From NCBI GenBank assembly GCA_013330595.1, contig DUIB01000009.1, positions 74 to 64,073 on the forward strand: a stretch of DNA of 64,000 nt. Reading direction: 5' to 3'. The position numbers and the translations under genes are program-made. The stretch comes from Candidatus Woesearchaeota archaeon (GTDB lineage Archaea > Nanobdellota > Nanobdellia > Woesearchaeales > UBA9642). Positions 1 through 64,000 of the stretch are shown piece by piece. The notes below the pieces were generated by a model. That model saw only the letters and a list, made by a program, of their open reading frames with translations. It had not been told where the DNA came from and ran no database searches. How positions within the stretch are numbered: position 1 is the stretch's first letter; the number at the start of each line of letters is the position of its first letter.

Positions 1-13
1 AAATGAAATAATA

Positions 14-814
14 GTGGATGTTGGAAAAAGCAAGTCACAAGTATATAGGGCTGTCAGTTCACTGAAAAAGAAAGATGCAATAGGGGAAGGGAAAACGTTA
101 TTGCCTAAACACTCACACATATTATTATTAGTTAATATATTAAAGAAAAATTCTCGATTGGTGAATATCTTAAATGATTCGGCTATCGATTTCCTCGTAT
201 GCCTGGATAAGCCTAGAGCTGTTTCTGAAGTCTCGGGGCTTATTGGTGTAAAAAATATCACCTTATACAAAATAATAGAAAAATTGAGAAGATTCAACAT
301 ATTAAGAAAAGAGAATTCAAAATATTCGATAAACCCTTTGTTTAATGAATTTGTAGAACTTACTGAGAGTATGCATACATATAGCATGAATGTCGATGAA
401 AGAATCCCGCTCGGTTCAAGAATATATCTGAAGAATCAAAAAGAGATATTATTCTCCAATAAATCAATTTTAGATGCGTCAATTACAGCATTTTCTAGAT
501 ATAATGATTTTGGGATAACAGTGATTACTAAGGATACTTATTATTATATGCCAAAAAAAGTTTTAGGCATAAAAGAAATTTTCATTCATTCATTATATGT
601 TGCAGAGAAAGAAAAAAGCTCAATCATTTTAGTGGCACTATTCTATTTAAGGAATAAACGGAAATTATCCGGAATAAGGCATTTTGTTCTTGATAGCCTA
701 AGAAAAATATTTAATGGAGAAAGAATTCCTGATTATCCTGTACTTGAAGAACTATTGATGAAGGCGAGGGAATATGATATCAACATTCGAGACATTAAAG
801 AAACTTTTCAATGA
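14..814 (+). CDS. hypothetical protein with predicted winged-helix region; may be 5'-truncated by the window edge
   Basis: The ORF starts at the window edge. It overlaps the next ORF by 41 nt, which suggests an operon with the nucleotidyltransferase-like gene. Confidence 0.3.
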   Translation: MDVGKSKSQVYRAVSSLKKKDAIGEGKTLLPKHSHILLLVNILKKNSRLVNILNDSAIDFLVCLDKPRAVSEVSGLIGVKNITLYKIIEKLRRFNILRKENSKYSINPLFNEFVELTESMHTYSMNVDERIPLGSRIYLKNQKEILFSNKSILDASITAFSRYNDFGITVITKDTYYYMPKKVLGIKEIFIHSLYVAEKEKSSIILVALFYLRNKRKLSGIRHFVLDSLRKIFNGERIPDYPVLEELLMKAREYDINIRDIKETFQ

Positions 815-1406
815 GATAGATGCTGTTCTTGATAAGAAAATAAAAATATATATTTTGGGTGGAGCAGCGATGATGTATCGTAATCTAAAGGATTCCACTA
901 AAGATATTGATGTAGTTATGGGTTCTGATGCTGACGTATTTGAAAAAGCGCTATTGAAGATTGGTTTTAGAAAGAAAAAGATCGGTCTGGAATATCAGAA
1001 GATGAACATTAGTTATATACTTGAGAGGGCGGATTTTAGGATTGATCTGTTTGAACATGCTGTCTGTTCAAAATTATTCTTATCTAAGAATATGATTCGG
1101 AGAAGTGAAAATACACTCGAATTACCGAAATTGTCAGTAAACATTTTAGCAAATGAGGATATATTCTTGTTCAAGACCATAACAGAAAGAGAAGGCGATA
1201 TGGTAGATTGTTCATCATTAGCGAAGGGTGGTATTGATTGGAAATATCTGCTCAAAGAGATAAGGTTTCAATGTGCCCATGGACAGGATATATGGATAAC
1301 ATGGATTGCTGAAAGAATAGATTTATTGGAAGAGAAAGGCGTGGACATTCCTATAATCAATCAACTCCATAAACTAGTTGAAGAATACTACAAGAAAAGA
1401 TTCTGA
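774..1406 (+). CDS. nucleotidyltransferase-like protein (minimal NTase fold, GG...DIDVV motif)
   Basis: The motif 'YILGGAAMMYRNLKDSTKDIDVV' resembles a Pol-beta-type NTase G[SG]..DxD. It overlaps the upstream ORF. Confidence 0.35.
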   Translation: MISTFETLKKLFNEIDAVLDKKIKIYILGGAAMMYRNLKDSTKDIDVVMGSDADVFEKALLKIGFRKKKIGLEYQKMNISYILERADFRIDLFEHAVCSKLFLSKNMIRRSENTLELPKLSVNILANEDIFLFKTITEREGDMVDCSSLAKGGIDWKYLLKEIRFQCAHGQDIWITWIAERIDLLEEKGVDIPIINQLHKLVEEYYKKRF

Positions 1407-1465
1407 GATAACTGTTGTCACTATCAGATGATTAAGAACCGTAAACTTTTTAAATTGGTTGTTCT

Positions 1466-3160
1466 TTGTTGTGTTTTATGGTTAAATTGTTGGAGAAGAT
1501 TGTTGATAAAGTTAGTAGGGCTGGAATATATTTGTTTGCTGCGTTGCAATTAGCTTTGCCTATGAAGTCTTTTGCCGAGGATGTTTCTTTGTCTGGCAGG
1601 GTTGTTAATTCTCAAGGTGTTGGACAAGCTAATAAGAATGTTGTTTTGTTTTTGAATAATAATGATAAGAAGCTTAGTGGTGTTACTGGTGTTGATGGTG
1701 TTTATGTTATCCCTTTTACTCCTTCTGGTATTAGGCACGAATATTTTTTGCCTGAAGGATATTCTGTTTCTAATAATTATCCTAATCCTTTTAATCCTTC
1801 TACTAATGTTAATATTACTCTTCCTGAACGTTCTAGGGTTGAGATGAAGGTTTATGATATGTTGGCTCAGGAGCTTGGTGTTATTGTTGATGAGGAATTG
1901 TCTGCGGGTGTGCATTATTTTCGTTTGGATTTAGAGCATTTGATTAATGGCAGAGATATTGCTGAGGGTGTGTATTTTGTTAGGACTGTGATTGATGAGC
2001 AGTATGTTAAGGTGAATAAATTATTATTTTTAAGAAATAGTCAGCATGCTAGAGCATTCAGTGAAGTTTCTAGTAATGGTTCTTCTAGTAATTCTTTTGG
2101 TAAAACATCAATAGAGGATATTGTTGATTCTTTGCAGGTGTCTGGCCGTTCTATTCTTCCAAGATCTAAAACTCTTGGAACTGTTATTTCTGGTAATACT
2201 GATTTGGGTGATGTGGTTGTTGATTCTGCTTTTAACGTCGATGGTCGATTGATTTCTACTATTAGGTATGATCAGCCTAATAATCATCTGCCTAATCTTA
2301 CGGTGATTATTGATGGATATAGTGCATTGACTGATTCTCTTGGCATGTTTTCTGTTCAGGTTCCTGTTGATAGTCATGTTGTTGAGCCATGGTTTAACCC
2401 TTGGGATCGTAAGATGGATATTGTTGATCCAAGTATTTGGACTAGAAAAAAACTTATCTACATAAGAGGTGACACAACCGATGTTATTGAAGACGTATTA
2501 ACACGAGATGAATTCCCGGATAGTGTGATGAATTTCTTGAATAAAATATCAGATAGGCAATATAATGGTTTGTATAATGTTATTATTCGTTTTGTTGATA
2601 AGCCGATTTTTTATATTGTTGCTGATACAAGTATTGCTTGGGATAAAGAATTTTATAATATTTGGAGTAATTTTATTAAGGGAGTAATGAATAATGTTAC
2701 TAAGAGCAGAAAGTATCCTAATGGTTTTTTGGAAAATGTTATTGTTAAGACTGGTCTTAATCCTCCTGCTGATTGGACTCCTGGTTATTATGTTATTGAT
2801 ACTAGCTGGACTTATGGTAATGCTGTTTTGGCAACAAGTATATTTACTGTTCATCCTGATGGTCAGCCTTATATTCCTGTTTATGCTAGGACTATTGTTG
2901 GTATGTATCCTACTCCTATGGAATTTTGGTATATGAAAAAAGCTTTGGGTCATGAGATAGGTTCTGGCCTGGTGTATATGCCTACCAGGTCTAATGATTT
3001 GATGAGTTGGTATAATCTTGGTAATCCTAATTATCCTGATATTACCAATCCTACTAAGACTGATACTTTGATGCTTCGTTATATTTTTTCTAGAGATATC
3101 GGTGTTGATTATCCTGATCTTGATTGGGATAGAAAGCGTTATGAGTTATATTATCCTTAG
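1466..3160 (+). CDS. secreted multi-domain protein, paralog 1 of a tandem triplet (CarboxypepD_reg-like 'SGRVVNSQG' domain plus a T9SS/FlgD-like beta-sandwich 'YPNPFNPSTNV' motif)
   Basis: It has a hydrophobic N-terminal leader ending ...SFA. The 'DVSLSGRVV' motif, 'NNYPNPFNPSTNVNITLPERSRVEMKVYDMLAQEL...GVYFVRTV' and a second 'DSAFNVDGRLISTIRYDQ' block are shared with the next two genes. Confidence 0.6.
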   Translation: MLCFMVKLLEKIVDKVSRAGIYLFAALQLALPMKSFAEDVSLSGRVVNSQGVGQANKNVVLFLNNNDKKLSGVTGVDGVYVIPFTPSGIRHEYFLPEGYSVSNNYPNPFNPSTNVNITLPERSRVEMKVYDMLAQELGVIVDEELSAGVHYFRLDLEHLINGRDIAEGVYFVRTVIDEQYVKVNKLLFLRNSQHARAFSEVSSNGSSSNSFGKTSIEDIVDSLQVSGRSILPRSKTLGTVISGNTDLGDVVVDSAFNVDGRLISTIRYDQPNNHLPNLTVIIDGYSALTDSLGMFSVQVPVDSHVVEPWFNPWDRKMDIVDPSIWTRKKLIYIRGDTTDVIEDVLTRDEFPDSVMNFLNKISDRQYNGLYNVIIRFVDKPIFYIVADTSIAWDKEFYNIWSNFIKGVMNNVTKSRKYPNGFLENVIVKTGLNPPADWTPGYYVIDTSWTYGNAVLATSIFTVHPDGQPYIPVYARTIVGMYPTPMEFWYMKKALGHEIGSGLVYMPTRSNDLMSWYNLGNPNYPDITNPTKTDTLMLRYIFSRDIGVDYPDLDWDRKRYELYYP

Positions 3161-3175
3161 TGTTACCCTTTTTTA

Positions 3176-4888
3176 ATGGTTAAATTTTTAAATTGTTTTG
3201 TTTTTGTGTTTTTTATGGGTAAGTTTAATGCTGTTGTTTATTCGTTGAAGAAGTTTGCTGTTGGCGTTTATGCTACGTTGCAATTAGCTTTGCCTATAAA
3301 GTCTTTTGCTGGTGATGTTTCTTTGTCTGGCAGGGTTGTTAATGATCAGGGTGTTGGGCAGGCTAATAAGAATGTTGTTTTGTTTTTGAATAATAATGAG
3401 AAGAAACTTAATGGCGTGACTGGTGCTGATGGTGTTTATGTTATTCCTTTTACTCCTTCTGGTGTTAGGCATGAGCATTTTTTGCCTGAAGGATATTCTG
3501 TTTCTAATAATTATCCTAATCCTTTTAATCCCGCTACTAATGTTAATGTTACTGTTCCTAAAAGATCTAGTGTGCAGATGAAGGTTTATAGTTTATTAGG
3601 TGAGGAGTTGGGTATTGTTATTGATAAGGATTTTGATGCTGGTGTTCATGGTGTGAATGTTGATTTGGAGCATTTTAATGTTGCTCAGGGTGTATATTTT
3701 GCTCGTACAGTGATTGATGAGCAGTATGTTAAGGTGAGTAAATTATTATTTTTAAGAAATAGTCAGCATGCTAGAGCATTTAGTAATGATATTGTTTCTA
3801 GTGGTGCTTCTGGTTCTTTTGGTAAAACATCAATAGAGGATATAATTGATTCAATGTATGTTAATGGTCGTTCAATCCTACCAACATCTAAGTTTCTCGG
3901 CGTGATTATTTCTGGTAATACTGATCTCGGTAGTATTGTTGTTGATTCTGCTTTTAACGTCGATGGTCGATTGATTTCTACTATTAGGTATGATCAGCCT
4001 AATAATCATCTGCCTAATCTTACGGTGATTATTGATGGATATAGTGCATTGACTGATTCTCTTGGCATGTTTTCTGTTCAGGTGCCTGTTGATAGCCATG
4101 CTGTTGCTCCGTTTTATGGTATGAGTCCTTGGCATCGTAAGATGGACATTGTTGATCCAAGCATCTGGACAAGAAAGAAACATCTATATGTCCGTGGAGA
4201 CACCACTGATGTAATTGAGGATGTATTGACAAAAGAAGATTTTCCTGATAGTGTGATGAACTTTATGAATTATATATCTAATAGAAATGGAACAGGGGGA
4301 TATGATGTTCTTAAGAGATTTATTGATAAGCCTTCTTTTTATGTTGTTGCTGATACAAGTATTGCTTGGGATAAGGAGTTTTATGATATTTGGGGTGGTT
4401 TTATTAAGGGTAAGTTGAATGATGTTTTGACAGGCAGATTATTCCCTGAAGGTTTCTTAAAAGATGTTATTATAAATTCAGGCACTAATCCTCCTATTCA
4501 ATGTGATGAAAATAATGCTGTTTATACTATTACTCCTGATGCTGCGTATGGTAATGCTGTTTTGGCGACTAGTCCTTGTGCTCGAGGCCCCCCCCCGATG
4601 ATTATATCGTGTATTACTAAGGTTGGAATGTATCCCACTCCTATGGATTTTGATTATATGAAGAGAGCTTTGGGTCATGAGTTGGCTTCTGGCTTGGTGT
4701 ATATGCCTAATAGGTCTAATGCTTTAATGAGTTGGTATAATCTTGGTAATCCGTTGAATCCTGATCCAACTAATCCTACTCAGACTGATTTGCTTATCTT
4801 GCGTTATGTGTTTTCAAGACCTACAGGAATGGATTTTCCTGATGTTGATTGGGAGCGTTCTCCTAAGAATCCTATCAGTGTCCCATAG
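3176..4888 (+). CDS. secreted multi-domain protein, paralog 2 of the tandem triplet
   Basis: It has the same domain order as 1466-3160. A block of about 170 bp (3952-4100) is nearly identical to 2229-2377. The true start is probably the internal Met 'MGKFNAV'. Confidence 0.6.
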   Translation: MVKFLNCFVFVFFMGKFNAVVYSLKKFAVGVYATLQLALPIKSFAGDVSLSGRVVNDQGVGQANKNVVLFLNNNEKKLNGVTGADGVYVIPFTPSGVRHEHFLPEGYSVSNNYPNPFNPATNVNVTVPKRSSVQMKVYSLLGEELGIVIDKDFDAGVHGVNVDLEHFNVAQGVYFARTVIDEQYVKVSKLLFLRNSQHARAFSNDIVSSGASGSFGKTSIEDIIDSMYVNGRSILPTSKFLGVIISGNTDLGSIVVDSAFNVDGRLISTIRYDQPNNHLPNLTVIIDGYSALTDSLGMFSVQVPVDSHAVAPFYGMSPWHRKMDIVDPSIWTRKKHLYVRGDTTDVIEDVLTKEDFPDSVMNFMNYISNRNGTGGYDVLKRFIDKPSFYVVADTSIAWDKEFYDIWGGFIKGKLNDVLTGRLFPEGFLKDVIINSGTNPPIQCDENNAVYTITPDAAYGNAVLATSPCARGPPPMIISCITKVGMYPTPMDFDYMKRALGHELASGLVYMPNRSNALMSWYNLGNPLNPDPTNPTQTDLLILRYVFSRPTGMDFPDVDWERSPKNPISVP

Positions 4889-4929
4889 TTTCTTTTATTA
4901 CTTTGTAATGGTTAAATTTTTAAATTGTT

Positions 4930-6606
4930 TTGTTTTTGTGTTTTTTTATGGGTAATTTGTTAGATGATTTTGTTTATTCGTTGAAGAAGGTTGCTGTTGT
5001 TGCGTATACGGCGTCGCAGTTGGCTTTTCCTGTTTTTGCTGGTGATGTTTCTTTATCTGGCAGGGTTGTTAATTCTCATGGTGTTGGTTTGTCTAATAAG
5101 AATGTTGTTTTGTTTTTGAATAATAATGAGAAAAAGTTGAATGGCGTGACTAATGCTGATGGTGTTTATGTTATCCCTTTTACTCCTTCTGACGTTAGGC
5201 ACGAATATTTTTTGCCTGAAGGATATTCTGTTTCTAATAATTATCCTAATCCTTTTAATCCTGCTACTAATGTTAATATTACTCTTCCTGAACGTTCTAG
5301 GGTTGAGATGAAGGTTTATGATATGTTGGCTCAAGAACTTGGCACTGTTGTTGATGGAGAGTATGATGCAGGTGTTCATGGTGTGAATGTTGATTTAGAA
5401 GATTTGGTTTCTAGTCCTTCTCAGGGTGTGTATATTTTAAAGACTGTTATTAATGATGCGTATGCTAATGCTAAGAAGATATTGTTTTTAAGAGATTCTC
5501 AACATGCTGGTAGTTTTAATTTTGGTGGTGTTTCTTCTAATAATTATTTTTCTAAGGTTTCTTTGCAGGATGTTGTTGATTCTATGCATGTTAATGGTAG
5601 GTCTATCCTGCCAACTTCAAAATCTCTTGGTGTGATTATTTCTGGTGATACTGATCTCGGTGATGTGGTTGTTGATTCAGCATTCAATGTTGATGGAAAG
5701 GTCATTTCTACTATTAGGTATGATCAGCCTAATAATCATCTGCCTAATCTTACGGTGATTATTGATGGTTATTCTGCTGTTAGTGATTCTCTTGGTAATT
5801 TCTCTGTTCAGGTGCCTGTTGATAGTGTTGTTCCTCCTCCTTTTTCTGGATTGTCTCCTTGGCATCGTAAGATGGATATTGTTGATGAGAGCATCTGGAC
5901 TAGAAAGAAACACATCTATATCGATGGTGATACATCTAATGTCATTGAAGATGTCTTGACAAAAGCAGACTTTCCAGATAGTGTAATGAACTTTTTGAAT
6001 GAATTATCGTGGAGAGATAAGGGAGGATTGTATGATGTGATTATGCGTTTTGTTGATAAGCCGATTTTTTATATTGTTGCTGATACTACTCAGGATTTTG
6101 GTAAGAATTTTTATAATCTTTTATCAACGTTTGTCAGAGGAACATTGAATGACCTTACAAAAAGTAAAAAATATCCTCTCGGGTTTTTAGAGAATGTTGT
6201 TATTGAGACCGGTGTTAATCCTCCTGCAGATGATACTCCTAGTTATTATGTTATTAAGACAAGTATGGATTATGGAAATGCTTCTGCACTTACTGGTTCA
6301 TTTTCTATTCATCCTGATGGTCAGCCTTATACGCCTGTTTATGCTAAAACCACTTTTGGTGTTTACCCTGAGCCTAGGTTGGATATTATTAAGAAGTTAT
6401 TGGCTCACGAGATTTTGTCTGGTTTGGTGTTTATGCCTACTAGGTCTAATGATTTGTTTAGTGTGTATAATACTGGTCCTTCTGGTAAGATTTTCGATAC
6501 TGATAGGTTGATGTGGAAGTATATTTTTTCTCGAGATAATGGTGTGGATTATCCTGATCTTGATTGGAGCAGGTCTCCGAAGAATCCGTGGATTGATAAT
6601 CCATGA
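4930..6606 (+). CDS. secreted multi-domain protein, paralog 3 of the tandem triplet
   Basis: It has the same architecture. An identical 60-bp tract (5703-5765) is shared with paralogs 1 and 2. Confidence 0.6.
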   Translation: MFLCFFMGNLLDDFVYSLKKVAVVAYTASQLAFPVFAGDVSLSGRVVNSHGVGLSNKNVVLFLNNNEKKLNGVTNADGVYVIPFTPSDVRHEYFLPEGYSVSNNYPNPFNPATNVNITLPERSRVEMKVYDMLAQELGTVVDGEYDAGVHGVNVDLEDLVSSPSQGVYILKTVINDAYANAKKILFLRDSQHAGSFNFGGVSSNNYFSKVSLQDVVDSMHVNGRSILPTSKSLGVIISGDTDLGDVVVDSAFNVDGKVISTIRYDQPNNHLPNLTVIIDGYSAVSDSLGNFSVQVPVDSVVPPPFSGLSPWHRKMDIVDESIWTRKKHIYIDGDTSNVIEDVLTKADFPDSVMNFLNELSWRDKGGLYDVIMRFVDKPIFYIVADTTQDFGKNFYNLLSTFVRGTLNDLTKSKKYPLGFLENVVIETGVNPPADDTPSYYVIKTSMDYGNASALTGSFSIHPDGQPYTPVYAKTTFGVYPEPRLDIIKKLLAHEILSGLVFMPTRSNDLFSVYNTGPSGKIFDTDRLMWKYIFSRDNGVDYPDLDWSRSPKNPWIDNP

Positions 6607-6714
6607 TTATATAATTCAAGTTTTTTTCTTAATAATAAATATTTTTATTAAGATTTTTGTTATCTTATCATCAATTGTGCATTATCGAGGAGAAATACTT
6701 TTGGGATAACATTA

Positions 6715-8064
6715 GTGTTCTTTATAACGAAAGCTTTATATATTAATTGTATTTCCTATAATACAAAATTAGTACTTTTTGTTCAGTTGGAGATACAAAT
6801 GGATTACAAAGCGATTATTGTCCAATGGATGGAGTTTAAGATTCCTGAAGTTATGCATAGGGATATAAATATTGTTTTGGATAAGGGTTTTATAATAACA
6901 ATCACTGGCCCAAGGAGATCCGGAAAAACGTATATGTGCTTTCAATTAATGCATTCACTGTCAAGGAAAAATCTGTTATATCTAAATTTTGAGGACAATA
7001 AACTGTTAAATGCTGGCGCAGATGATCTTGATAAATTGCTGGAATCATTTTATGAACTTTCTGATGTCAATAAGGATTCCAGGATATGCCTATTTCTAGA
7101 TGAGATACAGAATGTTAGGGATTGGGATGCATGGACGCGGAAGATGCATGATTATAATAAAAACATCCAACTGATAATTACTGGATCCAGCTCTAAGATG
7201 CTGAGTAGGGAGTTATCCACAAAACTTAGAGGACGCACTCTTGAGCATGAAATATTCCCATTGAGTTTTAAGGAGTTTCTTGAATGGAGAAATATTTCCT
7301 ATAATATGAAGACATTAAGCTATAGTAGAGATAAGATAGGCGTAAAGAAAGCTTTCAGTGAATATATGAAAAATGGCGGTTATCCAGCACTTATAAGTTT
7401 CGATGATAGAAAGACTGTTTTGCAATCATACTATGATACAATGATACTTAAGGATGTTGTTGAGAGGCATAATGTCTCTGATGTAAATAAATTAAGGCTA
7501 GTTGCCAATCTTCTTATTGAGTCTGCATCCAGAGAGATATCCTATAATAAGTTGGCCAATAAGCTGAAATCTATTGGCGTAAGCATGAGCAAGAATACAA
7601 TAATAGAATATATCTCCTACATGGAAGAATGCTATCTTGTTTTCCAGAACCTAAAATATGAATATTCCTTAACCAAACAGCTAGGGGCAATAAAGAAACT
7701 GTATGTTATAGATACAGGATTGCTTAATGCAATAAGCTTCAAGTATTCAGAGGATAATGGTAAATTATTGGAGAATATTATTTACATACAATTGAGAAGG
7801 CAAAGCAGGGAAATTTATTATCATTCTGGAAAGAATGAATGTGATTTCATAATTAAAGATGGCAACAGGATTATTTCTGCAATTCAGGCATGCTATGAAT
7901 TGAATGATGATAATAGGGATAGAGAGGTCAAGGGATTGCTTGAAGCTATGAGTGAGCATAAATTGAGAGAGGGATTGATAATTACACTGGATCAAGATGA
8001 TGAGTTTATTATTGATAAGAAAAAGATTAGGGTGGTTCCTGCTTGGAAGTGGCTGTTAGGCTGA
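6715..8064 (+). CDS. AAA+ ATPase with C-terminal DUF4143-like domain (COG1373 family); likely true start at Met ~6796 (MDYKAIIV)
   Basis: Walker A is 'ITGPRRSGKTY'. There are 'LFLDEIQ' and 'ITGSSS' sensor motifs and a C-terminal 'WKWLLG'. It is a paralog of 13644-14909. Confidence 0.65.
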   Translation: MFFITKALYINCISYNTKLVLFVQLEIQMDYKAIIVQWMEFKIPEVMHRDINIVLDKGFIITITGPRRSGKTYMCFQLMHSLSRKNLLYLNFEDNKLLNAGADDLDKLLESFYELSDVNKDSRICLFLDEIQNVRDWDAWTRKMHDYNKNIQLIITGSSSKMLSRELSTKLRGRTLEHEIFPLSFKEFLEWRNISYNMKTLSYSRDKIGVKKAFSEYMKNGGYPALISFDDRKTVLQSYYDTMILKDVVERHNVSDVNKLRLVANLLIESASREISYNKLANKLKSIGVSMSKNTIIEYISYMEECYLVFQNLKYEYSLTKQLGAIKKLYVIDTGLLNAISFKYSEDNGKLLENIIYIQLRRQSREIYYHSGKNECDFIIKDGNRIISAIQACYELNDDNRDREVKGLLEAMSEHKLREGLIITLDQDDEFIIDKKKIRVVPAWKWLLG

Positions 8065-8219
8065 TTTTTGTTATTGTAAACTTTGTCATTTAATCATTCC
8101 TTGTAATAGTTTTTCATTAATAATCCTGCATTGATTTTTCCATAAATAATGAATAACAACTATCGTAGATGCAAAAAAACAACAACCTTTAAAAAACTGA
8201 TTTCTTACCTAAGTCCTGT

Positions 8220-9263
8220 ATGAAGAACACATTCAAGAATCTATTAACAATATTCTTCCTATTGATAGGAATAGCGGCAATGTATGTGATCTTGAAAAAT
8301 CATAGCCTTAAAGATATCTTCCAGATGTACAGTAATTTCAATGCATACATTCTGATATTATATATCATTGCTGTCGTTTCGATAATGGTTGTATTGACAT
8401 GGCGTTGGGATCTGATATTAAGATCAAGGAACATTAAGGTTCCATTCAAGAAATTATTAATATATAGGATAATCGGGACTAGCATCAATTTCCTTACTCC
8501 GGGGCCTAGAGTCGGTGGTGAGCCGACACAGGCATCATTGCTTACAAAACATAAAGTTGACTTTACAGAAGGATTAAGCACAATAATGATTGATAAGATC
8601 ATTGACACAACAACCTCTGGATTATTATTCATTATTGGAGTTGTCCTTGTTGGTTTGAAATACACTTTTCCGAGAAACACAGAGCTCGCATTGACTTTAG
8701 GAGGAGTGGTTTTTCTGGCAATTGTGACTTTGTTTTATTATAGGATGCTTACAAGCCAGCATTTCTTCCTGAAAATATTTCATTTTTTCAGATTAGACAA
8801 AATAAAGAATAAGTTCTGGAAAAAGCTAGAAAAAAGTATTGAAAAAATAGAATTGACAATGATTGATTTCTATAAGATGAACAAAAAGGCATTTGTCGTC
8901 TCATTACTAATCAGCATATTCACCTGGGTATTGATGTTTTTCGAATATAAATTTGCAACAATGCTTTTAGGATTGGATATTGGAGCTGTTGAGATATTCT
9001 TTATTGTTACATTCATCGGATTGGCAATATTATTCCCTATTCCCATGGCTGTTGGTGTGCTAGAGGCAGGACAAGTGTCTGCATTTGCATTGATAAGATT
9101 AAATGCATCAGCAGGAGTTGCATTAGCATTCTTAGTAAGGATGAAAGATATCATCTGGGCTTTAATAGGCCTTGTTTTGCTTGCAACTTACGGATTCCAT
9201 GTAGGAAAGGTTGTAAGGAAAAAATATGGGGATAAGAATCTTGACATAGGAGAAAATGGCTAG
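8220..9263 (+). CDS. integral membrane protein, lysylphosphatidylglycerol-synthase-TM-like (UPF0104) flippase-like protein
   Basis: It is a multi-TM protein. The 'GTSINFLTPGPRVGGEP' motif is typical of the UPF0104/LPG_synthase_TM family. It is in an operon with the glycosyltransferase (8-nt overlap). Confidence 0.45.
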   Translation: MKNTFKNLLTIFFLLIGIAAMYVILKNHSLKDIFQMYSNFNAYILILYIIAVVSIMVVLTWRWDLILRSRNIKVPFKKLLIYRIIGTSINFLTPGPRVGGEPTQASLLTKHKVDFTEGLSTIMIDKIIDTTTSGLLFIIGVVLVGLKYTFPRNTELALTLGGVVFLAIVTLFYYRMLTSQHFFLKIFHFFRLDKIKNKFWKKLEKSIEKIELTMIDFYKMNKKAFVVSLLISIFTWVLMFFEYKFATMLLGLDIGAVEIFFIVTFIGLAILFPIPMAVGVLEAGQVSAFALIRLNASAGVALAFLVRMKDIIWALIGLVLLATYGFHVGKVVRKKYGDKNLDIGENG

Positions 9264-10314
9264 GATAATATATTCCATATGCGGAGAAGGCTTAGGGCAT
9301 GCATTCAGGAGTGCAGAGATAATATCTGAACTGAGAAAAAAGCATGATGTTCTCATTATTGCAGCAAGCTCGAGGATAGCTGATTATCTGAAAAAAAGAT
9401 TCAATAAAATTGAAACCTTTGAAGGATTAAGGCTTTCATATAAAGACAATAGCATTGATGATTACACAACATTAAGAAATTATATGAAATGGCTTCTTGA
9501 AAGCCCTAAAACAATAAGAAAATTATTCAAGATATTCAGAAAGTACAAGCCAGACTTATTGATAACAGACTTTGAGGGTGCAACAGCAGCAATAGCAAAC
9601 ATATCGAATATTCCTGTTGTATGCATATGCAATATCCATGCAATGACCAAGCTAAGATATAAATTACCTAAAAAATACAGATTGACAGGGGCAAAGATAA
9701 AGATTGTTGTAAACACAATATTCCCGAAAGCAGATTATCATTTGATAATAAGTTTTTTCAAAGAAAAGCCAAAAAATCATAATATATCATTATACGCTCC
9801 TGTAATAAGGAAAGAATTCCACGGTGTCAAGACAAAAAAAGCAAATTACATAGTGGTATATCAGACATCAGACACTCACTCAAGGCTTATACATTATTTG
9901 AAAAAAATAAATTATAATTTCATTGTTTATGGATTCAACAAGGAGAGTAAAGAAAATAATATTATATTCAGGAAATTCAGCTATGATCAGATGATAAAAG
10001 ACCTTGCAGAATGCAATGCATGTATTGCCAATGGCGGTTTTACTTTCATTACAGAAGCAATATATCTCCATAAACCTGTATTGTGTGTCCCGATAAAAGG
10101 ACAGTTTGAGCAGATACTGAATTCAATATATGTTAAGAAGCTAGGTTATGGAGAGATGTACGATCATATTGACAAAAAAAAGATAGAAAATTTTATCTCA
10201 AACTTAAAAAAATATGAGAAAAAGCTTCAACATGTCAAGAAAGAAAACAATTCAAAGTTGATGCATAAGGTCGAGGAAATAATAAAAAATGTCTCTAATA
10301 AAGGAAGGACTTAG
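9256..10314 (+). CDS. glycosyltransferase, GT28/MJ1255-like family
   Basis: The N-terminus is 'CGEGLGHAFRS'. The C-terminus has 'ANGGFTFITEAIYLHKPVLCVP', a UDP-sugar-binding motif of MurG/MGT-like glycosyltransferases. Confidence 0.6.
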   Translation: MARIIYSICGEGLGHAFRSAEIISELRKKHDVLIIAASSRIADYLKKRFNKIETFEGLRLSYKDNSIDDYTTLRNYMKWLLESPKTIRKLFKIFRKYKPDLLITDFEGATAAIANISNIPVVCICNIHAMTKLRYKLPKKYRLTGAKIKIVVNTIFPKADYHLIISFFKEKPKNHNISLYAPVIRKEFHGVKTKKANYIVVYQTSDTHSRLIHYLKKINYNFIVYGFNKESKENNIIFRKFSYDQMIKDLAECNACIANGGFTFITEAIYLHKPVLCVPIKGQFEQILNSIYVKKLGYGEMYDHIDKKKIENFISNLKKYEKKLQHVKKENNSKLMHKVEEIIKNVSNKGRT

Positions 10315-11389
10315 GATATTTTCAAGAAGCATTAAGATAAGCTTTTCTGGATTTGCTAAATATTCTGGTAATGATGAACAGATATGCAATAATATAGTCA
10401 GTAAATGCTATAATAAGGAAAAACAATTCTTTCAAGCAAGCCTGGGCAATTATCCTGAATTTTATTCAAGAGATTTCGGAATGTGCACTGCATCATTGAT
10501 TAAACTAGGATATAGAGATAAAATCATAAAAACATTGGAGTATGCATTAAGTCATTATTCAAGGAATCAAATAACTGTATTGATAACTCCTGAAGACAAA
10601 CCAATAAATTTTCCTAGCATCTACAGTCCGGACAGTGTTGCATATCTATTCAGGAGCTTAAGAATTGCAAAAGCAGAAAATCTTGTGATTAAATATAAGA
10701 ATTTTCTTAATTCCGAGATAAAAAGATTTGAGGAGATAATAGAAAACGGAATCATAAAGTATGAGCATTATTCTGGAATGAGAGATCATGCAATAGTGAA
10801 ATCATCTTGCTATGACATGATAATGGCATGCATGCTATGCGATGAAATTGAAAAGATAAACAAACTCGTGAATAAGAAAGTTCTTGATAACAGATTAAAG
10901 AAGTATGATCTTAAGAAGAATCTTATCAAGCATTACTGGAATGGAAGATATTTCAAGAATTCAATCAATGATGATTCGTTTGTTGCTCATAATAATGTGT
11001 TTCCGTATTGGCTTGATGTTATTAATGATAAGAAAATGCTTTCATCGTCGATGAATGAGATTCAGAGGAATGATCTTGACAAGCCTTTTCCTGCAAAGTA
11101 TGTTGCAGAGAGGACAAGCAAGGGATTTGTATGGCAGAATATTTTCGTAAGGAATTGGGAGACAGACAAGATTTGGACATTTTTAGGAATCCCATATATT
11201 GATGTATTATTGAAAATTAATAAGAAAACAGCCAAGATGCATATCGAACAATACAAGAAACTCATCGAGAAGAACGGATTTGTAGAAGTCTATGATAAGA
11301 ATGGCCTTCCGTATAAGACATTGTTTTTTGCTGCAGATACAGATATGTTGTGGGCTTGTATGTATTTGGAAATAAAAAAGAAAAAATAA
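10289..11389 (+). CDS. hypothetical protein, possibly an (alpha/alpha)6 glycoside hydrolase-like protein
   Basis: It overlaps the glycosyltransferase by 26 nt, so it is in the same operon. There is only weak motif resemblance. Confidence 0.3.
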   Translation: MSLIKEGLRIFSRSIKISFSGFAKYSGNDEQICNNIVSKCYNKEKQFFQASLGNYPEFYSRDFGMCTASLIKLGYRDKIIKTLEYALSHYSRNQITVLITPEDKPINFPSIYSPDSVAYLFRSLRIAKAENLVIKYKNFLNSEIKRFEEIIENGIIKYEHYSGMRDHAIVKSSCYDMIMACMLCDEIEKINKLVNKKVLDNRLKKYDLKKNLIKHYWNGRYFKNSINDDSFVAHNNVFPYWLDVINDKKMLSSSMNEIQRNDLDKPFPAKYVAERTSKGFVWQNIFVRNWETDKIWTFLGIPYIDVLLKINKKTAKMHIEQYKKLIEKNGFVEVYDKNGLPYKTLFFAADTDMLWACMYLEIKKKK

Positions 11390-11392
11390 AAA

Positions 11393-11710
11393 TTATTTCT
11401 TGCCTACCTTCTCTTCTTTCATAATCATCTTAGCAATCAAGAACACAACAAATGCAATGATTATGAAGTTCAATAATTCTCCTGCAAATGCGCCGATCTT
11501 CATCACAATTGGGCCGAGATGTATTGCAGATTCTTTCCATGCACCACCCGGGATGAATGGCGTGATTATTGGCATTACGATATTATCAACTAGAGATTTC
11601 ACCAATGCAGTGATCGCAACACCCATGATGAAAGCAACAGCCAATGTCAATACCTTGTATCCCTTTAAAAATTCCTTAAATTCTTTAATTAATTTTGCCA
11701 TCTTTGCCAC
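11393..11710 (-). CDS. mscL: large-conductance mechanosensitive channel MscL
   Basis: The N-terminus has 'KEFKEF', followed by two TM helices and a charged C-terminal tail. The length of 105 aa is typical of MscL. Confidence 0.75.
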   Translation of the reverse strand: MAKMAKLIKEFKEFLKGYKVLTLAVAFIMGVAITALVKSLVDNIVMPIITPFIPGGAWKESAIHLGPIVMKIGAFAGELLNFIIIAFVVFLIAKMIMKEEKVGKK

Positions 11711-11711
11711 C

Positions 11712-11963
11712 TTATTCTGTCCACTTTACGTTTTTGTAATTATATTTGGTTGCTATTAGAATAAGATCTACTAACCACCATATTCCCAAACCACCAAAGG
11801 TTATTAACTTGAGAATTCCTGTACCCACTTTTCCCATCATGAATCTATCAACACCAATCCATCCAAAGATTATAGACATTACCAAACATAAGACCCAATT
11901 AACTTCTCTACCTGAACCTACTGTCTTCTTAGATTTCTTCTTTGCCATAATATCAACCCCCAC
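11712..11963 (-). CDS. TM2 domain-containing membrane protein
   Basis: It has the 'GWIGVDRFMMGKVGTGILKL' motif (GxxGxDRFYxG of the TM2 domain) and two TM helices. Confidence 0.55.
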   Translation of the reverse strand: MGVDIMAKKKSKKTVGSGREVNWVLCLVMSIIFGWIGVDRFMMGKVGTGILKLITFGGLGIWWLVDLILIATKYNYKNVKWTE

Positions 11964-12225
11964 TATACATATGTATACTCAAACGGCTTTTTAAAGGTAG
12001 TGGAAAAAAAGAAAAAATAATATATAAAAAATATTATAAAAATTTTTATTAAAAATTTCGACAGAAATTTTCAGGGTTTAATACAAAGAAATGTAGTACA
12101 TTTCTTGTACACAAAATTTATCAAAATTTTGTTGTACCCCGACCTTTAGGTCGAAATTTTTAGTTCAAAAAATCCTTCGGATTTTTATGTAGCTCCGAAC
12201 AGCGAATTTTTGTTATTTCCAGTCT

Positions 12226-12300
12226 TTGATCACAGCCTGCGCCGCCGCCAACCTAGCTATAGGAACCCTGTATGGTGAGCATGAAACATAGTTTGTATGT
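12226..12300 (-). other. displaced duplicate of the ppdK 3' end (last ~22 codons, synonymously diverged), an att-like remnant
   Basis: The reverse complement translates to YVSCSPYRVPIARLAAAQAVIK, versus the ppdK C-terminus YVSCSPYRVPIARLAAAQAVLK. Nucleotide identity is about 75%. Confidence 0.7.
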
Positions 12301-12313
12301 CTTAATTAGTCTT

Positions 12314-12328
12314 GTTGGTACTACCAAC
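12314..12328. promoter_or_regulatory. perfect 15-nt palindrome GTTGGTACTACCAAC upstream of the HEPN/MNT pair (candidate operator)
   Basis: It is read directly from the sequence and lies about 40 nt upstream of the 12369 start. Confidence 0.3.
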
Positions 12329-12368
12329 CGAAAGATTTAAATAATCCTTTTATGTTTCTATTACCAAC

Positions 12369-12707
12369 ATGGTTGAAAATGACTTAATCAGGAATGCTAG
12401 AATCATAATGAGTTCTGCTGATATGGTGTATTATAAGAAAGATTATACCTCGGCAACAATACTCTACTTCAAGGCAGCATTCCTTATACTTGATTATATA
12501 TTATTGCAGAGCAAAGGCCAAACACCAAAGGATCATACAGAAAGGTTCAGGATGCTTGAATTATCAGATAAAAATCTATATGTGTTTTTAGATAAGAATT
12601 TCAAGATATATAGGCAAACTTACACAACCACGACAGATAAATTCACATGCGATAAAGTGAGGGAAAATGTCAGGAAGATTATTAAAGAATACAAAATTCA
12701 AATCTGA
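12369..12707 (+). CDS. HEPN domain protein (putative toxin of a HEPN/MNT pair)
   Basis: It is a small protein that overlaps the downstream minimal nucleotidyltransferase by 41 nt. Confidence 0.45.
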   Translation: MVENDLIRNARIIMSSADMVYYKKDYTSATILYFKAAFLILDYILLQSKGQTPKDHTERFRMLELSDKNLYVFLDKNFKIYRQTYTTTTDKFTCDKVRENVRKIIKEYKIQI

Positions 12708-13266
12708 AATAAAGAAGTTCTTCATTAAGCATAAACAGTCCATATTAGATATAATAATATTTGGCTCAAGCGTGAGAGAGAAAGATAATCCTGAAGATAT
12801 AGATATACTAATAATATTCATTGACAGGAAAGATTATGATATAAGCTATGAACTGAGAAAGATATTGGAGAAACAGGGATTCAGTATAGAGATTACTGAC
12901 AAGACATATCAAGAGATATTCAAGCAGGATTTCAAGGCAAGAGAAGCATTATTATCAGAAGGATATAGCATAATTAATGAAACATTCTTATCATCAGGAC
13001 TCGGATATAATACTTTTGTATTATTCAAATATGACCTTGGAGATATGAATAAGTCCCAAAGAATGAGATTCTATTACAGCCTATACGGAAGGACAAAGGA
13101 AGATGAAGGAATATTGGAGAAGTACAATGCAAAGAAATTCTCTGAATCAATAATCCTATGTCCTATTAATAATAGTGAATCACTAAAGAATTTCTTCGAA
13201 GAATGGAAGATGAAATACGTATCATTCCCAATAATCATCCCTGAAAGGATAAAGAATGTGATGTAA
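12667..13266 (+). CDS. minimal nucleotidyltransferase (MNT), cognate of the HEPN protein
   Basis: The 'IIFGSSVREKDNPEDIDILI' motif matches the GSx(9-13)DxD motif of the Pol-beta NTase superfamily. Confidence 0.65.
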   Translation: MSGRLLKNTKFKSEIKKFFIKHKQSILDIIIFGSSVREKDNPEDIDILIIFIDRKDYDISYELRKILEKQGFSIEITDKTYQEIFKQDFKAREALLSEGYSIINETFLSSGLGYNTFVLFKYDLGDMNKSQRMRFYYSLYGRTKEDEGILEKYNAKKFSESIILCPINNSESLKNFFEEWKMKYVSFPIIIPERIKNVM

Positions 13267-13295
13267 AAGCTAATGCTACTTTGCTTTTCGTTATA

Positions 13296-13511
13296 TTATA
13301 TGAAATTATAATAATTAATCCCATATTCCTGCGATATTATTACTGATTCATATCCTCTTATGATATCGAATTTATTCTTCAAGTCTCTCATTATAGTGTG
13401 GAATTGAGTGAAGTTATCTACTATGAACTCAAACTCTATATCCCAACTCCCGACGCATTTAATTATAGTATATATCTCTGGCAGTTGCTCTACATATTTT
13501 AGACTATACAT
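13296..13511 (-). CDS. small hypothetical protein
   Basis: This is an ORF only. Confidence 0.2.
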   Translation of the reverse strand: MYSLKYVEQLPEIYTIIKCVGSWDIEFEFIVDNFTQFHTIMRDLKNKFDIIRGYESVIISQEYGINYYNFI

Positions 13512-13603
13512 GCCAGAAGTGTATTATAAATAAAGACACTTTAAGTCAAAAGTGTATAGAAATTAGAGACACCTTTAATATAGATAAGTTTATCTAAGAT
13601 CAT

Positions 13604-13640
13604 TCCTTTGATCACAGCCTGAACAGCAGCCAACTGCAAG
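13604..13640 (-). other. second, more degenerate remnant of the ppdK 3' end (att-like)
   Basis: It shares 'tttgatcacagcctg' with 12225-12239. The reverse complement encodes ...LAAVQAVIK. It lies immediately after the stop of the ATPase gene. Confidence 0.45.
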
Positions 13641-13643
13641 TCT

Positions 13644-14909
13644 TCATTTCTCCAGTAGCCATTTCCAGACAGGCAGAACTTTTATCCTTGTTTTTCCTTG
13701 AATTATTTCTTTTTCAGTGTCGTAAGTTAGGATAATGGTTTTTTTTAATTTCCATCTCTTCTTTGCTTCTCTGATTCCATTTGTCTCTCTATTAATATTT
13801 TCAGAATTCAATTCTAAACAGACTTGAATGGCTAATTTGTCCTTATTTATTACGAAATCGCACTCATTCTTATCTTGTGAATACATAACATCCTTTCCCT
13901 GTCTTTTTAGCTCTAAAAAAACAACATTTTCAAGCAGTTGCGCTTTTATTTGTTGTACGTCAAAAGTCATCAATGTGACAATCCCTGTATCCACAGAATA
14001 AGCTTTTTTTTCTGAAATTGATTGCTTTAGAACTGACTTATCTAATTTTTGAACAAAGAAGAGAATATAACAATCCTCGAGATAATTCATATATTCATAT
14101 AATGAGTCTTTGCTTATCTTAATGCCTTGTGACTTAAGTTCAGTATATTGCTTATTCACTGAGAATTTCTTCCCTATGTTATTCAATAATTTTTTTATAA
14201 TTAGCCTGATAGCGACAGTATTTGTTATTTTATATCTAGAGATTATATCCCTGTATATCATGACTTCTATATATGATTGCAATGTTTTCCTTCTAACTTC
14301 ATCCCTCATATCAATAGTCTCTGGAAATCCTCCGTTAACAAGATAGTTCCCAAATTCTTTTCTAAGCAAAGCTTTTTTCTTTAATGAATATAGATCAATA
14401 GTGTCAACATTCTTGAATTTTAGGTACTCCTTAAATGAGAATGGGTACACCTCGTAATTGATGGCTCTTCCTCTGATGCTTGTGGCAATCTCTTTGCTTA
14501 ATAATTTGGATGAAGAGCCAGTGATGAATATGTTTCGCGTAATAGTGTCGTAGGATCTTCTTATGAATTGTTCCCAATTCTCAACATTCTGTATCTCGTC
14601 AAAGAATAGATACTGCAATTTTCCCTCTGGATAAAGTTCATAGTATGCATCATATATCTCCTGGAGATTTTCCTTCTTTAAATCAAGTCTCTCATCCTCG
14701 AAATTTATGTAGATGATATTTTCTTTAGGGATCTTCTCTCTTAGTGTCTTTATCAGTTGATACATAAGATAGGTCTTTCCTGATCTTCTTACACCACTTA
14801 TTGTTATTATTTTTCTGCTATCTAATGGAACATCTATTGCTCTGAAAGTTATTTCAGGAAGCGCATTGCTGTGGAATTCCTTGATTATTACCTTTATTGC
14901 ATCCTTCAT
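13644..14909 (-). CDS. AAA+ ATPase with DUF4143-like C-terminal domain (COG1373 family)
   Basis: Walker A is 'ISGVRRSGKTY'. There are 'LFFDEIQ' and 'ITGSSS' motifs and a C-terminal 'WKWLLEK'. It is a paralog of 6715-8064. Confidence 0.65.
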   Translation of the reverse strand: MKDAIKVIIKEFHSNALPEITFRAIDVPLDSRKIITISGVRRSGKTYLMYQLIKTLREKIPKENIIYINFEDERLDLKKENLQEIYDAYYELYPEGKLQYLFFDEIQNVENWEQFIRRSYDTITRNIFITGSSSKLLSKEIATSIRGRAINYEVYPFSFKEYLKFKNVDTIDLYSLKKKALLRKEFGNYLVNGGFPETIDMRDEVRRKTLQSYIEVMIYRDIISRYKITNTVAIRLIIKKLLNNIGKKFSVNKQYTELKSQGIKISKDSLYEYMNYLEDCYILFFVQKLDKSVLKQSISEKKAYSVDTGIVTLMTFDVQQIKAQLLENVVFLELKRQGKDVMYSQDKNECDFVINKDKLAIQVCLELNSENINRETNGIREAKKRWKLKKTIILTYDTEKEIIQGKTRIKVLPVWKWLLEK

Positions 14910-14940
14910 ACTGTAAGAATATCGCCTTTATTTATAAAGG

Positions 14941-14960
14941 TTTCCTTCTAAGAAGGAAAG
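14941..14960 (-). terminator. hairpin TTTCCTTCT-AA-AGAAGGAAA downstream of ppdK
   Basis: It has a perfect 9-bp inverted repeat about 35 nt past the ppdK stop. It is flanked by a T-rich tract on the minus strand. Confidence 0.35.
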
Positions 14961-14993
14961 AAATACTATAAAATCTCCTTGTCAGAAGGAAAG

Positions 14994-17645
14994 CTATTTC
15001 AACACAGCCTGCGCAGCTGCAAGTCGCGCTATAGGAACTCTATATGGCGAGCAACTAACATAGTCCAATCCTGCTCTATGACAGAACTCTACTGATTTCG
15101 GCTCTCCGCCGTGTTCTCCGCAGATTCCAAGTTTAATATCCTTGCGGATTTTTCTTCCTTTCTCGCATGCCATCCTGACAAGCAGACCAACTCCTGTCTG
15201 ATCAAGGACAGCAAATGGATCCTTTTCATAGATGTTTTTCTTCAAGTAATCTGGCAAGAACTTTCCGATGTCATCTCGAGAAAATCCTAAAGTCATCTGC
15301 GTGAGATCATTTGTTCCGAAAGAAAAGAATTCTGCTTCAACAGCAATCTCATCGGCAGTAAGAGCAGCTCTGGGAACTTCTATCATCGTTCCAATCAAAT
15401 AATCGACCTTGACATTATATTTCTTCATTACTTGATCAGCAATTCTTTTTATGACTTCTTTCTGATTAATTAATTCTTCAACTTTGCCAACTAAAGGAAC
15501 CATAATCTCTGGCTTGACATCAACTTTCTGTTTTGTCAATTCACATGCTGCTTCCATTATTGCCTGGACTTGCATCTCTGTGATTTCTGGATATGTTATT
15601 CCAAGCCTGCAGCCTCTATGGCCAAGCATAGGGTTCACTTCATGCAGATTCTTAGAGATCTGCATAATCCATTCAGGAGTCACTTTCAGTTCCTTAGCCA
15701 ATTCCTTTATTTCCTTCTGACCTTTTGGAAGAAATTCATGCAATGGAGGATCAAGAAGCCTTATTGTTACAGGCAACCCATTCATCTCCTTGAATAATCC
15801 TAAGAAATCTGATTTCTGGAAAGGAAGAAGTTCAGCTAATGCTTTTCTCCTCTCAATCTCATTATTAGCTAAAATCATTTTCCTCATAGCCTTTATCCTA
15901 TCACCATCAAAGAACATATGCTCTGTCCTGCATAATCCAATGCCTTCTGCACCAAATGCTCTAGCAACCTTTGCATCTCTTGGAATATCTGCATTTGCCC
16001 TGATTTTTAATTTCCTGAATTCATCAGCCCATTCCATTAATATAGAGAAATCGCCAGAAAGATTAGGCTCAACTAAGCCTAATGAGCCTTTAAATACCTG
16101 TCCTAGTGAGCCATCAAGTGTTATGTAATCCATTTCTTTCAAAACAAGATTCTTTTTCTTTATTGTCAATGTTTTTGCCTTTTCATCAACAACAATATCT
16201 TGGCATCCTGAAACACAGCATTTTCCCATTCCACGAGCAACAACTGCCGCATGACTTGTCATTCCACCTCGTGCAGTTAGAATACCTTGAGAAACACTCA
16301 TTCCAATAAGATCTTCAGGGCTTGTCTCTGTTCTTACAAGGACTACTTTTTCATTTTTAGCAACCTCTTCAGCCCTTTCAGCAGTAAACACAATTCTTCC
16401 AACAGCTGCTCCTGGAGATGCAGGCAATCCTGTTGCTATGACTCCTGTTTTTGCTTTAGGATCAATCTGTTTATGCAATAATTGGTCTAATGATTCAGGA
16501 GCAACTCTTAATAATGCTGTTTTTTTATCTATAAGTTTTTCATTAACCATATCAACAGCAATCTTTACAGCACCATGTGCTGTCCTTTTTCCATTTCTTG
16601 TCTGAAGAACATGTAATTTTCCTTCTTGGATTGTGAATTCCATGTCTTGCATGTCCTTGAAATGTTTTTCTATCTTGTTTTTTATTGCAACAAGTTGTTT
16701 ATAGACTTTAGGATTCTGTTTTTCAAGCCCTTCAATATGCTTAGGAGTTCTTATGCCTGCAACAACATCTTCACCTTGAGAATTCATCAAATATTCACCA
16801 TAGAACTTATTCTCTCCAGTAGATGGATTTCTAGAAAAACACACTCCTGTTCCTGAACTCTCACCCATATTACCAAAAACCATTGCTTGAATATTAACAG
16901 CAGTGCCCTTTAATCCTTTAATGTCATTTAATCTCCTGTAAGCAATTGCTCTAGGATTATTCCACGATCCAAAAACTGCTTCAATAGACATGTCTAATTG
17001 AATTCTAGGATCTTCTGGAAAAGATTTTTTAGTGACTTTAAGTATTAATGTCTTATAGTTCTTTACTAATTCTTTAAGATCATCTGCAGTGAGTTCTGTA
17101 TCATAATGAACTTTTCTCTTGTCTTTAATCTTCTGTATCTCCTGCTCAAAATCGTGATGCTCAACACCCATGACAACATTGCCGAACATCTGGATAAATC
17201 TTCTGTATGTATCATAAGCAAATCTCTTGTTTTGAGTCTTATTGATCAATGTCTGAACTACTTGATCATTTATTCCCAGATTAAGAATAGTATCCATCAT
17301 TCCAGGCATGCTATTAGCAGCTCCAGATCTGACTGAGACAAGTAAAGGATTTGTTTTATCATTGAACTTTGCATTAATCTTAGATTCTAGTTTCTTGATA
17401 TTAGCATCAACCTGTTCTTTCAATCCCTTAGGAAACTTCTTTCCTTGAACATAATATTGATCGCATGTTTCAGTTGTTATAGTAAATCCTGAAGGAACTG
17501 GAACATTTAATGAAGTCATTTCAGCTAAATTAGCACCTTTACCGCCTAACAACTCTCGCATCTCTTTCTTACCTTCATCAAAGAAGTAAACCATCTTATT
17601 TTTCTTTACATTGTTTTTCATCATACCCTTCACCCTATGGAACAT
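14994..17645 (-). CDS. ppdK: pyruvate, phosphate dikinase
   Basis: The protein is 883 aa. The N-terminus has the PEP-utilising/ATP-grasp region 'GGKGANLAEM'. The central His-domain has 'GGMTSHAAVVARGMGKCCVSGC'. The C-terminus has the TIM-barrel 'CGEHGGEP'. Confidence 0.9.
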   Translation of the reverse strand: MFHRVKGMMKNNVKKNKMVYFFDEGKKEMRELLGGKGANLAEMTSLNVPVPSGFTITTETCDQYYVQGKKFPKGLKEQVDANIKKLESKINAKFNDKTNPLLVSVRSGAANSMPGMMDTILNLGINDQVVQTLINKTQNKRFAYDTYRRFIQMFGNVVMGVEHHDFEQEIQKIKDKRKVHYDTELTADDLKELVKNYKTLILKVTKKSFPEDPRIQLDMSIEAVFGSWNNPRAIAYRRLNDIKGLKGTAVNIQAMVFGNMGESSGTGVCFSRNPSTGENKFYGEYLMNSQGEDVVAGIRTPKHIEGLEKQNPKVYKQLVAIKNKIEKHFKDMQDMEFTIQEGKLHVLQTRNGKRTAHGAVKIAVDMVNEKLIDKKTALLRVAPESLDQLLHKQIDPKAKTGVIATGLPASPGAAVGRIVFTAERAEEVAKNEKVVLVRTETSPEDLIGMSVSQGILTARGGMTSHAAVVARGMGKCCVSGCQDIVVDEKAKTLTIKKKNLVLKEMDYITLDGSLGQVFKGSLGLVEPNLSGDFSILMEWADEFRKLKIRANADIPRDAKVARAFGAEGIGLCRTEHMFFDGDRIKAMRKMILANNEIERRKALAELLPFQKSDFLGLFKEMNGLPVTIRLLDPPLHEFLPKGQKEIKELAKELKVTPEWIMQISKNLHEVNPMLGHRGCRLGITYPEITEMQVQAIMEAACELTKQKVDVKPEIMVPLVGKVEELINQKEVIKRIADQVMKKYNVKVDYLIGTMIEVPRAALTADEIAVEAEFFSFGTNDLTQMTLGFSRDDIGKFLPDYLKKNIYEKDPFAVLDQTGVGLLVRMACEKGRKIRKDIKLGICGEHGGEPKSVEFCHRAGLDYVSCSPYRVPIARLAAAQAVLK

Positions 17646-17820
17646 TCCTCTTAATATGTCAAAAATTGTCTTTGATTAAACTTTCGTGTTTTAACTCAAA
17701 ACACATCAAAGCAATTTTTGATCATGCTCAAGAACTGCACAATGTGAGCTTTAGCCCACAGTTCTTGACAATCAAGAGCATAAGGAGTTATTTATATAAT
17801 TTACGGAAGAAAAGAATTTG

Positions 17821-18105
17821 TTATCCAATCCTTTTTATCTTATTCTTTGCTTCTTGCTTCTTGTATTTGAAGTGTAGAAGAGCAAATACTGAGATTCCTA
17901 CAAAGAATGCTGTGACTGCAGATATTATTGCCTGATTAATAAATGGTGTGTAGTTTATTTTCTGTGTTATTATAGCTAATGACAATCCTACAATGTATGT
18001 TGCTAATATTATTATAGTAGTATTAAAATATTGGAGATATGAATTAAATTCTAAATCAAGGAGGTTCTTTTTTACAACAGGATTCATGTCAATCACCGAA
18101 AGCAA
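17821..18105 (-). CDS. small membrane protein
   Basis: It has two predicted TM helices. Its end overlaps the next ORF. Confidence 0.3.
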   Translation of the reverse strand: MLSVIDMNPVVKKNLLDLEFNSYLQYFNTTIIILATYIVGLSLAIITQKINYTPFINQAIISAVTAFFVGISVFALLHFKYKKQEAKNKIKRIG

Positions 18106-18355
18106 AAGCTAAGAGAACAAGGCCTAATACTAAAAGCAAGATACTTGCTGTTGCAAGCCAATAAATCTCTTTAGAGAATGAAGGATAAACAAGCACTGCT
18201 CCTACCACTGCACTTACGACTCCTGCAAGGGCGAGTAAGTTCTTCTTAGTCTTCTTCATAATATAGTAAATGATATGACCTTTATATATTTTTCCTCGAA
18301 ATTTCCGGAAAATATTCGAAAAATCATACAGTCGTAGCCAATATAACGCTTCCAA
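18089..18355 (-). CDS. small membrane protein
   Basis: This is a hydrophobic ORF that overlaps its neighbours. Confidence 0.3.
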   Translation of the reverse strand: MEALYWLRLYDFSNIFRKFRGKIYKGHIIYYIMKKTKKNLLALAGVVSAVVGAVLVYPSFSKEIYWLATASILLLVLGLVLLAFAFGD

Positions 18356-19187
18356 TCAATGCTAATGCTGCTCCTAGGTATTGATGTTTTTTTATGATCT
18401 CTTTGTTGAACCATAATCCTAGAAATAATGCAATTGCTGGATAGCTCTCTGTAATAGCAGTTATTATTGATATCTCATGATTATGGACTGCATATGAATA
18501 ACAGATCCATGCAGTTGTATCAAATATTCCCATGAATAATATTAGGATCTTGAATTTCTTTGCATTGTCAATAAATGTACTGAAACCTTCTCTTTTCCAG
18601 ATTATTATAAGGCAAAAAACTGTAAACATCATCCAAGGAAACCATACAGCTAATATTGGTGAAATGTTTTTTGAGGATGTTCCTGTATAGAAATTCACTG
18701 CACCATATAATACTGCAGCAATTATTGCCAATATGACTCCTCTTTCTATTTTAGTTCTCCAATGAGTGAATGATTTTGTTGCAACTAAGATTATTCCAAT
18801 CAGTATCACAATAACTAGAATCATTTGCGTTAAACTTAAAATCTCTTTTAAGAAGACAAAGCTAAGAAGTATTGTTATTGGCAATTCTATCTCTAATACG
18901 ACATCGATTATTCCTAATTTGCCTTTTTTCAAAGCCTCAAAATTCAGGATTGCAGAAACAAAAACAATCAGTCCTAAGAACACTAATAATATTATATTCT
19001 CTTTAATAAGCAATAAGTGCATATCATTCCATGCAAAAGGCAGTAATCCAACAGATCCAATAATGCCGATCCATGCTAATGCCTGTATGTCACCTACTTT
19101 TCTTGTTGTTCTTTGAATAAGAAAATCTCCTATGCCCCATAACAACATTGCCCCAAAAGCAAATAAGATGCCGATGGTGAGGTTCAT
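18324..19187 (-). CDS. EamA/DMT-family transporter
   Basis: It has about 10 TM segments and duplicated EamA-like halves. Confidence 0.5.
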   Translation of the reverse strand: MNLTIGILFAFGAMLLWGIGDFLIQRTTRKVGDIQALAWIGIIGSVGLLPFAWNDMHLLLIKENIILLVFLGLIVFVSAILNFEALKKGKLGIIDVVLEIELPITILLSFVFLKEILSLTQMILVIVILIGIILVATKSFTHWRTKIERGVILAIIAAVLYGAVNFYTGTSSKNISPILAVWFPWMMFTVFCLIIIWKREGFSTFIDNAKKFKILILFMGIFDTTAWICYSYAVHNHEISIITAITESYPAIALFLGLWFNKEIIKKHQYLGAALALIGSVILATTV

Positions 19188-19342
19188 AATGGATTACTGT
19201 GCAAGCAATTTAAATAATTTGTCTTAATTTCGTAAATCTTCCGATTTTTCTTGAGAAACGCATATAAAGATTCAATCATTACCTAAATCACAAAATATAT
19301 AAAGCACTTACGTTTATTACGTGTATAAACGTAATACACGAG

Positions 19343-19579
19343 GTGCATAAAATGGTTAGCTTAACATTATCTATACCAGAAGAACTGAAGGCAAGAATGG
19401 ATCAACACAGCGAGATTAATTGGAGCGAAGTCGCGAGGAAAGCAATAATGCAAAGATTAGAGGATTTTGAGTTTATGAAGAGAATTAGAGAGAAGAGCAC
19501 TATGACAGAGAAAGATGCTATTGAATTAGGCAGAATGATAAAAAGATCTACAGCCAAAAGATATAATGATTTTAAGTGA
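19343..19579 (+). CDS. ribbon-helix-helix (CopG/VapB-like) antitoxin
   Basis: It has the N-terminal beta-strand 'VSLTLSIPEELKARMD'. It overlaps the downstream PIN gene by 14 nt. Confidence 0.5.
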   Translation: MHKMVSLTLSIPEELKARMDQHSEINWSEVARKAIMQRLEDFEFMKRIREKSTMTEKDAIELGRMIKRSTAKRYNDFK

Positions 19580-19976
19580 AATTATGGAAATGGTTATTGA
19601 TGCGAATATTGTGTTTGCTGCAATAATTAAAAGGACGAAAACCTTAGAACTAATGTTTGAGGAAAATATTAGGTTATATGCTCCGGAAACAATATTAATA
19701 GAGCTTGAGAAGTATCAGGATTATCTGTGCAGAAAAGGCAACATGACTACTGAAGAACTTAAATCAATGATATTTAGGCTCAAGAATGTGATAACAATAA
19801 TTTATCTAGGAGAGCTAGTATCACAGATTCCTGAAGCAAGGAACATCTGTCCTGATCCAGGAGACATTCCCTATTTTGCTCTTGCCTTAAAGATGAATAT
19901 CCCAATATGGTCCAATGATAAAGAATTGAAGAAACAGAAGAGAGTAAAGATCTTTACGACAGATGAGTTGATGTGA
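19566..19976 (+). CDS. PIN-domain ribonuclease (VapC-like toxin)
   Basis: It has the 'VIDANIVFAAI' N-terminal acidic motif and a 'WSNDKEL' C-terminal motif. Confidence 0.6.
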   Translation: MILSEIMEMVIDANIVFAAIIKRTKTLELMFEENIRLYAPETILIELEKYQDYLCRKGNMTTEELKSMIFRLKNVITIIYLGELVSQIPEARNICPDPGDIPYFALALKMNIPIWSNDKELKKQKRVKIFTTDELM

Positions 19977-20681
19977 TTATTTCTTCCACATGTATTCAAA
20001 ATAATTCTTATATGTTTGTGCAATGCTCTTGTTTTTTATGAATATGATTAATGGAGTGTCTGTAAGTGTGTGTATTGCAACTTTATCATCAAATATAGTT
20101 GTTGTAGATTCCGCATCGACTTTATCGACAAATTTTATCTTAACATTTTTAAGTTTAGTCATAGGATGTTTTTTTAACTTTGAGTCCACAATCATTCTTC
20201 CCTTAATTTTCAACATCTGAGATTCTTTGATTATATGTCCTAACTCATATTTCAATACATCGTAGCTTTTTCCTGTAGCGCCAAAAACCATTATCTCTCT
20301 CGATTTTAACATATTCTCATATAATACTTTCAATCCTTTTTTTCCTTCATAAATCTCTGCTTCTTGTATATTCTCTTGAAGTTTTTGTATTGACTTTAGC
20401 TCAGGAATAATATTACTTATTAAATGCTCTTTTTCTTTGAATGAAATTAATATTGAATCAGGATTTGTTGCTGCGAAATATTTTTTGTTTTCTTTGACTA
20501 TATATCCTGCATAACCTTTTGCAATAAGATTATTAAGAAGTTGATAACACAAAGTCCTATCCATAGAGAGTTTTTTTGCTAAATCATTTGCCGAGATTGA
20601 TCCTCTCTTCAATAATTCAAGATAGATCTTGGCTTCATTTCCTGTAAACCCTGCAATCTTAAGCTTTTCTATTAGATCCAT
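19977..20681 (-). CDS. TrmB-family transcriptional regulator
   Basis: It has an N-terminal wHTH 'GFTGNEAKIYLELLKRGSISANDLAKKLSMDRTLCYQLLNNLIAKGY' plus a C-terminal TrmB effector-like domain. Confidence 0.7.
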   Translation of the reverse strand: MDLIEKLKIAGFTGNEAKIYLELLKRGSISANDLAKKLSMDRTLCYQLLNNLIAKGYAGYIVKENKKYFAATNPDSILISFKEKEHLISNIIPELKSIQKLQENIQEAEIYEGKKGLKVLYENMLKSREIMVFGATGKSYDVLKYELGHIIKESQMLKIKGRMIVDSKLKKHPMTKLKNVKIKFVDKVDAESTTTIFDDKVAIHTLTDTPLIIFIKNKSIAQTYKNYFEYMWKK

Positions 20682-20769
20682 AATATAGTTTGTGTGTGTA
20701 TATTAATAAATGTTGTTATTAAAACTAACAACTAAAATATAAATAAGTCAAGATAACCACTCTTTAGTT

Positions 20770-21990
20770 ATGAAACCTACCAATGTTATCAAATGGAAAA
20801 TAGTGCATACTCTAAAACCGAGATGGTTTGAATATGGAGTTTATATTCATTCTTTACCTTTCAACGCAATGTCAGCATACGCGGGATATGTATTTACACA
20901 TGACCTATATACGACGATTGTCGCTGCTTTTGCTCCACAAATCACCGAATATTGTTTCTTTAGAATGATTGAATCAGGAATCATCGGTCCAAAAGTAAAT
21001 GATGAGAATGTCCTAAAAAAAGAATTTAATAAAACACCTAAAGCTTTACTTCTAAAATCTAGATTTAAAGATAAATTGTATGATTCATTATACAAAGCAA
21101 TCACATTCATAGAAAATCAACAACAAAAAGATGGTTCATGGAGAGATTTCTATTCGAAATATCATGGTCAAAGTGTTGATTGGGTAACTGCTTATGTCTC
21201 AAATCGATTAATTGAAACAGGAGTAGCACCTAGACATTTAAAAAAAACCGCGAAGTTTCTTGTTAACAGACAAAAAAATGGCGGATGGGGATATAATGAA
21301 ATTGCACAACAAGATGCAGATTCAACAGCAAATGTCCTGGAATTTTTAAGTAATTATAAAAACGCATACAAAAATGAAATTAATGATGGATTACAATTTC
21401 TATTGTCACATCAGACAGAAAATGGCGGATTTAAGACATATATTGAAAATAATCTTAGAAAATCTGAGCGCTTCTCAGGGGAAATTTCTTTAGACGGATG
21501 GTGTAGCGAATGTATAGATGTTACTATAAATGCTATAAACACCTTAGATAAATTCGAAGAATATGATCTCTCTAAGGTAAAAGCAGAGAAATATTTAGAA
21601 GATAAAGTTAAGGAAAATGATATTCACAGCTATTGGTGGGAATCAGATATTCCTATGAAAATAGGCGCCATAAAATCTGACACGGGAAAAATAATAGAAC
21701 TTTACGAGATGCAAGATAATAATATGAGTCATTATATTCGAGCAATGTTTCTTAGTGCTTTAGATGATTCAAACATTAAACTTAGAAAGAATCTTGCTGA
21801 AAAATTAATATATTCACAGAGGCAAGATGGAAGTTGGGAGAGTGGAGCAATTCTTAGATTCCCACATCCATCAAATGAAGAACCATGGAATAATGATCTT
21901 ATGTGGAGAGATCCTGGTAAAGATCAGAATAGGATATACACGACTGCAACCATTATGGCGACTTTATCCTTGTATGGGAGATATCTTTAA
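20770..21990 (+). CDS. prenyltransferase/squalene-cyclase-like alpha/alpha-toroid repeat protein
   Basis: It has four QxxDGSW/QxxNGGW/QxENGGF/QRQDGSW repeats typical of PFTB/SQHop cyclase repeats. Confidence 0.5.
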   Translation: MKPTNVIKWKIVHTLKPRWFEYGVYIHSLPFNAMSAYAGYVFTHDLYTTIVAAFAPQITEYCFFRMIESGIIGPKVNDENVLKKEFNKTPKALLLKSRFKDKLYDSLYKAITFIENQQQKDGSWRDFYSKYHGQSVDWVTAYVSNRLIETGVAPRHLKKTAKFLVNRQKNGGWGYNEIAQQDADSTANVLEFLSNYKNAYKNEINDGLQFLLSHQTENGGFKTYIENNLRKSERFSGEISLDGWCSECIDVTINAINTLDKFEEYDLSKVKAEKYLEDKVKENDIHSYWWESDIPMKIGAIKSDTGKIIELYEMQDNNMSHYIRAMFLSALDDSNIKLRKNLAEKLIYSQRQDGSWESGAILRFPHPSNEEPWNNDLMWRDPGKDQNRIYTTATIMATLSLYGRYL

Positions 21991-21993
21991 TTA

Positions 21994-23844
21994 TTATTCT
22001 CCCTTATACTTCTTCACTAATTCCATGATCCTTGATCCAGGGAATTTGCCTCTGTACTTCTTCATGGTTTCGCCCATTAAGGCTGCAGAATTCAGATTAG
22101 GATGTTTGGATATCAGGTTGACAATGAATGATATCAATTCTTCTTCATTTGTTTTGTATATAGAGAAATCAATTGTATTGCCTTTTGCATATTCGACCAT
22201 GATCTCTATTATTGCTTCTTTTGCTAGGTCTCCTGAATTTAATTTTGCTAATATATTATCAGCCAGCTCTCTGAATCTTTCCAATTCAACATCAATCTCA
22301 AGATTGAATCTTGTCTTTACTTCTTTTGGTGTTGAAACCAAAATCTCAGCAATCGTTACTGGTTTTACTTGAGGATATTTCTTTACAAATATTTCAAAAT
22401 CATTCTCAAAAACTAATTCCTTTGCAACCTGTGCAGGCAATGAGTATTTTTTTTCAAATCTCACCACTTTATCCTTAATCAATTCTGGCATCTCAATTTC
22501 ACTTAGATCAGGGATTATTGTCTTTACATCTGTCTCGGGATACATTCTTGAGCTTCCAGGCATTGGCCTTAAGAATGATGATGTTCCATCTTCTCGAGCA
22601 TTGCGCACTTCTTTTGACAATCCTTTATCATAGAATGATTTGATTGTTTCATCAATCTTATTAAATGCAAATTTGCATTTTTCTTCTGTCCCGATAATCA
22701 TTATCAACGAATCTGAATCATCAAGATTCAATGCGTCATAAATTTTCTTTACTTCATCAGCAATCTTATATTTATTCAGATCCTCATCTGTATGTATCAA
22801 TCCGTTTAATCCAAATGCTTTTATCCTGTCGCTCAATTCTGAGCCAAATCTTCTGGAAGGATTGACTTCAAATCCGAAAAACCCTTTGAAATCCTTATAG
22901 AATTTTCCATAAACTCTTGAATCAACATTCTTTTTTATCATAGAACTCTTAGTATCAGAAAAATATTCAGTTAAATCTATAATTTCATTTGATAAATCAA
23001 GTTTTTTTATTCTTGCTCTTATCTCATCACGTAATTTCAACATAGTTAATTGTCTTAACACTTCAAGCTCAACAACAGTATCAATCATCCTTAAATCCTG
23101 AACACCTTTAATTTCTGTTCTTGCACCTTCTGCAATTGATACATTAACATCTTGCCTGATTGTTCCGAGTCCTCTCTTGACTTTTCCAGTAGAACGAAGC
23201 ATCATTCCAATAAATCCTGCAATATCCTTAACTTGTTTAGCTGTTCTCATATCAGGACCCGTCGCAATCTCAATCAATGGAATTCCTAATCTATCAAGAC
23301 GATAAATATCATGATCCTGGTCTCTTGAAATAATCCTTGCTGCATCCTCTTCCAAACATAATGTATCAATCTTTATCCTGTTTAATTTTTCATCACTTTC
23401 AACTTCAATAAAACCATTTCTTGCAATCAATGCAGTCCTCTGAAATCCAGATGTATTAGAACCATCAACAACAGTCTTTCTCATGACATGCACTTGATTA
23501 ACTGTCTCTGCATTCATCATCTTTGATAATTGAAGAACAATCTTCAATGCTTCAGGATTGATATTGAATGGGGGGCATTCATCAAGCTCAACGTCGCAGA
23601 TAGTATCATTATAGTATTCATACACATAATGTTTCTGCTTAGACATCTCATATGCAGCAGCAATATCAACAGATCCTGTCTCACCAGCACTTGCTCTTAA
23701 TACTCTCTTGATAGTTTTGTCAGGAGCATCCTCCCTAATATCAGAAGGACAATTGCAGAACAACTTATTTGTATCAAGCTGCTGATGTATCTCCAATCCG
23801 GCTTTTAGGCCTAGTTTGGCATAATCCACATCTCTCATGAGCAT
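21994..23844 (-). CDS. gatE: glutamyl-tRNA(Gln) amidotransferase subunit E
   Basis: The protein is 616 aa. The N-terminus has 'GLEIHQQLDTNKLFCNCPS', a GatB/E-like catalytic domain and a C-terminal GatB/YqeY-like tail. Confidence 0.85.
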   Translation of the reverse strand: MLMRDVDYAKLGLKAGLEIHQQLDTNKLFCNCPSDIREDAPDKTIKRVLRASAGETGSVDIAAAYEMSKQKHYVYEYYNDTICDVELDECPPFNINPEALKIVLQLSKMMNAETVNQVHVMRKTVVDGSNTSGFQRTALIARNGFIEVESDEKLNRIKIDTLCLEEDAARIISRDQDHDIYRLDRLGIPLIEIATGPDMRTAKQVKDIAGFIGMMLRSTGKVKRGLGTIRQDVNVSIAEGARTEIKGVQDLRMIDTVVELEVLRQLTMLKLRDEIRARIKKLDLSNEIIDLTEYFSDTKSSMIKKNVDSRVYGKFYKDFKGFFGFEVNPSRRFGSELSDRIKAFGLNGLIHTDEDLNKYKIADEVKKIYDALNLDDSDSLIMIIGTEEKCKFAFNKIDETIKSFYDKGLSKEVRNAREDGTSSFLRPMPGSSRMYPETDVKTIIPDLSEIEMPELIKDKVVRFEKKYSLPAQVAKELVFENDFEIFVKKYPQVKPVTIAEILVSTPKEVKTRFNLEIDVELERFRELADNILAKLNSGDLAKEAIIEIMVEYAKGNTIDFSIYKTNEEELISFIVNLISKHPNLNSAALMGETMKKYRGKFPGSRIMELVKKYKGE

Positions 23845-23887
23845 GAAGAAAGGAATCCTGAATTTAAATGTTGCGGAAGAATAAAAA
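23797..23887. repeat. left copy of a ~90-bp direct repeat (gatE 5' coding end plus promoter)
   Basis: It is repeated at 30032-30123 with about 85% identity. Together the copies bracket the DGR/toxin-antitoxin/purF-like segment. Confidence 0.6.
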
Positions 23888-23910
23888 ATATCCCAGCATG
23901 TTTAGCTTGA

Positions 23911-24004
23911 CTATTCCAACGAGGCGATTATTGTTGTTGTCTAGATTGTTCCTAGCATTAGCATTTGAATTATTGTTGAGCCTGGAAACAAACCACAAGT
24001 GCCC
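23911..24004 (-). repeat. DGR template repeat (TR), sense on the minus strand
   Basis: This 94-nt copy is near-identical to 24403-24496. Thirteen of 14 differences are at TR adenines (AAY codons; the in-frame TR translation is ...LNNNSNANARNNLDNNNNRLV...). It is not part of a full-length gene. Confidence 0.75.
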
Positions 24005-24259
24005 CCAGAGTAGCTCTTTCACTGAAAGTATGCACTGCCACTTCATTTCTAACAGAAATCCACAGATTTCTGGAAGATCCCAAAAATGTTTCATTTTTGA
24101 TATCTGTCGTAGCTGTATTTTATAACAACATCCGCATGTTATCGTAGTGAAAGGGCATGTAGTCCAGCTACTCCATATCGCACGATTTTTCGGAAATCAT
24201 GCAAAGTGCTGGGATAATAAGAACGTTAAAGAAGAAATATAAAAAGTTAATGAAAAAAA

Positions 24260-25045
24260 TTACAATTTTACTGAAGGGTCAGCAGAAGGCACATACAACA
24301 ATCCATTGTATTGGAATGCCTTTCCACCAATCAACGCATCCTTGACCTTGTCATCCAATGCAAAAGATGCCTGATTTTTGCTCGCCGACTGCGCCTTCGG
24401 CGCTACCCCAACGAGGCGAACATTGTCGTCGTCTAGATTGCCCCTAGCAATAGCATCTGAATCATTGATGAGCCTGGAAGCAAACCACAAGCGCCCTACG
24501 GGCACGTCTGGAGTGTCACTAACATAGACTCCCATAATCTTGCTGTAGCCATGATCTGCTTTTGCTTTATCGAATGCTTTTCCTGCATATTCTTCAAGCA
24601 GTGCTTGATCTCTAGCTAATGCTTTCCATATTGGGTTTGATATTACTTCTTTTCGTGATAATGATTCTCCTTTTGCGTATTTGTTGAGTTCATCTCTTGT
24701 GAATTCTTGTCCTTCTAACGCCTTGTATTCGTCATCAGAAATGATTAATGCTCCATTCTTTAATTTACTTTGTGGGTTGATTCTTCGCATGATTCCTGAA
24801 TCAAGAACAACCTTAGCATTTCCATTTGTATTGTAGAACTTTGCGTCTCCTGTATCGAAATAATTTTCCCAGAAAGTTTTTATCAGATCTTGGTCTCCAG
24901 AATTTAATGTTTCTAGTCTCCGCTGCATCAATCCCTGCGTTGACATTGGTGTTCTGCCTTCAGCAATAAGTAAAGGCATCTGGTCAGTATTTCTTCCATA
25001 AAATTCCTTATAATCTTTGACTGTATCATTAAGTTGTAAAGCCAT
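24260..25045 (-). CDS. DGR variable (target) protein, 261 aa; possible C-type-lectin-like variable ligand-binding region (fold uncertain)
   Basis: It carries the variable repeat at codons ~184-214 ('GRLWFASRLINDSDAIARGNLDDDNVRLVGV'). The corresponding TR codons are Asn-rich. Confidence 0.7.
   Translation of the reverse strand: MALQLNDTVKDYKEFYGRNTDQMPLLIAEGRTPMSTQGLMQRRLETLNSGDQDLIKTFWENYFDTGDAKFYNTNGNAKVVLDSGIMRRINPQSKLKNGALIISDDEYKALEGQEFTRDELNKYAKGESLSRKEVISNPIWKALARDQALLEEYAGKAFDKAKADHGYSKIMGVYVSDTPDVPVGRLWFASRLINDSDAIARGNLDDDNVRLVGVAPKAQSASKNQASFALDDKVKDALIGGKAFQYNGLLYVPSADPSVKL
24385..24420 (-). promoter_or_regulatory. IMH-like GC-rich VR 3' end (CGCCTCGTTGGGGTAG) followed immediately by the GC hairpin GCGCC-GAA-GGCGC
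   Basis: The TR end reads CGCCTCGTTGGAATAG, an IMH* differing by 2 nt. The 5-bp GC stem with a 3-nt loop is extremely GC-rich for this genome. It matches the canonical DGR homing cis-element layout. Confidence 0.55.
24403..24496 (-). repeat. DGR variable repeat (VR) inside the target gene
   Basis: It aligns with the TR. Adenine-specific substitutions include N->D/I/G/V, H->R and I->V. Confidence 0.75.
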
Positions 25046-25232
25046 TTTAATTACCTCCTCTTAGGATATATTTTATAAGATATATTAGAACTTATTTATA
25101 AAGGTTTCGATTATTTTGCCACTCGATAGTGGTATCCATATATGATTAAATTGTTGGTGAAACATTTTAAAGCATGACGAAACTTCAAACAGCCATAAAA
25201 TTCAGTTAAAAACTATAAAAACAAGGATTACA

Positions 25233-26864
25233 ATGTACAAAACAATATACGACTACGAAAACCTTGAACGGGCATTCATTAATGCCAGAAAAAGAAAAAC
25301 CAAGAAAAAATATGTAATGGAATTCGAGGACAAGCTTAAGGAAAACCTTCTAAAACTACAGGAAGAATTGAAGTCACAAACCTACAAGCCAAAACCTCTA
25401 GAGATATTTATTCTAAGAGATCCTAAAACAAGAAAAATATCAAAATCAGACTTTAGGGATAGAGTAATTCATCATGCACTCTACAATATCATTGAGCCAA
25501 TATTTGATAAAACATTCATCCATGATTCTTACGCCAACAGATTAACAAAAGGAGCACTAAAAGCTATAGAAAGATTTGATCACTTTAAGAGAAAAGTCTC
25601 AAAGAATAATAAAAGAGACTGTCATTTTCTTAAAGCAGATATTAGGCACTATTTCGATAATGTTGACCACCAAATACTTCTGGACGTCTTAGAAAGAAAG
25701 ATAGAAGACAAAAAAAGTATGTGGCTTATCAAACAAATTCTTAATAACCACAAGGAAAAAGAAGCAGGAAAAGGAATGCCACTAGGAAATCTTACATCTC
25801 AATTCTTTGCTAATGTTTACTTAAATGAGTTGGATCAATATGTAAAACATATTTTGAAGGCAAAATATTATATCAGATATGTTGACGATTTCATTATACT
25901 GCATGATTCTATAGACGTGTTGAAAAATTACGAAGAGAAAATAAATATTTTTTTGAAAGAAGTGCTGAAATTAGAGCTTCATCCAGACAAATCAAAAATC
26001 ATTCGCCTAGACAAAGGAGCTAATTTCTTAGGATTCCGAATATTCTACAATCACAAACTCATAAGAAAAAAGAACTTGAATAAATTCGAGAAAAACTTCA
26101 ACCAACTAAAGCAAGATTATAAAGAAGGAATTATTGACAGAGAAAAAGTCATGGAAAAATTCGAAGGATGGATAGCATACATTAGTCATGCAAATACATA
26201 TAAATATAGAATACACCTGACTAAAGAATTAAACAAAAATTTTCCAATAAAAAAACTAATAAGAATTGTCTATATAAAAAAACATGAAAATCATTTAAAG
26301 AGAACTGAATTGAGTGAGTTTCAGTATAGTCCACAAAAAACCTTGCAATTATTCGAACAAAAATTAAGCATAAAGCAAATTGCTGAACAACGTGGAATAA
26401 AAGAATCTACTGTATGGGGGCATTTCGCTAAACTAATAGAATATAACCAATGCACGGTGTGGGATATATTGCCTAGAGAAAAGGTAATTCTAATTCTTAC
26501 ACGTATTAATAACGAGCTGGACTTATTGAAGAGTATAAAACTAAGATTAAAAGATGAAAGCATAACTTATCCAGAAATAAATTGTGTTCTCGCAAGTGTA
26601 AAAGCAAAAAACAAGAAGAAAAACATTCTCTATCACTTCAAATGGTACAAGAGAAGTCACTGCTACAGAAAATGCTACGAAAATCTAGAACAAAGAAAAA
26701 TTTGCGAAATGAAATTCAAACACTTCATTGCAGAAAATCCTACATGGCAACTAACAAAAAGAGAATTCCTAATTGTCTTCAATAATCAAATGAATATATG
26801 CATTCTTCCTGATAAAGAAAAAAGAAGATACATGGGCTATAAAGAATTCAAGGAAAAGAAATAA
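25233..26864 (+). CDS. DGR-type reverse transcriptase with a ~200-aa C-terminal extension containing a predicted HTH
   Basis: It has RT motifs 1-7 ('RDRVIHHALYNII', 'FLKADIRHYFDNVDH', 'YIRYVDDFIILH'). 'LGNLTSQ' matches the DGR-RT signature [I/L]GxxxSQ, which replaces QGxxxSP of group II intron RTs. The C-terminal 'SIKQIAEQRGIKESTVWGHFAKLIE' is HTH-like. Confidence 0.85.
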   Translation: MYKTIYDYENLERAFINARKRKTKKKYVMEFEDKLKENLLKLQEELKSQTYKPKPLEIFILRDPKTRKISKSDFRDRVIHHALYNIIEPIFDKTFIHDSYANRLTKGALKAIERFDHFKRKVSKNNKRDCHFLKADIRHYFDNVDHQILLDVLERKIEDKKSMWLIKQILNNHKEKEAGKGMPLGNLTSQFFANVYLNELDQYVKHILKAKYYIRYVDDFIILHDSIDVLKNYEEKINIFLKEVLKLELHPDKSKIIRLDKGANFLGFRIFYNHKLIRKKNLNKFEKNFNQLKQDYKEGIIDREKVMEKFEGWIAYISHANTYKYRIHLTKELNKNFPIKKLIRIVYIKKHENHLKRTELSEFQYSPQKTLQLFEQKLSIKQIAEQRGIKESTVWGHFAKLIEYNQCTVWDILPREKVILILTRINNELDLLKSIKLRLKDESITYPEINCVLASVKAKNKKKNILYHFKWYKRSHCYRKCYENLEQRKICEMKFKHFIAENPTWQLTKREFLIVFNNQMNICILPDKEKRRYMGYKEFKEKK

Positions 26865-26982
26865 TCTTCGCTTTTATCTATAATTCTTCCGGAAAATTCT
26901 GCAAACTGCATTAAAAAAACCAAAACCTTTATATAGTAATTCATTATATTTCATTATGTTTTGTTATAAAAGGTGATGTTTT

Positions 26983-27228
26983 ATGGTTCAGGCAATGGTC
27001 GATATCGGAGAACATGAGGATAGGATCTTGACAATAGTCAAGGGCAAATTCGGTTTTAAGAATAAATCTGATGCAGTGAATTTTGTCATATCAAGATTTG
27101 AGGCTGAACTCTTAGAGCCAGAATTAAGACCTGAATTTGTCCAAAAAATCCAAAAATTAGATAAAAACAAAAAGTTCACAAGTTATAAAACTCTCTCTGA
27201 CTTAAGAAAAGAGATTGAACATGCATAA
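26983..27228 (+). CDS. putative antitoxin (small archaeal DUF2683-like protein) paired with the RelE-like toxin
   Basis: It is 81 aa and overlaps the downstream RelE-like gene by 14 nt. Confidence 0.4.
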   Translation: MVQAMVDIGEHEDRILTIVKGKFGFKNKSDAVNFVISRFEAELLEPELRPEFVQKIQKLDKNKKFTSYKTLSDLRKEIEHA

Positions 27229-27499
27229 ATTCTCGATTGAAGAAGGCTTGAGGAAAACCTTAAATAAATTATTCAAAAAAGATCGGGTTACTTATGAAAT
27301 TTTAATGAAAAAAATTGAAGAGATATTGTCAAATAATGATATCAGTCATTACAAGAATTTAAGAAGTCCTCTTCAAGATTTCAAAAGAGTCCATGTAAGA
27401 GGACCGTTTATCTTGACTTTCAAATATGTTGAATCAGAAGATAAAATAATATTCTATGATTTTGATCATCATGATTATATTTATAGAAAAGATAAATAA
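27215..27499 (+). CDS. RelE/ParE-family toxin
   Basis: The C-terminal 'KRVHVRGPFILTFKYVESEDKIIFYDFDHHDYIY' matches the RelE/ParE fold consensus. Confidence 0.6.
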   Translation: MNMHKFSIEEGLRKTLNKLFKKDRVTYEILMKKIEEILSNNDISHYKNLRSPLQDFKRVHVRGPFILTFKYVESEDKIIFYDFDHHDYIYRKDK

Positions 27500-27589
27500 T
27501 TTTCACTCTCATCCGTAATTCTTCCGAAAAATTCTGAGTAATGCATATAAAGAATCGCGTATTATCCTATTCAAAGAAAACCTTTATAA

Positions 27590-27621
27590 ATAAGATAATC
27601 TTACTAATAAGATAATCTTAT
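27590..27621. promoter_or_regulatory. tandem palindromic operator-like repeats (TAAGATAATCTTA x2) upstream of the AbrB antitoxin gene
   Basis: Two copies of 'ataagataatctta' lie 15-45 nt upstream of the 27637 start, followed by the RBS 'ggaggg'. An 'aaaacctttataaata' BRE/TATA-like element lies just upstream. Confidence 0.4.
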
Positions 27622-27636
27622 TATGGAGGGATCGTT

Positions 27637-27894
27637 ATGGCAAGCATCGATATAACAAGCATGAGCTCAAGAGGGCAGATAGTTATACCATTAAATCTGA
27701 GAGAGATGATGGGATTGAAGGAAGGCGAAAAATTTGCAGTCACAGGCAAAGAAGATACTATCATATTGAAGAAAATCCAGATGCCTTCTTTTGATAATTT
27801 CGATAAATTAATGCAGCAAACACAAGAATTTGCTAAGAAGAAAGAAATAAAACAAAAAGATCTTGATAGCGCTGTGCATAGGGCAAGAAAATGA
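27637..27894 (+). CDS. AbrB/MazE (SpoVT-AbrB swapped-hairpin) antitoxin
   Basis: It has the 'SSRGQIVIPLNLREMMGLKEGEKFAVTGKEDTIIL' motif. Its stop overlaps the ATG of the PIN gene (ATGA). Confidence 0.6.
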   Translation: MASIDITSMSSRGQIVIPLNLREMMGLKEGEKFAVTGKEDTIILKKIQMPSFDNFDKLMQQTQEFAKKKEIKQKDLDSAVHRARK

Positions 27895-28385
27895 ATGTTG
27901 TCTTAGATACAAATATTTTTATAAAAAAAATCCAGAAAATTTATTTCTAATGTATATATTACTGGATTTTTTGTATCCTAAAAATTCATTTCTATTGAAT
28001 TTTTATGATCTCGGGAATATTTTGGAAAGGAGATCCTTATAGGATACTCTTGTTATGGAAAGAAAACAGAATACAACTAATAAATTCAATAGAAATAATT
28101 GCTGAAATATCAAGAACATTATCTGATTTTAAAATTCAATTGTCAGAAGAATTGAAGAAAGGATGGATAACTTTAATTAAAAATAATAGTATTATTGTTG
28201 AGCCTAAAGAAAAAATCGCGATAATAAAAGATGATCCTACAGATAACAAATTTATTGAAGCAGCAATTGAAGGAAAAGCCGATTTTATAATAACAAACGA
28301 TAAACACCTCCTAAAAATCAAACAATTTAGAAATGTAAAGATAATTACGCCAAAAGAGTTCTTAAACACATACTTAACATTATGA
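27891..28385 (+). pseudogene. PIN-domain toxin (TIGR00305-like) split by a ~85-nt hairpin-containing insertion or frameshift
   Basis: The ATG at 27891 encodes 'MNVVLDTNIFIKK', the canonical PIN N-terminus, followed by stops at 27948 and 27996. The rest of the PIN domain ('ISGIFW...DPTDNKFIEAAIEGKADFIITNDKHLL') resumes at 28005. Confidence 0.5.
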
Positions 28386-28447
28386 TGTCATCTTATCCTA
28401 TTTCTGTATAAATAGCAAATATTATAAATAGGTAACTTTTCTCAAAT

Positions 28448-30025
28448 TTGATTAGAATGTGCGGGATAATAGGTGTTATTTCTAAAGAGAACAGCGAAGA
28501 GTTAGGTGCATTGATACAACATGGGCTATATCAATTGCAGAATAGGGGAGATTATTCCGCAGGGATTGCTGTCATAAAAAAATTACCTGTTTCAAGACAA
28601 GAATATAGGCGATTAAGAAGAATTGCAGCAGAACATACAGTATCAGATTTTGATCCATTAACAATAGAGAAAGGGCATGGAAAGGTTTCAGAAGTCTTTA
28701 ATGAGAATAGGTTAAAAAGACTTGTAGGATTCATGGGTGTCGGCCAGGTAAGATATCCTACAGCTGGTTATACAGTAAAGCCTGAACATAATAATCTTCC
28801 TCCTGAGGAAAAGAATTTGATGAAAATGGCAAACATTCAGCCAATACATACATCATTCGGCAGGATAGCTATAGTGCATAATGGTGATATACATAACTAT
28901 CATGATATCATGAGTGATTTTCTCAGTATAAAGATAAGGATCGCTAGCAGTAATGATTTAGAAGCCATACTGCTTATCTTTTCTAAAGAATTCTTTGACA
29001 TTGCAGAAAATGTTCCAGATTTTGAAAGATTAACATTAACAGTTAAAAAAGTATTTGAGTTGGCGAAAGGTACGTACAGTGCATTAGCTGTAGTGAATAA
29101 TGTTGGTCTTGTAGCATTCCGCGATCCAGAAGGCAGGAGACCGCTTTTCTTTGGCGTAAAGAAAGACCAAAATGGAGAAATAACTGATTATGCATTCGCA
29201 TCTGAGACAGTAGCCTTAGAAAAGATGTTATTCAAAGGAACATTAGAACAAAAGTATGCTACTGGAAGAAATGCTTTTGATGAAGTAAAACCCGGAGAAC
29301 TTGTCTTCATACGCAAAGACTTTAATTTCCATAGAAGACAGGTAATTGCACCTAATCTAAAGACTTGTCCTTTTGAAGGATCATATTTTGCAAGAGCATC
29401 CTCATTCATTAATAATACGAGAGTCAAAAGAATCCGACAGAACATTATCGAAGCTATGTGGAAAAGATTCATAACAACACCAAACTATGATAAAATAAAA
29501 GGCGATGAAGACAATACAATAATATGTCCAGTACCGAGAACTGCTGAATCAGCAGCGACACATCTTTCAAATCTTACAGGCATAAATTTTAATAACGCCA
29601 TAGAGAAACATCCTTTCTCTCCACGCATATTCCTACAACCTACACAGCAGCACAGGCTGATAGACACTATTGCAGACCATTATATCTTTGAAGAAGAGGT
29701 TAAGGGGAAAAAAATAATACTTATTGATGATTCAATAGTCAGGGGAACAACTTTAAGGCATATAATAAAATATTTGAAGGCGTTTAATGTAAAAGAACTG
29801 CATGTATTCATAACATTCCCTGAAATAAGACATCCATGTATGCATGCCATAGATTTTCATACAGCAGAAGAGCTTATTGCTGATGATAAAAATCTTGATC
29901 AGATAAAGACTGAACTAGGACTTGATCATAATGATTCATTGTTCTATGCACTTCCTGAAGAGATAAAGATTGCTAATAATTTCTTAAATATTAATATGTG
30001 CGATGAGTGTTATAAGAAGGCTTGA
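28448..30025 (+). CDS. amidophosphoribosyltransferase-like protein (class-II glutamine amidotransferase N-terminus plus PRTase domain)
   Basis: The N-terminus 'MCGIIGV' has the Cys nucleophile. The C-terminus 'KKIILIDDSIVRGTTLRHIIKYLK' is a PRPP-binding motif as in PurF. Confidence 0.55.
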   Translation: MIRMCGIIGVISKENSEELGALIQHGLYQLQNRGDYSAGIAVIKKLPVSRQEYRRLRRIAAEHTVSDFDPLTIEKGHGKVSEVFNENRLKRLVGFMGVGQVRYPTAGYTVKPEHNNLPPEEKNLMKMANIQPIHTSFGRIAIVHNGDIHNYHDIMSDFLSIKIRIASSNDLEAILLIFSKEFFDIAENVPDFERLTLTVKKVFELAKGTYSALAVVNNVGLVAFRDPEGRRPLFFGVKKDQNGEITDYAFASETVALEKMLFKGTLEQKYATGRNAFDEVKPGELVFIRKDFNFHRRQVIAPNLKTCPFEGSYFARASSFINNTRVKRIRQNIIEAMWKRFITTPNYDKIKGDEDNTIICPVPRTAESAATHLSNLTGINFNNAIEKHPFSPRIFLQPTQQHRLIDTIADHYIFEEEVKGKKIILIDDSIVRGTTLRHIIKYLKAFNVKELHVFITFPEIRHPCMHAIDFHTAEELIADDKNLDQIKTELGLDHNDSLFYALPEEIKIANNFLNINMCDECYKKA

Positions 30026-30031
30026 TCAACA

Positions 30032-30123
30032 CCATAATCTTTAATCTTAGTTTAGAGTAATCTAAATCTCCCATGAGCATAAAGAAAAGAATCCTTAATT
30101 TAAATGTTGCGGAACGAATAAAT
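30032..30123. repeat. right copy of the ~90-bp gatE 5'/promoter direct repeat
   Basis: Its reverse complement encodes MLMGDLDYSKLRLK (gatE: MLMRDVDYAKLGLK), preceded by the same TTTAAAT promoter block. Confidence 0.6.
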
Positions 30124-30474
30124 TTAGAGAAGGCCGTAAATTTTTCGTATACGAAAGAAATATTTATAAAGATCATTGTTGTCTTAAACATATTATCACT
30201 ATTGAGGGGTGTTAAATTGGCAAGCATTTTGTTTATAGATATTCCTTCAATACCTAAAGAATGGAAAGGCAACGAAAGAGAGACAGTCTCTTTGAAGTAT
30301 GCAGCTCATGATATTTTGTATGATAAACATAGTCTAAGATATCCTTACCAGCGTCAGAGAAAACAATTCACTAGAGGTTTTCTTACTATGACACAATATT
30401 TAAAGGAACATGGCCATACAGCGAAGTATATATCTTATTCTGATCCTGATTTTGATATTCAATTGCAACAGTAG
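30073..30474 (+). CDS. hypothetical protein
   Basis: This is an ORF only. Its 5' end lies inside the repeated gatE-promoter segment. Confidence 0.25.
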   Translation: MSIKKRILNLNVAERINLEKAVNFSYTKEIFIKIIVVLNILSLLRGVKLASILFIDIPSIPKEWKGNERETVSLKYAAHDILYDKHSLRYPYQRQRKQFTRGFLTMTQYLKEHGHTAKYISYSDPDFDIQLQQ

Positions 30475-30502
30475 CCTGAAGAAATAGACTGGAGGACATG
30501 AT

Positions 30503-31156
30503 ATGACTATTGCCTTTATAGAAGGACTGCCCGCAGGAGGAAAAACTCATCTCATAAAATATATCGAATCAAAAGGGTATAGAATTATTGATGAATTAGG
30601 GAGAGTGCTCAAGCCAGACGAATTTCCAGGTGATGGAAAAACAATTGACGAAATATTGAGAATACATGATTGGTTCATAGATAAAGAGCATGTCAGGTTC
30701 GAAAAAGCACCAGAAGGGATCTTTGAAAGATCATTTATGACACAATTAGGATATGCATTTGCGTATCCCAGATACATGAATCTTAATTCATTCGAGAAGG
30801 GTGTTGATAAATATGCTGATGCCATCTCGTCAGACTGGCTACCCTTGCCAGATTTACTTTTTTATGTCTCTATTAGTGTTGAAGACTCTATTAAGAGACA
30901 AAGATATAGATATTTAAATAAGGAACAGGCAGCTCTACCTGAATTCTGGACAACAGAATCATTTCTTAATGATCTCGTAAGAGCAGATAATGCTTTAATA
31001 TCATCAATGAGTGGTATTACGGTTGTGAAAGTAGATGGAAATCTTACGACAGAACAGAAATATAAGCAAGTGGAGCATTATCTTATGAATATGGACGCGT
31101 ATGCTTCTGCCAATAAAAATATTGATATAGATAGATTTTTGCAAGAACTAAAATGA
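30503..31156 (+). CDS. P-loop nucleoside/nucleotide kinase (deoxynucleoside-kinase/thymidylate-kinase-like)
   Basis: It has the P-loop 'GLPAGGKTH', an 'ERS' motif ('IFERSFMTQLGY') and a LID-like 'RQRYRY'. Confidence 0.45.
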   Translation: MTIAFIEGLPAGGKTHLIKYIESKGYRIIDELGRVLKPDEFPGDGKTIDEILRIHDWFIDKEHVRFEKAPEGIFERSFMTQLGYAFAYPRYMNLNSFEKGVDKYADAISSDWLPLPDLLFYVSISVEDSIKRQRYRYLNKEQAALPEFWTTESFLNDLVRADNALISSMSGITVVKVDGNLTTEQKYKQVEHYLMNMDAYASANKNIDIDRFLQELK

Positions 31157-32403
31157 ACAGTATTACACTTGTCTTGTTGTATGGAATAGTGATTTATTCA
31201 TGCATGATGGCAATCTCCCAAACAATAAGATTAAGACTAACTTTACAATATCTTTCAAGAAATAAAAAAGGTTATGAAGGAATTCAAAAACATAGAAATG
31301 TAATTATAATTATTCCTGTATATGAGGAGTCTAAAATTATACATAAAACAGTCCAACATTTTTCTCGAATAATTGATGATTCAATATCATTAGTTTTTGT
31401 AACTACACAAAAAGAAGGTAATCCTAAAGATAATTTAACACATATGGCATTACGTAAAGTTATTTCAAAAAACATTTCCATAATACATTATCCTTACACA
31501 AAAGGAGATAAATCCCATCAAATAAACTATGCAATTAATTCACTTTCGAAATTACGTATCAAAAAAGAGTTATACTTTGCAATATTCGATGCTGACTCTA
31601 GGCCTGATCCTAAAGGTATTTCTTATGTATTATGTGATACCAAGGCCGAACCAATTTATCAGATGTTAAGCATTTATTCTAATAATTATTCTCATTTATC
31701 TCCAATAAATAAAGCAAATGCATTATTCCAAACTCGCTGGTCTTTGAGCTTTGAAGGATATAATATGAAACGTAACTACACCTCTAGAAAATTAACTATT
31801 CCAATGTACACTATTGGTCATGGGCTTTTTATACGTGCCGATATAGCCTCCCGAAATAAATTTCCGACAGGAACTTTAGCTGAGGACATATCTTTAGGTT
31901 ACCGTTTATGCTATAAAGGAATATATCCAAAACTTGTTCCATATTGGGAATATTGTGGTGTTCCTTCAAGTATTGCTGTGAATATTAAACAAAGTGCGAG
32001 ATGGTTCGCAGGAGAATTAAATTTGTGGCATGAATATAAGCTCATTTCGAAAAAATCATGGTCTCTTAAAAGGCTGCTTCATACTATTAAGAGATCATTC
32101 TATCTTGCGCAATGGATTTTAGGTTCGATAATTATTTTATCGTTATTAATTATCTCTCTGCTATTCAAAGAATACCTATTGACAAGTATAACCCTGCTCT
32201 TTGTTTTCTTATATGCTTTCTATTTGCATCATATAACAAAAAAGATTTTTAATAAGAGATTCGTAAAGAATGGCCTGTCTTTATATTTTTACTTTATTAT
32301 TAAAGGCTTGCTCGACTGTTGTGGTCCTATATATGCAATTTACAGAATTATATTATCAAAGCTCGGCATAAGTCCATATTATTTTTATAAGACTCCAAGA
32401 TAA
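31153..32403 (+). CDS. family-2 glycosyltransferase with C-terminal TM segments
   Basis: It has 'IIIPVYEES' (GT-A NDP-sugar motif), a 'FDADSRPD' DxD-like motif and C-terminal hydrophobic helices. Confidence 0.5.
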   Translation: MNSITLVLLYGIVIYSCMMAISQTIRLRLTLQYLSRNKKGYEGIQKHRNVIIIIPVYEESKIIHKTVQHFSRIIDDSISLVFVTTQKEGNPKDNLTHMALRKVISKNISIIHYPYTKGDKSHQINYAINSLSKLRIKKELYFAIFDADSRPDPKGISYVLCDTKAEPIYQMLSIYSNNYSHLSPINKANALFQTRWSLSFEGYNMKRNYTSRKLTIPMYTIGHGLFIRADIASRNKFPTGTLAEDISLGYRLCYKGIYPKLVPYWEYCGVPSSIAVNIKQSARWFAGELNLWHEYKLISKKSWSLKRLLHTIKRSFYLAQWILGSIIILSLLIISLLFKEYLLTSITLLFVFLYAFYLHHITKKIFNKRFVKNGLSLYFYFIIKGLLDCCGPIYAIYRIILSKLGISPYYFYKTPR

Positions 32404-32404
32404 A

Positions 32405-33004
32405 TCAATAAGGGATATAATTTATTTTTTTTATTGAAAAATCATCATCTTCTATTACTAATTCATTAATACAGCAATTACCTTGCCCTATTTTGAATCT
32501 TAATCCATAAGGGATACGAAGATAATGTCCTATAATACCTATGTTTAGACTTCCATGACCAACAAGAAGAATTGTTTTACCCATATTTTTATTTATTATC
32601 TCTTTTAGTTTTGGGATAGCCCGTTTTTCAACATCCTTAAGGTTTTCTCCACGAGGAAATTTCGGATCTGTAAGATTAATCCAACCCTTATGCAATTCAG
32701 GATACTTTGTAATGACTTCGTCTCTTTTCATAAGAGTGCATATTCCACAATCTATCTCTATAAATTCCGGAATTGTTTTTATTTCTAACTTATGATGTTT
32801 TCTTATTATGTTTGCAGTGTCCTGTGCTCTTTTAAGAGGTGATGAGACAATGAGGTTTATCTCCTCTTTTGATAATCTCTCTGATAATGCATTAGCTTGT
32901 TTTATTCCATTAGGGGTGAGCATTGTTTCATGCTGTCCATCGAGCCTTCCTTCCTTGTTGCTGTCTGTCTCTCCATGTCTTACAATGATGAGTCTGGTTT
33001 TCAT
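32405..33004 (-). CDS. histidine phosphatase family protein (phosphoglycerate mutase-like)
   Basis: It has 'LIIVRHGETDSN' (RHG catalytic motif) and 'LLVGHGS'. Confidence 0.7.
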   Translation of the reverse strand: MKTRLIIVRHGETDSNKEGRLDGQHETMLTPNGIKQANALSERLSKEEINLIVSSPLKRAQDTANIIRKHHKLEIKTIPEFIEIDCGICTLMKRDEVITKYPELHKGWINLTDPKFPRGENLKDVEKRAIPKLKEIINKNMGKTILLVGHGSLNIGIIGHYLRIPYGLRFKIGQGNCCINELVIEDDDFSIKKINYIPY

Positions 33005-33567
33005 TTAATCACCTTTTCTAATACATAAATGCCTAAGTGAGCATACTTAGGATTTTTTGAATATGTATAGACCCTCTTAATAAAAATTCTTCTGAAATCC
33101 ATGCCTCTAAGAGAAGTATCACTCCAAAAATATTTGTGCTTTTCATAAGGATTTCCATTATAATCTCTCTGAGGATATGGGGTAATTGGTGTTGAAATAA
33201 CAACAAATACGTTTGCTTTTTTTATGATTTCTGATAATATTCTAGTTCCATCTCTTTTATTGAAATGCTCTATGATATCTATTAGCAAAACGCAATCATA
33301 TTTTTTTTTGTTATTTTTAAGAAATGTGCGAATATCTTCAAAATAAATAGTGTCATAGAATTTCCATTGAGGATGTTTATATGGTTTCCATATCTCCACA
33401 CCAGTCAGTTTAATATTTTTTTTAACTTTTTTTTTAATTATTGCCCCAAAATCCCCTTCTCCAATACCTAAATCAAGAACTGTAATACTTTTTTTATTTA
33501 TGGAAGGAATTTTATTAATTAAGTATTTTGTTATAGGATATTTATTGCATGGATCGCTTTTTGACAC
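33001..33567 (-). CDS. class I SAM-dependent methyltransferase
   Basis: Motif I is 'VLDLGIGEGDFG' and the post-motif is 'DCVLLIDIIEHF'. Confidence 0.55.
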   Translation of the reverse strand: MSKSDPCNKYPITKYLINKIPSINKKSITVLDLGIGEGDFGAIIKKKVKKNIKLTGVEIWKPYKHPQWKFYDTIYFEDIRTFLKNNKKKYDCVLLIDIIEHFNKRDGTRILSEIIKKANVFVVISTPITPYPQRDYNGNPYEKHKYFWSDTSLRGMDFRRIFIKRVYTYSKNPKYAHLGIYVLEKVIK

Positions 33568-33667
33568 ATTAACATAAAAAATTATTTATTTATAAATGTT
33601 TGCGATTATGTGTTGCTAATAGACTAATATAATAGATTATGGAAATATTTTTAAGTCAACTAATACC

Positions 33668-34099
33668 TTGAAAAGTATGAGCTTTAATGATACAGACAGT
33701 GCTATACAAGAAAAACCTAAGATTCTTGAAAAAGAAGTCAATATTTATTGGGATTGTATTATATCTGCAAGTGAAATTGCAGAATATTTTCAACTTCCTT
33801 ATGTGCCTATCGAGACATTGCCTAAAGAATCAATAATGCTTCCTTCGTTATTGTTTCCGGGTTTTCAAATATATAATGGAAGTAAATTTTTTCCGTTAAA
33901 GAAATACGCTTCTAATGGGAATTCTGAGGCATTAGTGAGAGAATTAGAGGAAGTTGTTAAAGATTTAGAAAATAAAGGTCATATTACCAATAATCATATT
34001 AATATATTTGTTCCGGATTTTAGTTTGAAGAATCATATTAAGTATTTTCAGGATAATTTTTCTTCTATAAAACATTATAAACAAAATGATTATGACTAG
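33668..34099 (+). CDS. hypothetical protein
   Basis: This is an ORF only. Confidence 0.25.
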   Translation: MKSMSFNDTDSAIQEKPKILEKEVNIYWDCIISASEIAEYFQLPYVPIETLPKESIMLPSLLFPGFQIYNGSKFFPLKKYASNGNSEALVRELEEVVKDLENKGHITNNHINIFVPDFSLKNHIKYFQDNFSSIKHYKQNDYD

Positions 34100-35337
34100 A
34101 ATTCTCCCCTAAAATCTTTCATGAATTCTTCTTTGACATCAAGTTTCTGTGATAGAAGCCATGCTAGCTTGATGAAAGATGTTTCAGGGCATAATGATGA
34201 TTGATTGCCAATGACTCCCAAGTCTTGTAGCTCCCTTCCAGGACTATAGACATTCATATTGACAACTCCTGAAATTGTCTGTGTTGCCATTACAACAGGC
34301 ATCTTCTTGCATAATTCAGCAATTGCCTCTTTTATCTTATTATGCTCTTTTGTGTTATCATCAATCTCAGTTATTGGCATATGCCCTAGGCCTGTTCCTT
34401 CAAGAATCAATCCATCAAAATTTTTGTATGAAAGCAATTCTTCATGATACATATTAGGATGACTTATGACTATTCCGATCTTTAACCTATCGTCAAATAA
34501 ATGTAATGTCATTTTTCCTTTTCCATTCAATGCAGAGCCAGGATATTCTGAAATGTATTCAATCTGTTTTGTGAAGAAATTGATTCTTGCAATTGGCTGC
34601 TTGTTTATCTGCTGGAAAGCATCTCTTCTTGAGGAATGCATTTTTCTTGCATTAAGCCCATTTAGTATAATGCAGGAATCATCTGAAATATTCTCATGCA
34701 TGCAGATGAAGACTCCATTAAGAGAGGTATTTGCAATAAATGAAACAGCACTAATAAGGTTTGTTGCACTATCACTGCTTCCTCTATCTGAGCTTCTCTG
34801 ACTGCCGACAATAACAACAGGCAATGGAAGATTCTCAAAAATAAAGCTTAATGCAGCTGAAGTATAATGCATTGTATCAGTTCCGTGAGTGATGATTATC
34901 CCCTTATATTTCCCTGATTCTTTTTCAATCTCTTTAGCAATAATATTATAATGCTCAAACCTCATATCATCAGACCACATATTCCTGAAAAGCCTGCTTT
35001 CAATATTTGCCAGATCTTTTATTTCAGGAAACATCTCTATCAATTCATGAGGCTCAAAGCTAGCATTGACAGCTCCCGTCTTGTAATCAACCTTGCTTGC
35101 AATAGTGCCACCCGTATGCAAGATAAGAATTTTCGGTAGAGAATGATCCTGGACATGATTCGGCTTAGAAATATCTTTTGTTTGATCATAAGATTGTTTC
35201 TCAATCCTCTCAACCTTATTCTTCAAGATCCCAATATTATACCCGCTATCCAGCTTGACAGTATAATGCTTATCATCCTCATTAACAAGGATCCCTTCAA
35301 TGACCTCATGCCTTAAATGCAGTTTTATCTGGTGCAT
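34096..35337 (-). CDS. gatD: glutamyl-tRNA(Gln) amidotransferase subunit D
   Basis: It has an asparaginase-type domain 'ILILHTGGTIAS', 'HGTDTM' and 'GTGLGH' motifs, and a GatD-specific N-terminal domain. Confidence 0.8.
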   Translation of the reverse strand: MHQIKLHLRHEVIEGILVNEDDKHYTVKLDSGYNIGILKNKVERIEKQSYDQTKDISKPNHVQDHSLPKILILHTGGTIASKVDYKTGAVNASFEPHELIEMFPEIKDLANIESRLFRNMWSDDMRFEHYNIIAKEIEKESGKYKGIIITHGTDTMHYTSAALSFIFENLPLPVVIVGSQRSSDRGSSDSATNLISAVSFIANTSLNGVFICMHENISDDSCIILNGLNARKMHSSRRDAFQQINKQPIARINFFTKQIEYISEYPGSALNGKGKMTLHLFDDRLKIGIVISHPNMYHEELLSYKNFDGLILEGTGLGHMPITEIDDNTKEHNKIKEAIAELCKKMPVVMATQTISGVVNMNVYSPGRELQDLGVIGNQSSLCPETSFIKLAWLLSQKLDVKEEFMKDFRGEF

Positions 35338-35368
35338 GATCAGATAGAATATTTATGGCTTATAAAGT

Positions 35369-36037
35369 TTATGTGGTATCCATCTTGTCTAATATTTCGT
35401 ATAATATTTTTCTAGATTCTAATAAAGTTTTGGCTGAATATTCTTTTCCCAATCTAATATTTTTTCCTATATATCTAAATAACTCATTCATCTTCTTTAA
35501 GCATAACTTATCTTCATAATTAGAATTTGTGATATCGCAATCATTTATTTTTTGATATATATTTGCATGTTTTCCTCTTTCTTGTGTTTTCAAATAATCA
35601 ATAGAGTTTAAATCTCCTTTAAGTATTGTTGATTTCTTTAATATTTCTTCCATATTTGCATTTGAATTAATATCCGGTGTCCAATCGAGTATCATTTGCT
35701 GGTATGATGGATAAGTCATTAGATGCAAAGCCAGATCACCATTGTCATATTTTCCGAGATGCAATGCCTCTTCTTGATTGTTAAAACAGGAAAACCTTAT
35801 TAACTTTTTTCCATATTTATCGTTTAATCTATTATTAGTGTTATCTAGCAATTCGTGTATTTGTGAAACATATTCAGAGGATTTAATTTCAGGATTTTTT
35901 ATTGCAATAATATCAATATCGTGGTTGATATCTTTGCTTCCAATCACTGCAAATATCGCTATTGAATCTTTATTTTGCAACTCTTCCTTCAATATTGTGT
36001 CGATATCTCGCCACGAGTAGTTAGATAAATTATTCAT
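35369..36037 (-). CDS. nucleotidyltransferase-domain protein
   Basis: It has the 'AVIGSKDINHDIDIIAI' GS...DxD motif. Confidence 0.35.
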   Translation of the reverse strand: MNNLSNYSWRDIDTILKEELQNKDSIAIFAVIGSKDINHDIDIIAIKNPEIKSSEYVSQIHELLDNTNNRLNDKYGKKLIRFSCFNNQEEALHLGKYDNGDLALHLMTYPSYQQMILDWTPDINSNANMEEILKKSTILKGDLNSIDYLKTQERGKHANIYQKINDCDITNSNYEDKLCLKKMNELFRYIGKNIRLGKEYSAKTLLESRKILYEILDKMDTT

Positions 36038-36113
36038 TGTAATTACTTAATAGTGGTATTAATATTTATATTTATGCCGCCCCTAAAGGTGTTGTAATAA
36101 CAAAATTTATATA

Positions 36114-36827
36114 TTGTTCAAGCACAATACAAGCATGAATCTAAGAGAGCTAGGATTATCAGAATATGAAGAGAAAGCATACACTACATTAATCAAATTA
36201 GGCAAAACATCTGCATCAGAGATAAGCAGAAATAGTCAAGTCAGTTATGGAAAAATCTATGAGGTGTTAGCCTCACTTGAACAAAAAGGATTGATCAAAA
36301 CCATTCCTGAGAATACAAAAAAATTCATTGCATCTGACCCAGAAAATCTTATGCATTTAGTGAATAAGAAAGAGGAAGAATTGTTAGAGATAAAAAATAG
36401 TATCCGCGAACTTAAACAAATATATTCTGAAAAAGAACAGGAACCAGTACTTGTCGCTAAGGGCAAAAATAATTGGCATAAATTAGAAAAGGAGCTTAAA
36501 GCAAGTGAAAAATATTATTACTCAATAAAGTACGATTTTAGTTTCCGACCAGAATTTGTGAGACAAACAAAACAACTTATCTCACAAAAAATCGATTATC
36601 GAGTAATAGGAAGGTTTGATAAAGAGACTGAAAATAATATTAAACAGTGGAAAAAAATAATAACAAACATAAAGCCAATAGAGAATAATGGCGTGACAAT
36701 GTCGATAATAGACGATGAAGAACTGATGATCGGACTGATCAAGTCAAACACCTCAATGCTGATCAAAGACAAGTCCTTTGTCCAATTGATGAAGACATTG
36801 TTTGTTGATTATTATCAAAAACATTAA
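36114..36827 (+). CDS. TrmB-family transcriptional regulator
   Basis: It has an N-terminal wHTH 'LSEYEEKAYTTLIKLGKTSASEISRNSQVSYGKIYEVLASLEQKGLI'. Confidence 0.65.
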   Translation: MFKHNTSMNLRELGLSEYEEKAYTTLIKLGKTSASEISRNSQVSYGKIYEVLASLEQKGLIKTIPENTKKFIASDPENLMHLVNKKEEELLEIKNSIRELKQIYSEKEQEPVLVAKGKNNWHKLEKELKASEKYYYSIKYDFSFRPEFVRQTKQLISQKIDYRVIGRFDKETENNIKQWKKIITNIKPIENNGVTMSIIDDEELMIGLIKSNTSMLIKDKSFVQLMKTLFVDYYQKH

Positions 36828-36848
36828 AAATACGTACAACAATAATCC

Positions 36849-38087
36849 ATGATGGAAGTGTTATTAATATTGTTGGGCATAGGAATTATTTTGTTCATTA
36901 GTTTCTTAGCAGAACTGTTCTTTAAAAAAACTCATGTTCCGGATGTACTGTTTTTGCTTTTATTAGGAATAATTATTGGTCCTGGTGTGTTGGGATACGT
37001 AAATCCAAATGATTTGGAAATCTATGCGCCATTATTTACCACAGTCGCATTATTATTCTTGCTTTATGAAGGAGGCTTTAACATAGATCTGAATTCATTT
37101 GTAAAGGGTGCTTTGAAGAGTCTTCAAGTTACAATATTCAATTTCTTTATATCATCAATAGTTATTTCGGTGATTTTGTACTTGTTTGATTTTACATTAT
37201 TGCAGTCATTATTGACAGGCTTTACTTTAGGTGGCATAAGCTCTGCATTTGTCATACCTTTAATAAAAGAATTGAGAATAAAAAAAACCACACAATCCAT
37301 ATTGACATTTGAATCGGCATTGACGGATGTGCTATGCATAATCTTTGCATTTGCAATCATAAAAATCATATCGCTTAATAGCATCGACCTCACAAGTGTA
37401 TTATACTCCTTTTTCCTTCTGTTCTTCATTGCTGCATTTATAGGGATGTGTGCAGGATTATTTTGGATATTCCTAATTGCAGAAGTGTTCAAGGAAAAAA
37501 TCACTTTCATGTCTACAATAGCATATATAGTTTTAGTATATGTGTTCTCTGAACTAATAGGTGCCAATGGTGCTATTGCAGTATTGTTGCTTGGATTAAC
37601 CTTAAGGAATTCTGAGCCTATAACAAGGAAGATTTTAGAAATAAAGCATACAGACAGGTGGGAGATTAGAAAAATAGAGGGAATAGTCATAGTTCGCGCA
37701 CATGAAGAATTATTTTATAGTCAAATCTCATTTTTCTTGAAGACATTTTTCTTTGTATATATAGGAATACTGTTCAATATAAAGGATACCTATGTGTTAT
37801 TGATTGCTGCGATTATCTCGGTAATATTATTGTCAGCTCGCAGATTATTAGGAGTGATAACAAGAGACTTTGACAAGTACGATAGGGCCATAACAATGTC
37901 GATGTTTGCCAGAGGATTAGCGGCTGCTGCGATTGCACAAGTCATAATTTCTAATAAAATTCCACAAGCCAATATCATAGCAGAAATAATCTATAATGTG
38001 ATAATCTTCACCATGATACTTAGTTCAATAGTAATATTCATAGAAAAAAGAAAGCATTTCAAGGAAGTGCTATCTCACCCAAAATAG
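36849..38087 (+). CDS. cation:proton antiporter (CPA1/NhaP-like)
   Basis: It has about 12 TM segments and a Na_H_Exchanger-like topology. Confidence 0.55.
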   Translation: MMEVLLILLGIGIILFISFLAELFFKKTHVPDVLFLLLLGIIIGPGVLGYVNPNDLEIYAPLFTTVALLFLLYEGGFNIDLNSFVKGALKSLQVTIFNFFISSIVISVILYLFDFTLLQSLLTGFTLGGISSAFVIPLIKELRIKKTTQSILTFESALTDVLCIIFAFAIIKIISLNSIDLTSVLYSFFLLFFIAAFIGMCAGLFWIFLIAEVFKEKITFMSTIAYIVLVYVFSELIGANGAIAVLLLGLTLRNSEPITRKILEIKHTDRWEIRKIEGIVIVRAHEELFYSQISFFLKTFFFVYIGILFNIKDTYVLLIAAIISVILLSARRLLGVITRDFDKYDRAITMSMFARGLAAAAIAQVIISNKIPQANIIAEIIYNVIIFTMILSSIVIFIEKRKHFKEVLSHPK

Positions 38088-40420
38088 CTCGGTGCATTCT
38101 TCATCTCTTCTGCTCGCGTCTTTCTGAATGTGTTCTGGAATTGCTCATACATTTCTTCGATCTCTTTTGATGCTGATGGCCGAACTTTCTTCAATGCTTC
38201 AAGGAAATATTTCATCTTAATATCCTTTGTGTTCATGTCATCCCTTAATGCCAGCATTGCTGCTTCCCTGCATATTGCTTCAATATCTGCTCCAACATAT
38301 CCTTCTGTCTTGTCAACTAATTCAGCAATCTTAACATCCTTTGCTAAAGGCATATTCTTTGTATGGACCGTAAATATTTCTTTTCTTGACTTCTTGTCTG
38401 GAACAGAAACTAACACAATCCTGTCAAATCTTCCGGGCCTTAATAATGCAGAATCTAAGAGATCTGGCCTGTTTGTGGCTCCTATAACAACAACATCTTT
38501 CATCTCCTGCAACCCATTCATCTCTGTTAATAACTGATTAACGACCTTTTCTGTCACGCCAGAACTATCACTGAATGATCCCCTTTTCGGCACTAATGAA
38601 TCTATCTCATCAAAGAATACTATTGATGGGCTTGATTGCCTTGCCTTTTCAAAGATCTTTCTCACTGCTTTTTCTGATTCACCAACCCATTTGCTCATAA
38701 GTTCAGGACCATTGACAAGAATAAAATTAGCTTTAGATTCATTTGCAACAGCTTTTGCAAGCATTGTCTTTCCTGACCCTGGAGGACCATAAAGTAAAAC
38801 TCCTGCCGGAGGCTTAATGCCAAGCCTTTCAAATGCAGCATGATTCTGCAGAGGCCATTCAATTGCTTCTTGCAATTCCTGTTTTGCATCATCCAAACCA
38901 CCTACATCCTCCCATTTTACATTAGGTTTTTCAATCAGAACTTCTCTTAATGCTGAAGGCCTGACAACTTTCAATGCTTCAGTAAAATCATCCTGTGTAA
39001 TAATCAATTTCTCAAGCAATTCTTCTGATAAAGGCTCATCATTCTGAAGATTAAGGTCAGAAATAACCTTTCTAAGAACAACCATTGCAGCCTCTTTACA
39101 TAATGAAGCAAGATCAGCTCCTACAAATCCATAAGTTATCTCAGCAAGATAATCCAGATCAACAACCTTTTTCTCATTAAGATCCTTTATTCTTTCTTTT
39201 AATTCCCTGACATTCTCTTTCTTAAGCAGAGGCATTCCTCTTGTATGGATCTTCAATACTGATAATCTTCCTTCTTTTCTTGGAACTCCTATTTCAATCT
39301 CTCTATCAAATCTTCCTGGCCTTCTTAATGCAGGATCGAGTGCATTTGGAATATTGGATGCTGCTATTACAACAACTTTTCCTCTTGATTTCAAGCCATC
39401 CATTATTGCTAATAATTGTGCAACAACTCTTTTCTCAACCTCTCCATGAGTTTCCTCTCTTTTAGATGCAATAGCATCAATCTCATCAATGAATATTATT
39501 GAAGGAGCATTCTTTTCTGCATCCTCAAACCTTTTCCTTAAATTTGCTTCTGACTCTCCATAGAATTTGCTCATGATTTCAGGACCATTGATCAATATGA
39601 AATTTGATTGTGTCTCATTTGCAACTGCTTTTGCTAATAATGTCTTTCCTGTTCCAGGAGGTCCATGCAATAATACTCCTTTAGGAGGCTCAATGCCTAG
39701 TCTTGTGAATATCTCTGGATGCTTTAATGGCAGCTCAACCATCTCCCTAACTTTCTTCAACTCCTCATCTAATCCTCCAATATCTTCATAAGTAACATCA
39801 GGAAGCCTTTCTTCTTTTATTTCAGGAATAGCTTCAGGATTAAAGATTACTTCAGTAGAATCAGTAATGATTACAGCCTCTTTTGCTGGAGTAACATCAA
39901 CAATCATGAATTTCAGATCACCTAAACCAAAACCCATTGAAGAAATAAATGCTTCATCACTTACAATATTGAATATGTCATCAAAGAATGGGCTTTGTGT
40001 CATTGCTGATTTTCTAGACCTTGTTCCTCCTAAAGAGACAATGTCGCCTTTAACAACAGCTCTTCCAAGCAGTCCTTGCTTGAAAATAATAGGGTTAGCT
40101 CTGATTAATATGCCCTCTCTTGCTGGTGCAATTGTGATCTTTTTTGCTTCCTTGACATTTGCTTTCCTGACATTCACAACCTCACCAATACCTGTCTTAG
40201 AATTCCTTCTAATAAGGCCATCCATTCTAATAATGTTTAAGCCAATATCTCCAGGATATGCCCTGTCAGCAATTGCAACAGTCTTTCTCTGGCCTTGGAT
40301 CTCAACAACATCTCCTGATCTGACATTGATAGTCTTCATATACCCAGAATCTATCCTGACTATTCCTTTATTTACATCATCCTGAATAGCTTCAGCAACT
40401 TTGAGTTTAACATCAACCAT
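38075..40420 (-). CDS. cdc48: CDC48/VCP-like AAA ATPase (two AAA domains)
   Basis: It has the N-domain '[21 protein letters not shown]', two Walker A boxes 'GPPGTGKT' and 'GPPGSGKT', and the second-region-of-homology motifs. Confidence 0.9.
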
Positions 40421-40622
40421 GCTTCACCAAAACTATATAAAGAATATAAATTTTATGATTTTGAATAAAATAAAAAACTACAAAGAAAAGCCTTAAATTC
40501 GTCTTAAAATGAATATTTGGCTTTTCTTGTCCAAGGAACTTTTGTTCCTGGGCGCAAAAAGCTTTTTTGTGTTCCAAAAATTCGCTAATAAAGCTTTATG
40601 CTTTAAAATATGCGAATTTTTG

Positions 40623-41105
40623 TTACCTCTTTTTAGGCTTATTTTCAGGTTTTGGAGCTGTTTTTTGCTCTTTTGAGTCTGATGCAGCCTCTGCCTTAAC
40701 TTCTCGAGCCTTGATCTCGACTTTAGGCATTTGAATAGGGCTAGGCAATCCAAGTTCTTTGCTTATGATTATTGCCTCAATATTAGCCTTGCCTAAGATT
40801 ATGTTAAGGACTCTTGAAGTAACATCCTTATGCAATGCTTTCTGCTTAGTCCACATCTCCATAATCTTTGTGCTAAAATCCTTATCAAAGATTTCAATCA
40901 ACTCACCTTCTAATTCAATACTCCCAATATTAGGCTCATATTTGCACATGAATTTAAATTGGAATTTGAGCAATGATTTCTTCTGGTCAGGAATGCCTGA
41001 CTCAACAAGATTAGTTATGCCGACATTATTCTCCACTTTAATGCTTTCAGAAGATCCTGTCCTCGAAGCATTTATCTTAGTAAAATTCAGTCCAACAGTT
41101 GTCAT
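40623..41105 (-). CDS. hypothetical protein with lysine-rich C-terminal tail
   Basis: This is an ORF only. It lies immediately upstream of cdc48 on the same strand. Confidence 0.3.
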   Translation of the reverse strand: MTTVGLNFTKINASRTGSSESIKVENNVGITNLVESGIPDQKKSLLKFQFKFMCKYEPNIGSIELEGELIEIFDKDFSTKIMEMWTKQKALHKDVTSRVLNIILGKANIEAIIISKELGLPSPIQMPKVEIKAREVKAEAASDSKEQKTAPKPENKPKKR

Positions 41106-41200
41106 TTTGATTACCTCATAATATTTCTGATATTGTGAATTAAGGATGTTTTATAAATATTATGGTAAAATTTATAAAAAACAATACTTAAAATTGTGTA

Positions 41201-41560
41201 ATGAAACTTGCTTATGTCTTATTATTGGTTTTAATCTTAGTTCTCTCTGGCTGTACAAAAATCTATGTTTGTTATGATGGGACTACTCAGAGGATTGCAA
41301 GCAGATGTCCTAAGATTCCTGTACCAGACTTAACAGAACTTGAAGCAGGAAAAGTCATGGATAATTTCGGATTTGCATATGCACAAGCCAAAGGCGATTC
41401 ATATACGAGAGTTAATCTATATAGTAAAAACACAACATGGTATTCAGGAGTGCTTTTCACAAATAAACAATCCCAGACAGTCAAAGAAGCAACATTCAAG
41501 ATCGACGGCAAGACAGGAACAGTACAGTGCTTGACTGGATGTGATTATATAAATCCGTAA
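41201..41560 (+). CDS. small secreted/lipoprotein-like protein
   Basis: It has an N-terminal signal with 'LSGC' lipobox-like Cys. Confidence 0.35.
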   Translation: MKLAYVLLLVLILVLSGCTKIYVCYDGTTQRIASRCPKIPVPDLTELEAGKVMDNFGFAYAQAKGDSYTRVNLYSKNTTWYSGVLFTNKQSQTVKEATFKIDGKTGTVQCLTGCDYINP

Positions 41561-41652
41561 ATCATTATAATTTCTCACTTTATTGTTCGGTGTTTGTTCT
41601 ATGATATTTATATATTAGATGAACTTTCCTTTTAATACGAGGAGATGATACA

Positions 41653-42660
41653 ATGAAATGGACATACATAATATTATTGATTGCATCGGTAGTAATTGTA
41701 GGCTGTACAACAGAGCCTATAAATACGCCACAACAACCTAGGAATGTTCCACAACAATCAGATGTAACACTACAACTAAATAATACTTCAGAGCAGAAAT
41801 ATGATCCTGTAATTAATCCTACTGATTTCTCAGTTGATATAACAAACAAGTATTTTAAGATAGAGCCTGGAAAAAAACTAAGATATAAAGGACAGACAGA
41901 GGATGGTCTTGAAACAATCGAGGTTTATGTGACTAATGAAACAAAAACCGTTATGGGAGTAAAGACATTGATTGTCTGGGACAGAGTCTGGCTTGATGGT
42001 GATTTAATTGAAGATACAAAAGACTATTATGCACAGGACAAGAAAGGTAATGTATGGTATTTTGGTGAGGACACTGCAGAATTGATCGATGGGAAAATAG
42101 TTAATCGTAATGGTGCATGGTTAGCAGGAATAGAAAATGCAAAGCCAGGAATAATAATGCCAGTTAATCCTCAGATTGGAGAAACATATAAAACTGAATA
42201 CTATGAAGGAAACGCCGAGGACAAAATAGATATTCTTGCATTAAATGAACAACTCACAGTCCCATATGGAAAATTGAATAATTGTTTGAAGACAAGGGAT
42301 TATAGTCCATTAGAGCAAGGAGCAGATGAGCATAAGTATCATTGTCCAGAGGTAGGATTTGTTGTTTTAGAGGTAGGACTAGAGGACAATGAGAGTGTTG
42401 AGTTAGTCAGTGTAGAATATAATGCCAAACCATCGCCATCAACTATTGCAAAAGAGCCGGAAAAACTTATAACTAAAATAACAGAAGAACAAGCTAAGGC
42501 GATAGCATTGAAAGAAGTTCCTGGAGAAGTTACAGATGTTTCTATTGAGAAGAAATTCGGAAAAACGGCATTTGTCATCGAGGTGGCTCCTACAAGCGGT
42601 CCTGAGACAGATGTGATAATCGATATAGATACAGGAGAAGTTCTTGGAGTAGAAACATAA
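41653..42660 (+). CDS. secreted protein with C-terminal PepSY domain
   Basis: It has a signal with 'VGCTT'. The C-terminus 'ITEEQAKAIALKEVPGEVTDVSIEKKFGKTAFVIEV...DIDTGEVLGVE' matches the PepSY consensus. Confidence 0.5.
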   Translation: MKWTYIILLIASVVIVGCTTEPINTPQQPRNVPQQSDVTLQLNNTSEQKYDPVINPTDFSVDITNKYFKIEPGKKLRYKGQTEDGLETIEVYVTNETKTVMGVKTLIVWDRVWLDGDLIEDTKDYYAQDKKGNVWYFGEDTAELIDGKIVNRNGAWLAGIENAKPGIIMPVNPQIGETYKTEYYEGNAEDKIDILALNEQLTVPYGKLNNCLKTRDYSPLEQGADEHKYHCPEVGFVVLEVGLEDNESVELVSVEYNAKPSPSTIAKEPEKLITKITEEQAKAIALKEVPGEVTDVSIEKKFGKTAFVIEVAPTSGPETDVIIDIDTGEVLGVET

Positions 42661-42693
42661 AGTTTTTATTCTTTTTAATTTTTTATATAAAAG

Positions 42694-43059
42694 GTGATGG
42701 ATATGAAACTAAAAAATCTTTTTGTAATGTTTGTTATTATGATAATGCTAACTCCGATTATCGCGGCCGTAGATGAGGGAAACGAGATAAAAATAAACAA
42801 TATTGAATTAGATAAGATTTTAAACATCGGCAGCAGTATTCTTGCTTTAGTGCTCGCAATTCTGACGATATTGGCATTCCAAAAAAGCAAGAAGAGCAAA
42901 CTCTTGTATATATCTGCTGCATTTCTCTTATTTTTCATAAAGACATTCCTTATTGGCGCAGAGATATTTTTTGGAGAATGGCCCTGGGTTGATCCTGCAT
43001 CCAGCCTTGCTGATTTCGGCATTTTGATATTATTCTTCATAGGTATAATGAGGAAATAA
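42694..43059 (+). CDS. small membrane protein
   Basis: It has three predicted TM helices. Confidence 0.35.
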   Translation: MMDMKLKNLFVMFVIMIMLTPIIAAVDEGNEIKINNIELDKILNIGSSILALVLAILTILAFQKSKKSKLLYISAAFLLFFIKTFLIGAEIFFGEWPWVDPASSLADFGILILFFIGIMRK

Positions 43060-43060
43060 T

Positions 43061-43591
43061 ATGTTTGATGCAGATAATCAAATGATGTTTGAATTAGAAT
43101 CTAGAAGGAGAATATATGAGATTGTGACTCAGAATGCAGGCATACATTTCAGAGAAGTTGAAAGAAAAAGCAGATTATCTGTGGCTGTAACAAAACACAA
43201 TCTTGATTATCTTACTAAACACGATATAATAAAATCAGAAAGAGATGGAAGAAACTTAAGATATTATCCTCTGCACTTTAACTTACAGAATACAAAGATT
43301 ATGAATCTTTTAAGACAAGAAGGCATAAGAAAAATACTTCTTTGTATGCTTTCGAAAGATCGAACTTTTTTTTCCAATATAGTTAAGTCAACAGGATTAT
43401 CAGCATCCACTGTCTCTGAGCATCTGAAGAGACTTGAAGAGAAAAACATAATAAAACCTCATAATAAAGATAATAAAACATATTATTCACTTATAATAAA
43501 TAAGAATGATTTAGTAAGGTTGCTTATTGCATACAGAGAATCATTTTTAGACAGACTTGTTGATAGGATTATTGATACATGGGAATTCTAA
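43061..43591 (+). CDS. transcriptional regulator with tandem winged-helix domains
   Basis: It has two wHTH-like segments ('IYEIVTQNAGIHFREVERKS', 'ILLCMLSKDRTFFSNIVKSTGLSASTVSEHLKRLEE'). Confidence 0.45.
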   Translation: MFDADNQMMFELESRRRIYEIVTQNAGIHFREVERKSRLSVAVTKHNLDYLTKHDIIKSERDGRNLRYYPLHFNLQNTKIMNLLRQEGIRKILLCMLSKDRTFFSNIVKSTGLSASTVSEHLKRLEEKNIIKPHNKDNKTYYSLIINKNDLVRLLIAYRESFLDRLVDRIIDTWEF

Positions 43592-43825
43592 ATAATCAAC
43601 TTTAAAAATCCCTCTTTATTCCTTTCTTCTATGCATAAATTGTTTGTTTACTCGATGTATAAGCATTTCAGGTATTAATTCTATTAGATTGTATTGTTTA
43701 TTTTATTAGCACCTAGCGAGCTAATGATAACATATTTTATTGGAAATAACTCAGCATATAAAACTATAAAACATCTATGCGAGCGTGCTAATAAAAATTT
43801 AAAAAAAATTTATGAGGTAAATAAA

Positions 43826-44818
43826 ATGAATTCAGATTATCAGGAACAGGCAAGATTCATGAGAAGATATGAAACATTAGAAGGATTCCCAGAAATAAAA
43901 GGCTATGATTTTGATCAAGAATTTAATTTTCATGATTTTATCAATTCGTATAAGTCAATGGGCATCCAGGGAACAAATATAGGATTAGGCATTGATATTA
44001 TTAAGAAGATGATCGGGGATAAGGCATTTATATTTTTATCCTGTACGTCTAATATGATCAGCTCTGGAAATAGAGAAATCATCAGATTTCTTGTTAAGCA
44101 TAAGCATGTCCATGCACTTGTTATGAGCGCAGGAGCTGTTGAAGAAGATATAATAAAATGTTTCAAGCCATTTGTTTTAGGAAGCTTTGACATTTCAGGA
44201 AGAGCATTATTTGACAAAGGAGTTGGAAGAATAGGGAATATATTTGCTCCATATGATCGTTATTTATATTTTGAGAAATTCATGAATCCGTTCTTTGATA
44301 GAATATATGAAGAAATGAAAAACAAAGTCCTTTCACCATCAGAATTAATCAAAGAACTTGGAAAAGAGATTGAGAATAATGAAAAGCATGAAGAATCAAT
44401 AATTTATTGGGCGTATAAGAATGATATTCCTATATTCTGTCCTGCAATGACAGATGGATCTTTGGGGGATCTGATGCATTTTCAGAAACAGAAAAGAAAA
44501 GACTTTATTGTCGATATGGTTGCAGACCATACTAAGATTGTTAATTTAGCTTTAAATCAGGAAAAGACTGCAACTATAATTCTTGGTGGTGGGGTGAGCA
44601 AGCATTATATTCTAAATGCAAACATCTTTAGGGATGGATTGGATTATGCTGTTTACATTACGACAGCACAGGAATATGATGCTTCTGATTCAGGAGGCAA
44701 TCCACAAGAAGCAATGACCTGGGCAAAGCTAAAGGTCGATGCGCCTAATGTAAAGATACGAGCTGATGCATCGATTGTGTTTCCATTGATCGTTGCAGGA
44801 GTGTTTGGGAAGAATTAA
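43826..44818 (+). CDS. dys: deoxyhypusine synthase
   Basis: It has the 'GGGVSKHYILNANIFRDGLDYAVYITTAQEYDASDSGG...AMTWAKL' C-terminal DHS signature. The six-frame ORF begins at 43694, but the likely start is Met 43826 (MNSDYQEQ). Confidence 0.8.
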   Translation: MNSDYQEQARFMRRYETLEGFPEIKGYDFDQEFNFHDFINSYKSMGIQGTNIGLGIDIIKKMIGDKAFIFLSCTSNMISSGNREIIRFLVKHKHVHALVMSAGAVEEDIIKCFKPFVLGSFDISGRALFDKGVGRIGNIFAPYDRYLYFEKFMNPFFDRIYEEMKNKVLSPSELIKELGKEIENNEKHEESIIYWAYKNDIPIFCPAMTDGSLGDLMHFQKQKRKDFIVDMVADHTKIVNLALNQEKTATIILGGGVSKHYILNANIFRDGLDYAVYITTAQEYDASDSGGNPQEAMTWAKLKVDAPNVKIRADASIVFPLIVAGVFGKN

Positions 44819-44880
44819 GTTATTACTCGAGAGTAGTTAGAAATCGAAACATTTATAAATAAGTTAATTTTACTCATATC

Positions 44881-45951
44881 ATGAATAACCAAACAACAAA
44901 CCCGATATCAACAATTGAAGATACGTATGGCCAAGGATTGACTCAATCTGGCCAGATTAAGTATAACTTTTCTAATGGCGAGCAATTACCAAAACTACAG
45001 GAATTAGATGCAGAACTTGAATCGATTATTAATTTTCACAAACCACAATGGGGCATTAATCGAGGAGGGTTGCAAAAAGCACTACGCGAGGATAATGCAT
45101 GGAAAAAAGTTGTTGAAGGAATTGTTGAACACATAAATCCTGGTTTATTAGAAACAGTGGAAAGTGATAAGATATACGCTGGCATTGAGACTCCTGATTG
45201 GCCGGGTGTCACACTTGCTAGCAGCGGTGATCTATATGATCCCTCCTCAAATATTCTAAGCATAAATGGTGTTTATAGTCATAATATATTCAAACAGATA
45301 AGATTAGCAAATATTGATGTTAATAATGCTAATGTTCCTATAGCTCAAACTAACATAGTATTTGTTGAAGGAGGAAAATATGCAGTTATGGGCTTAAGAG
45401 GAGGTATGACTTGGGCAAAAACATTCCATGGACTTGGCTCTGGAGCAATACAGCCTAGGTCTAGAAAAAATGACCCTGTTTTTGATACTGTATATGGAGA
45501 AATCAAGGAAGAGGTAAACTTATCAGAAAAATATCTTAAAGATGTTGCTGTTGCTGGTAAAGTAATAGATAATGTTCTTGGAAGAGTTGTTGTGTATATC
45601 TCAAAATGTGATGTGGATATGACACTTAATGACTTCATAAAACATTGGAATGATTCAAAAGCAGAGGATAAAGCAGAACATACAGACATCAAAGCATATG
45701 ATGCAAGTATTCCTGAAGCATTGGTTAAGTTATTTGCTATGAATGGTTACAAAAAAGAATATGTCGATGTGAAAAATCCAAAAATTGTGACCCCAATGAA
45801 TGCTTACACAATACTTCCTAATTCTGTCTCAGGAATAATTCCTGCTCTAGCTGCACAGTTTAATTTAGACAGGGAATGGATTCCCTATGCAGTGAATCTG
45901 ACAGATGGTGTTGTTGGCATGTCTAATAGAGTAAAGAACTGCTATAAGTGA
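44881..45951 (+). CDS. hypothetical protein
   Basis: This is an ORF only. Confidence 0.3.
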   Translation: MNNQTTNPISTIEDTYGQGLTQSGQIKYNFSNGEQLPKLQELDAELESIINFHKPQWGINRGGLQKALREDNAWKKVVEGIVEHINPGLLETVESDKIYAGIETPDWPGVTLASSGDLYDPSSNILSINGVYSHNIFKQIRLANIDVNNANVPIAQTNIVFVEGGKYAVMGLRGGMTWAKTFHGLGSGAIQPRSRKNDPVFDTVYGEIKEEVNLSEKYLKDVAVAGKVIDNVLGRVVVYISKCDVDMTLNDFIKHWNDSKAEDKAEHTDIKAYDASIPEALVKLFAMNGYKKEYVDVKNPKIVTPMNAYTILPNSVSGIIPALAAQFNLDREWIPYAVNLTDGVVGMSNRVKNCYK

Positions 45952-45957
45952 ACAAAG

Positions 45958-46788
45958 ATGAATGAAGACAAAACATTAGAACAAATATCTGAGAATGAGA
46001 TGTTTGAGCTAATGAAGACACTTATCGTAAAAGCAGGCAAAGAGACACTAACATATTTTGGCAAAACAGATCTGAATTTTACAACAAAAAAACACGCAGC
46101 AGACCTGTTAACAGAAGCAGACCTTGCAAGCAACACAACTCTGATTGACGGTATTAAAGAAATATATCCGGGTCATGGTATAATTTCAGAGGAAGAACCT
46201 GTTCAAGACGATAAAAAGAAGTATGTCTGGATTATAGATCCACTTGATGGGACAAATAATTTTAAGAATTCTATTCCTATTTATTCAGTGATTGTAGGTC
46301 TAGCAAAGCAAAATCAGAATAAGGAACTTGAAATGATAGCGGGAGCTGTTTATATTCCTGCTCTTAATGAATTATATCAAGCATCCATGGGAAATGGCGC
46401 TTTTTTGAATGATAAACGAATTGTTTGCTCACCCAAAGAAGATCTAGTTAACGCTGTAGGTGCAGGTCATTTTGAAAACTGGTTTAAGTATGAAAAACAG
46501 GTAAAGGCATTCTTCGAGTCATCTAAAGAATTAAAACATTACCTCTTTGAGTATGGTACAGGTGGTTATGATATGACACTTGTAGCGAGAGGATCAAGGG
46601 ATTTTTATTTCATGCCTCCGCATGGTGGAGGGATTTGGGATAATGCTGGTCCTTACATAATATTGAAAGAAGCAGGATGCAAGGTTGTGAATTTTAGGAG
46701 AGAAAATTGGTCATTGAAGGATAATACAGAGATGATTGCAGGGAATCCTAAGATTGTTGACCACATCTTTGATGTGATTGGCAAATAA
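45958..46788 (+). CDS. inositol monophosphatase / FBPase-family phosphatase
   Basis: It has 'WIIDPLDGTNNF' (metal-binding DPxDGT) and a 'GGIWDNAGPYIIL' C-terminal motif. Confidence 0.75.
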   Translation: MNEDKTLEQISENEMFELMKTLIVKAGKETLTYFGKTDLNFTTKKHAADLLTEADLASNTTLIDGIKEIYPGHGIISEEEPVQDDKKKYVWIIDPLDGTNNFKNSIPIYSVIVGLAKQNQNKELEMIAGAVYIPALNELYQASMGNGAFLNDKRIVCSPKEDLVNAVGAGHFENWFKYEKQVKAFFESSKELKHYLFEYGTGGYDMTLVARGSRDFYFMPPHGGGIWDNAGPYIILKEAGCKVVNFRRENWSLKDNTEMIAGNPKIVDHIFDVIGK

Positions 46789-46850
46789 TTCTTTATTTTT
46801 CTAAAAATATTAAAAGCCAAGCATCTAAAAATAATAAAAAGAGGTCTTAA

Positions 46851-47504
46851 ATGATATTTCAGGATATACTATTTTATATTTGGCACATTTTTTCCTTATG
46901 GGCTCAGACATTATTTGTTCTTCCGTTCAAGAATCCTGAGATGTTATGGATCCTTGTTCCTTTATGGGTTTCATGGTTTTTTGGAGAATTCTTTCAGGAG
47001 AAACTTGGAACAAGTTTTGGAAATGCAATAAGCAATGCAGTTGTTGTTCTATGGGCGGGAATAGATTGTATAAGACAGACATTGTTTTTAATGAGTGCTA
47101 ATGCAATAAATGATCCTATATGGATTAGATTTGCATTGTGTGGAGCACTAATAGCTTATGGAATAATCATTATTGTTTATGGTGCTAAAGTCAAGGAAAA
47201 AGTCAAGATCTTTGGAAGAATAAGAGATGTTACGTATGCATTTGTTATGCTTGTTCCTGTTCTATATAATGTACAGCAACTGACTGCGGATTATCTTATT
47301 GCAATGATTGTCTTTTTCCCAATCTTCCATTATGTGATTGAATTGATAGATCTAAAAGCTCCAACTCCGAATGCTTTGAAGGAAGACCTTGGATCTCAAA
47401 AGCCAGCGACTAAATCTCAAGAGCCTGTTCAGAGCATTCCCCAACAACAAACTTCTCAGGATCAAGGCAAAAGGCCTCCAATGATGAGCTATTGGAATAA
47501 TTAA
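46851..47504 (+). CDS. membrane protein with Gln/Pro-rich C-terminal tail
   Basis: It has four or five TM helices. Confidence 0.3.
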   Translation: MIFQDILFYIWHIFSLWAQTLFVLPFKNPEMLWILVPLWVSWFFGEFFQEKLGTSFGNAISNAVVVLWAGIDCIRQTLFLMSANAINDPIWIRFALCGALIAYGIIIIVYGAKVKEKVKIFGRIRDVTYAFVMLVPVLYNVQQLTADYLIAMIVFFPIFHYVIELIDLKAPTPNALKEDLGSQKPATKSQEPVQSIPQQQTSQDQGKRPPMMSYWNN

Positions 47505-47576
47505 TTAAATTGTTACTCTAAAGTGGTTAAAAACCGTAAAGTTTATAAAAGGGTTCTTATATTATTCTAGAATAAA

Positions 47577-49109
47577 ATGATTAATGCTTCCAGAAAGAAT
47601 GAATATGAACAATCATCAGATCATTCATTAGTATTTACTAGACCAGAATTTGAAAGAGATAAATATAATTTATTTGAAATGTATAATAATAGTGCGAACA
47701 TAGTCTATGATGAATTGCTAGAATCTACTGGGAAAATCATACCTATTACGTTTTCTGAGGAATCTGCCAAAGCAACATTTAATCACTTATTATCAAACAG
47801 AATCCATACTGATGGAAAAACAGATGCTACAGTAATAGATGCAGCGCCAAGAGCAGTTCCAGCTTATACTGAAGATAATATTCTTGGTCAAGTATATGTT
47901 CCTGTGCAAGCCGAATTTGTTTTTAAGGATAATAAGAATCATGTATTAAATAAACTGGAAAAAACCTTACTGAATGAATTTAAAAAACAAGGATTACCTG
48001 TCGCTGATTGTTTTGACACAACAGACATAATAAATGAATATACTCAGAAAGGAATAACTCCTCCAAAAGGTTTAGCTGAATCAGACGGATTATACATTAA
48101 ACATCTTGGATACACTAGTTTAGCAAGATACATAACTGATCTCGGAATAAAAACTATAACTGGCAATAATGATTCATTGAATAAATCCTTTAATGCAATG
48201 ACAAAAATTCTTGATTTAAGCGACAAATTTGATTCTATTACAAAAAAAGTGGTTGAGTCTCCGGAATTTTATCATTATAAAAAAATCCTTGAAAAAAGGG
48301 AATTAGAGAGATTAAGCAAGGCATTTGGAGTTGATGAAGATTTTTCTAAAGACAATTATTATAGTCTAAGATTGTTGCTAGACATGCCTGGCGCTACACA
48401 AGAAGACTTAAAATTATTTGAGCCGATAAATTATATTCTAAAACAAGCTGAAAATGAATGTGGTGTGTGGAGCATAGGAATTCATCCTCGAAATGTAATG
48501 ATAACAGGAGAGAATGATAGAGAGCTAGATTTTAAAATTATTGACGCTAACAGAGTTAAATATGCTCCTGTCCAGGAATTTGATTGGCAGCAAATAGATT
48601 CATACACTCCGATAAGAAAACCTATGAGTATGTTTCCAACTACTATTTTTGATGATGGACCTCAAGGATTTAAGGAGAGGCTAGCAACAAGTATATTAGG
48701 CGAAAGAGTAAAAATCGAATTCTTAGGTTATAGATGTAAGAAATATAAAGAAGAAACACAAGGCGATGTTACTTTAGATAGGTATGCTCAATTAGGATTT
48801 GTAGCAAGATATTACACCAATCTTAAATTAGCTCAAAGAGCTTTGATAGACTTAGCTAATGCAAAAGATTTTCATAAATTAATTGATCTTCCATTTAGAT
48901 ATAAGTATCATATGGATGCAGCTATGAAAGGAATTGGATACTCTATTAGATTATTTCCAGAATTTGAGATAGAAAAAATATTCTATAGGACACAGGAGCT
49001 TATGCAAAAATCTTATAATAAAATAATGACTCCTGAACTTATTGCTAAAATAGATGAGTGGTCAATAAGAGATTCTATCCCAGAAGGAGCTCATAATGTT
49101 TGGGTTTGA
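47577..49109 (+). CDS. hypothetical protein
   Basis: This is an ORF only. Confidence 0.3.
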   Translation: MINASRKNEYEQSSDHSLVFTRPEFERDKYNLFEMYNNSANIVYDELLESTGKIIPITFSEESAKATFNHLLSNRIHTDGKTDATVIDAAPRAVPAYTEDNILGQVYVPVQAEFVFKDNKNHVLNKLEKTLLNEFKKQGLPVADCFDTTDIINEYTQKGITPPKGLAESDGLYIKHLGYTSLARYITDLGIKTITGNNDSLNKSFNAMTKILDLSDKFDSITKKVVESPEFYHYKKILEKRELERLSKAFGVDEDFSKDNYYSLRLLLDMPGATQEDLKLFEPINYILKQAENECGVWSIGIHPRNVMITGENDRELDFKIIDANRVKYAPVQEFDWQQIDSYTPIRKPMSMFPTTIFDDGPQGFKERLATSILGERVKIEFLGYRCKKYKEETQGDVTLDRYAQLGFVARYYTNLKLAQRALIDLANAKDFHKLIDLPFRYKYHMDAAMKGIGYSIRLFPEFEIEKIFYRTQELMQKSYNKIMTPELIAKIDEWSIRDSIPEGAHNVWV

Positions 49110-49954
49110 ATGAATCCTGTTAATGGACTTGTTGCTAAATATGTTTGACGTGCAATGGACATTAAATAATACCCTACTAGAGGATTTTTACTCTTTAAAA
49201 GCTTCAATCCTTCATTCATTGTCATCTTTTTCTCTATGCTATGCAATTCAATTAATGAATTAATGTCTTTTGCCTGAAATCCTTTTTGAAGCAAATGCAA
49301 CATCTCTTCAATATGTTTTAAGAAATCTGTTTCTTCTTTTGAATATTTTTTTGCCGTTTTATTTAAATTAACGCATTCACGAGCAATATGTGTAATAGTA
49401 CTGAGAAACTGCCAAATAAATCCTTTTAATTTAGGATACATGTTATGTTTTGTTAATATCCTCTTAAGAAAATTATCATATTTTCTTATTCTGAAAAAAT
49501 CCTGTTCTATATTTGTATCTATGTTCTTTATCATTTCCACAAGTATCTGAAGCTCTTTAATAAGTATCTTATCAAAATCTTCTATCGATGGCTCTGCTAC
49601 GCTTTCTAGAATATAACTTTCATTTCCAAAACTGAAAAGCTCAAACCCGAGCATGTAGTTATCTAATATTTTTGATATTATTTCCTTTTCTCCACTATAT
49701 TTAATTAGAATCTTATCATATCCCGCCCTATAGGCATTTATTATCAGAGTACGAATCCCGCTTTCAGTAGTCTCTTTAATATCCAAACTTATATCTTTTA
49801 ATGAGATCTTTGCATCTGTAGTGACTATTAATTTATTATCATCTATCTCCACAGTTAACTCATCACTTTTCTTCAGATTATTCTGAAGAATCCATTTCCT
49901 AGGTAAAGATAATACCATGCAGTCATGTCCTAATTCAATGATCTTTCTTCTCAT
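49091..49954 (-). CDS. AbrB/SpoVT-type N-terminal domain protein with helical (PhoU-like) C-terminal region
   Basis: The N-terminus 'RRKIIELGHDCMVLSLPRKWILQNNLKKSDELTVEIDDNKLIV' is a swapped-hairpin motif. Confidence 0.4.
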   Translation of the reverse strand: MRRKIIELGHDCMVLSLPRKWILQNNLKKSDELTVEIDDNKLIVTTDAKISLKDISLDIKETTESGIRTLIINAYRAGYDKILIKYSGEKEIISKILDNYMLGFELFSFGNESYILESVAEPSIEDFDKILIKELQILVEMIKNIDTNIEQDFFRIRKYDNFLKRILTKHNMYPKLKGFIWQFLSTITHIARECVNLNKTAKKYSKEETDFLKHIEEMLHLLQKGFQAKDINSLIELHSIEKKMTMNEGLKLLKSKNPLVGYYLMSIARQTYLATSPLTGFIQTQTL

Positions 49955-50094
49955 AGGTGTCGTTAGGATAGTTCTATATTTAAATCTTATCTTTTTATAG
50001 TGTTCACTATAAATTATATGGAAAACATATAAATAGTTATTATGCGACCACTATGTAATAACAAATTTATAAAAATCATTAGGGGGAAAATAAA

Positions 50095-50838
50095 ATGGCA
50101 AGTAAAAAAGAATTTTATGATGCATTTTTTAGTATGGCAAAAAATTATGATGCTAAGACAGGCATAAAACATAATGAAGAAGATCTGCAGAAATTCACGG
50201 GACAGATCAATGATCTTATTAATACAGAAGGTCATAGATATGGTGTTAAAAAGAATCTTGAGAGCAAGATTAATACAATGAATAAGAATATTCTTTTAAT
50301 ATCTAACTTCGATAAAGATCCTAAAGCAGAGTATTTGACAAAGCCAGTTGAATTCTATTTGGAGGCTGAGGATTCATATAACTCTGTTCAACAAGAAGGC
50401 ATTCTTACAGACTTTGAGATTAGCAATTATAGAAATCAAATTGAATGGAATTTAACTAGTTACAAGAATTCAGTAAGGGAATCAGTTGACAATATAGTGA
50501 TAGACAATTCTGCAGACAAGGAGTTTGCTGTAAAGAAACTTAAAGCTTTCAGAGAAGCAATTCCTGAATTAAGAAATTATGGACTTGGTATTGATGAAAA
50601 TACTTTGAATGATAAGATCCAAGTATATGTAGATTCTCAGATTGGCGATGATATGGTAATGATAGAATTAGCAGAAGGAAATACGAAACCTTTGACAAAT
50701 AATTCTAAGAATAGGATACAGGGATCATATGAAAAAATAATGAAAAAATTGGAGACAATAGAAAATGAATTAGGAATTACATTAAGTGAAAATAGAGAAT
50801 CACTTGAAACATCATATAAAAGCATAATGAGTAGGTGA
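50095..50838 (+). CDS. hypothetical protein (first of a 3-gene operon)
   Basis: This is an ORF only, with tight spacing to the next genes. Confidence 0.3.
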   Translation: MASKKEFYDAFFSMAKNYDAKTGIKHNEEDLQKFTGQINDLINTEGHRYGVKKNLESKINTMNKNILLISNFDKDPKAEYLTKPVEFYLEAEDSYNSVQQEGILTDFEISNYRNQIEWNLTSYKNSVRESVDNIVIDNSADKEFAVKKLKAFREAIPELRNYGLGIDENTLNDKIQVYVDSQIGDDMVMIELAEGNTKPLTNNSKNRIQGSYEKIMKKLETIENELGITLSENRESLETSYKSIMSR

Positions 50839-50842
50839 AAAA

Positions 50843-52048
50843 ATGACATGGCATAAAGAATCTAAAAGATCAGGTTGGAAGAAATGGGTTATAGGTGGTA
50901 TGATTATAGTTTCAGGAGCATACCTGGGAGTTAAAAATTGGATATGCAGTCCAGCTGCTGATGAGCAAAACAAACCTAAGATAGAGATTGATTCATCAAA
51001 ACAGTATTTTCCAGGATTTAATGTTCCTGTTGATAATTTACAGGATTCGAATGTTGTTAATCTTCCAGGATTTGAAGTTCCTGTTGATACAATAAAAGAT
51101 ACAACAAACCAAGTAATAATCCCGCAGATAATTCTTCCAAAGTCAGATTCAACATATGTTGATTCTTCAAAAGTGGATTCAATAGTTATATCTGGAGATA
51201 CAGTGTCTGTTGTAAAGAGTTTCAAAGATTTGACTTTTGATCAATATCTTAAAGTTGCTAAGCAAAAAGGCTATACTGGAATCGCTGAGTTGATAACAGG
51301 AAGAAAAATGACTTCAGCAGATTATCATGGGATAATCAAGGATCTTGCAGCAATTGGTGGATCAGAAATTTTTAAGGAAGATAAAGCATGGGAATCAAAG
51401 CATACAAGGCCTAGGTATAAGAATAACAACATTAATGATAAGGCATTTGAATCTCAAATAAAGAAAGTATATGATGCATTACATAAGGATGTTAAGTCAA
51501 ATAATAAACCTGTTTCAGGCAGTGCTAAAACATCCAAGCCGGCCGAATCAATTGAAAATAAAATATCTGAAGATTCTAGTGTAGTCAAAGATAGTTCAAA
51601 TAAATCATTATATAGCATCTATATGCGTCATAGAAACATTGAGAATAAAGTCATTGATGAAACAACATTACATCAATGGAATGATGATTACACATCAGGA
51701 TTAAACGAAGTTGCTTCTCTTTATTCGAGCGCAATAAATTCAGGAAAATCTCATTATCAGGCACTGGATTTTGCTGCTGATGAAGCTAGCCTTGCAGCTA
51801 TCCAAAACAAAAATGATGCATTGAAGGCCATCTATGAGGCACAATCCCTGGGCAACAATACAATTGTAAATAGATGGAATTCAAAAAGGGTCGACAAAAC
51901 ACAAGTTATTGAATTTATCAAGCAGTATGATCAAGGCAAAAAATCAGAGAATAAGAAATACACACAAAAAGAATTGACAGCTGCTATTGCAGAACATTAT
52001 AAACAAACAATGAGTGTAAGCACTCTAAGAAATTACTTGAGGGCATAA
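50843..52048 (+). CDS. membrane-anchored hypothetical protein with internal PGF(N/E)VPVD tandem repeat
   Basis: It has an N-terminal TM. 'FPGFNVPVDNLQDSNVVNLPGFEVPVDTIKD' is a direct repeat. Confidence 0.3.
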   Translation: MTWHKESKRSGWKKWVIGGMIIVSGAYLGVKNWICSPAADEQNKPKIEIDSSKQYFPGFNVPVDNLQDSNVVNLPGFEVPVDTIKDTTNQVIIPQIILPKSDSTYVDSSKVDSIVISGDTVSVVKSFKDLTFDQYLKVAKQKGYTGIAELITGRKMTSADYHGIIKDLAAIGGSEIFKEDKAWESKHTRPRYKNNNINDKAFESQIKKVYDALHKDVKSNNKPVSGSAKTSKPAESIENKISEDSSVVKDSSNKSLYSIYMRHRNIENKVIDETTLHQWNDDYTSGLNEVASLYSSAINSGKSHYQALDFAADEASLAAIQNKNDALKAIYEAQSLGNNTIVNRWNSKRVDKTQVIEFIKQYDQGKKSENKKYTQKELTAAIAEHYKQTMSVSTLRNYLRA

Positions 52049-52049
52049 A

Positions 52050-52784
52050 ATGAATAAACTAATAATTCCATTATTTGCTTTTTTTAGCTTTATTGCATAC
52101 CAAGGATGTAATAGTAATCATTCTACATCACAGAATCAACCTACGCCTGCAGTTGAACAGGAGAGCCTTGAAGATATTGCCAAGAGAGAAGAGAAGAGAA
52201 TTGATAGTCTTCGAACTATTCAAGAAGACAAGTATAATAGATTGATAGGTACAAATGATGCAGTATACGGATCGTTTCCTAAAAGACAGGGAGGAGTTGA
52301 ATTATATAAAATATTTAATAGTAGCGACCTTCTTTATATTCGCTGGGAAGATGAATCATTAGTTGTGGATCCTGATGATTATAAATATAAGGGAATGCTT
52401 AGACTAAAAATATATGTAGATCCATCATTAAACGACTCAGCAAAAGGTTCTAATACAAAAATAAATGCTGGAGATTGGCAGATGGATAATGCATTTCCGG
52501 GAACTTGGTTTAAAGATGTTCAGGTAGATTCAGAAATCGATACATCAAAAAAAACTTATAGATTAAGTGTTATTAATGGAAATAAATGCATCACTTATAA
52601 TTGTGTTATTGATCCTGATATTGAGATAGACAAAATAAGTGTTAATCAGGATGGAAATAAAAGACAATATAATATTAATAATATCGATAATGAATTAGCA
52701 CAAGAGCAAAGAGATTTATTCGATCTCTACATGAGTGCTTTAGAAAGATTAAAGAAAGACCAGGTGCGAGCAGATTTAAATTAA
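52050..52784 (+). CDS. putative lipoprotein
   Basis: It has a signal plus 'YQGCNS' lipobox-like Cys. Confidence 0.3.
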   Translation: MNKLIIPLFAFFSFIAYQGCNSNHSTSQNQPTPAVEQESLEDIAKREEKRIDSLRTIQEDKYNRLIGTNDAVYGSFPKRQGGVELYKIFNSSDLLYIRWEDESLVVDPDDYKYKGMLRLKIYVDPSLNDSAKGSNTKINAGDWQMDNAFPGTWFKDVQVDSEIDTSKKTYRLSVINGNKCITYNCVIDPDIEIDKISVNQDGNKRQYNINNIDNELAQEQRDLFDLYMSALERLKKDQVRADLN

Positions 52785-53130
52785 ATCATTTTTTCAAAAC
52801 TTTTTTAGTATGTTGTTTTAGATGTTCAAAGATCTGGTCTTCTACTGATTGGATCTTTTCTTTTTCCTTTTGATCTGAAGAATAGAATTCATTTAATTGT
52901 TTATGTGTTTTCTTTCTTGATTCGTTTTTCCTGTGCTCTTGCTTTTTTTTATGCACAATAAATGTTTTAGCCATGATTTGTGTAAAACTTACCATATTAT
53001 ATTTTTAATGGTTTCGTCACCAACTCCTGACAATAGATTCTTCATTTTAGAATGGTTACAAACGAAAACTTTAAATAAAGACAGGGTTTCTCATCATTAA
53101 GAAAAAGCGGTGTCATTTCTATACTCATAC

Positions 53131-54969
53131 TCACCTCTTTTTCCCAGGAAGACCTTTCGCAAGAGGGGTTTTCCGGGGTTTATTCTTTAAAGATTTTTTA
53201 TCCTCATTCTTTATTCTTATCTTCAATATCATCAATAAAACAATTACTGTAAAACATGTTCCTATGATCAATCCTAGAACAAATCCTTGAATAACTCTTG
53301 GATCAATGCTTTTTTTAGGCTGTATCACCTGTATCGCACCATTCTTCTTTATCGGCAGATACATATCCAGATTGCTTAATTCAAGAGCATATTCTGCATA
53401 TAATAAACTTGAATAAGGATCAGAATCTCTTAATGTTTTTGAATATTCATAATAGCTGTATCCGAGAATAGGGAAGATATCATGAGATTGCTGCTCTGCA
53501 ATACTGTTTTCAGCAGCAGCTATCTTATCATTGACTAATTGCGCAAAATTCTCCTTAGTAACTGAAATAGCGCTTAACACAACATCGGCATCTGCTTTTG
53601 CCTTTGATGCGGTATAGATGCATAATGCATAATCCTTTGATTCATAATAGGAATATGCTTTTTTCAGATCAGCCCTATCAACTTCAGGAAGATAAATCTG
53701 TAAGTAGCTCAATCTTTCTTCTGTCTCTGCAATCTTATTATTGCAGGCTATTGCCAAAGCATCATTATCCTGCACAAAACTTTTTCCTTGAATATCAAAG
53801 AATTTGCTCCAGATAACAGCTGTATTATATCTTTCAATGGCATATCCTAGGTCTGAATAGCTTATATTTTCCGGGTTTTGGTCTCTTAAGACCTGTTTGG
53901 AATCCTCTATTCTTTCCTTGACAATCATGTATGTCTCAAGCTCTGATAACGTTGTGATTGATTTTGATTTTTCATTTAACTTTAATTCAAATATAGAAAT
54001 GTCTCCTAATGTTTTTGCATATTCTTGCTTTAATTTTTTACTACTATGATTCTTCAATGATTCTCTTGTTAATCTTACATTGCCGGCAAAACAAAAACTT
54101 GCAGCACTATAATATGAGTTATTATTTATTGCATCCACAGCCATAGTATAATAATCTTTTTTAGTTTCATTAATTGATATGTTGGTTTGATTATTTGTGA
54201 TATTTATTTTGCTGCTTACATCTTCTTTTATTAATTCTGAAAGATTTGGCATGATAATTGTTCCATTTTTCATGCTTCCATATTTAGTGCATAAATCAAT
54301 AGTTATTTGCTTCATTAGATTATCGTATTCTGGAATTGATTTTATTTCTGAATGATTCTTTTTATAATCCTTTCCTGTAAACTCAAATAAAGCCTCTTCA
54401 AGAGTTGAAACCTGAACAACCCTAATTGATAAATTATTGGAATTATTAAAGAAATCCCATTTAGGTATAAGGACTTTTTCAAAACCACTTTTTTGTGCAG
54501 CATAAGTCTTTGCATTTATGCCAGCAACAGGCCCAATAAGATTTCCGGAATTTATTGTTCCTGTCATAATGACTTTTTCATTTATATTTTGATCATCTAG
54601 CATTGATAATGTCAATACTGTTGCAGCAGCTCCTGCACTTGGGCCTCCAACAATAGCAGAATTAGCCCTTATAGTATAGAAGAAATCATATCCTGAACAA
54701 TCTTTCTCAAGGAAATCACATGCAATTTCAGCTGCAAATCTCATTGTTATCTGGGTGTCAAGTCTTGATAATGGGAATGAATCAATAAATATTCTTCCTG
54801 ATCCTGGCTTGATTAATAAGTTGAGGTCAGCAACACCTCCTTGTTCTAATGCTGTTTCATTTGATGTCTCTGATACTGTCAATAAATTAATGTGTCCATT
54901 TTCCAAATATGCAAGACTTGTTGTTGATAAAACCAACAATGCAATTATCCAGATCAATATTTTTTTCAT
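53131..54969 (-). CDS. Lon-like S16 serine peptidase, secreted with C-terminal membrane anchor
   Basis: It has an N-terminal signal. 'IVGGPSAGAAATVLTLSML' is the S16 catalytic Ser motif (PSAG). It has a C-terminal TM helix and a basic tail. Confidence 0.55.
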   Translation of the reverse strand: MKKILIWIIALLVLSTTSLAYLENGHINLLTVSETSNETALEQGGVADLNLLIKPGSGRIFIDSFPLSRLDTQITMRFAAEIACDFLEKDCSGYDFFYTIRANSAIVGGPSAGAAATVLTLSMLDDQNINEKVIMTGTINSGNLIGPVAGINAKTYAAQKSGFEKVLIPKWDFFNNSNNLSIRVVQVSTLEEALFEFTGKDYKKNHSEIKSIPEYDNLMKQITIDLCTKYGSMKNGTIIMPNLSELIKEDVSSKINITNNQTNISINETKKDYYTMAVDAINNNSYYSAASFCFAGNVRLTRESLKNHSSKKLKQEYAKTLGDISIFELKLNEKSKSITTLSELETYMIVKERIEDSKQVLRDQNPENISYSDLGYAIERYNTAVIWSKFFDIQGKSFVQDNDALAIACNNKIAETEERLSYLQIYLPEVDRADLKKAYSYYESKDYALCIYTASKAKADADVVLSAISVTKENFAQLVNDKIAAAENSIAEQQSHDIFPILGYSYYEYSKTLRDSDPYSSLLYAEYALELSNLDMYLPIKKNGAIQVIQPKKSIDPRVIQGFVLGLIIGTCFTVIVLLMILKIRIKNEDKKSLKNKPRKTPLAKGLPGKKR

Positions 54970-55556
54970 GTTTTCTCTTTATACCGCCCTCTTTTCTCAA
55001 CTTCTTCAAGTCGTAAAAGTATTTCTTTCTTATCTTTAGGATTATATGTTTTCAGGAAGTATTTATATGCTTTATTCATGACTCTGAAATGCTTGCTTTC
55101 AAGAGCCTGCCTGAATAAATGGATATCAACAGCCTTATCCTCTATTCTTGTGCTGTTGAAACTTAATCCGAAATCAATGAAGAACAATTTCTTGTTTTTG
55201 AGGATCATGTTTGATGTTGTCAAGTCTCCATGGATGATGTTATTATTGTGCATGATTGTTAAGTTCTTTCCAATCATATCTGCATATTTAGGATTCTTAT
55301 CCAGAAGCTTTTTCAATTGTGTTCCATCAATGTTCTCCATCTCAATATCATATTCTTTGATATTTATTAGCTTAGGAACATCCATTCCAAGTAGTTTTAA
55401 TTTCTCTAGGATTTTAGCTTCTTTTTTTGTCCTTGATCTCCTCAATGGAATATCTATCTCTTTTAGTCTGTATGCTTTTTCTATTCTCTGCTTTTCGATA
55501 TTCTTATTGCTATTGATTAATATTACTGCTTCTGCTCCAGAACCAATCTGCCTCAT
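54966..55556 (-). CDS. bud32: Kae1-associated kinase Bud32 (RIO-like)
   Basis: It has 'IGSGAEAVI' (glycine-rich loop), 'HGDLTTSNMIL' (catalytic loop) and 'FIDFGLS' (DFG). Confidence 0.7.
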   Translation of the reverse strand: MRQIGSGAEAVILINSNKNIEKQRIEKAYRLKEIDIPLRRSRTKKEAKILEKLKLLGMDVPKLINIKEYDIEMENIDGTQLKKLLDKNPKYADMIGKNLTIMHNNNIIHGDLTTSNMILKNKKLFFIDFGLSFNSTRIEDKAVDIHLFRQALESKHFRVMNKAYKYFLKTYNPKDKKEILLRLEEVEKRGRYKEKT

Positions 55557-55916
55557 TCAGAAATGGAATTATAAGGGCTTTTTAAGTGTTATGGAAGATA
55601 TTATTCTTCACCTAAGAACAATTCATCTAGCTCATATCTTGAGAGCTTTGTCTTGTTTAATACAGCCATCTTTGGCTTTCTACCATGCTCTCCTCTTATC
55701 TCATCAAATTCAAAATTCTTATTTTCATCCTCTTCGAATGCCAATTTTATAACCCCCAACGATATAATTGAAATCGCATTGAATCTCGATACAAATACAT
55801 AGAATTTTGATATTTATAAAGTTTACGGTTCATAACTACTCTAGAGTGAATAACCTTTATTTTGTATTAAAGCGAATTGACCTAAAATAGTAAACTTTAT
55901 ATTATAGTTCATCTCT

Positions 55917-56786
55917 GTGTTTATAGAGGTGAATTTTATGCGTAAAGCCACAAGATTAGATGTTGTATGCCCAAATCGTTCTTGTCGTTGTTTTAACAAA
56001 CTTGGTTTGTTAAATGTAATTCGAAAAGGAAAACAAAAAAACGGCACAATTCGTTATCAGTGTACTGATTGCAAAAGAACTTTTGCAAGGACAATAAATA
56101 CGCTTTTTTTTCGCAAACATCTGAGCAAAAAAGAAATCATTGCGATAAGCAAACAGTTTGTTGAGAAAAATAGTTTTAGAGGAGTTGCAAGAAGCACAGG
56201 GCATCATCTTGATACGGTTAGAAAATTAGCAACAGATGTTGCTAATCATTGCGAACAAATCAATGATTTCTTATTGCATGATGTAAAATTAGGCACACAT
56301 GAAATTGATGAGTTTTGGAGTTTTGTTAAAAAAAACAAAAAAATGTTACCGAAAAATTTTTCCTAAACACTGAAGAAAGCAATGCATACTCATACTTAGA
56401 CATTAAAAGAGAAACAAGACTAATCGTTGCATTTTCCGTCGGTAAATGGATACAAGAAACAAGCAATCAAAGATAAAAAAGAACAAATAATTTACGGAGC
56501 ACATAAAAGAAAAATCTTAGGCAACCCTTCTTTTGAAGAAATAAACATAGCTTACGTTGATGGGCTATGTTCTGCATTAAGAGAAAGAATGAAATTCTCA
56601 GTAAGAGAAGCAAAAACATTCGCCAAAAAAAGAAAAACAATCAAAGAACTGCTTGATATTTATCAAGCATATAATAACTTGATATTTGCCAAAAAAGGAC
56701 AAACACCTTGCATGAAAGAAAATATGGTTTCAAAAATCTGGTCATGGAGTGAATTATTGCATAAAAGACTAACAACATTTAACTAG
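55917..56786 (+). mobile_element. degenerate IS1-family insertion sequence (InsA-like Zn-finger/HTH ORF plus frameshifted, internally deleted InsB-like transposase)
   Basis: ORF1 has 'CPNRSCRCF...RYQCTDCKRTF' plus the HTH 'RGVARSTGHHLDTVRKLA'. 'THEIDEFWSFVKKNKK' matches IS1 InsB. 'AYSYLDIKRETRLIVAFSVGK' continues in the -1 frame (56372-56475). The frame-0 tail at 56427-56786 is InsB-C-terminus-like. The DDE middle part is missing. Confidence 0.5.
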
Positions 56787-57601
56787 GTCGGTTTCCAGAT
56801 TATGCACAATATGTAAAAGAACAGATCGGAAATAAACATTTTGAGGATCTAAAAAAAATAGAAATAAGATTAGGTATAAATCTTAATCTCTCTGATTCGA
56901 ACAGTGGATGGGTAGCTGAGTTTAATGATATAGAAGAAAGATCAAAAAAAGAAATACCATTTATACTTAAACATTCAAAAGAGAATCCAAAAATACTTGA
57001 CAGTTGTTTAGGTTCAGGATCGACCTCTATTGGTCTGAAACTTTATGGGATAGAAGATGCTATCTCGAATGATATAGAAGAAGATCTTGTCAACTTTTCT
57101 ATAAGAGAAGCTGAGAAGATAGGAATTGAGCTGGATATAACAAGATATGACTGGAGAGAATTAAATAAATATTTTCACGATAAATTTGACATTGTGTGTT
57201 GTTTAGGTAATTCTCTAACATACTTATTCAAAAAAGAGGATCGGATAAAAACACTAAGCAATTTTCATTATTCATTAAAAAGAGATGGAAAATTAATTAT
57301 TGACGAAAGAAATTATGCAGAGATATTAAAAGGCAACTTCAGAACAACAGGCAAGGGACCATATACAGGATATGATAATGTTAAAATACAACCAATTTAT
57401 TATGAAAATAATATTTTAATAATGCAGTATAGTACAAAAAATAATAAAACATATCATTTGATATTATATCCATTCAAAGAAGGAGAATTAGAGAGTTTGC
57501 TTAGAGAATCAGGCTTCAAAAATATTAAGAAGTACGGGGATTATGAAGAAAAATATAACTCAAAAGAAGTCGAGTTTTATACTTATGTTACAGAAAAATA
57601 A
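56783..57601 (+). pseudogene. class I SAM-dependent methyltransferase lacking an in-frame start codon (5' end abuts the IS1-like remnant)
   Basis: The open frame runs from 56783 with motif I 'ILDSCLGSGSTSIGL', 'FDIVCCLGNSL' and 'DGKLIID'. The first ATG is at 57194, after motifs I and II. Confidence 0.45.
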
Positions 57602-57706
57602 GATAAAAGAGCATTGATGATACTTTTCATCATATGATGAGTCTATTCAATACTATAGATTCACATTTTTCAAAACATTAATAAATTTCTTCGATTAAAC
57701 ATCATT

Positions 57707-58318
57707 ATGACCATATTCTTTCCAGGTATAGCGGGGGATTATGAATCTGTATTAGATGGAAGAGCATCAGGAGGATTGATAATCAATGATTCATTGATCA
57801 TTGACCCAGGCATAGGATTTCTTATTAAATCTGGATTGAAGAATGCAGACCAGATTCTCATATCTGACAAGGATCTATTGTATTGCAATGATGCAAATGC
57901 CATAATTAAAAGATTCAATGCAAAGATTGTCAGTGAGACAGATGATATAAAGCAGATCGGGAATTCTTTTAAAATACTGACTAACAAATACTTTCTAGGA
58001 TATATACATAATCCTAAATTGACAAAAGCATTCGCAGAGGAATTCAAGGATATGAACATCCTTGTCATAAGGACTGAATCAACCTCTATAGAAGACATGA
58101 TAAATCTTATTGAATATGTAAATCCTGAATTAGCAATATTGACAGGATTCAGGCATAATATTGATCCACTATTATTTTCTAGACATGTAAAGGATGAATT
58201 AAAGAAATATAAGGAGCATCTAAAGACACAGATAATAGCAGCAAAAGACGGAATGAAGATCAATCCAGATTCATATAATATAAAAATAAGGCAGAAGAGC
58301 TTGAAAGGATTCATATGA
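57707..58318 (+). CDS. hypothetical protein
   Basis: This is an ORF only. It overlaps the next gene by 4 nt. Confidence 0.3.
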   Translation: MTIFFPGIAGDYESVLDGRASGGLIINDSLIIDPGIGFLIKSGLKNADQILISDKDLLYCNDANAIIKRFNAKIVSETDDIKQIGNSFKILTNKYFLGYIHNPKLTKAFAEEFKDMNILVIRTESTSIEDMINLIEYVNPELAILTGFRHNIDPLLFSRHVKDELKKYKEHLKTQIIAAKDGMKINPDSYNIKIRQKSLKGFI

Positions 58319-58686
58319 AAGCTCTCTCATTAAAACAGCCGTTTGCTGAACTTGTTGTATCTGGAAAGAAAAAGATTGAACTAAGGAAATGGAACACAAA
58401 ATTCAGAGGAGAATTCCTGATACATGCATCAAAGATTCCTGATAAAAAATCAATGGAAAAATTCGGATTCAAGGAATTGCCATTAGGATGTATTGTCGGA
58501 AAAGCAAGGCTTGTTGATGTGAAGCATTACGCAAATGATGCAAAAAGAGCCAAGGATAAATCATTGCATCTTGCTGATGGAGATTGGGGAGATTATGGAT
58601 TCATATTAAAAGATGCTAGGAAAATAAAGACAATACCTATTAAAGGTAAACTTGGGTTCTGGGATGCTGGAGTAATGAGGACTTAA
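58315..58686 (+). CDS. ASCH (PUA-like) domain protein
   Basis: It has the 'ALSLKQPFAELVVSGKKKIELRKW' ASCH N-terminal motif. Confidence 0.55.
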   Translation: MKALSLKQPFAELVVSGKKKIELRKWNTKFRGEFLIHASKIPDKKSMEKFGFKELPLGCIVGKARLVDVKHYANDAKRAKDKSLHLADGDWGDYGFILKDARKIKTIPIKGKLGFWDAGVMRT

Positions 58687-58687
58687 A

Positions 58688-60070
58688 ATGCAAACTATTG
58701 ATTTAGTGATAATATTTGCCTATCTGATAGGATTGTTTATTTTTGCAATATACATTGGAAGAAAATCAAACTTGGATAATTATCTTGTTGCTGGAAGGAA
58801 ATTCAAGACAATATTCTTAGTATTTACTACATTATCAACAATGGTTGGCTTAAGTACAGTAATTGCAGCGGCATCAGCCACATATTCAAGCGGGATATCA
58901 TTCATTGCCATGGCAACATGTCTTATTATGACTGGCTATGTGCTAGTTTTTTTATTTGCTAAAAAAATCAAGATATTCGGAGATAAATTTAAAGCCCATA
59001 CAATGGGTGATTTCTTAGCAGTCAGGTACTCTCAGCGTGCAAGAGTAGTTGGGAGCATTGCAATAATTATATCTTATTTTATATTCTTTGCAGGATTGCT
59101 TCTTGGACTTTCGCAAATATTCCAGATATTTAGCGGGACAGGATTGTTCTGGTCATTGGTATTTGCAATGCTTGGAGTAATAATTTACACAACAATATCT
59201 GGAATTAAAAGTGATTTCTATACTGATATAATACATTTCATTGTCATGATGATAGCATTAGTCATAATAATGATCCCGATAATGCTCATAAAAACCGGAG
59301 GCTGGGCATTATTCAGTAATTTGCCGAATGGCTTTACAAATATATATAATTTTGGAGGAGCAGGATTTTTCTGGTTTGGAATACTATTAGGATTTCCTGT
59401 ATTTCTGCTCTATATGGAAATATGGCAGAGAATTTATGCAAGTAATAATCCTAAAACTGCAAGAAAAATAATAGCATGGTCTGCAGCACTTACAATACCT
59501 TTCCTTTTGATAGCATTAATAGTTGGTTTAGCTGCAAGAAAATTTTTGCCTAATATCAATCCAGATTATTCATTTCTGCTTGTGATAAAAACATTCCTTC
59601 CTGCAGGATTGCTCGGTCTTGCTATTGCCGGATTGATTGCAACAATACTTTCAACTTTGAACACTACGATAATGGTAATAAGCGCAATATTCACAAAAGA
59701 CTTTTACATGACTTTTATAAACAAACATGCAAGTGATAAAAAATATTTAAGAGTCGGTAGGATAATAACTTTATGTGTTAGTGTTGTTGGCATATCTATT
59801 GCCTTTTTATTTCCAAACTTAGTAGAACTTGCAGTCGCAGCCAACGAAGGACTCATTGTTTTAGCTCCAGCAATAATTGGCGGATTCATCTGGAAGAGAG
59901 CAAATGAGAAAGCAGCATTCTATTCCATATTGATAGGATTGATTATCTTATGGGGATCATATGCATTCATAGGAAAATACTCATTCATACCTGCATGTAT
60001 TGCGTCATTGATATTGTATATAGCAATATCATTATCTTCAAATCAGCAACACAATAACCCATCCGGTTAA
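58688..60070 (+). CDS. sodium:solute symporter family transporter
   Basis: It has about 13 TM segments and an SSF-like topology. Confidence 0.5.
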   Translation: MQTIDLVIIFAYLIGLFIFAIYIGRKSNLDNYLVAGRKFKTIFLVFTTLSTMVGLSTVIAAASATYSSGISFIAMATCLIMTGYVLVFLFAKKIKIFGDKFKAHTMGDFLAVRYSQRARVVGSIAIIISYFIFFAGLLLGLSQIFQIFSGTGLFWSLVFAMLGVIIYTTISGIKSDFYTDIIHFIVMMIALVIIMIPIMLIKTGGWALFSNLPNGFTNIYNFGGAGFFWFGILLGFPVFLLYMEIWQRIYASNNPKTARKIIAWSAALTIPFLLIALIVGLAARKFLPNINPDYSFLLVIKTFLPAGLLGLAIAGLIATILSTLNTTIMVISAIFTKDFYMTFINKHASDKKYLRVGRIITLCVSVVGISIAFLFPNLVELAVAANEGLIVLAPAIIGGFIWKRANEKAAFYSILIGLIILWGSYAFIGKYSFIPACIASLILYIAISLSSNQQHNNPSG

Positions 60071-60158
60071 GTATCTTAGTGTGACAAACAGGATTATCTG
60101 ACTTTAAGATAGTTCTTTCAACAGCAAAATTAATAAATTCCGTCAGGTATCCGGAATT

Positions 60159-60752
60159 ATGGCTAGAGGTTATGAACTAAAAAAGGATACTATCATCATT
60201 TACAGAGAACTTACTATGCTAGACCTGTTTTTAAAGAAATTTCTTGGGATCCTGAAAAAACACTCTGATTATTTGGTTGTGAGCGGTTTTGTAAGTATAT
60301 CAACAGGAAGAACAAGAGGAACAGAAGACATAGATGTCATCATTCCTGTAATGAGCAAAGACAGCTTTGATGAATTGCTCAATGATCTCATAAAAAATAA
60401 TTTTTGGTGCTATCAAGGAGACACTTCAAACGAGGTATTTGAATATATAAAAAATCTAGAAAGCGTGAGATTCGCTAAAGTCAATGAAATGTTCCCAAAT
60501 ATTGAATTAATCCCATTTAACAGCACAAAAAAAGCAAAATCATTCGAGTTCAATCATCCACAAAAAGTAAAAATAAAGAGTTTTGAGTTCAAGATTCCAC
60601 CAATAGAATTTGAAATCCTATACAAAGAGCTGGTGCTGGCAGGCAGAAAAGATGTGGAAGATGCAAGGCATTTAAGGATATTTTTTTCTGAAATAATTGA
60701 TGAAAGGAAATTCAAGGAATACAAACTTATAATACTTTGTGAACTGAAATGA
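60159..60752 (+). CDS. nucleotidyltransferase-like protein
   Basis: It has the 'VVSGFVSISTGRTRGTEDIDVIIP' motif, similar to 774-1406. Confidence 0.3.
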   Translation: MARGYELKKDTIIIYRELTMLDLFLKKFLGILKKHSDYLVVSGFVSISTGRTRGTEDIDVIIPVMSKDSFDELLNDLIKNNFWCYQGDTSNEVFEYIKNLESVRFAKVNEMFPNIELIPFNSTKKAKSFEFNHPQKVKIKSFEFKIPPIEFEILYKELVLAGRKDVEDARHLRIFFSEIIDERKFKEYKLIILCELK

Positions 60753-61038
60753 AAATACTCAATGAAATGGATTATGTTGAACTTTATGCCAAAAAATTAA
60801 AAATAGATAATAAGCTCTTTCATAATCAAAAAATGCTAATAAATTCCCAGATAGAAGGAAGCTCTTCCTTATTTAATAATATGTTCAAGAAAAATTTTAA
60901 GCAACAGGCAAGAGAATATCTTAGGGGAATCGGATTAATAAATTAGGAGCTCATGAATTCTATACCAGCAATACCACAACCCATCCAAGTAAACATCCTA
61001 CTGTGACAAATGGCATTGCTGGATAGAACCTATGCATG

Positions 61039-61632
61039 TTATTTTCCAATATATAGCTTCATGATCAAATCTCTTGTCTTCTTAGAATAAGCAGTCAGAT
61101 ACTTTACTAGCTTTTTCTTATTGATTCTTTTCCTGAAATTCATTAAAACATCATCAGAAATATTCTGCTTGAAGACCACCATATCAATGAATGTCTTTTC
61201 TATACCAGAATATGGAAGATAAAAATCTCCATCCAGAACATATTCAAATCCGAACATGAATTTTTTGTCAGTTCTTCTTATCATAACATTAGAGCCAAAA
61301 ATGTCTCTAGTTCCACTCCTAACCTTTACTGAAGTAATTATAACAGGCACTGATGCTTGATCCCATAATCCATGAAAACTAAGTGCAGACTGCAAACCAA
61401 GATATGCGGGATTAAAACACATTACTGATAATGAATGATCATCATATTTAGAATATTTCCCTTTTATAATCTTCTTAATTTTCCCTTGTATAACAAGATT
61501 TGAGACAAGCAGCTTTGCATAATTATTATCCTGTTTCTTTACTCCAATAATTCTTTCTATTGATCTTAAATCTACAACAGGGCTTTTATCAAATAATTCC
61601 AGTATTTGTTTTATATGTTTGGATTTTCCCAT
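61039..61632 (-). CDS. AbiEi-like wHTH antitoxin/transcriptional regulator (type IV TA)
   Basis: It overlaps the AbiEii gene by 22 nt and is basic and wHTH-like. Confidence 0.35.
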   Translation of the reverse strand: MGKSKHIKQILELFDKSPVVDLRSIERIIGVKKQDNNYAKLLVSNLVIQGKIKKIIKGKYSKYDDHSLSVMCFNPAYLGLQSALSFHGLWDQASVPVIITSVKVRSGTRDIFGSNVMIRRTDKKFMFGFEYVLDGDFYLPYSGIEKTFIDMVVFKQNISDDVLMNFRKRINKKKLVKYLTAYSKKTRDLIMKLYIGK

Positions 61633-62267
61633 TTTCTTTTTATGTATTCTATCATTTCCTTAGCTGATGGAATAATTCCCTCAATGATTATGGCCTTCAA
61701 ATCAGATTCATCTATTGGAGGCGCATATTTCTTAATCAAAAGCCTAATCTCGTTCTGGATAAATTCTCTATCCTTAACTAATTTCAATAGAAAGAAGACA
61801 TCCCATAAATCTCTTACCTTTCTTCTCTTCATATATGTAAATGATTTCTCCTTTACAAGCTGTTCAACAGTCAATCCGTATACTGAAATTATAGATCCAT
61901 CAATTTTCTCATAATCAACTATCACTCCAGAAATTCTTTGGAATGCAGCTTCAAGTCTTACATTCACCCTATTATAAACCATCTCTGAATAAACACTTCT
62001 TTCTGATATCTTTTTTTTAAGTATAACAAATCCTTTTCTTTTCAGATTCTCAAAAATAATCTCCACATCATCGGCTTTCTGGAAATAGAAATCCAAATCT
62101 TCAGAGAATCTCCTGCCATAATAGCATCTCCAGATTGAAGTTCCGCCATGAAAGACTGCATGAGGTACTGCTTTATATACTTCTTCAACTATTAAATCCT
62201 GAGCAAAGGCAATCTGCCTATGCGATTCTTTCCTTATTCTATTGGCAAGAGGTATTTTTTCTCTCAT
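61611..62267 (-). CDS. AbiEii/AbiGii-family nucleotidyltransferase toxin (type IV TA)
   Basis: It has the 'FHGGTSIWRCYYGRRFSEDLDFYF' motif (GGTAL...R.SEDLDF). Confidence 0.6.
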   Translation of the reverse strand: MREKIPLANRIRKESHRQIAFAQDLIVEEVYKAVPHAVFHGGTSIWRCYYGRRFSEDLDFYFQKADDVEIIFENLKRKGFVILKKKISERSVYSEMVYNRVNVRLEAAFQRISGVIVDYEKIDGSIISVYGLTVEQLVKEKSFTYMKRRKVRDLWDVFFLLKLVKDREFIQNEIRLLIKKYAPPIDESDLKAIIIEGIIPSAKEMIEYIKRKWENPNI

Positions 62268-62360
62268 TTTAGTTCAAAACTCAAAATAACACTATTAACA
62301 ATAGATATATATTTATATATCTTTCGTTTATATTATAAATTAGGCCATTATATTCACGAA

Positions 62361-63287
62361 TCAAATCAACAGCACAATAACCCATCCTATTAAGCATCCT
62401 GTTGTGACAAATGGCATTGCCGGGTAGAATTTATCTTTCTTGGCAAAGAAGAATAATAATGCAAGGGCAATTGTTGTTGTTAGTATCATTATTGATGATT
62501 GCATGAATGCCTGGCTTTTAGTCAATCCTTCAACCAATAATCCTTCCATTACAGCTCCTGTCAGTATTAATGGGAATACAACATCTCCACCGCCAAGAAT
62601 TGCTGTCTTTGGCTTTTCAGATACTGATTGTTTTGCAGCTTTTGTTTTTACAGATATTTTCTTCATCTGTTTCATCTTATACGGAATCATCAATCCTGCA
62701 AAGATATTGCTTTGAGTCTGGAACTTAGCCATCTTGATCATATGCTTTGATTTCCATACAGCATACATGTCATACAATGATATAACCAGCAACAGCATTA
62801 TTGACCAGAAAACATCAAATATAGGAACTAAAAGAACTGCAATGCCCGCATATATCAACACTTCAGTAATATTATGTATAACAATATTTGTCCTGAAGAT
62901 CTTCCATGCTGCCAATATTAATGCAATAAGCATAGCTGCATCATATACAAAATACCATCCTGTTTTTACAATAACTCCTATTGATATGGACATTGCCATC
63001 CATACAGCAAGGAAAAACCAGAACTTCCAAATATTCACTTTCTTGAATCTTGCAAGTATCAATACAAGGATTGTTCCTATAGCAACTCCAATGATAAGAT
63101 AAAGAAAGCTTCCTGCACCTTTGGTCTCTGGTCTTGGGCCTAATGATGTATCTTCATGAGCAACAACAATATTTCCAGCATCATCCTTTAATACTGCAGC
63201 ATCAATGTTTATCAACCATAATCCTGCTACTTGTGCTAAAATAAAGAATACCAATAAAGTTATTGTGATTAATAAATTATGCTTCAT
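62361..63287 (-). CDS. presenilin/signal-peptide-peptidase-like intramembrane aspartyl protease (A22)
   Basis: It is polytopic. It has 'LYDMYAV' (YD), 'LGGGDVVFPLIL' (GxGD) and a 'YPAMPF' PAL-like motif. Confidence 0.5.
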   Translation of the reverse strand: MKHNLLITITLLVFFILAQVAGLWLINIDAAVLKDDAGNIVVAHEDTSLGPRPETKGAGSFLYLIIGVAIGTILVLILARFKKVNIWKFWFFLAVWMAMSISIGVIVKTGWYFVYDAAMLIALILAAWKIFRTNIVIHNITEVLIYAGIAVLLVPIFDVFWSIMLLLVISLYDMYAVWKSKHMIKMAKFQTQSNIFAGLMIPYKMKQMKKISVKTKAAKQSVSEKPKTAILGGGDVVFPLILTGAVMEGLLVEGLTKSQAFMQSSIMILTTTIALALLFFFAKKDKFYPAMPFVTTGCLIGWVIVLLI

Positions 63288-63952
63288 TTTTTTAGAGACT
63301 TTCTACTCTTTTTAAATCTATTCTCTCTCCAGTGTTTATAGAATTCTATTGCAGCAGGAATCAACGATACAACTATTATTACACCAATAAATATTGTGAA
63401 GTTCTCTTTTACAAAAGGCAGGTTTCCAAAGAAATATCCTGTCCATAAAAAAAACCCTACCCATAAAATACCTCCCACAACATTATAGACTAGGAATCTG
63501 AAATAATTCATTTTTCCAACACCTGCAAGAAAAGGAGCAAAAGTCCTTATTATAGGAATGAATCTTGCAATGATTATTGTCTTTCCACCATATTTATCAA
63601 AGAATTTATGAGTCCTGTTAAGATATTCTTTATTTAAAAGCTTTGATTTAGATTTAAAGACTCTTGGCCCTATAAAATGCCCAATAGAATAATTGACAGT
63701 ATCTCCTAATATGGATGCAGCACTCATCAAAATGAATAAGAAAAAGGCATTCATTGCCCCTTGTGCAGATAATGCTCCAGCTGTAAATATTAAGCTGTCT
63801 CCAGGAAGAAAAGGAGTCAAGACTAAAGCTGTTTCAAGAAATATCACTATAAAGATAATAAGATAAACCCATAAGCCATAAATATTGATAATACTCAATA
63901 AATTAGTATCCAGGTGCATGACATAATCCAGCAAATCAGTAATTAACGACAT
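63284..63952 (-). CDS. DedA-family membrane protein
   Basis: It has the 'PFLPGDSLIFTAGAL' DedA signature. It overlaps the upstream gene by 4 nt. Confidence 0.6.
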   Translation of the reverse strand: MSLITDLLDYVMHLDTNLLSIINIYGLWVYLIIFIVIFLETALVLTPFLPGDSLIFTAGALSAQGAMNAFFLFILMSAASILGDTVNYSIGHFIGPRVFKSKSKLLNKEYLNRTHKFFDKYGGKTIIIARFIPIIRTFAPFLAGVGKMNYFRFLVYNVVGGILWVGFFLWTGYFFGNLPFVKENFTIFIGVIIVVSLIPAAIEFYKHWRENRFKKSRKSLKK

Positions 63953-64000
63953 TAATCCCTAAATACATAAACTATTTAAAAATGTTAAGGAAAATAGATT

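Follow-up and report, generated by a model that had tools for sequence, protein, structure and literature searches.

The locus at positions 23911-26864 of the window, i.e., the whole 64-kb stretch of DNA analyzed herein, is in all probability a complete chromosomal diversity-generating retroelement (DGR) of the archaeal AvpA type, residing in a Woesearchaeota-like DPANN genome. The type has already been published and is not a new kind, and DGRs are the commonest type of reverse transcriptase (RT) in DPANN archaea (PMC8632793). The anatomy and family relationships of the locus could be established directly, and the in silico analyses identified a DGR-clade RT, adenine-specific template and variable repeats (TR and VR), an IMH with a GC hairpin 3' of the VR, and a target protein having a C-type-lectin fold. 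As a DGR, the locus is a clean yet unsurprising example, whose AvpA-type target, internal VR and hairpin were published in 2015-2016; the useful part is the explanation of its layout, in which the template appears to be packaged as an independent small RNA gene including the uncharacterized Rfam motif RT-16.

The repeats and the elements at their 3' ends were located as follows.

23911-24004, minus strand: template repeat (TR), 94 nt, with 11 AAY codons and IMH* GGAATAG at 23917->23911.
24403-24496, minus strand: variable repeat (VR), inside the target gene, encoding residues 184-214.
24391-24409, minus strand: IMH GGGGTAG (24409->24403) followed by the GC hairpin GCGCC-GAA-GGCGC (24403->24391, trinucleotide loop), within the coding sequence.

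Among the direct repeats of the region, this pair was ranked first by a repeat finder (94 nt, 85% identity, ungapped). The earlier note had claimed a DGR-type RT together with an adenine-specific TR/VR pair at these positions, with 14 differences, 13 of them on the 31 adenines of the TR, about 63 non-A positions, AAY-rich TR codons and quoted translations of both repeats; its description of the repeats was borne out in full by alignment, base tabulation, codon counting and re-translation. Read on the minus strand, which encodes ORF 24260-25045, the TR is composed of 31 A, 25 T, 19 G and 19 C, and the changes from TR to VR were ten A>G, three A>T and one T>C; 13 of the 31 adenines are thus mismatched, as opposed to 1 of the 63 other positions (one-sided Fisher p = 7.6e-7). 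Elsewhere in the 64 kb no TR-like copy was found, the closest other stretch agreeing at 30 of the 63 non-A positions. The final two A>G differences, by which GGAATAG of the TR becomes GGGGTAG of the VR, recurred in nearly every related locus and thus represent a fixed IMH*/IMH marker, not random mutagenesis; after setting them aside, the mutagenic TR/VR differences number eleven. The lone non-A difference (24480, GTT>GCT, V189A) was private to this genome, and the TR-encoded Val was retained at residue 189 in three other near-identical alleles. With respect to coding capacity, the TR has 28 adenines outside GGAATAG, holds 15 variable codons and affords approximately 1.2e15 protein variants, with no stop codon reachable.

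The same polarity of end signals was observed in most of 34 related loci, in which GGGGTAG and GCGCC-GGA/GAA-GGCGC were present 3' of the VR while the TR side carried GGAATAG and no hairpin. The folding energy of the GC hairpin by itself was unexceptional (z = -0.4). These IMH and hairpin features are the same as those described for the Nanoarchaeota DGRs (PMC4372165; PMC5006420).

The RT gene and its domains were assigned as follows.

25233-26864, plus strand: DGR reverse transcriptase gene, 543 aa.
25425-26042, plus strand: RVT_1 domain.
25782-25802, plus strand: motif-4 LGNLTSQ, residues 184-190.
25878-25889, plus strand: catalytic YVDD.
26334-26591, plus strand: HTH_40 domain, RecQ-C-terminal-like.
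26661-26801, plus strand: 4-Cys module with conserved Cys477/481/491/523.

The LGNLTSQ sequence, previously pointed out as the DGR-RT hallmark, was indeed present, and both this motif and YVDD were invariant in 22 homologues. The best solved relative of the RT, by 20 orders of magnitude, was bRT of Bordetella phage (8ub7, E = 4.5e-43); group II RTs reached no better than 7e-23, and retron RTs 1e-4. Relatives of this RT are annotated as "retron-type RT" in several sources.

Such labels, and the finding that the best named NCBIfam match was the group II RT model TIGR04416, could be taken to mean that the repeat arose by ordinary partial duplication of a gene, or that the RT is of the group II intron, retron or defence kind, the adenine bias being a coincidence. 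The TIGR04416 match, however, reached 166.8 bits against a cutoff of 300, every other named NCBIfam model likewise stayed under its own cutoff, and no group II intron or retron RNA family of Rfam matched in the window, where the RT-16 RNA described below was the sole Rfam match in the 64 kb. Moreover, the adenine bias (p = 8e-7 when rounded) was repeated in 51 independent loci. Considering these observations along with the decisive preference for bRT, this explanation is effectively refuted, and the locus is treated as a DGR hereafter.

The claim that no avd is recognizable also held, as no match to Avd (PF05635) was obtained among 14 ORFs of the window or among 42 small ORFs beside the RT in related loci. 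The latter mostly encoded toxin-antitoxin parts, HEPN domains, zinc ribbons and integrases, none of which occupied a recurring fixed position. An accessory protein (Avd, or HRDC, MSL or CH1), which is counted among the features of DGRs, was thus not found; such genes are missing from 29% of DGRs (PMC5758913).

The protein that would be diversified is encoded immediately around the VR.

24260-25045, minus strand: target (variable protein) gene, AvpA-like C-type-lectin fold, 261 aa, with 47 residues after the VR-encoded residues 184-214.

The target fits the AvpA subclass of the CLec fold, in which the VR supplies the binding face and the C-terminal tail is disordered, and the IMH of its VR encodes an RLVGV strand. 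The identity between AvpA and the target in the structural alignment was 18%, and searches against the PDB by phmmer and with a 44-sequence profile yielded no AvpA homology, with nothing at E = 0.01 or better. The link between the two proteins is one of fold only, and since the target is undetectable from AvpA by sequence or profile, it constitutes a separate sequence family.

A second natural VR allele was directly observed in the protein P0125, which is 97% identical to the target of the window and differs from it at eight VR residues and only one residue outside the VR. Seven of the eight differences lie on TR adenine codons, the eighth (V189) matches the TR, and all are reachable by A>N. 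P0125 was the only alternative allele found and is known as a protein sequence only; an exact look-up gave no DNA on record encoding it, and two metagenome scans, one using the target protein and the other an exact 34-nt pattern immediately 3' of the VR, found nothing. The two alleles agree at the IMH-proximal residues 206-209 and differ in the distal part, a pattern that one recent round of homing starting at the IMH would not produce. The exact VR allele of the window, on the other hand, was present in twenty contigs and four MAG records, indicating either that diversification is not rampant or that one population was sampled repeatedly.

This uniformity of the VR, as well as the one non-adenine change accumulated in it, would also suit a fossil DGR that was once active and is now frozen, its TR/VR differences being historical. 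We regard such a state as quite unlikely, because the RT ORF is uninterrupted and retains every catalytic motif, the putative promoter, RT-16, IMH/IMH*, the hairpin and the terminal helix (a perfect 10 bp) are all intact as well, and P0125 provides a second allele on a near-identical background with a single difference outside the VR.

Since the alignment of 44 target sequences was too variable, related loci were collected via the RT alignment. A clearly classifiable A-biased TR/VR pair was found in 51 of the 80 loci; the TR was antisense to the RT in 16 of these 51, and the exact divergent arrangement of the window was common to 5. The RT had been placed on the strand opposite to the target, which is correct, the RT lying on the plus strand and the target and TR on the minus strand, but the layout is not unusual as had been claimed, because it recurs in the clade at the above frequencies. 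That the TR and RT of DGRs can lie on different strands was already noted by Wu et al. (2018; PMC5758913). The RT can probably face either way because the template is an independent small RNA gene, the predicted elements of which are listed below.

23883-24215, minus strand: whole predicted template RNA of ~335 nt, comprising the RT-16 domain, TR, linker, closing strand and U-tail, as a synthesis of the element evidence.
24238-24245, minus strand: putative TATA box TTTTTATA of the template RNA gene, 15 nt after the target stop codon, with a predicted start near 24215.
24207-24216, minus strand: 5' strand UAUCCCAGCA of the terminal helix, a perfect 10-bp complement of 23898->23889.
24005-24212, minus strand: structured 5' domain, Rfam RF03019 (RT-16 RNA), adjoining the TR.
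23889-23898, minus strand: 3' strand UGCUGGGAUA of the terminal helix, 12 nt after the TR.
23883-23888, minus strand: oligo-T run, likely archaeal terminator, directly after the terminal helix and 39 nt before the gatE ATG (23844).

The earlier note had regarded the TR as an element in the gatE promoter region; these features instead place it in a predicted promoter-to-terminator RNA gene of its own including RT-16, and their conservation and covariation were evident across related loci. The TTTTTATA sequence was found at a fixed distance of 29-31 nt before the GUCC... 5' end of the RNA in 26 of 28 related loci, suggesting that it serves as the promoter of the template RNA. The RT-16 match extended over the full model (positions 1-158) and scored 63.4 bits versus a gathering score of 50 (E = 1e-8), and among 43 related loci that were scanned, covering every layout and all three RT length classes, this domain lay immediately 5' of the TR and on its strand in 40. 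A T-run followed the GCUGGGAC motif in most loci, with no conservation of sequence beyond it, and thus probably terminates transcription of the template RNA. An ORF at 23864-24094 (76 aa) was rejected as a gene; it had no family match and runs across the TR and the 3' tail of the predicted RNA as well as a portion of the RT-16 domain.

The terminal helix was formed in both the RNAfold MFE and centroid structures. Across 27 loci, 86.9% of cells paired, as against 24-46% when the partners were slid, and seven of the ten pairs changed on both sides. Double-change cells numbered 27 versus 9.8 +/- 2.2 in shuffles (0/500 reached the observed value), and the mean duplex energy was -16.9 kcal/mol for cognate and -13.3 kcal/mol for non-cognate strands (0/2000 permutations). 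As the 5' strand of this helix also pairs in stem P1 of the Rfam RT-16 model, the two pairings are mutually exclusive, a point that weighs against the scheme proposed below.

In related loci, the target gene, VR and TR were co-oriented with the TR 230-550 nt downstream, except in two loci (L039 and L048), and the stop codon of the window target is only 15 nt from the TATA-like box. Such proximity would be compatible with read-through, in which the target mRNA is prolonged at its 3' end to include the TR, which would then have no promoter of its own. This seems unlikely, given the fixed spacing of TTTTTATA before the conserved GUCC 5' strand, the terminal helix that joins exactly the predicted 5' end to the 3' tail, and the two exceptional loci, in which the TR lies away from the VRs and the VRs are on the opposite strand.

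A role for the HTH_40 domain as an RT-16-binding or Avd-replacing part was weakened because extension-free RTs of ~340-380 aa have the same RT-16 RNA; any function of the extra C-terminal RT domains, like the RNA ends, RT-RNA binding, priming and homing, is what we infer in the following scheme. A gene for a small non-coding RNA, beginning 45 nt past the target stop codon on the minus strand, would be transcribed from its own TATA box to yield an RNA of ~335 nt, consisting in order of the structured RT-16 domain, the 94-nt TR, a short tail pairing with the extreme 5' end, and the oligo-U terminator. The RT from the divergent gene would bind this RNA in trans and copy the TR into cDNA with misincorporation opposite adenines, and the cDNA would then replace the VR in the target gene. 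The direction of homing would be set by the contrast between the two repeat ends, the VR carrying GGGGTAG and the GC hairpin and the TR carrying GGAATAG but no hairpin. As many as 15 residues of the ligand-binding face, 11 of them with AAY codons, could thereby be recoded in the C-type-lectin-fold protein, giving ~1e15 variants without a stop.

There is perhaps an even chance that the entire RT-16-associated archaeal clade, of which this locus is a member and which presumably corresponds to Roux clade 5, represents a mechanistically distinct, Avd-free DGR subclass, having a free-standing RNA gene of ~335 nt with its own promoter and terminator, a structured domain 5' of the TR (permuted relative to the Bordetella Sp RNA), and ends closed by a covarying helix that competes with RT-16 P1 as a possible conformational switch, the RNA serving in trans RTs encoded on either strand, whether or not they carry HTH_40/Cys4. 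If so, a function would be assigned to the orphan Rfam motif RT-16, and a solution to priming and stopping unlike that of the bRT-Avd-Sp ribonucleoprotein would come to light. A compact two-part system of this kind (the RT plus one ~335-nt RNA, no Avd) could be reconstituted, which would permit tests of the priming and stopping of cDNA synthesis in Avd-less DGRs, and the RT-RNA pair might be engineered for targeted mutagenesis.

Among known systems, the Nanoarchaeota (DUSEL4) AvpA DGRs (Paul et al., 2015, PMC4372165; Handa et al., 2016, PMC5006420; PDB 5IOO) share with the window the internal VR followed by a flexible tail of ~46 residues, a GC hairpin with a trinucleotide loop within the coding sequence (PMC4372165, PMC5006420), an IMH encoding an R-[FL]-x-G-V strand (PMC5006420), the lack of a clear Avd, and an ultra-small DPANN archaeal host (PMC4372165, PMC5006420). 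Unlike in those systems, the target of the window is only 18% identical to AvpA and forms a separate sequence family, and the RT gene diverges from the unit made up of target and template. The accessible text of PMC4372165 and PMC5006420 contained no mention of the RT-16 domain, the promoter/terminator unit or the terminal helix, some of which may be described in the DPANN DGR survey of Paul et al. (2017, Nat Microbiol).

The DGR of Bordetella phage BPP-1 (mtd-avd-TR-brt; 8UB7; bioRxiv 10.1101/2023.10.23.563531) resembles the present one in its homologous RT core with aligned catalytic and SQ-motif residues, adenine-specific TR/VR, IMH versus IMH*, GC hairpin after the VR, C-type-lectin-fold target, and long-range duplex between sequences upstream and downstream of the TR. 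In contrast, BPP-1 requires an Avd pentamer, and no Avd was found at the window locus. Its structured RNA (Sp, Rfam RT-10) is situated 3' of the TR and shares a transcript with brt, whereas that of the window (RT-16) lies 5' of the TR, after which only ~25 nt follow, in a putative separate gene that can be antisense to the RT. The window RT also has a C-terminal extension of ~210 residues that bRT does not.

RT-16 itself appears in the available text of Weinberg et al. (2017; PMC5737381) only as a motif "found near RT genes" with no role assigned, RT-10 alone being tied to a DGR. The RT-16 of the window matched the whole of RF03019 above the gathering score, and the Rfam model does not include the longer terminal helix that competes with the first stem.

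Regarding architecture, no motif was reported by Wu et al. (PMC5758913) for RT C-terminal extensions, and no mention of HTH_40 combined with a reverse transcriptase was found in the literature searched. With the DGRs classified in that study (Wu et al., 2018; PMC5758913), the window shares the lack of an accessory gene (the accessory-less Architecture A) and the placement of TR and RT on different strands, both of which were noted there as existing variants. Compared with the HRDC-containing Architecture C (PMC5758913), the nucleic-acid-binding domain of the window is fused to the RT and not separately encoded, and it is HTH_40, not HRDC; since HTH_40 resembles a RecQ C-terminal domain, it occupies the same helicase niche as HRDC.

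The earlier note had called this locus a complete diversity-generating retroelement (DGR), and this call was right: a DGR-type reverse transcriptase (RT), an adenine-biased pair of template repeat (TR) and variable repeat (VR), a contrast between the VR-end and TR-end markers (IMH and IMH*), and a target resembling AvpA, the variable protein of Nanoarchaeota DGRs, were all found.

Features of the DGR locus
25233-26864, plus strand: RT gene, 543 aa, with RVT_1 (Pfam) at residues 65-270 and HTH_40 (Pfam) at residues 368-453
24260-25045, minus strand: target (variable-protein) gene, 261 aa
24403-24496, minus strand: VR
24245-24238, minus strand: predicted TATA box TTTTTATA, 15 nt after the target stop codon
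24005-24212, minus strand: RT-16 RNA (Rfam RF03019)
23911-24004, minus strand: TR
24216-24207 with 23898-23889, minus strand: terminal helix of the predicted template RNA, perfect over 10 bp in the window
27637-27894 and 28005-28385: MazE/AbrB-type antitoxin and PIN-domain toxin, adjoining the DGR

The TR and VR constituted the top-ranked direct repeat of the region in the repeat finder (94 nt, 85% identity, gap-free), and their similarity ended a few bases beyond the repeat on both sides. Both copies were read in the coding direction of the target gene (minus strand), in which the TR comprises 31 A, 25 T, 19 G, and 19 C. Tabulated per base, the 14 differences (10 A>G, 3 A>T, and 1 T>C) included 13 on TR adenines, as the earlier note had counted, so that 13/31 adenines were substituted versus 1/63 other bases (Fisher p = 7.6e-7); its codon readings of both repeats were also correct on re-translation. 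When adenines were disregarded, no second TR-like sequence was found in the 64-kb window. The VR ends with GGGGTAG directly followed by a hairpin, GCGCC-GAA-GGCGC (24403-24391), whereas the TR ends with GGAATAG without a hairpin, and this contrast was kept in nearly all of 34 related loci. Two of the 13 adenine substitutions thus represent the fixed IMH/IMH* distinction, and the remaining 11 are mutagenic. Since the folding energy of the hairpin taken alone was unremarkable, its support comes from conservation.

The target protein was identical to HIH31899.1, HIH54350.1, HIJ02176.1, and HIJ13191.1 (Candidatus Woesearchaeota) and was present on 20 contigs. A near-identical allele from SRR3989339 (P0125), belonging to the same 90% cluster, differed from it at one position beyond the VR, and its VR residues (LSGYSYAGAWGSLDDDNVRL; window, LINDSDAIARGNLDDDNVRL; TR-encoded, LNNNSNANARNNLDNNNNRL) were all reachable from the TR codons by adenine changes alone. 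The TR-encoded Val189 was kept in three alleles, indicating that the sole non-adenine mismatch of the window is a private point mutation. P0125 differed from the window at residues 193-203, and the IMH-adjacent D206, D207, N208, and V209 were common to both. This pattern is the opposite of that for partial homing from the IMH; allele recombination or selection on residues 206-209 is possible. The window has one target only; in nine related loci, a single TR corresponded to two or three VRs, located in paralogous targets that were arrayed in tandem or close by.

Among solved structures, the best match to the RT was by far 8ub7, the Bordetella phage bRT (E = 4.5e-43), versus 7e-23 or weaker for group II intron RTs and approximately 1e-4 for retron RTs, in good agreement with the DGR-type assignment that the earlier note had based on LGNLTSQ. 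All NCBIfam named RT models (group II, Drt2/3/5, and AbiA) scored under their cutoffs. The bRT residues I181, G182, Q187, D215, and D216, numbered identically in our alignment and in the paper on the bRT-Avd-RNA structure that names them (bioRxiv 10.1101/2023.10.23.563531), aligned with L184, G185, Q190, D218, and D219 of the window RT, and thus LGNLTSQ corresponds to the DGR SQ motif and YVDD to the catalytic site. The family search gave 7554 matches, the best 120 of which all carried RVT_1 and HTH_40, and 589 relatives were found in the species-representative genome set. Relatives fell into three length classes: RTs of about 340-380 aa, those of about 460-500 aa with HTH_40 only, and those of about 530-550 aa with both HTH_40 and a Cys module. 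In the window RT, residues 338-543 were confidently predicted as an all-helical unit (pLDDT 86), and Cys477, 481, 491, and 523 were invariant in the homologue alignment. Because RT-16 was present with all three classes, the C-terminal extension cannot be what makes RT-16 usable; that it substitutes for the DGR accessory protein Avd is speculation. The annotated N-terminal extension of one RT homologue, P0129 (…GDNNNGLNGNNNLNNNGRVLGIV…), proved to be translated TR, its gene start having been called too far upstream.

The 261-aa target product had no match in Pfam, NCBIfam, or PDB sequences, nor did a 44-sequence target profile in the PDB. At least 181 homologues, all unnamed, were found, their sources being MAGs of Nanoarchaeota, Woesearchaeota, and Pacearchaeota. 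When these were aligned, the VR stretch proved conserved at its scaffold residues (W187, L192, S196, A198, L204, G209-R210, and G213) and hypervariable at the positions encoded by AAY codons in the TR. The earlier note had proposed predicting the target structure, and the AlphaFold model built from this alignment was confident (mean pLDDT 88.6).

What the earlier note missed is that the TR belongs to a predicted stand-alone RNA gene, which includes RT-16. RT-16, the sole Rfam match in the window, covered the full model (63.4 bits; gathering score, 50) and stopped one base before the TR. In three scans of related loci covering every layout, it was immediately next to the 5' end of the TR and on the same strand in 14/15, 13/13, and 13/15 loci. 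Upstream, TTTTTATA lay 29-31 nt before a conserved GUCC(C/U)(A/G)G(C) in 26/28 loci, the spacing expected between an archaeal TATA box and the start site. On the 3' side of the TR, the related loci had a linker of 8-20 nt, then GCUGGGAC(A), and then a T-run as predicted terminator, past which the sequence was whatever neighbours the element. The GCUGGGAC motif is complementary to the predicted 5' end of the RNA, which would give the terminal helix. Across 27 loci aligned with MAFFT, 86.9% of cells paired versus 24-46% with slid partners, 7/10 pairs changed on both sides, e.g., C-G to U-A (9 loci) and A-U to G-C (5 loci), and 0/500 shuffles matched the observed covariation. Cognate ends paired at -16.9 versus -13.3 kcal/mol for non-cognate ends (0/2000 permutations as good), and the helix appeared in the MFE as well as the centroid structure when 24215-23881 was folded with RNAfold (z = -2.9). 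The base of Rfam stem P1 uses the same 5' nucleotides (24207-24212 with 24164-24169), and this pairing was weaker and also cognate-specific. The two pairings are therefore mutually exclusive alternatives, whose alternation may act as an RNA conformational switch. Rather than an element of the gatE promoter region, as the earlier note had it, the TR thus lies within a predicted RNA gene with its own promoter, RT-16, terminal helix, and T-run.

We fetched 80 related loci, and a script found clear adenine-biased TR/VR pairs in 51.

Layouts of the 51 related loci
Target-TR-RT on one strand, TR 40-150 nt before RT: 32/51
RT, then antisense TR and target: 11/51
Divergent order, as in the window: 5/51
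TR before RT, VRs on the other strand: 2/51
RT, target, TR: 1/51

The layout, described as unusual in the earlier note, is accordingly a recurrent variant, the same divergent order occurring in 5/51 loci and a TR antisense to the RT in 16/51; TR and RT may lie on different strands (Wu et al., 2018; PMC5758913). In all but two loci, in which TR and VRs were on opposite strands, target and TR had the same orientation and the TR followed the VR at a distance of 230-550 nt, a gap occupied in the window by the tail of the target, the predicted promoter, and RT-16. The strand arrangement is thus explained rather than anomalous. Consistent with the note's failure to recognise an avd gene, no Avd family match was found among the window ORFs or 42 small ORFs adjoining the RT in related loci; 29% of DGRs are without an accessory gene (Wu et al., 2018; PMC5758913).

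In the neighbourhood, the gatE start codon with about 11 codons and 41 nt upstream was duplicated at 23812-23885 and 30048-30122 (both minus; 65/75 identical). The second copy, 6.2 kb away, is a dead fragment (…MLMGDLDYSKLRLK…). Between the two copies lie the template RNA, target, RT, two toxin-antitoxin pairs, and a purF-like gene, and the duplication may have been left by an insertion or recombination event that placed this block ahead of gatE. A 66-nt direct repeat (26854-26919 and 27489-27554, 76% identical), whose copies start in the final codons of the RT and of the 94-aa ORF, brackets a DUF2683 ORF (26983-27228) and a RelE/ParE-like ORF (27215-27499), an arrangement suggestive of the insertion or duplication of a toxin-antitoxin cassette immediately downstream of the RT. 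Related DGR loci likewise lay amid ParE, HEPN, PIN, HicB, and integrase genes, suggesting a tendency of the cassettes to occupy variable, island-like regions. MAG records labelled Cloacimonadota, Paceibacterota, "bacterium", or "Methanosarcinales" (related loci L052, L053, L055, L005, L009-L011, and others) carried the archaeal RT, RT-16, and AvpA-like cassette, and mistakes in binning or classification, not true hosts, probably account for these labels. Two short metagenome contigs, L001 (2546-2819) and L002 (2496-2975), were 99.9% identical to the window over the DGR and diverged abruptly inside gatE, L002 continuing into a different gatE-like sequence, which could reflect a chimeric assembly or recombination between strains.

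The target is an AvpA-like variable protein. As in AvpA, where Handa et al. (2016; PMC5006420) describe these traits, its VR is internal, about 46 poorly ordered residues lie beyond the VR, the post-VR hairpin is within the coding sequence, and the IMH encodes an R-[FL]-x-G-V strand (RLVGV in the window). The hairpin also shares the trinucleotide loop that Paul et al. (2015; PMC4372165) show for Nanoarchaeota DGRs. The locus adds one more member to the AvpA-type DGRs of archaea, which have been known since 2015-2017, and DGRs are the dominant RT type in the host group, DPANN archaea (PMC8632793), so its novelty of kind is low. What seems worth pursuing, clade-wide rather than at this locus, is an Avd-less two-component system with the template RNA as an independent gene. 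RT-16, a hitherto function-less motif, lies within this predicted gene; some of these features may already have been covered by Paul et al. (2017). Where Weinberg et al. (2017; PMC5737381) treat RT-1 to RT-19, they describe them only as motifs near RT genes, tying RT-10 (the Bordetella spacer) alone to a DGR and speculating that others might be DGR parts. In Bordetella, the primer is supplied by a structured RNA that lies 3' of the TR and also duplexes with a segment just upstream of the TR (bioRxiv 10.1101/2023.10.23.563531), whereas in the window the RNA structure is nearly all on the 5' side of the TR, past which the RNA continues for only about 25 nt.

Follow-up and report, generated by a model that had tools for sequence, protein, structure and literature searches.

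In phage BPP-1, the IMH and IMH* elements differ at five positions within a 21-bp element. In the hairpin of this diversity-generating retroelement (DGR), shortening of the 8-bp stem by only 2 bp crippled homing, and the targeting of group IIC introns has been discussed as an evolutionary analogue of this process (Guo et al., 2011, PLoS Genet 7:e1002414; PMC3240598). In the DGRs of the DUSEL4 Nanoarchaeota, IMH contains the motif TGGGGT and IMH* the motif TGGAAT, and all hairpins have a GRA loop and are located inside the gene encoding the target protein (Paul et al., 2015, Nat Commun 6:6585; PMC4372165). In the nanoarchaeal target protein AvpA, 46 residues follow the variable repeat (VR), and the hairpin is encoded at their start (Handa et al., 2016, PMC5006420). 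The same elements as those described below were thus published for nanoarchaeal DGRs in 2015, and the locus presented here is a further member of this published class. With a probability of about 0.8, its positions 24391-24419 would represent the recipient-site signal for mutagenic retrohoming of a DPANN/Nanoarchaeota-type DGR, with the 3' junction in a stretch that VR and template repeat (TR) have in common and with a hairpin marking the VR copy.

The features of the locus are listed in Table 1 with their positions in the window, i.e., the whole 64-kb stretch of DNA that was analyzed. VR and TR are offset by 492 nt and show 14 mismatches over 94 nt, 13 of which are at adenines of the TR, and family-wide the substitution between VR and TR amounts to 54% at adenine sites vs. 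6% at other sites. The reverse transcriptase (RT; RVT_1, E = 2.5e-25) has a C-terminal HTH_40 domain and carries the DGR-type [ILV]GxxxSQ motif (LGNLTSQ, residue 184) together with a YxDD motif (YVDD, residue 216). By its adenine-biased mismatches, its RT motifs and the AvpA-like fold of its target protein, the locus is a DGR. Directly 5' of the TR, a full-length covariance-model match to the RT-16 RNA was found (63.4 bits, gathering score 50), as in each of 14 related loci. The RT-16 motif belongs to the donor (TR) side, not to the recipient side, and is presumably contained in the template RNA of the DGR, which is predicted to span about 330 nt, from about 24213 to about 23883. The ORFs flanking the RT gene, the target gene and the TR gave no Avd-like Pfam match; Avd is not universal in DGRs, and its absence does not exclude membership. 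The gene downstream of the TR encodes a GatE-type amidotransferase subunit, a GatB/GatE catalytic domain with a GAD-domain insert, which we take as a sign of an archaeal host. When the two differing positions are set to NN, the 16-mer at the repeat end occurs at two sites in the window, the ends of VR and TR, with a chance expectation of 0.01. Neither a second VR nor a second hairpin of this kind is present in the 64-kb window.

Table 1. Positions of the DGR features in the window.
Feature	Position	Strand	Remarks
TR 3' tail TCAAGCTAAACATGCTGGGATA, then T6	23883..23910	-	hairpin-free; no homology with the sequence after the VR
Template repeat (TR), 94 nt	23911..24004	-	31 adenines, AAY-rich codons; ends with GGAATAG; IMH*-type TGGAAT at 23918-23913
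RT-16 structured RNA motif (Rfam RF03019)	24005..24212	-	adjoins the TR 5' end
Target (variable) protein gene, 261 aa	24260..25045	-	about 48 residues beyond the VR
Target-site hairpin GCGCC-GAA-GGCGC	24391..24403	-	5-bp all-GC stem, GAA triloop; within target ORF codons V214-A-P-K-A-Q219
Variable repeat (VR), 94 nt	24403..24496	-	codes for target protein residues ~184-214
Terminal GGTA specific to the VR (sense)	24404..24407	-	GG at 24407-24406 is AA in the TR, giving IMH-type TGGGGT
Adenine-free stretch TCGCCTCGTTGG, VR 3' end	24408..24419	-	same in the TR copy
DGR reverse transcriptase, 543 aa	25233..26864	+	divergent from the target gene

The target protein has no Pfam match and, by sequence, no PDB match. 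Its AlphaFold model (pLDDT 87) shows a C-type-lectin fold, and the sole significant fold match of this model in the PDB is AvpA of Nanoarchaeota (5IOO, E = 2.5e-10), with 21% identity in the fold alignment. According to the model, the VR would therefore encode the C-terminal part of a protein with a variation-tolerant fold. Like in AvpA, the VR is located near but not at the C-terminus and is followed by approximately 46-48 residues, the hairpin is coded at the start of this extension, and the last beta strand (R-[FL]-x-G-V) is coded by the IMH. However, both proteins belong to separate families by sequence, with no phmmer match at E < 1, and the AvpA motifs GXXVVVYAH and HPXXXPFXG are not evident here. 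An annotated protein of a Candidatus Woesearchaeota MAG is identical to the target protein. The VR appears nearly static, as the identical protein is present on 20 contigs and a single population variant (P0125) was found, the seven residue differences of which are all located at AAY or AGG codons of the TR. No DNA was found for P0125, and the VR end plus hairpin of this strain was not found as an exact pattern in the metagenome contigs scanned.

In a preliminary description of this DNA, a VR end, a TR end, a 2-nt difference between both and a perfect GC hairpin directly downstream of the VR had been quoted. All of these are present on the minus strand, which is the sense strand: the VR ends with CGCCTCGTTGGGGTAG at 24418-24403, the TR ends with CGCCTCGTTGGAATAG at 23926-23911, and the hairpin extends from 24403 to 24391. 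The first G of the hairpin is the last base common to VR and TR, so that the spacing is zero. It is the sole perfect all-GC 5-bp stem with a loop of 3-6 nt in the 64 kb, for which mononucleotide shuffles give 0.08. The GC content had to be corrected, since it is 33% for the window instead of the assumed 25% for the genome (67% in the 46-nt patch 24380-24425). The TAG at the VR end is out of frame and no stop for the target ORF, which encodes V-A-P-K-A-Q at 24391-24403 and extends for approximately 48 further codons. Folding of the region 24380-24425, which had been proposed as a check, bore out the hairpin but not its surroundings. The isolated 19-mer with the hairpin is stable both as DNA (-6.0 kcal/mol, z about -3.3 on either strand) and as RNA (-8.6 kcal/mol, z = -2.8), whereas the 46-nt and 81-nt folds around it are no better than shuffles (z = -0.7 to -2.0). 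An outer helix predicted around the hairpin (GTTCGCC/GGCGAGC) was dropped, because relatives do not keep it.

The family of the target protein comprises 181 matches, and all named ones derive from DPANN archaea. With a 10-sequence alignment as query, 74 orthologous loci were retrieved, and the VR and TR copies were anchored on the codons for GR[LF]VG[VIL], giving an alignment of 75 VR ends. A perfect 5-bp stem with a 3-nt loop is present at the same position in 64 of these 75 VR ends from DPANN genomes, so that the hairpin is indeed conserved in orthologous DGR targets, a point on which the preliminary description had let its interpretation depend. The stem reaches 6 bp, at most, in 28 of the 64 relatives. 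GCGCC/GGCGC is by far the most frequent stem (54 copies), followed by GCACC/GGTGC (6) and GCGTC/GACGC (4), and the loops GGA (35), AGA (25), GAA (3) and GGG (1) give the consensus R-R-A. The variants arise from compensatory changes, which are tolerated according to this natural covariation: double changes were counted in 19 cells vs. 3.1 in shuffles, and none of 500 shuffles reached 19. Furthermore, 87.6% of the cells are paired, vs. 18-50% in controls with the partner displaced by 1-3 columns. The hairpin is locked to the boundary of VR/TR homology within 0-3 nt and is absent from every TR copy examined (33 family TRs). An RT is present in the locus for 46 of the 64 perfect hairpins vs. 1 of the 11 imperfect ones (Fisher p = 1.3e-4), a test that is somewhat weakened by contig truncation and shared ancestry. 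The integrity of the hairpin therefore appears to be lost where RT or TR is not nearby, which suggests that the hairpin is tied to the retroelement.

As the hairpin lies wholly inside the ORF, it might be a mere by-product of coding, with the codons for a conserved peptide (A-P-E/K-A) behind the last beta strand being palindromic by chance. The family as a whole indeed conserves the peptide GRLVGV-APEA, with hardly any variation at A215. Nevertheless, we regard this explanation as extremely improbable, since the APEA codons are practically frozen, with GCG in 51/51, CCR in 51/51, GAG in 51/51 and GCG in 50/51 cases and no CCY among the 51, whereas in the same genes GCG accounts for 6.3% of the Ala codons, CCR for 42% of the Pro codons and GAG for 18% of the Glu codons, with CCT as the most frequent Pro codon. 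Moreover, the hairpin is shifted by +1 nt in four VRs, where it reads SAGGA, STEGA or STGGA, stem covariation alters the amino acids (APEV, ASET), and the hairpin decays in loci without RT. In three further instances it is shifted by one codon. The residues encoded by the hairpin fall at the start of a low-confidence linker in the model of the target protein, and also the AvpA hairpin is predicted to encode five disordered residues (PMC5006420). Because of the covariation, the fixation of rare codons, the copies in another frame and the association with the RT, the element must be regarded as selected at the level of nucleic acid, with the protein motif as its consequence. Since the hairpin is located inside the ORF, the A-P-(E/K)-A peptide and the rare GCG, CCR and GAG codons are imposed on the protein. 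The suspicion that the GC stretch is simply coding-constrained, which had been raised in the preliminary description as a possible objection, is thus not borne out by the fixed rare codons and the four copies in another frame. The proposed role of the hairpin as a homing cis-element is strongly supported by its retention in 64/75 orthologous VR ends, its covarying stems, its frozen rare codons and its association with the RT.

A nucleic acid element could nevertheless act in a form other than a DNA hairpin, as covariation alone cannot separate a DNA hairpin, an mRNA hairpin and a symmetric protein-binding palindrome, which counts against the preferred reading. The hairpin is transcribed within the ORF and folds well as RNA, and it might therefore act in the target mRNA, e.g., in stability, in translational pausing at the domain boundary or in processing, and be unrelated to retrohoming. 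This is very unlikely, because its integrity tracks the presence of RT or TR and not that of the gene, because it never leaves the VR/TR homology boundary, because G-U pairs are almost absent from the stem variants (4/450 cells), and because BPP-1 offers a direct functional precedent for an element that acts as DNA at this position (PMC3240598). The palindrome might also work as double-stranded DNA, namely as a symmetric site for a dimeric protein, either the HTH_40 domain of the RT or a host factor, without being extruded. The stem sequence, GCGCC/GGCGC in 54/64, is far more invariant than structure alone needs, an operator with two half-sites is also expected to covary symmetrically, HTH_40 is conserved on the RT while no Avd was found, and a palindrome of 13 bp, with a stem of 5 bp, is short for a cruciform to be extruded, which at the same time weakens the preferred reading. 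In BPP-1, however, it is the structure of the stem that matters and not its sequence, and hairpin formation has been physically shown (PMC3240598). Furthermore, the center of the palindrome is asymmetric and strand-specific, with R-R-A on the sense strand, and its first loop position is a purine in 51/51 cases vs. 42% in the background, as in the GRNA and GRA loops. Binding as double-stranded DNA is therefore considered unlikely, and a DNA hairpin or cruciform that acts in target recognition, as can be inferred from BPP-1 (PMC3240598), would remain the preferred reading, with integration in the stretch shared by both repeats.

The boundary between the repeats can be read in two ways as well. 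The sequence ..GTTGGGGTAG of the VR corresponds to ..GTTGGAATAG in the TR, i.e., GG in the VR stands against AA in the TR and TGGGGT against TGGAAT. Within the window alone, this difference is indistinguishable from ordinary mutagenesis, because both differing bases sit on TR adenines. It could thus be that no distinction between IMH and IMH* exists and that the hairpin alone tells VR from TR, for which it also speaks that the family VRs show 11 different dinucleotides at the two terminal sites, including AA as in the TR in 6/75. Our first reading was indeed plain adenine mutagenesis from AA to GG, and it was abandoned after the paralogue test, the clade-level fixation and the TR indels. Where a locus has two VRs, these paralogues are different at 50/87 adenine sites in the body of the repeat (57%), whereas paralogous VRs that share one TR differ at the first terminal site in 1/13 pairs (binomial p = 2.8e-4), i.e., are identical in 12/13, and at the second in 4/13, with the restriction that the pairs are partly non-independent (L023, L030 and L031 are related to each other, and L041 is related to L053). 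The four differences at the second site all derive from old paralogue pairs, the hairpins of which differ too. Moreover, GGTATA recurs in many species of one clade, and the last A of ..TA is substituted in only 1/25 VRs. All 33 family TRs end with G(G)AATA, but in 13 of the 33, one or two G are missing directly in front of AATA when compared with the VR of the same locus; because of this deletion of 1-2 nt, the VR terminus is not copyable from the TR without a frameshift in the target. Ordinary adenine mutagenesis as the origin of the difference is consequently rather unlikely.

The adenine-free stretch points to where copying ends. It is the same in TR and VR within every locus, and between loci it differs at a mean of 3.5/16 nt; rewriting therefore comes to its end within this stretch and does not reach the last two TR adenines. 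The NNTA that follows the adenine-free stretch is a stable, VR-specific sequence with IMH-like behavior, which is lineage-specific and not re-randomized. The distinction of IMH and IMH* made in the preliminary description hence holds insofar as the comparative data place a stable, lineage-specific difference outside of the rewritten tract. It does not hold as the essential signal for directionality, which the AA/GG difference is probably not, because six VRs keep AA. The hairpin thus appears to be the constant VR-specific discriminator, and the IMH/IMH* difference seems dispensable in some members. On the donor side, the 3' tail of the TR follows the family pattern GAATA, then 15-22 nt, then YWGGRAC, and no consensus helix was predicted in this conserved tail by RNAalifold across the family.

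Taken in this way, homing at the locus may proceed as follows. The RT would copy the TR, on an RNA that also bears the RT-16 motif, into adenine-mutagenized cDNA, which would then take the place of the VR in the target gene. The 3' junction would form in the 12-nt adenine-free TCGCCTCGTTGG that VR and TR have in common and that is, by comparison with BPP-1, likely to be the zone of 3' cDNA integration. The bases next after the junction would be VR-specific, GGTA vs. AATA in the TR, and the zero-spaced GC hairpin with its 5-bp stem and GAA triloop would mark the VR, not the TR, as recipient. As the hairpin is located on the VR copy only, information would flow only from TR to VR. The nearly static VR, the lack of a detectable Avd and the AA in 6/75 VRs are also counted against this explanation. 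More speculatively, the hairpin may be a sequence-specific site that is read by the RT's own HTH domain, so that targeting would be independent of Avd and the hairpin, not the 2-nt difference, would set directionality; we hold this to be possible but doubtful. A nearly invariant stem across hosts with target proteins that are approximately 45% identical, the zero spacing and the lack of a detectable Avd would fit such a recognition, as would the conserved HTH_40 on the RT and an RT gene without a fixed place around the self-contained RT-16-TR RNA unit.

Compared to the known systems, the locus shares with the DUSEL4 DGRs the TGGGGT/TGGAAT pair, a GRA loop (here GAA) and the position of the hairpin inside the target gene. 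It differs from them in its host, which is a Woesearchaeota-labelled MAG, in its target protein, which has no sequence-level match to AvpA, and in its RT gene, which lies upstream of the target gene in divergent orientation. Family-wide, dinucleotides other than GG also occur in the IMH, and AGA loops, which fall outside of strict GRA, make up about 39% (25/64). The preliminary description had stated that the locus mirrors BPP-1, which is right for the logic but not for the dimensions. Like in BPP-1, a GC-rich inverted repeat with a purine-rich loop conserved on the sense strand is located just 3' of the VR, a GC-rich, non-mutated stretch shared by both repeats ends VR and TR and is followed by VR/TR differences, and the stem is kept as a structure in natural variation, while the sense-strand sequence of the loop is under constraint. 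The adenine-free TCGCCTCGTTGG can be regarded as the functional analogue of the (GC)14 part of the BPP-1 IMH. In contrast to BPP-1, the stem has 5 bp instead of 8 bp (7-10 in related phages), the loop 3 nt instead of the 4-nt GRNA, the spacing from the VR is 0 nt instead of 4-34 bp, and the element lies inside the ORF and not after the stop codon. Furthermore, the IMH-specific part comprises only 2 nt, no Avd was detected, and the RT gene is not co-oriented with the TR. A more distant parallel are the group IIC introns, which as retroelements also use a GC-rich DNA stem-loop, that of terminators, as insertion landmark. However, their stems have at least 9 bp, their loop sequence is unimportant, and the intron inserts itself without replacement of a repeat; intron RNA domains are not present at the locus described here.

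The locus mainly confirms known biology, in that archaeal DGRs keep a recipient-site hairpin together with an IMH-like boundary. What the comparison adds is that a DNA element of 13 nt can take precedence over codon choice and even prescribe a conserved peptide (APEA) within a gene, that the homing tract would halt within the adenine-free stretch and not reach the last two TR adenines, and that the hairpin would be the mark of the VR that stays constant where the difference between IMH and IMH* can be dispensed with. The module of approximately 30 nt, which consists of the adenine-free stretch, NNTA and the 13-nt hairpin, is a very compact candidate for a tag with which a DGR might be directed to a gene of choice.

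In the window, the structured RNA motif RT-16 immediately adjoins the 5' end of the template repeat (TR) of the diversity-generating retroelement (DGR), and it was found directly upstream of the TR in all 14 related loci that were scanned. It is likely that RT-16 is part of the DGR template RNA. Moreover, the TATA-like element and the T6 run listed in the table suggest a separate template RNA of approximately 330 nt, which would comprise RT-16, the TR and its tail and would have its own archaeal promoter and terminator. At its 3' end the TR is conserved: G(G)AATA forms the terminus of 33 out of 33 TRs (TR ends in the orthologous target-gene loci L001-L068), with the motif YWGGRAC following 15-22 nt further on. 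RNAalifold found no consensus helix in this conserved TR-end/tail sequence, which may be the region of cDNA initiation or priming.

Features of the DGR and its neighbourhood in the window
Feature	Position	Strand	Remarks
GatE-type amidotransferase subunit, DGR neighbour	21994-23844	-	
T6 run	23883-23888	-	after TR tail
TR end and tail	23889-23916	-	GGAATA-GTCAAGCTAAACATGCTGGGATA
RT-16 RNA (RF03019)	24005-24212	-	63.4 bits; gathering score 50 (Rfam)
TATA-like TTTATATT	24236-24243	-	~28 nt ahead of RT-16 start
DGR reverse transcriptase (RT) with C-terminal HTH_40 domain	25233-26864	+	HTH_40: residues 368-453, E = 1.2e-17
DUF2683 protein; MazE-like antitoxin with PIN-domain toxin, DGR neighbours on one side	26983-28385	+	

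The TATA-like element is placed shortly past the stop codon of the target gene (24262-24260), and the start codon of the GatE-type gene lies about 40 nt past the T-run behind the TR. Placement and orientation of the RT gene relative to target gene and TR vary between the loci: in some it lies downstream, either on the same strand or convergent, and in others it is upstream and divergent, which is the arrangement in the window. The HTH_40 region is also covered by most of the family RT matches, and no gene for the accessory variability determinant Avd was detected near the DGR RT.

Just 3' of the GC hairpin at the end of the variable repeat (VR), 26 of the 75 VR ends compared carry a third GC arm (GGCGC, 3-7 nt, GCGC), among them those of L003, L007, L012, L017, L026, L029, L054, L060 and L064. 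Like the hairpin, this arm is built on the rare codons GCG and CCG, and pairing between it and the 3' arm of the hairpin could give rise to an alternative structure of the same kind. A predicted outer helix, GTTCGCC/GGCGAGC, around VR end and hairpin (24380-24421, minus strand) was rejected, as it is not conserved in the relatives and longer folds did no better than shuffled sequences.

VR variation (24403-24496, minus strand) was followed in the proteins P0121, P0001, P0123 and P0125. The target protein itself is identical on 20 public contigs. One variant, P0125 (SRR3989339), differs from it in seven residues, all at AAY or AGG codons of the TR and all confined to the 5' two-thirds of the VR, whereas the 3' third (DDDNV) is the same, which is the opposite of what 3'-anchored partial homing leads one to expect. 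The sole VR/TR mismatch not at an adenine, position 24480, where the TR has T and the VR has C, results in Ala189. P0121 and P0124 have this change too; P0001, P0123 and P0125 retain a Val, as in the TR. The mismatch stems from a point mutation or an error of the RT and is not a product of adenine mutagenesis.

Degraded hairpins are present in the target homologues of L016 (6900-7010), L006, L039, L045, L047, L051 and L052, none of which has an RT nearby. In L016 the TR has decayed as well, with RSIVVGRYDLDNDN replacing the N-rich template. These seven loci look like DGR targets undergoing decay.
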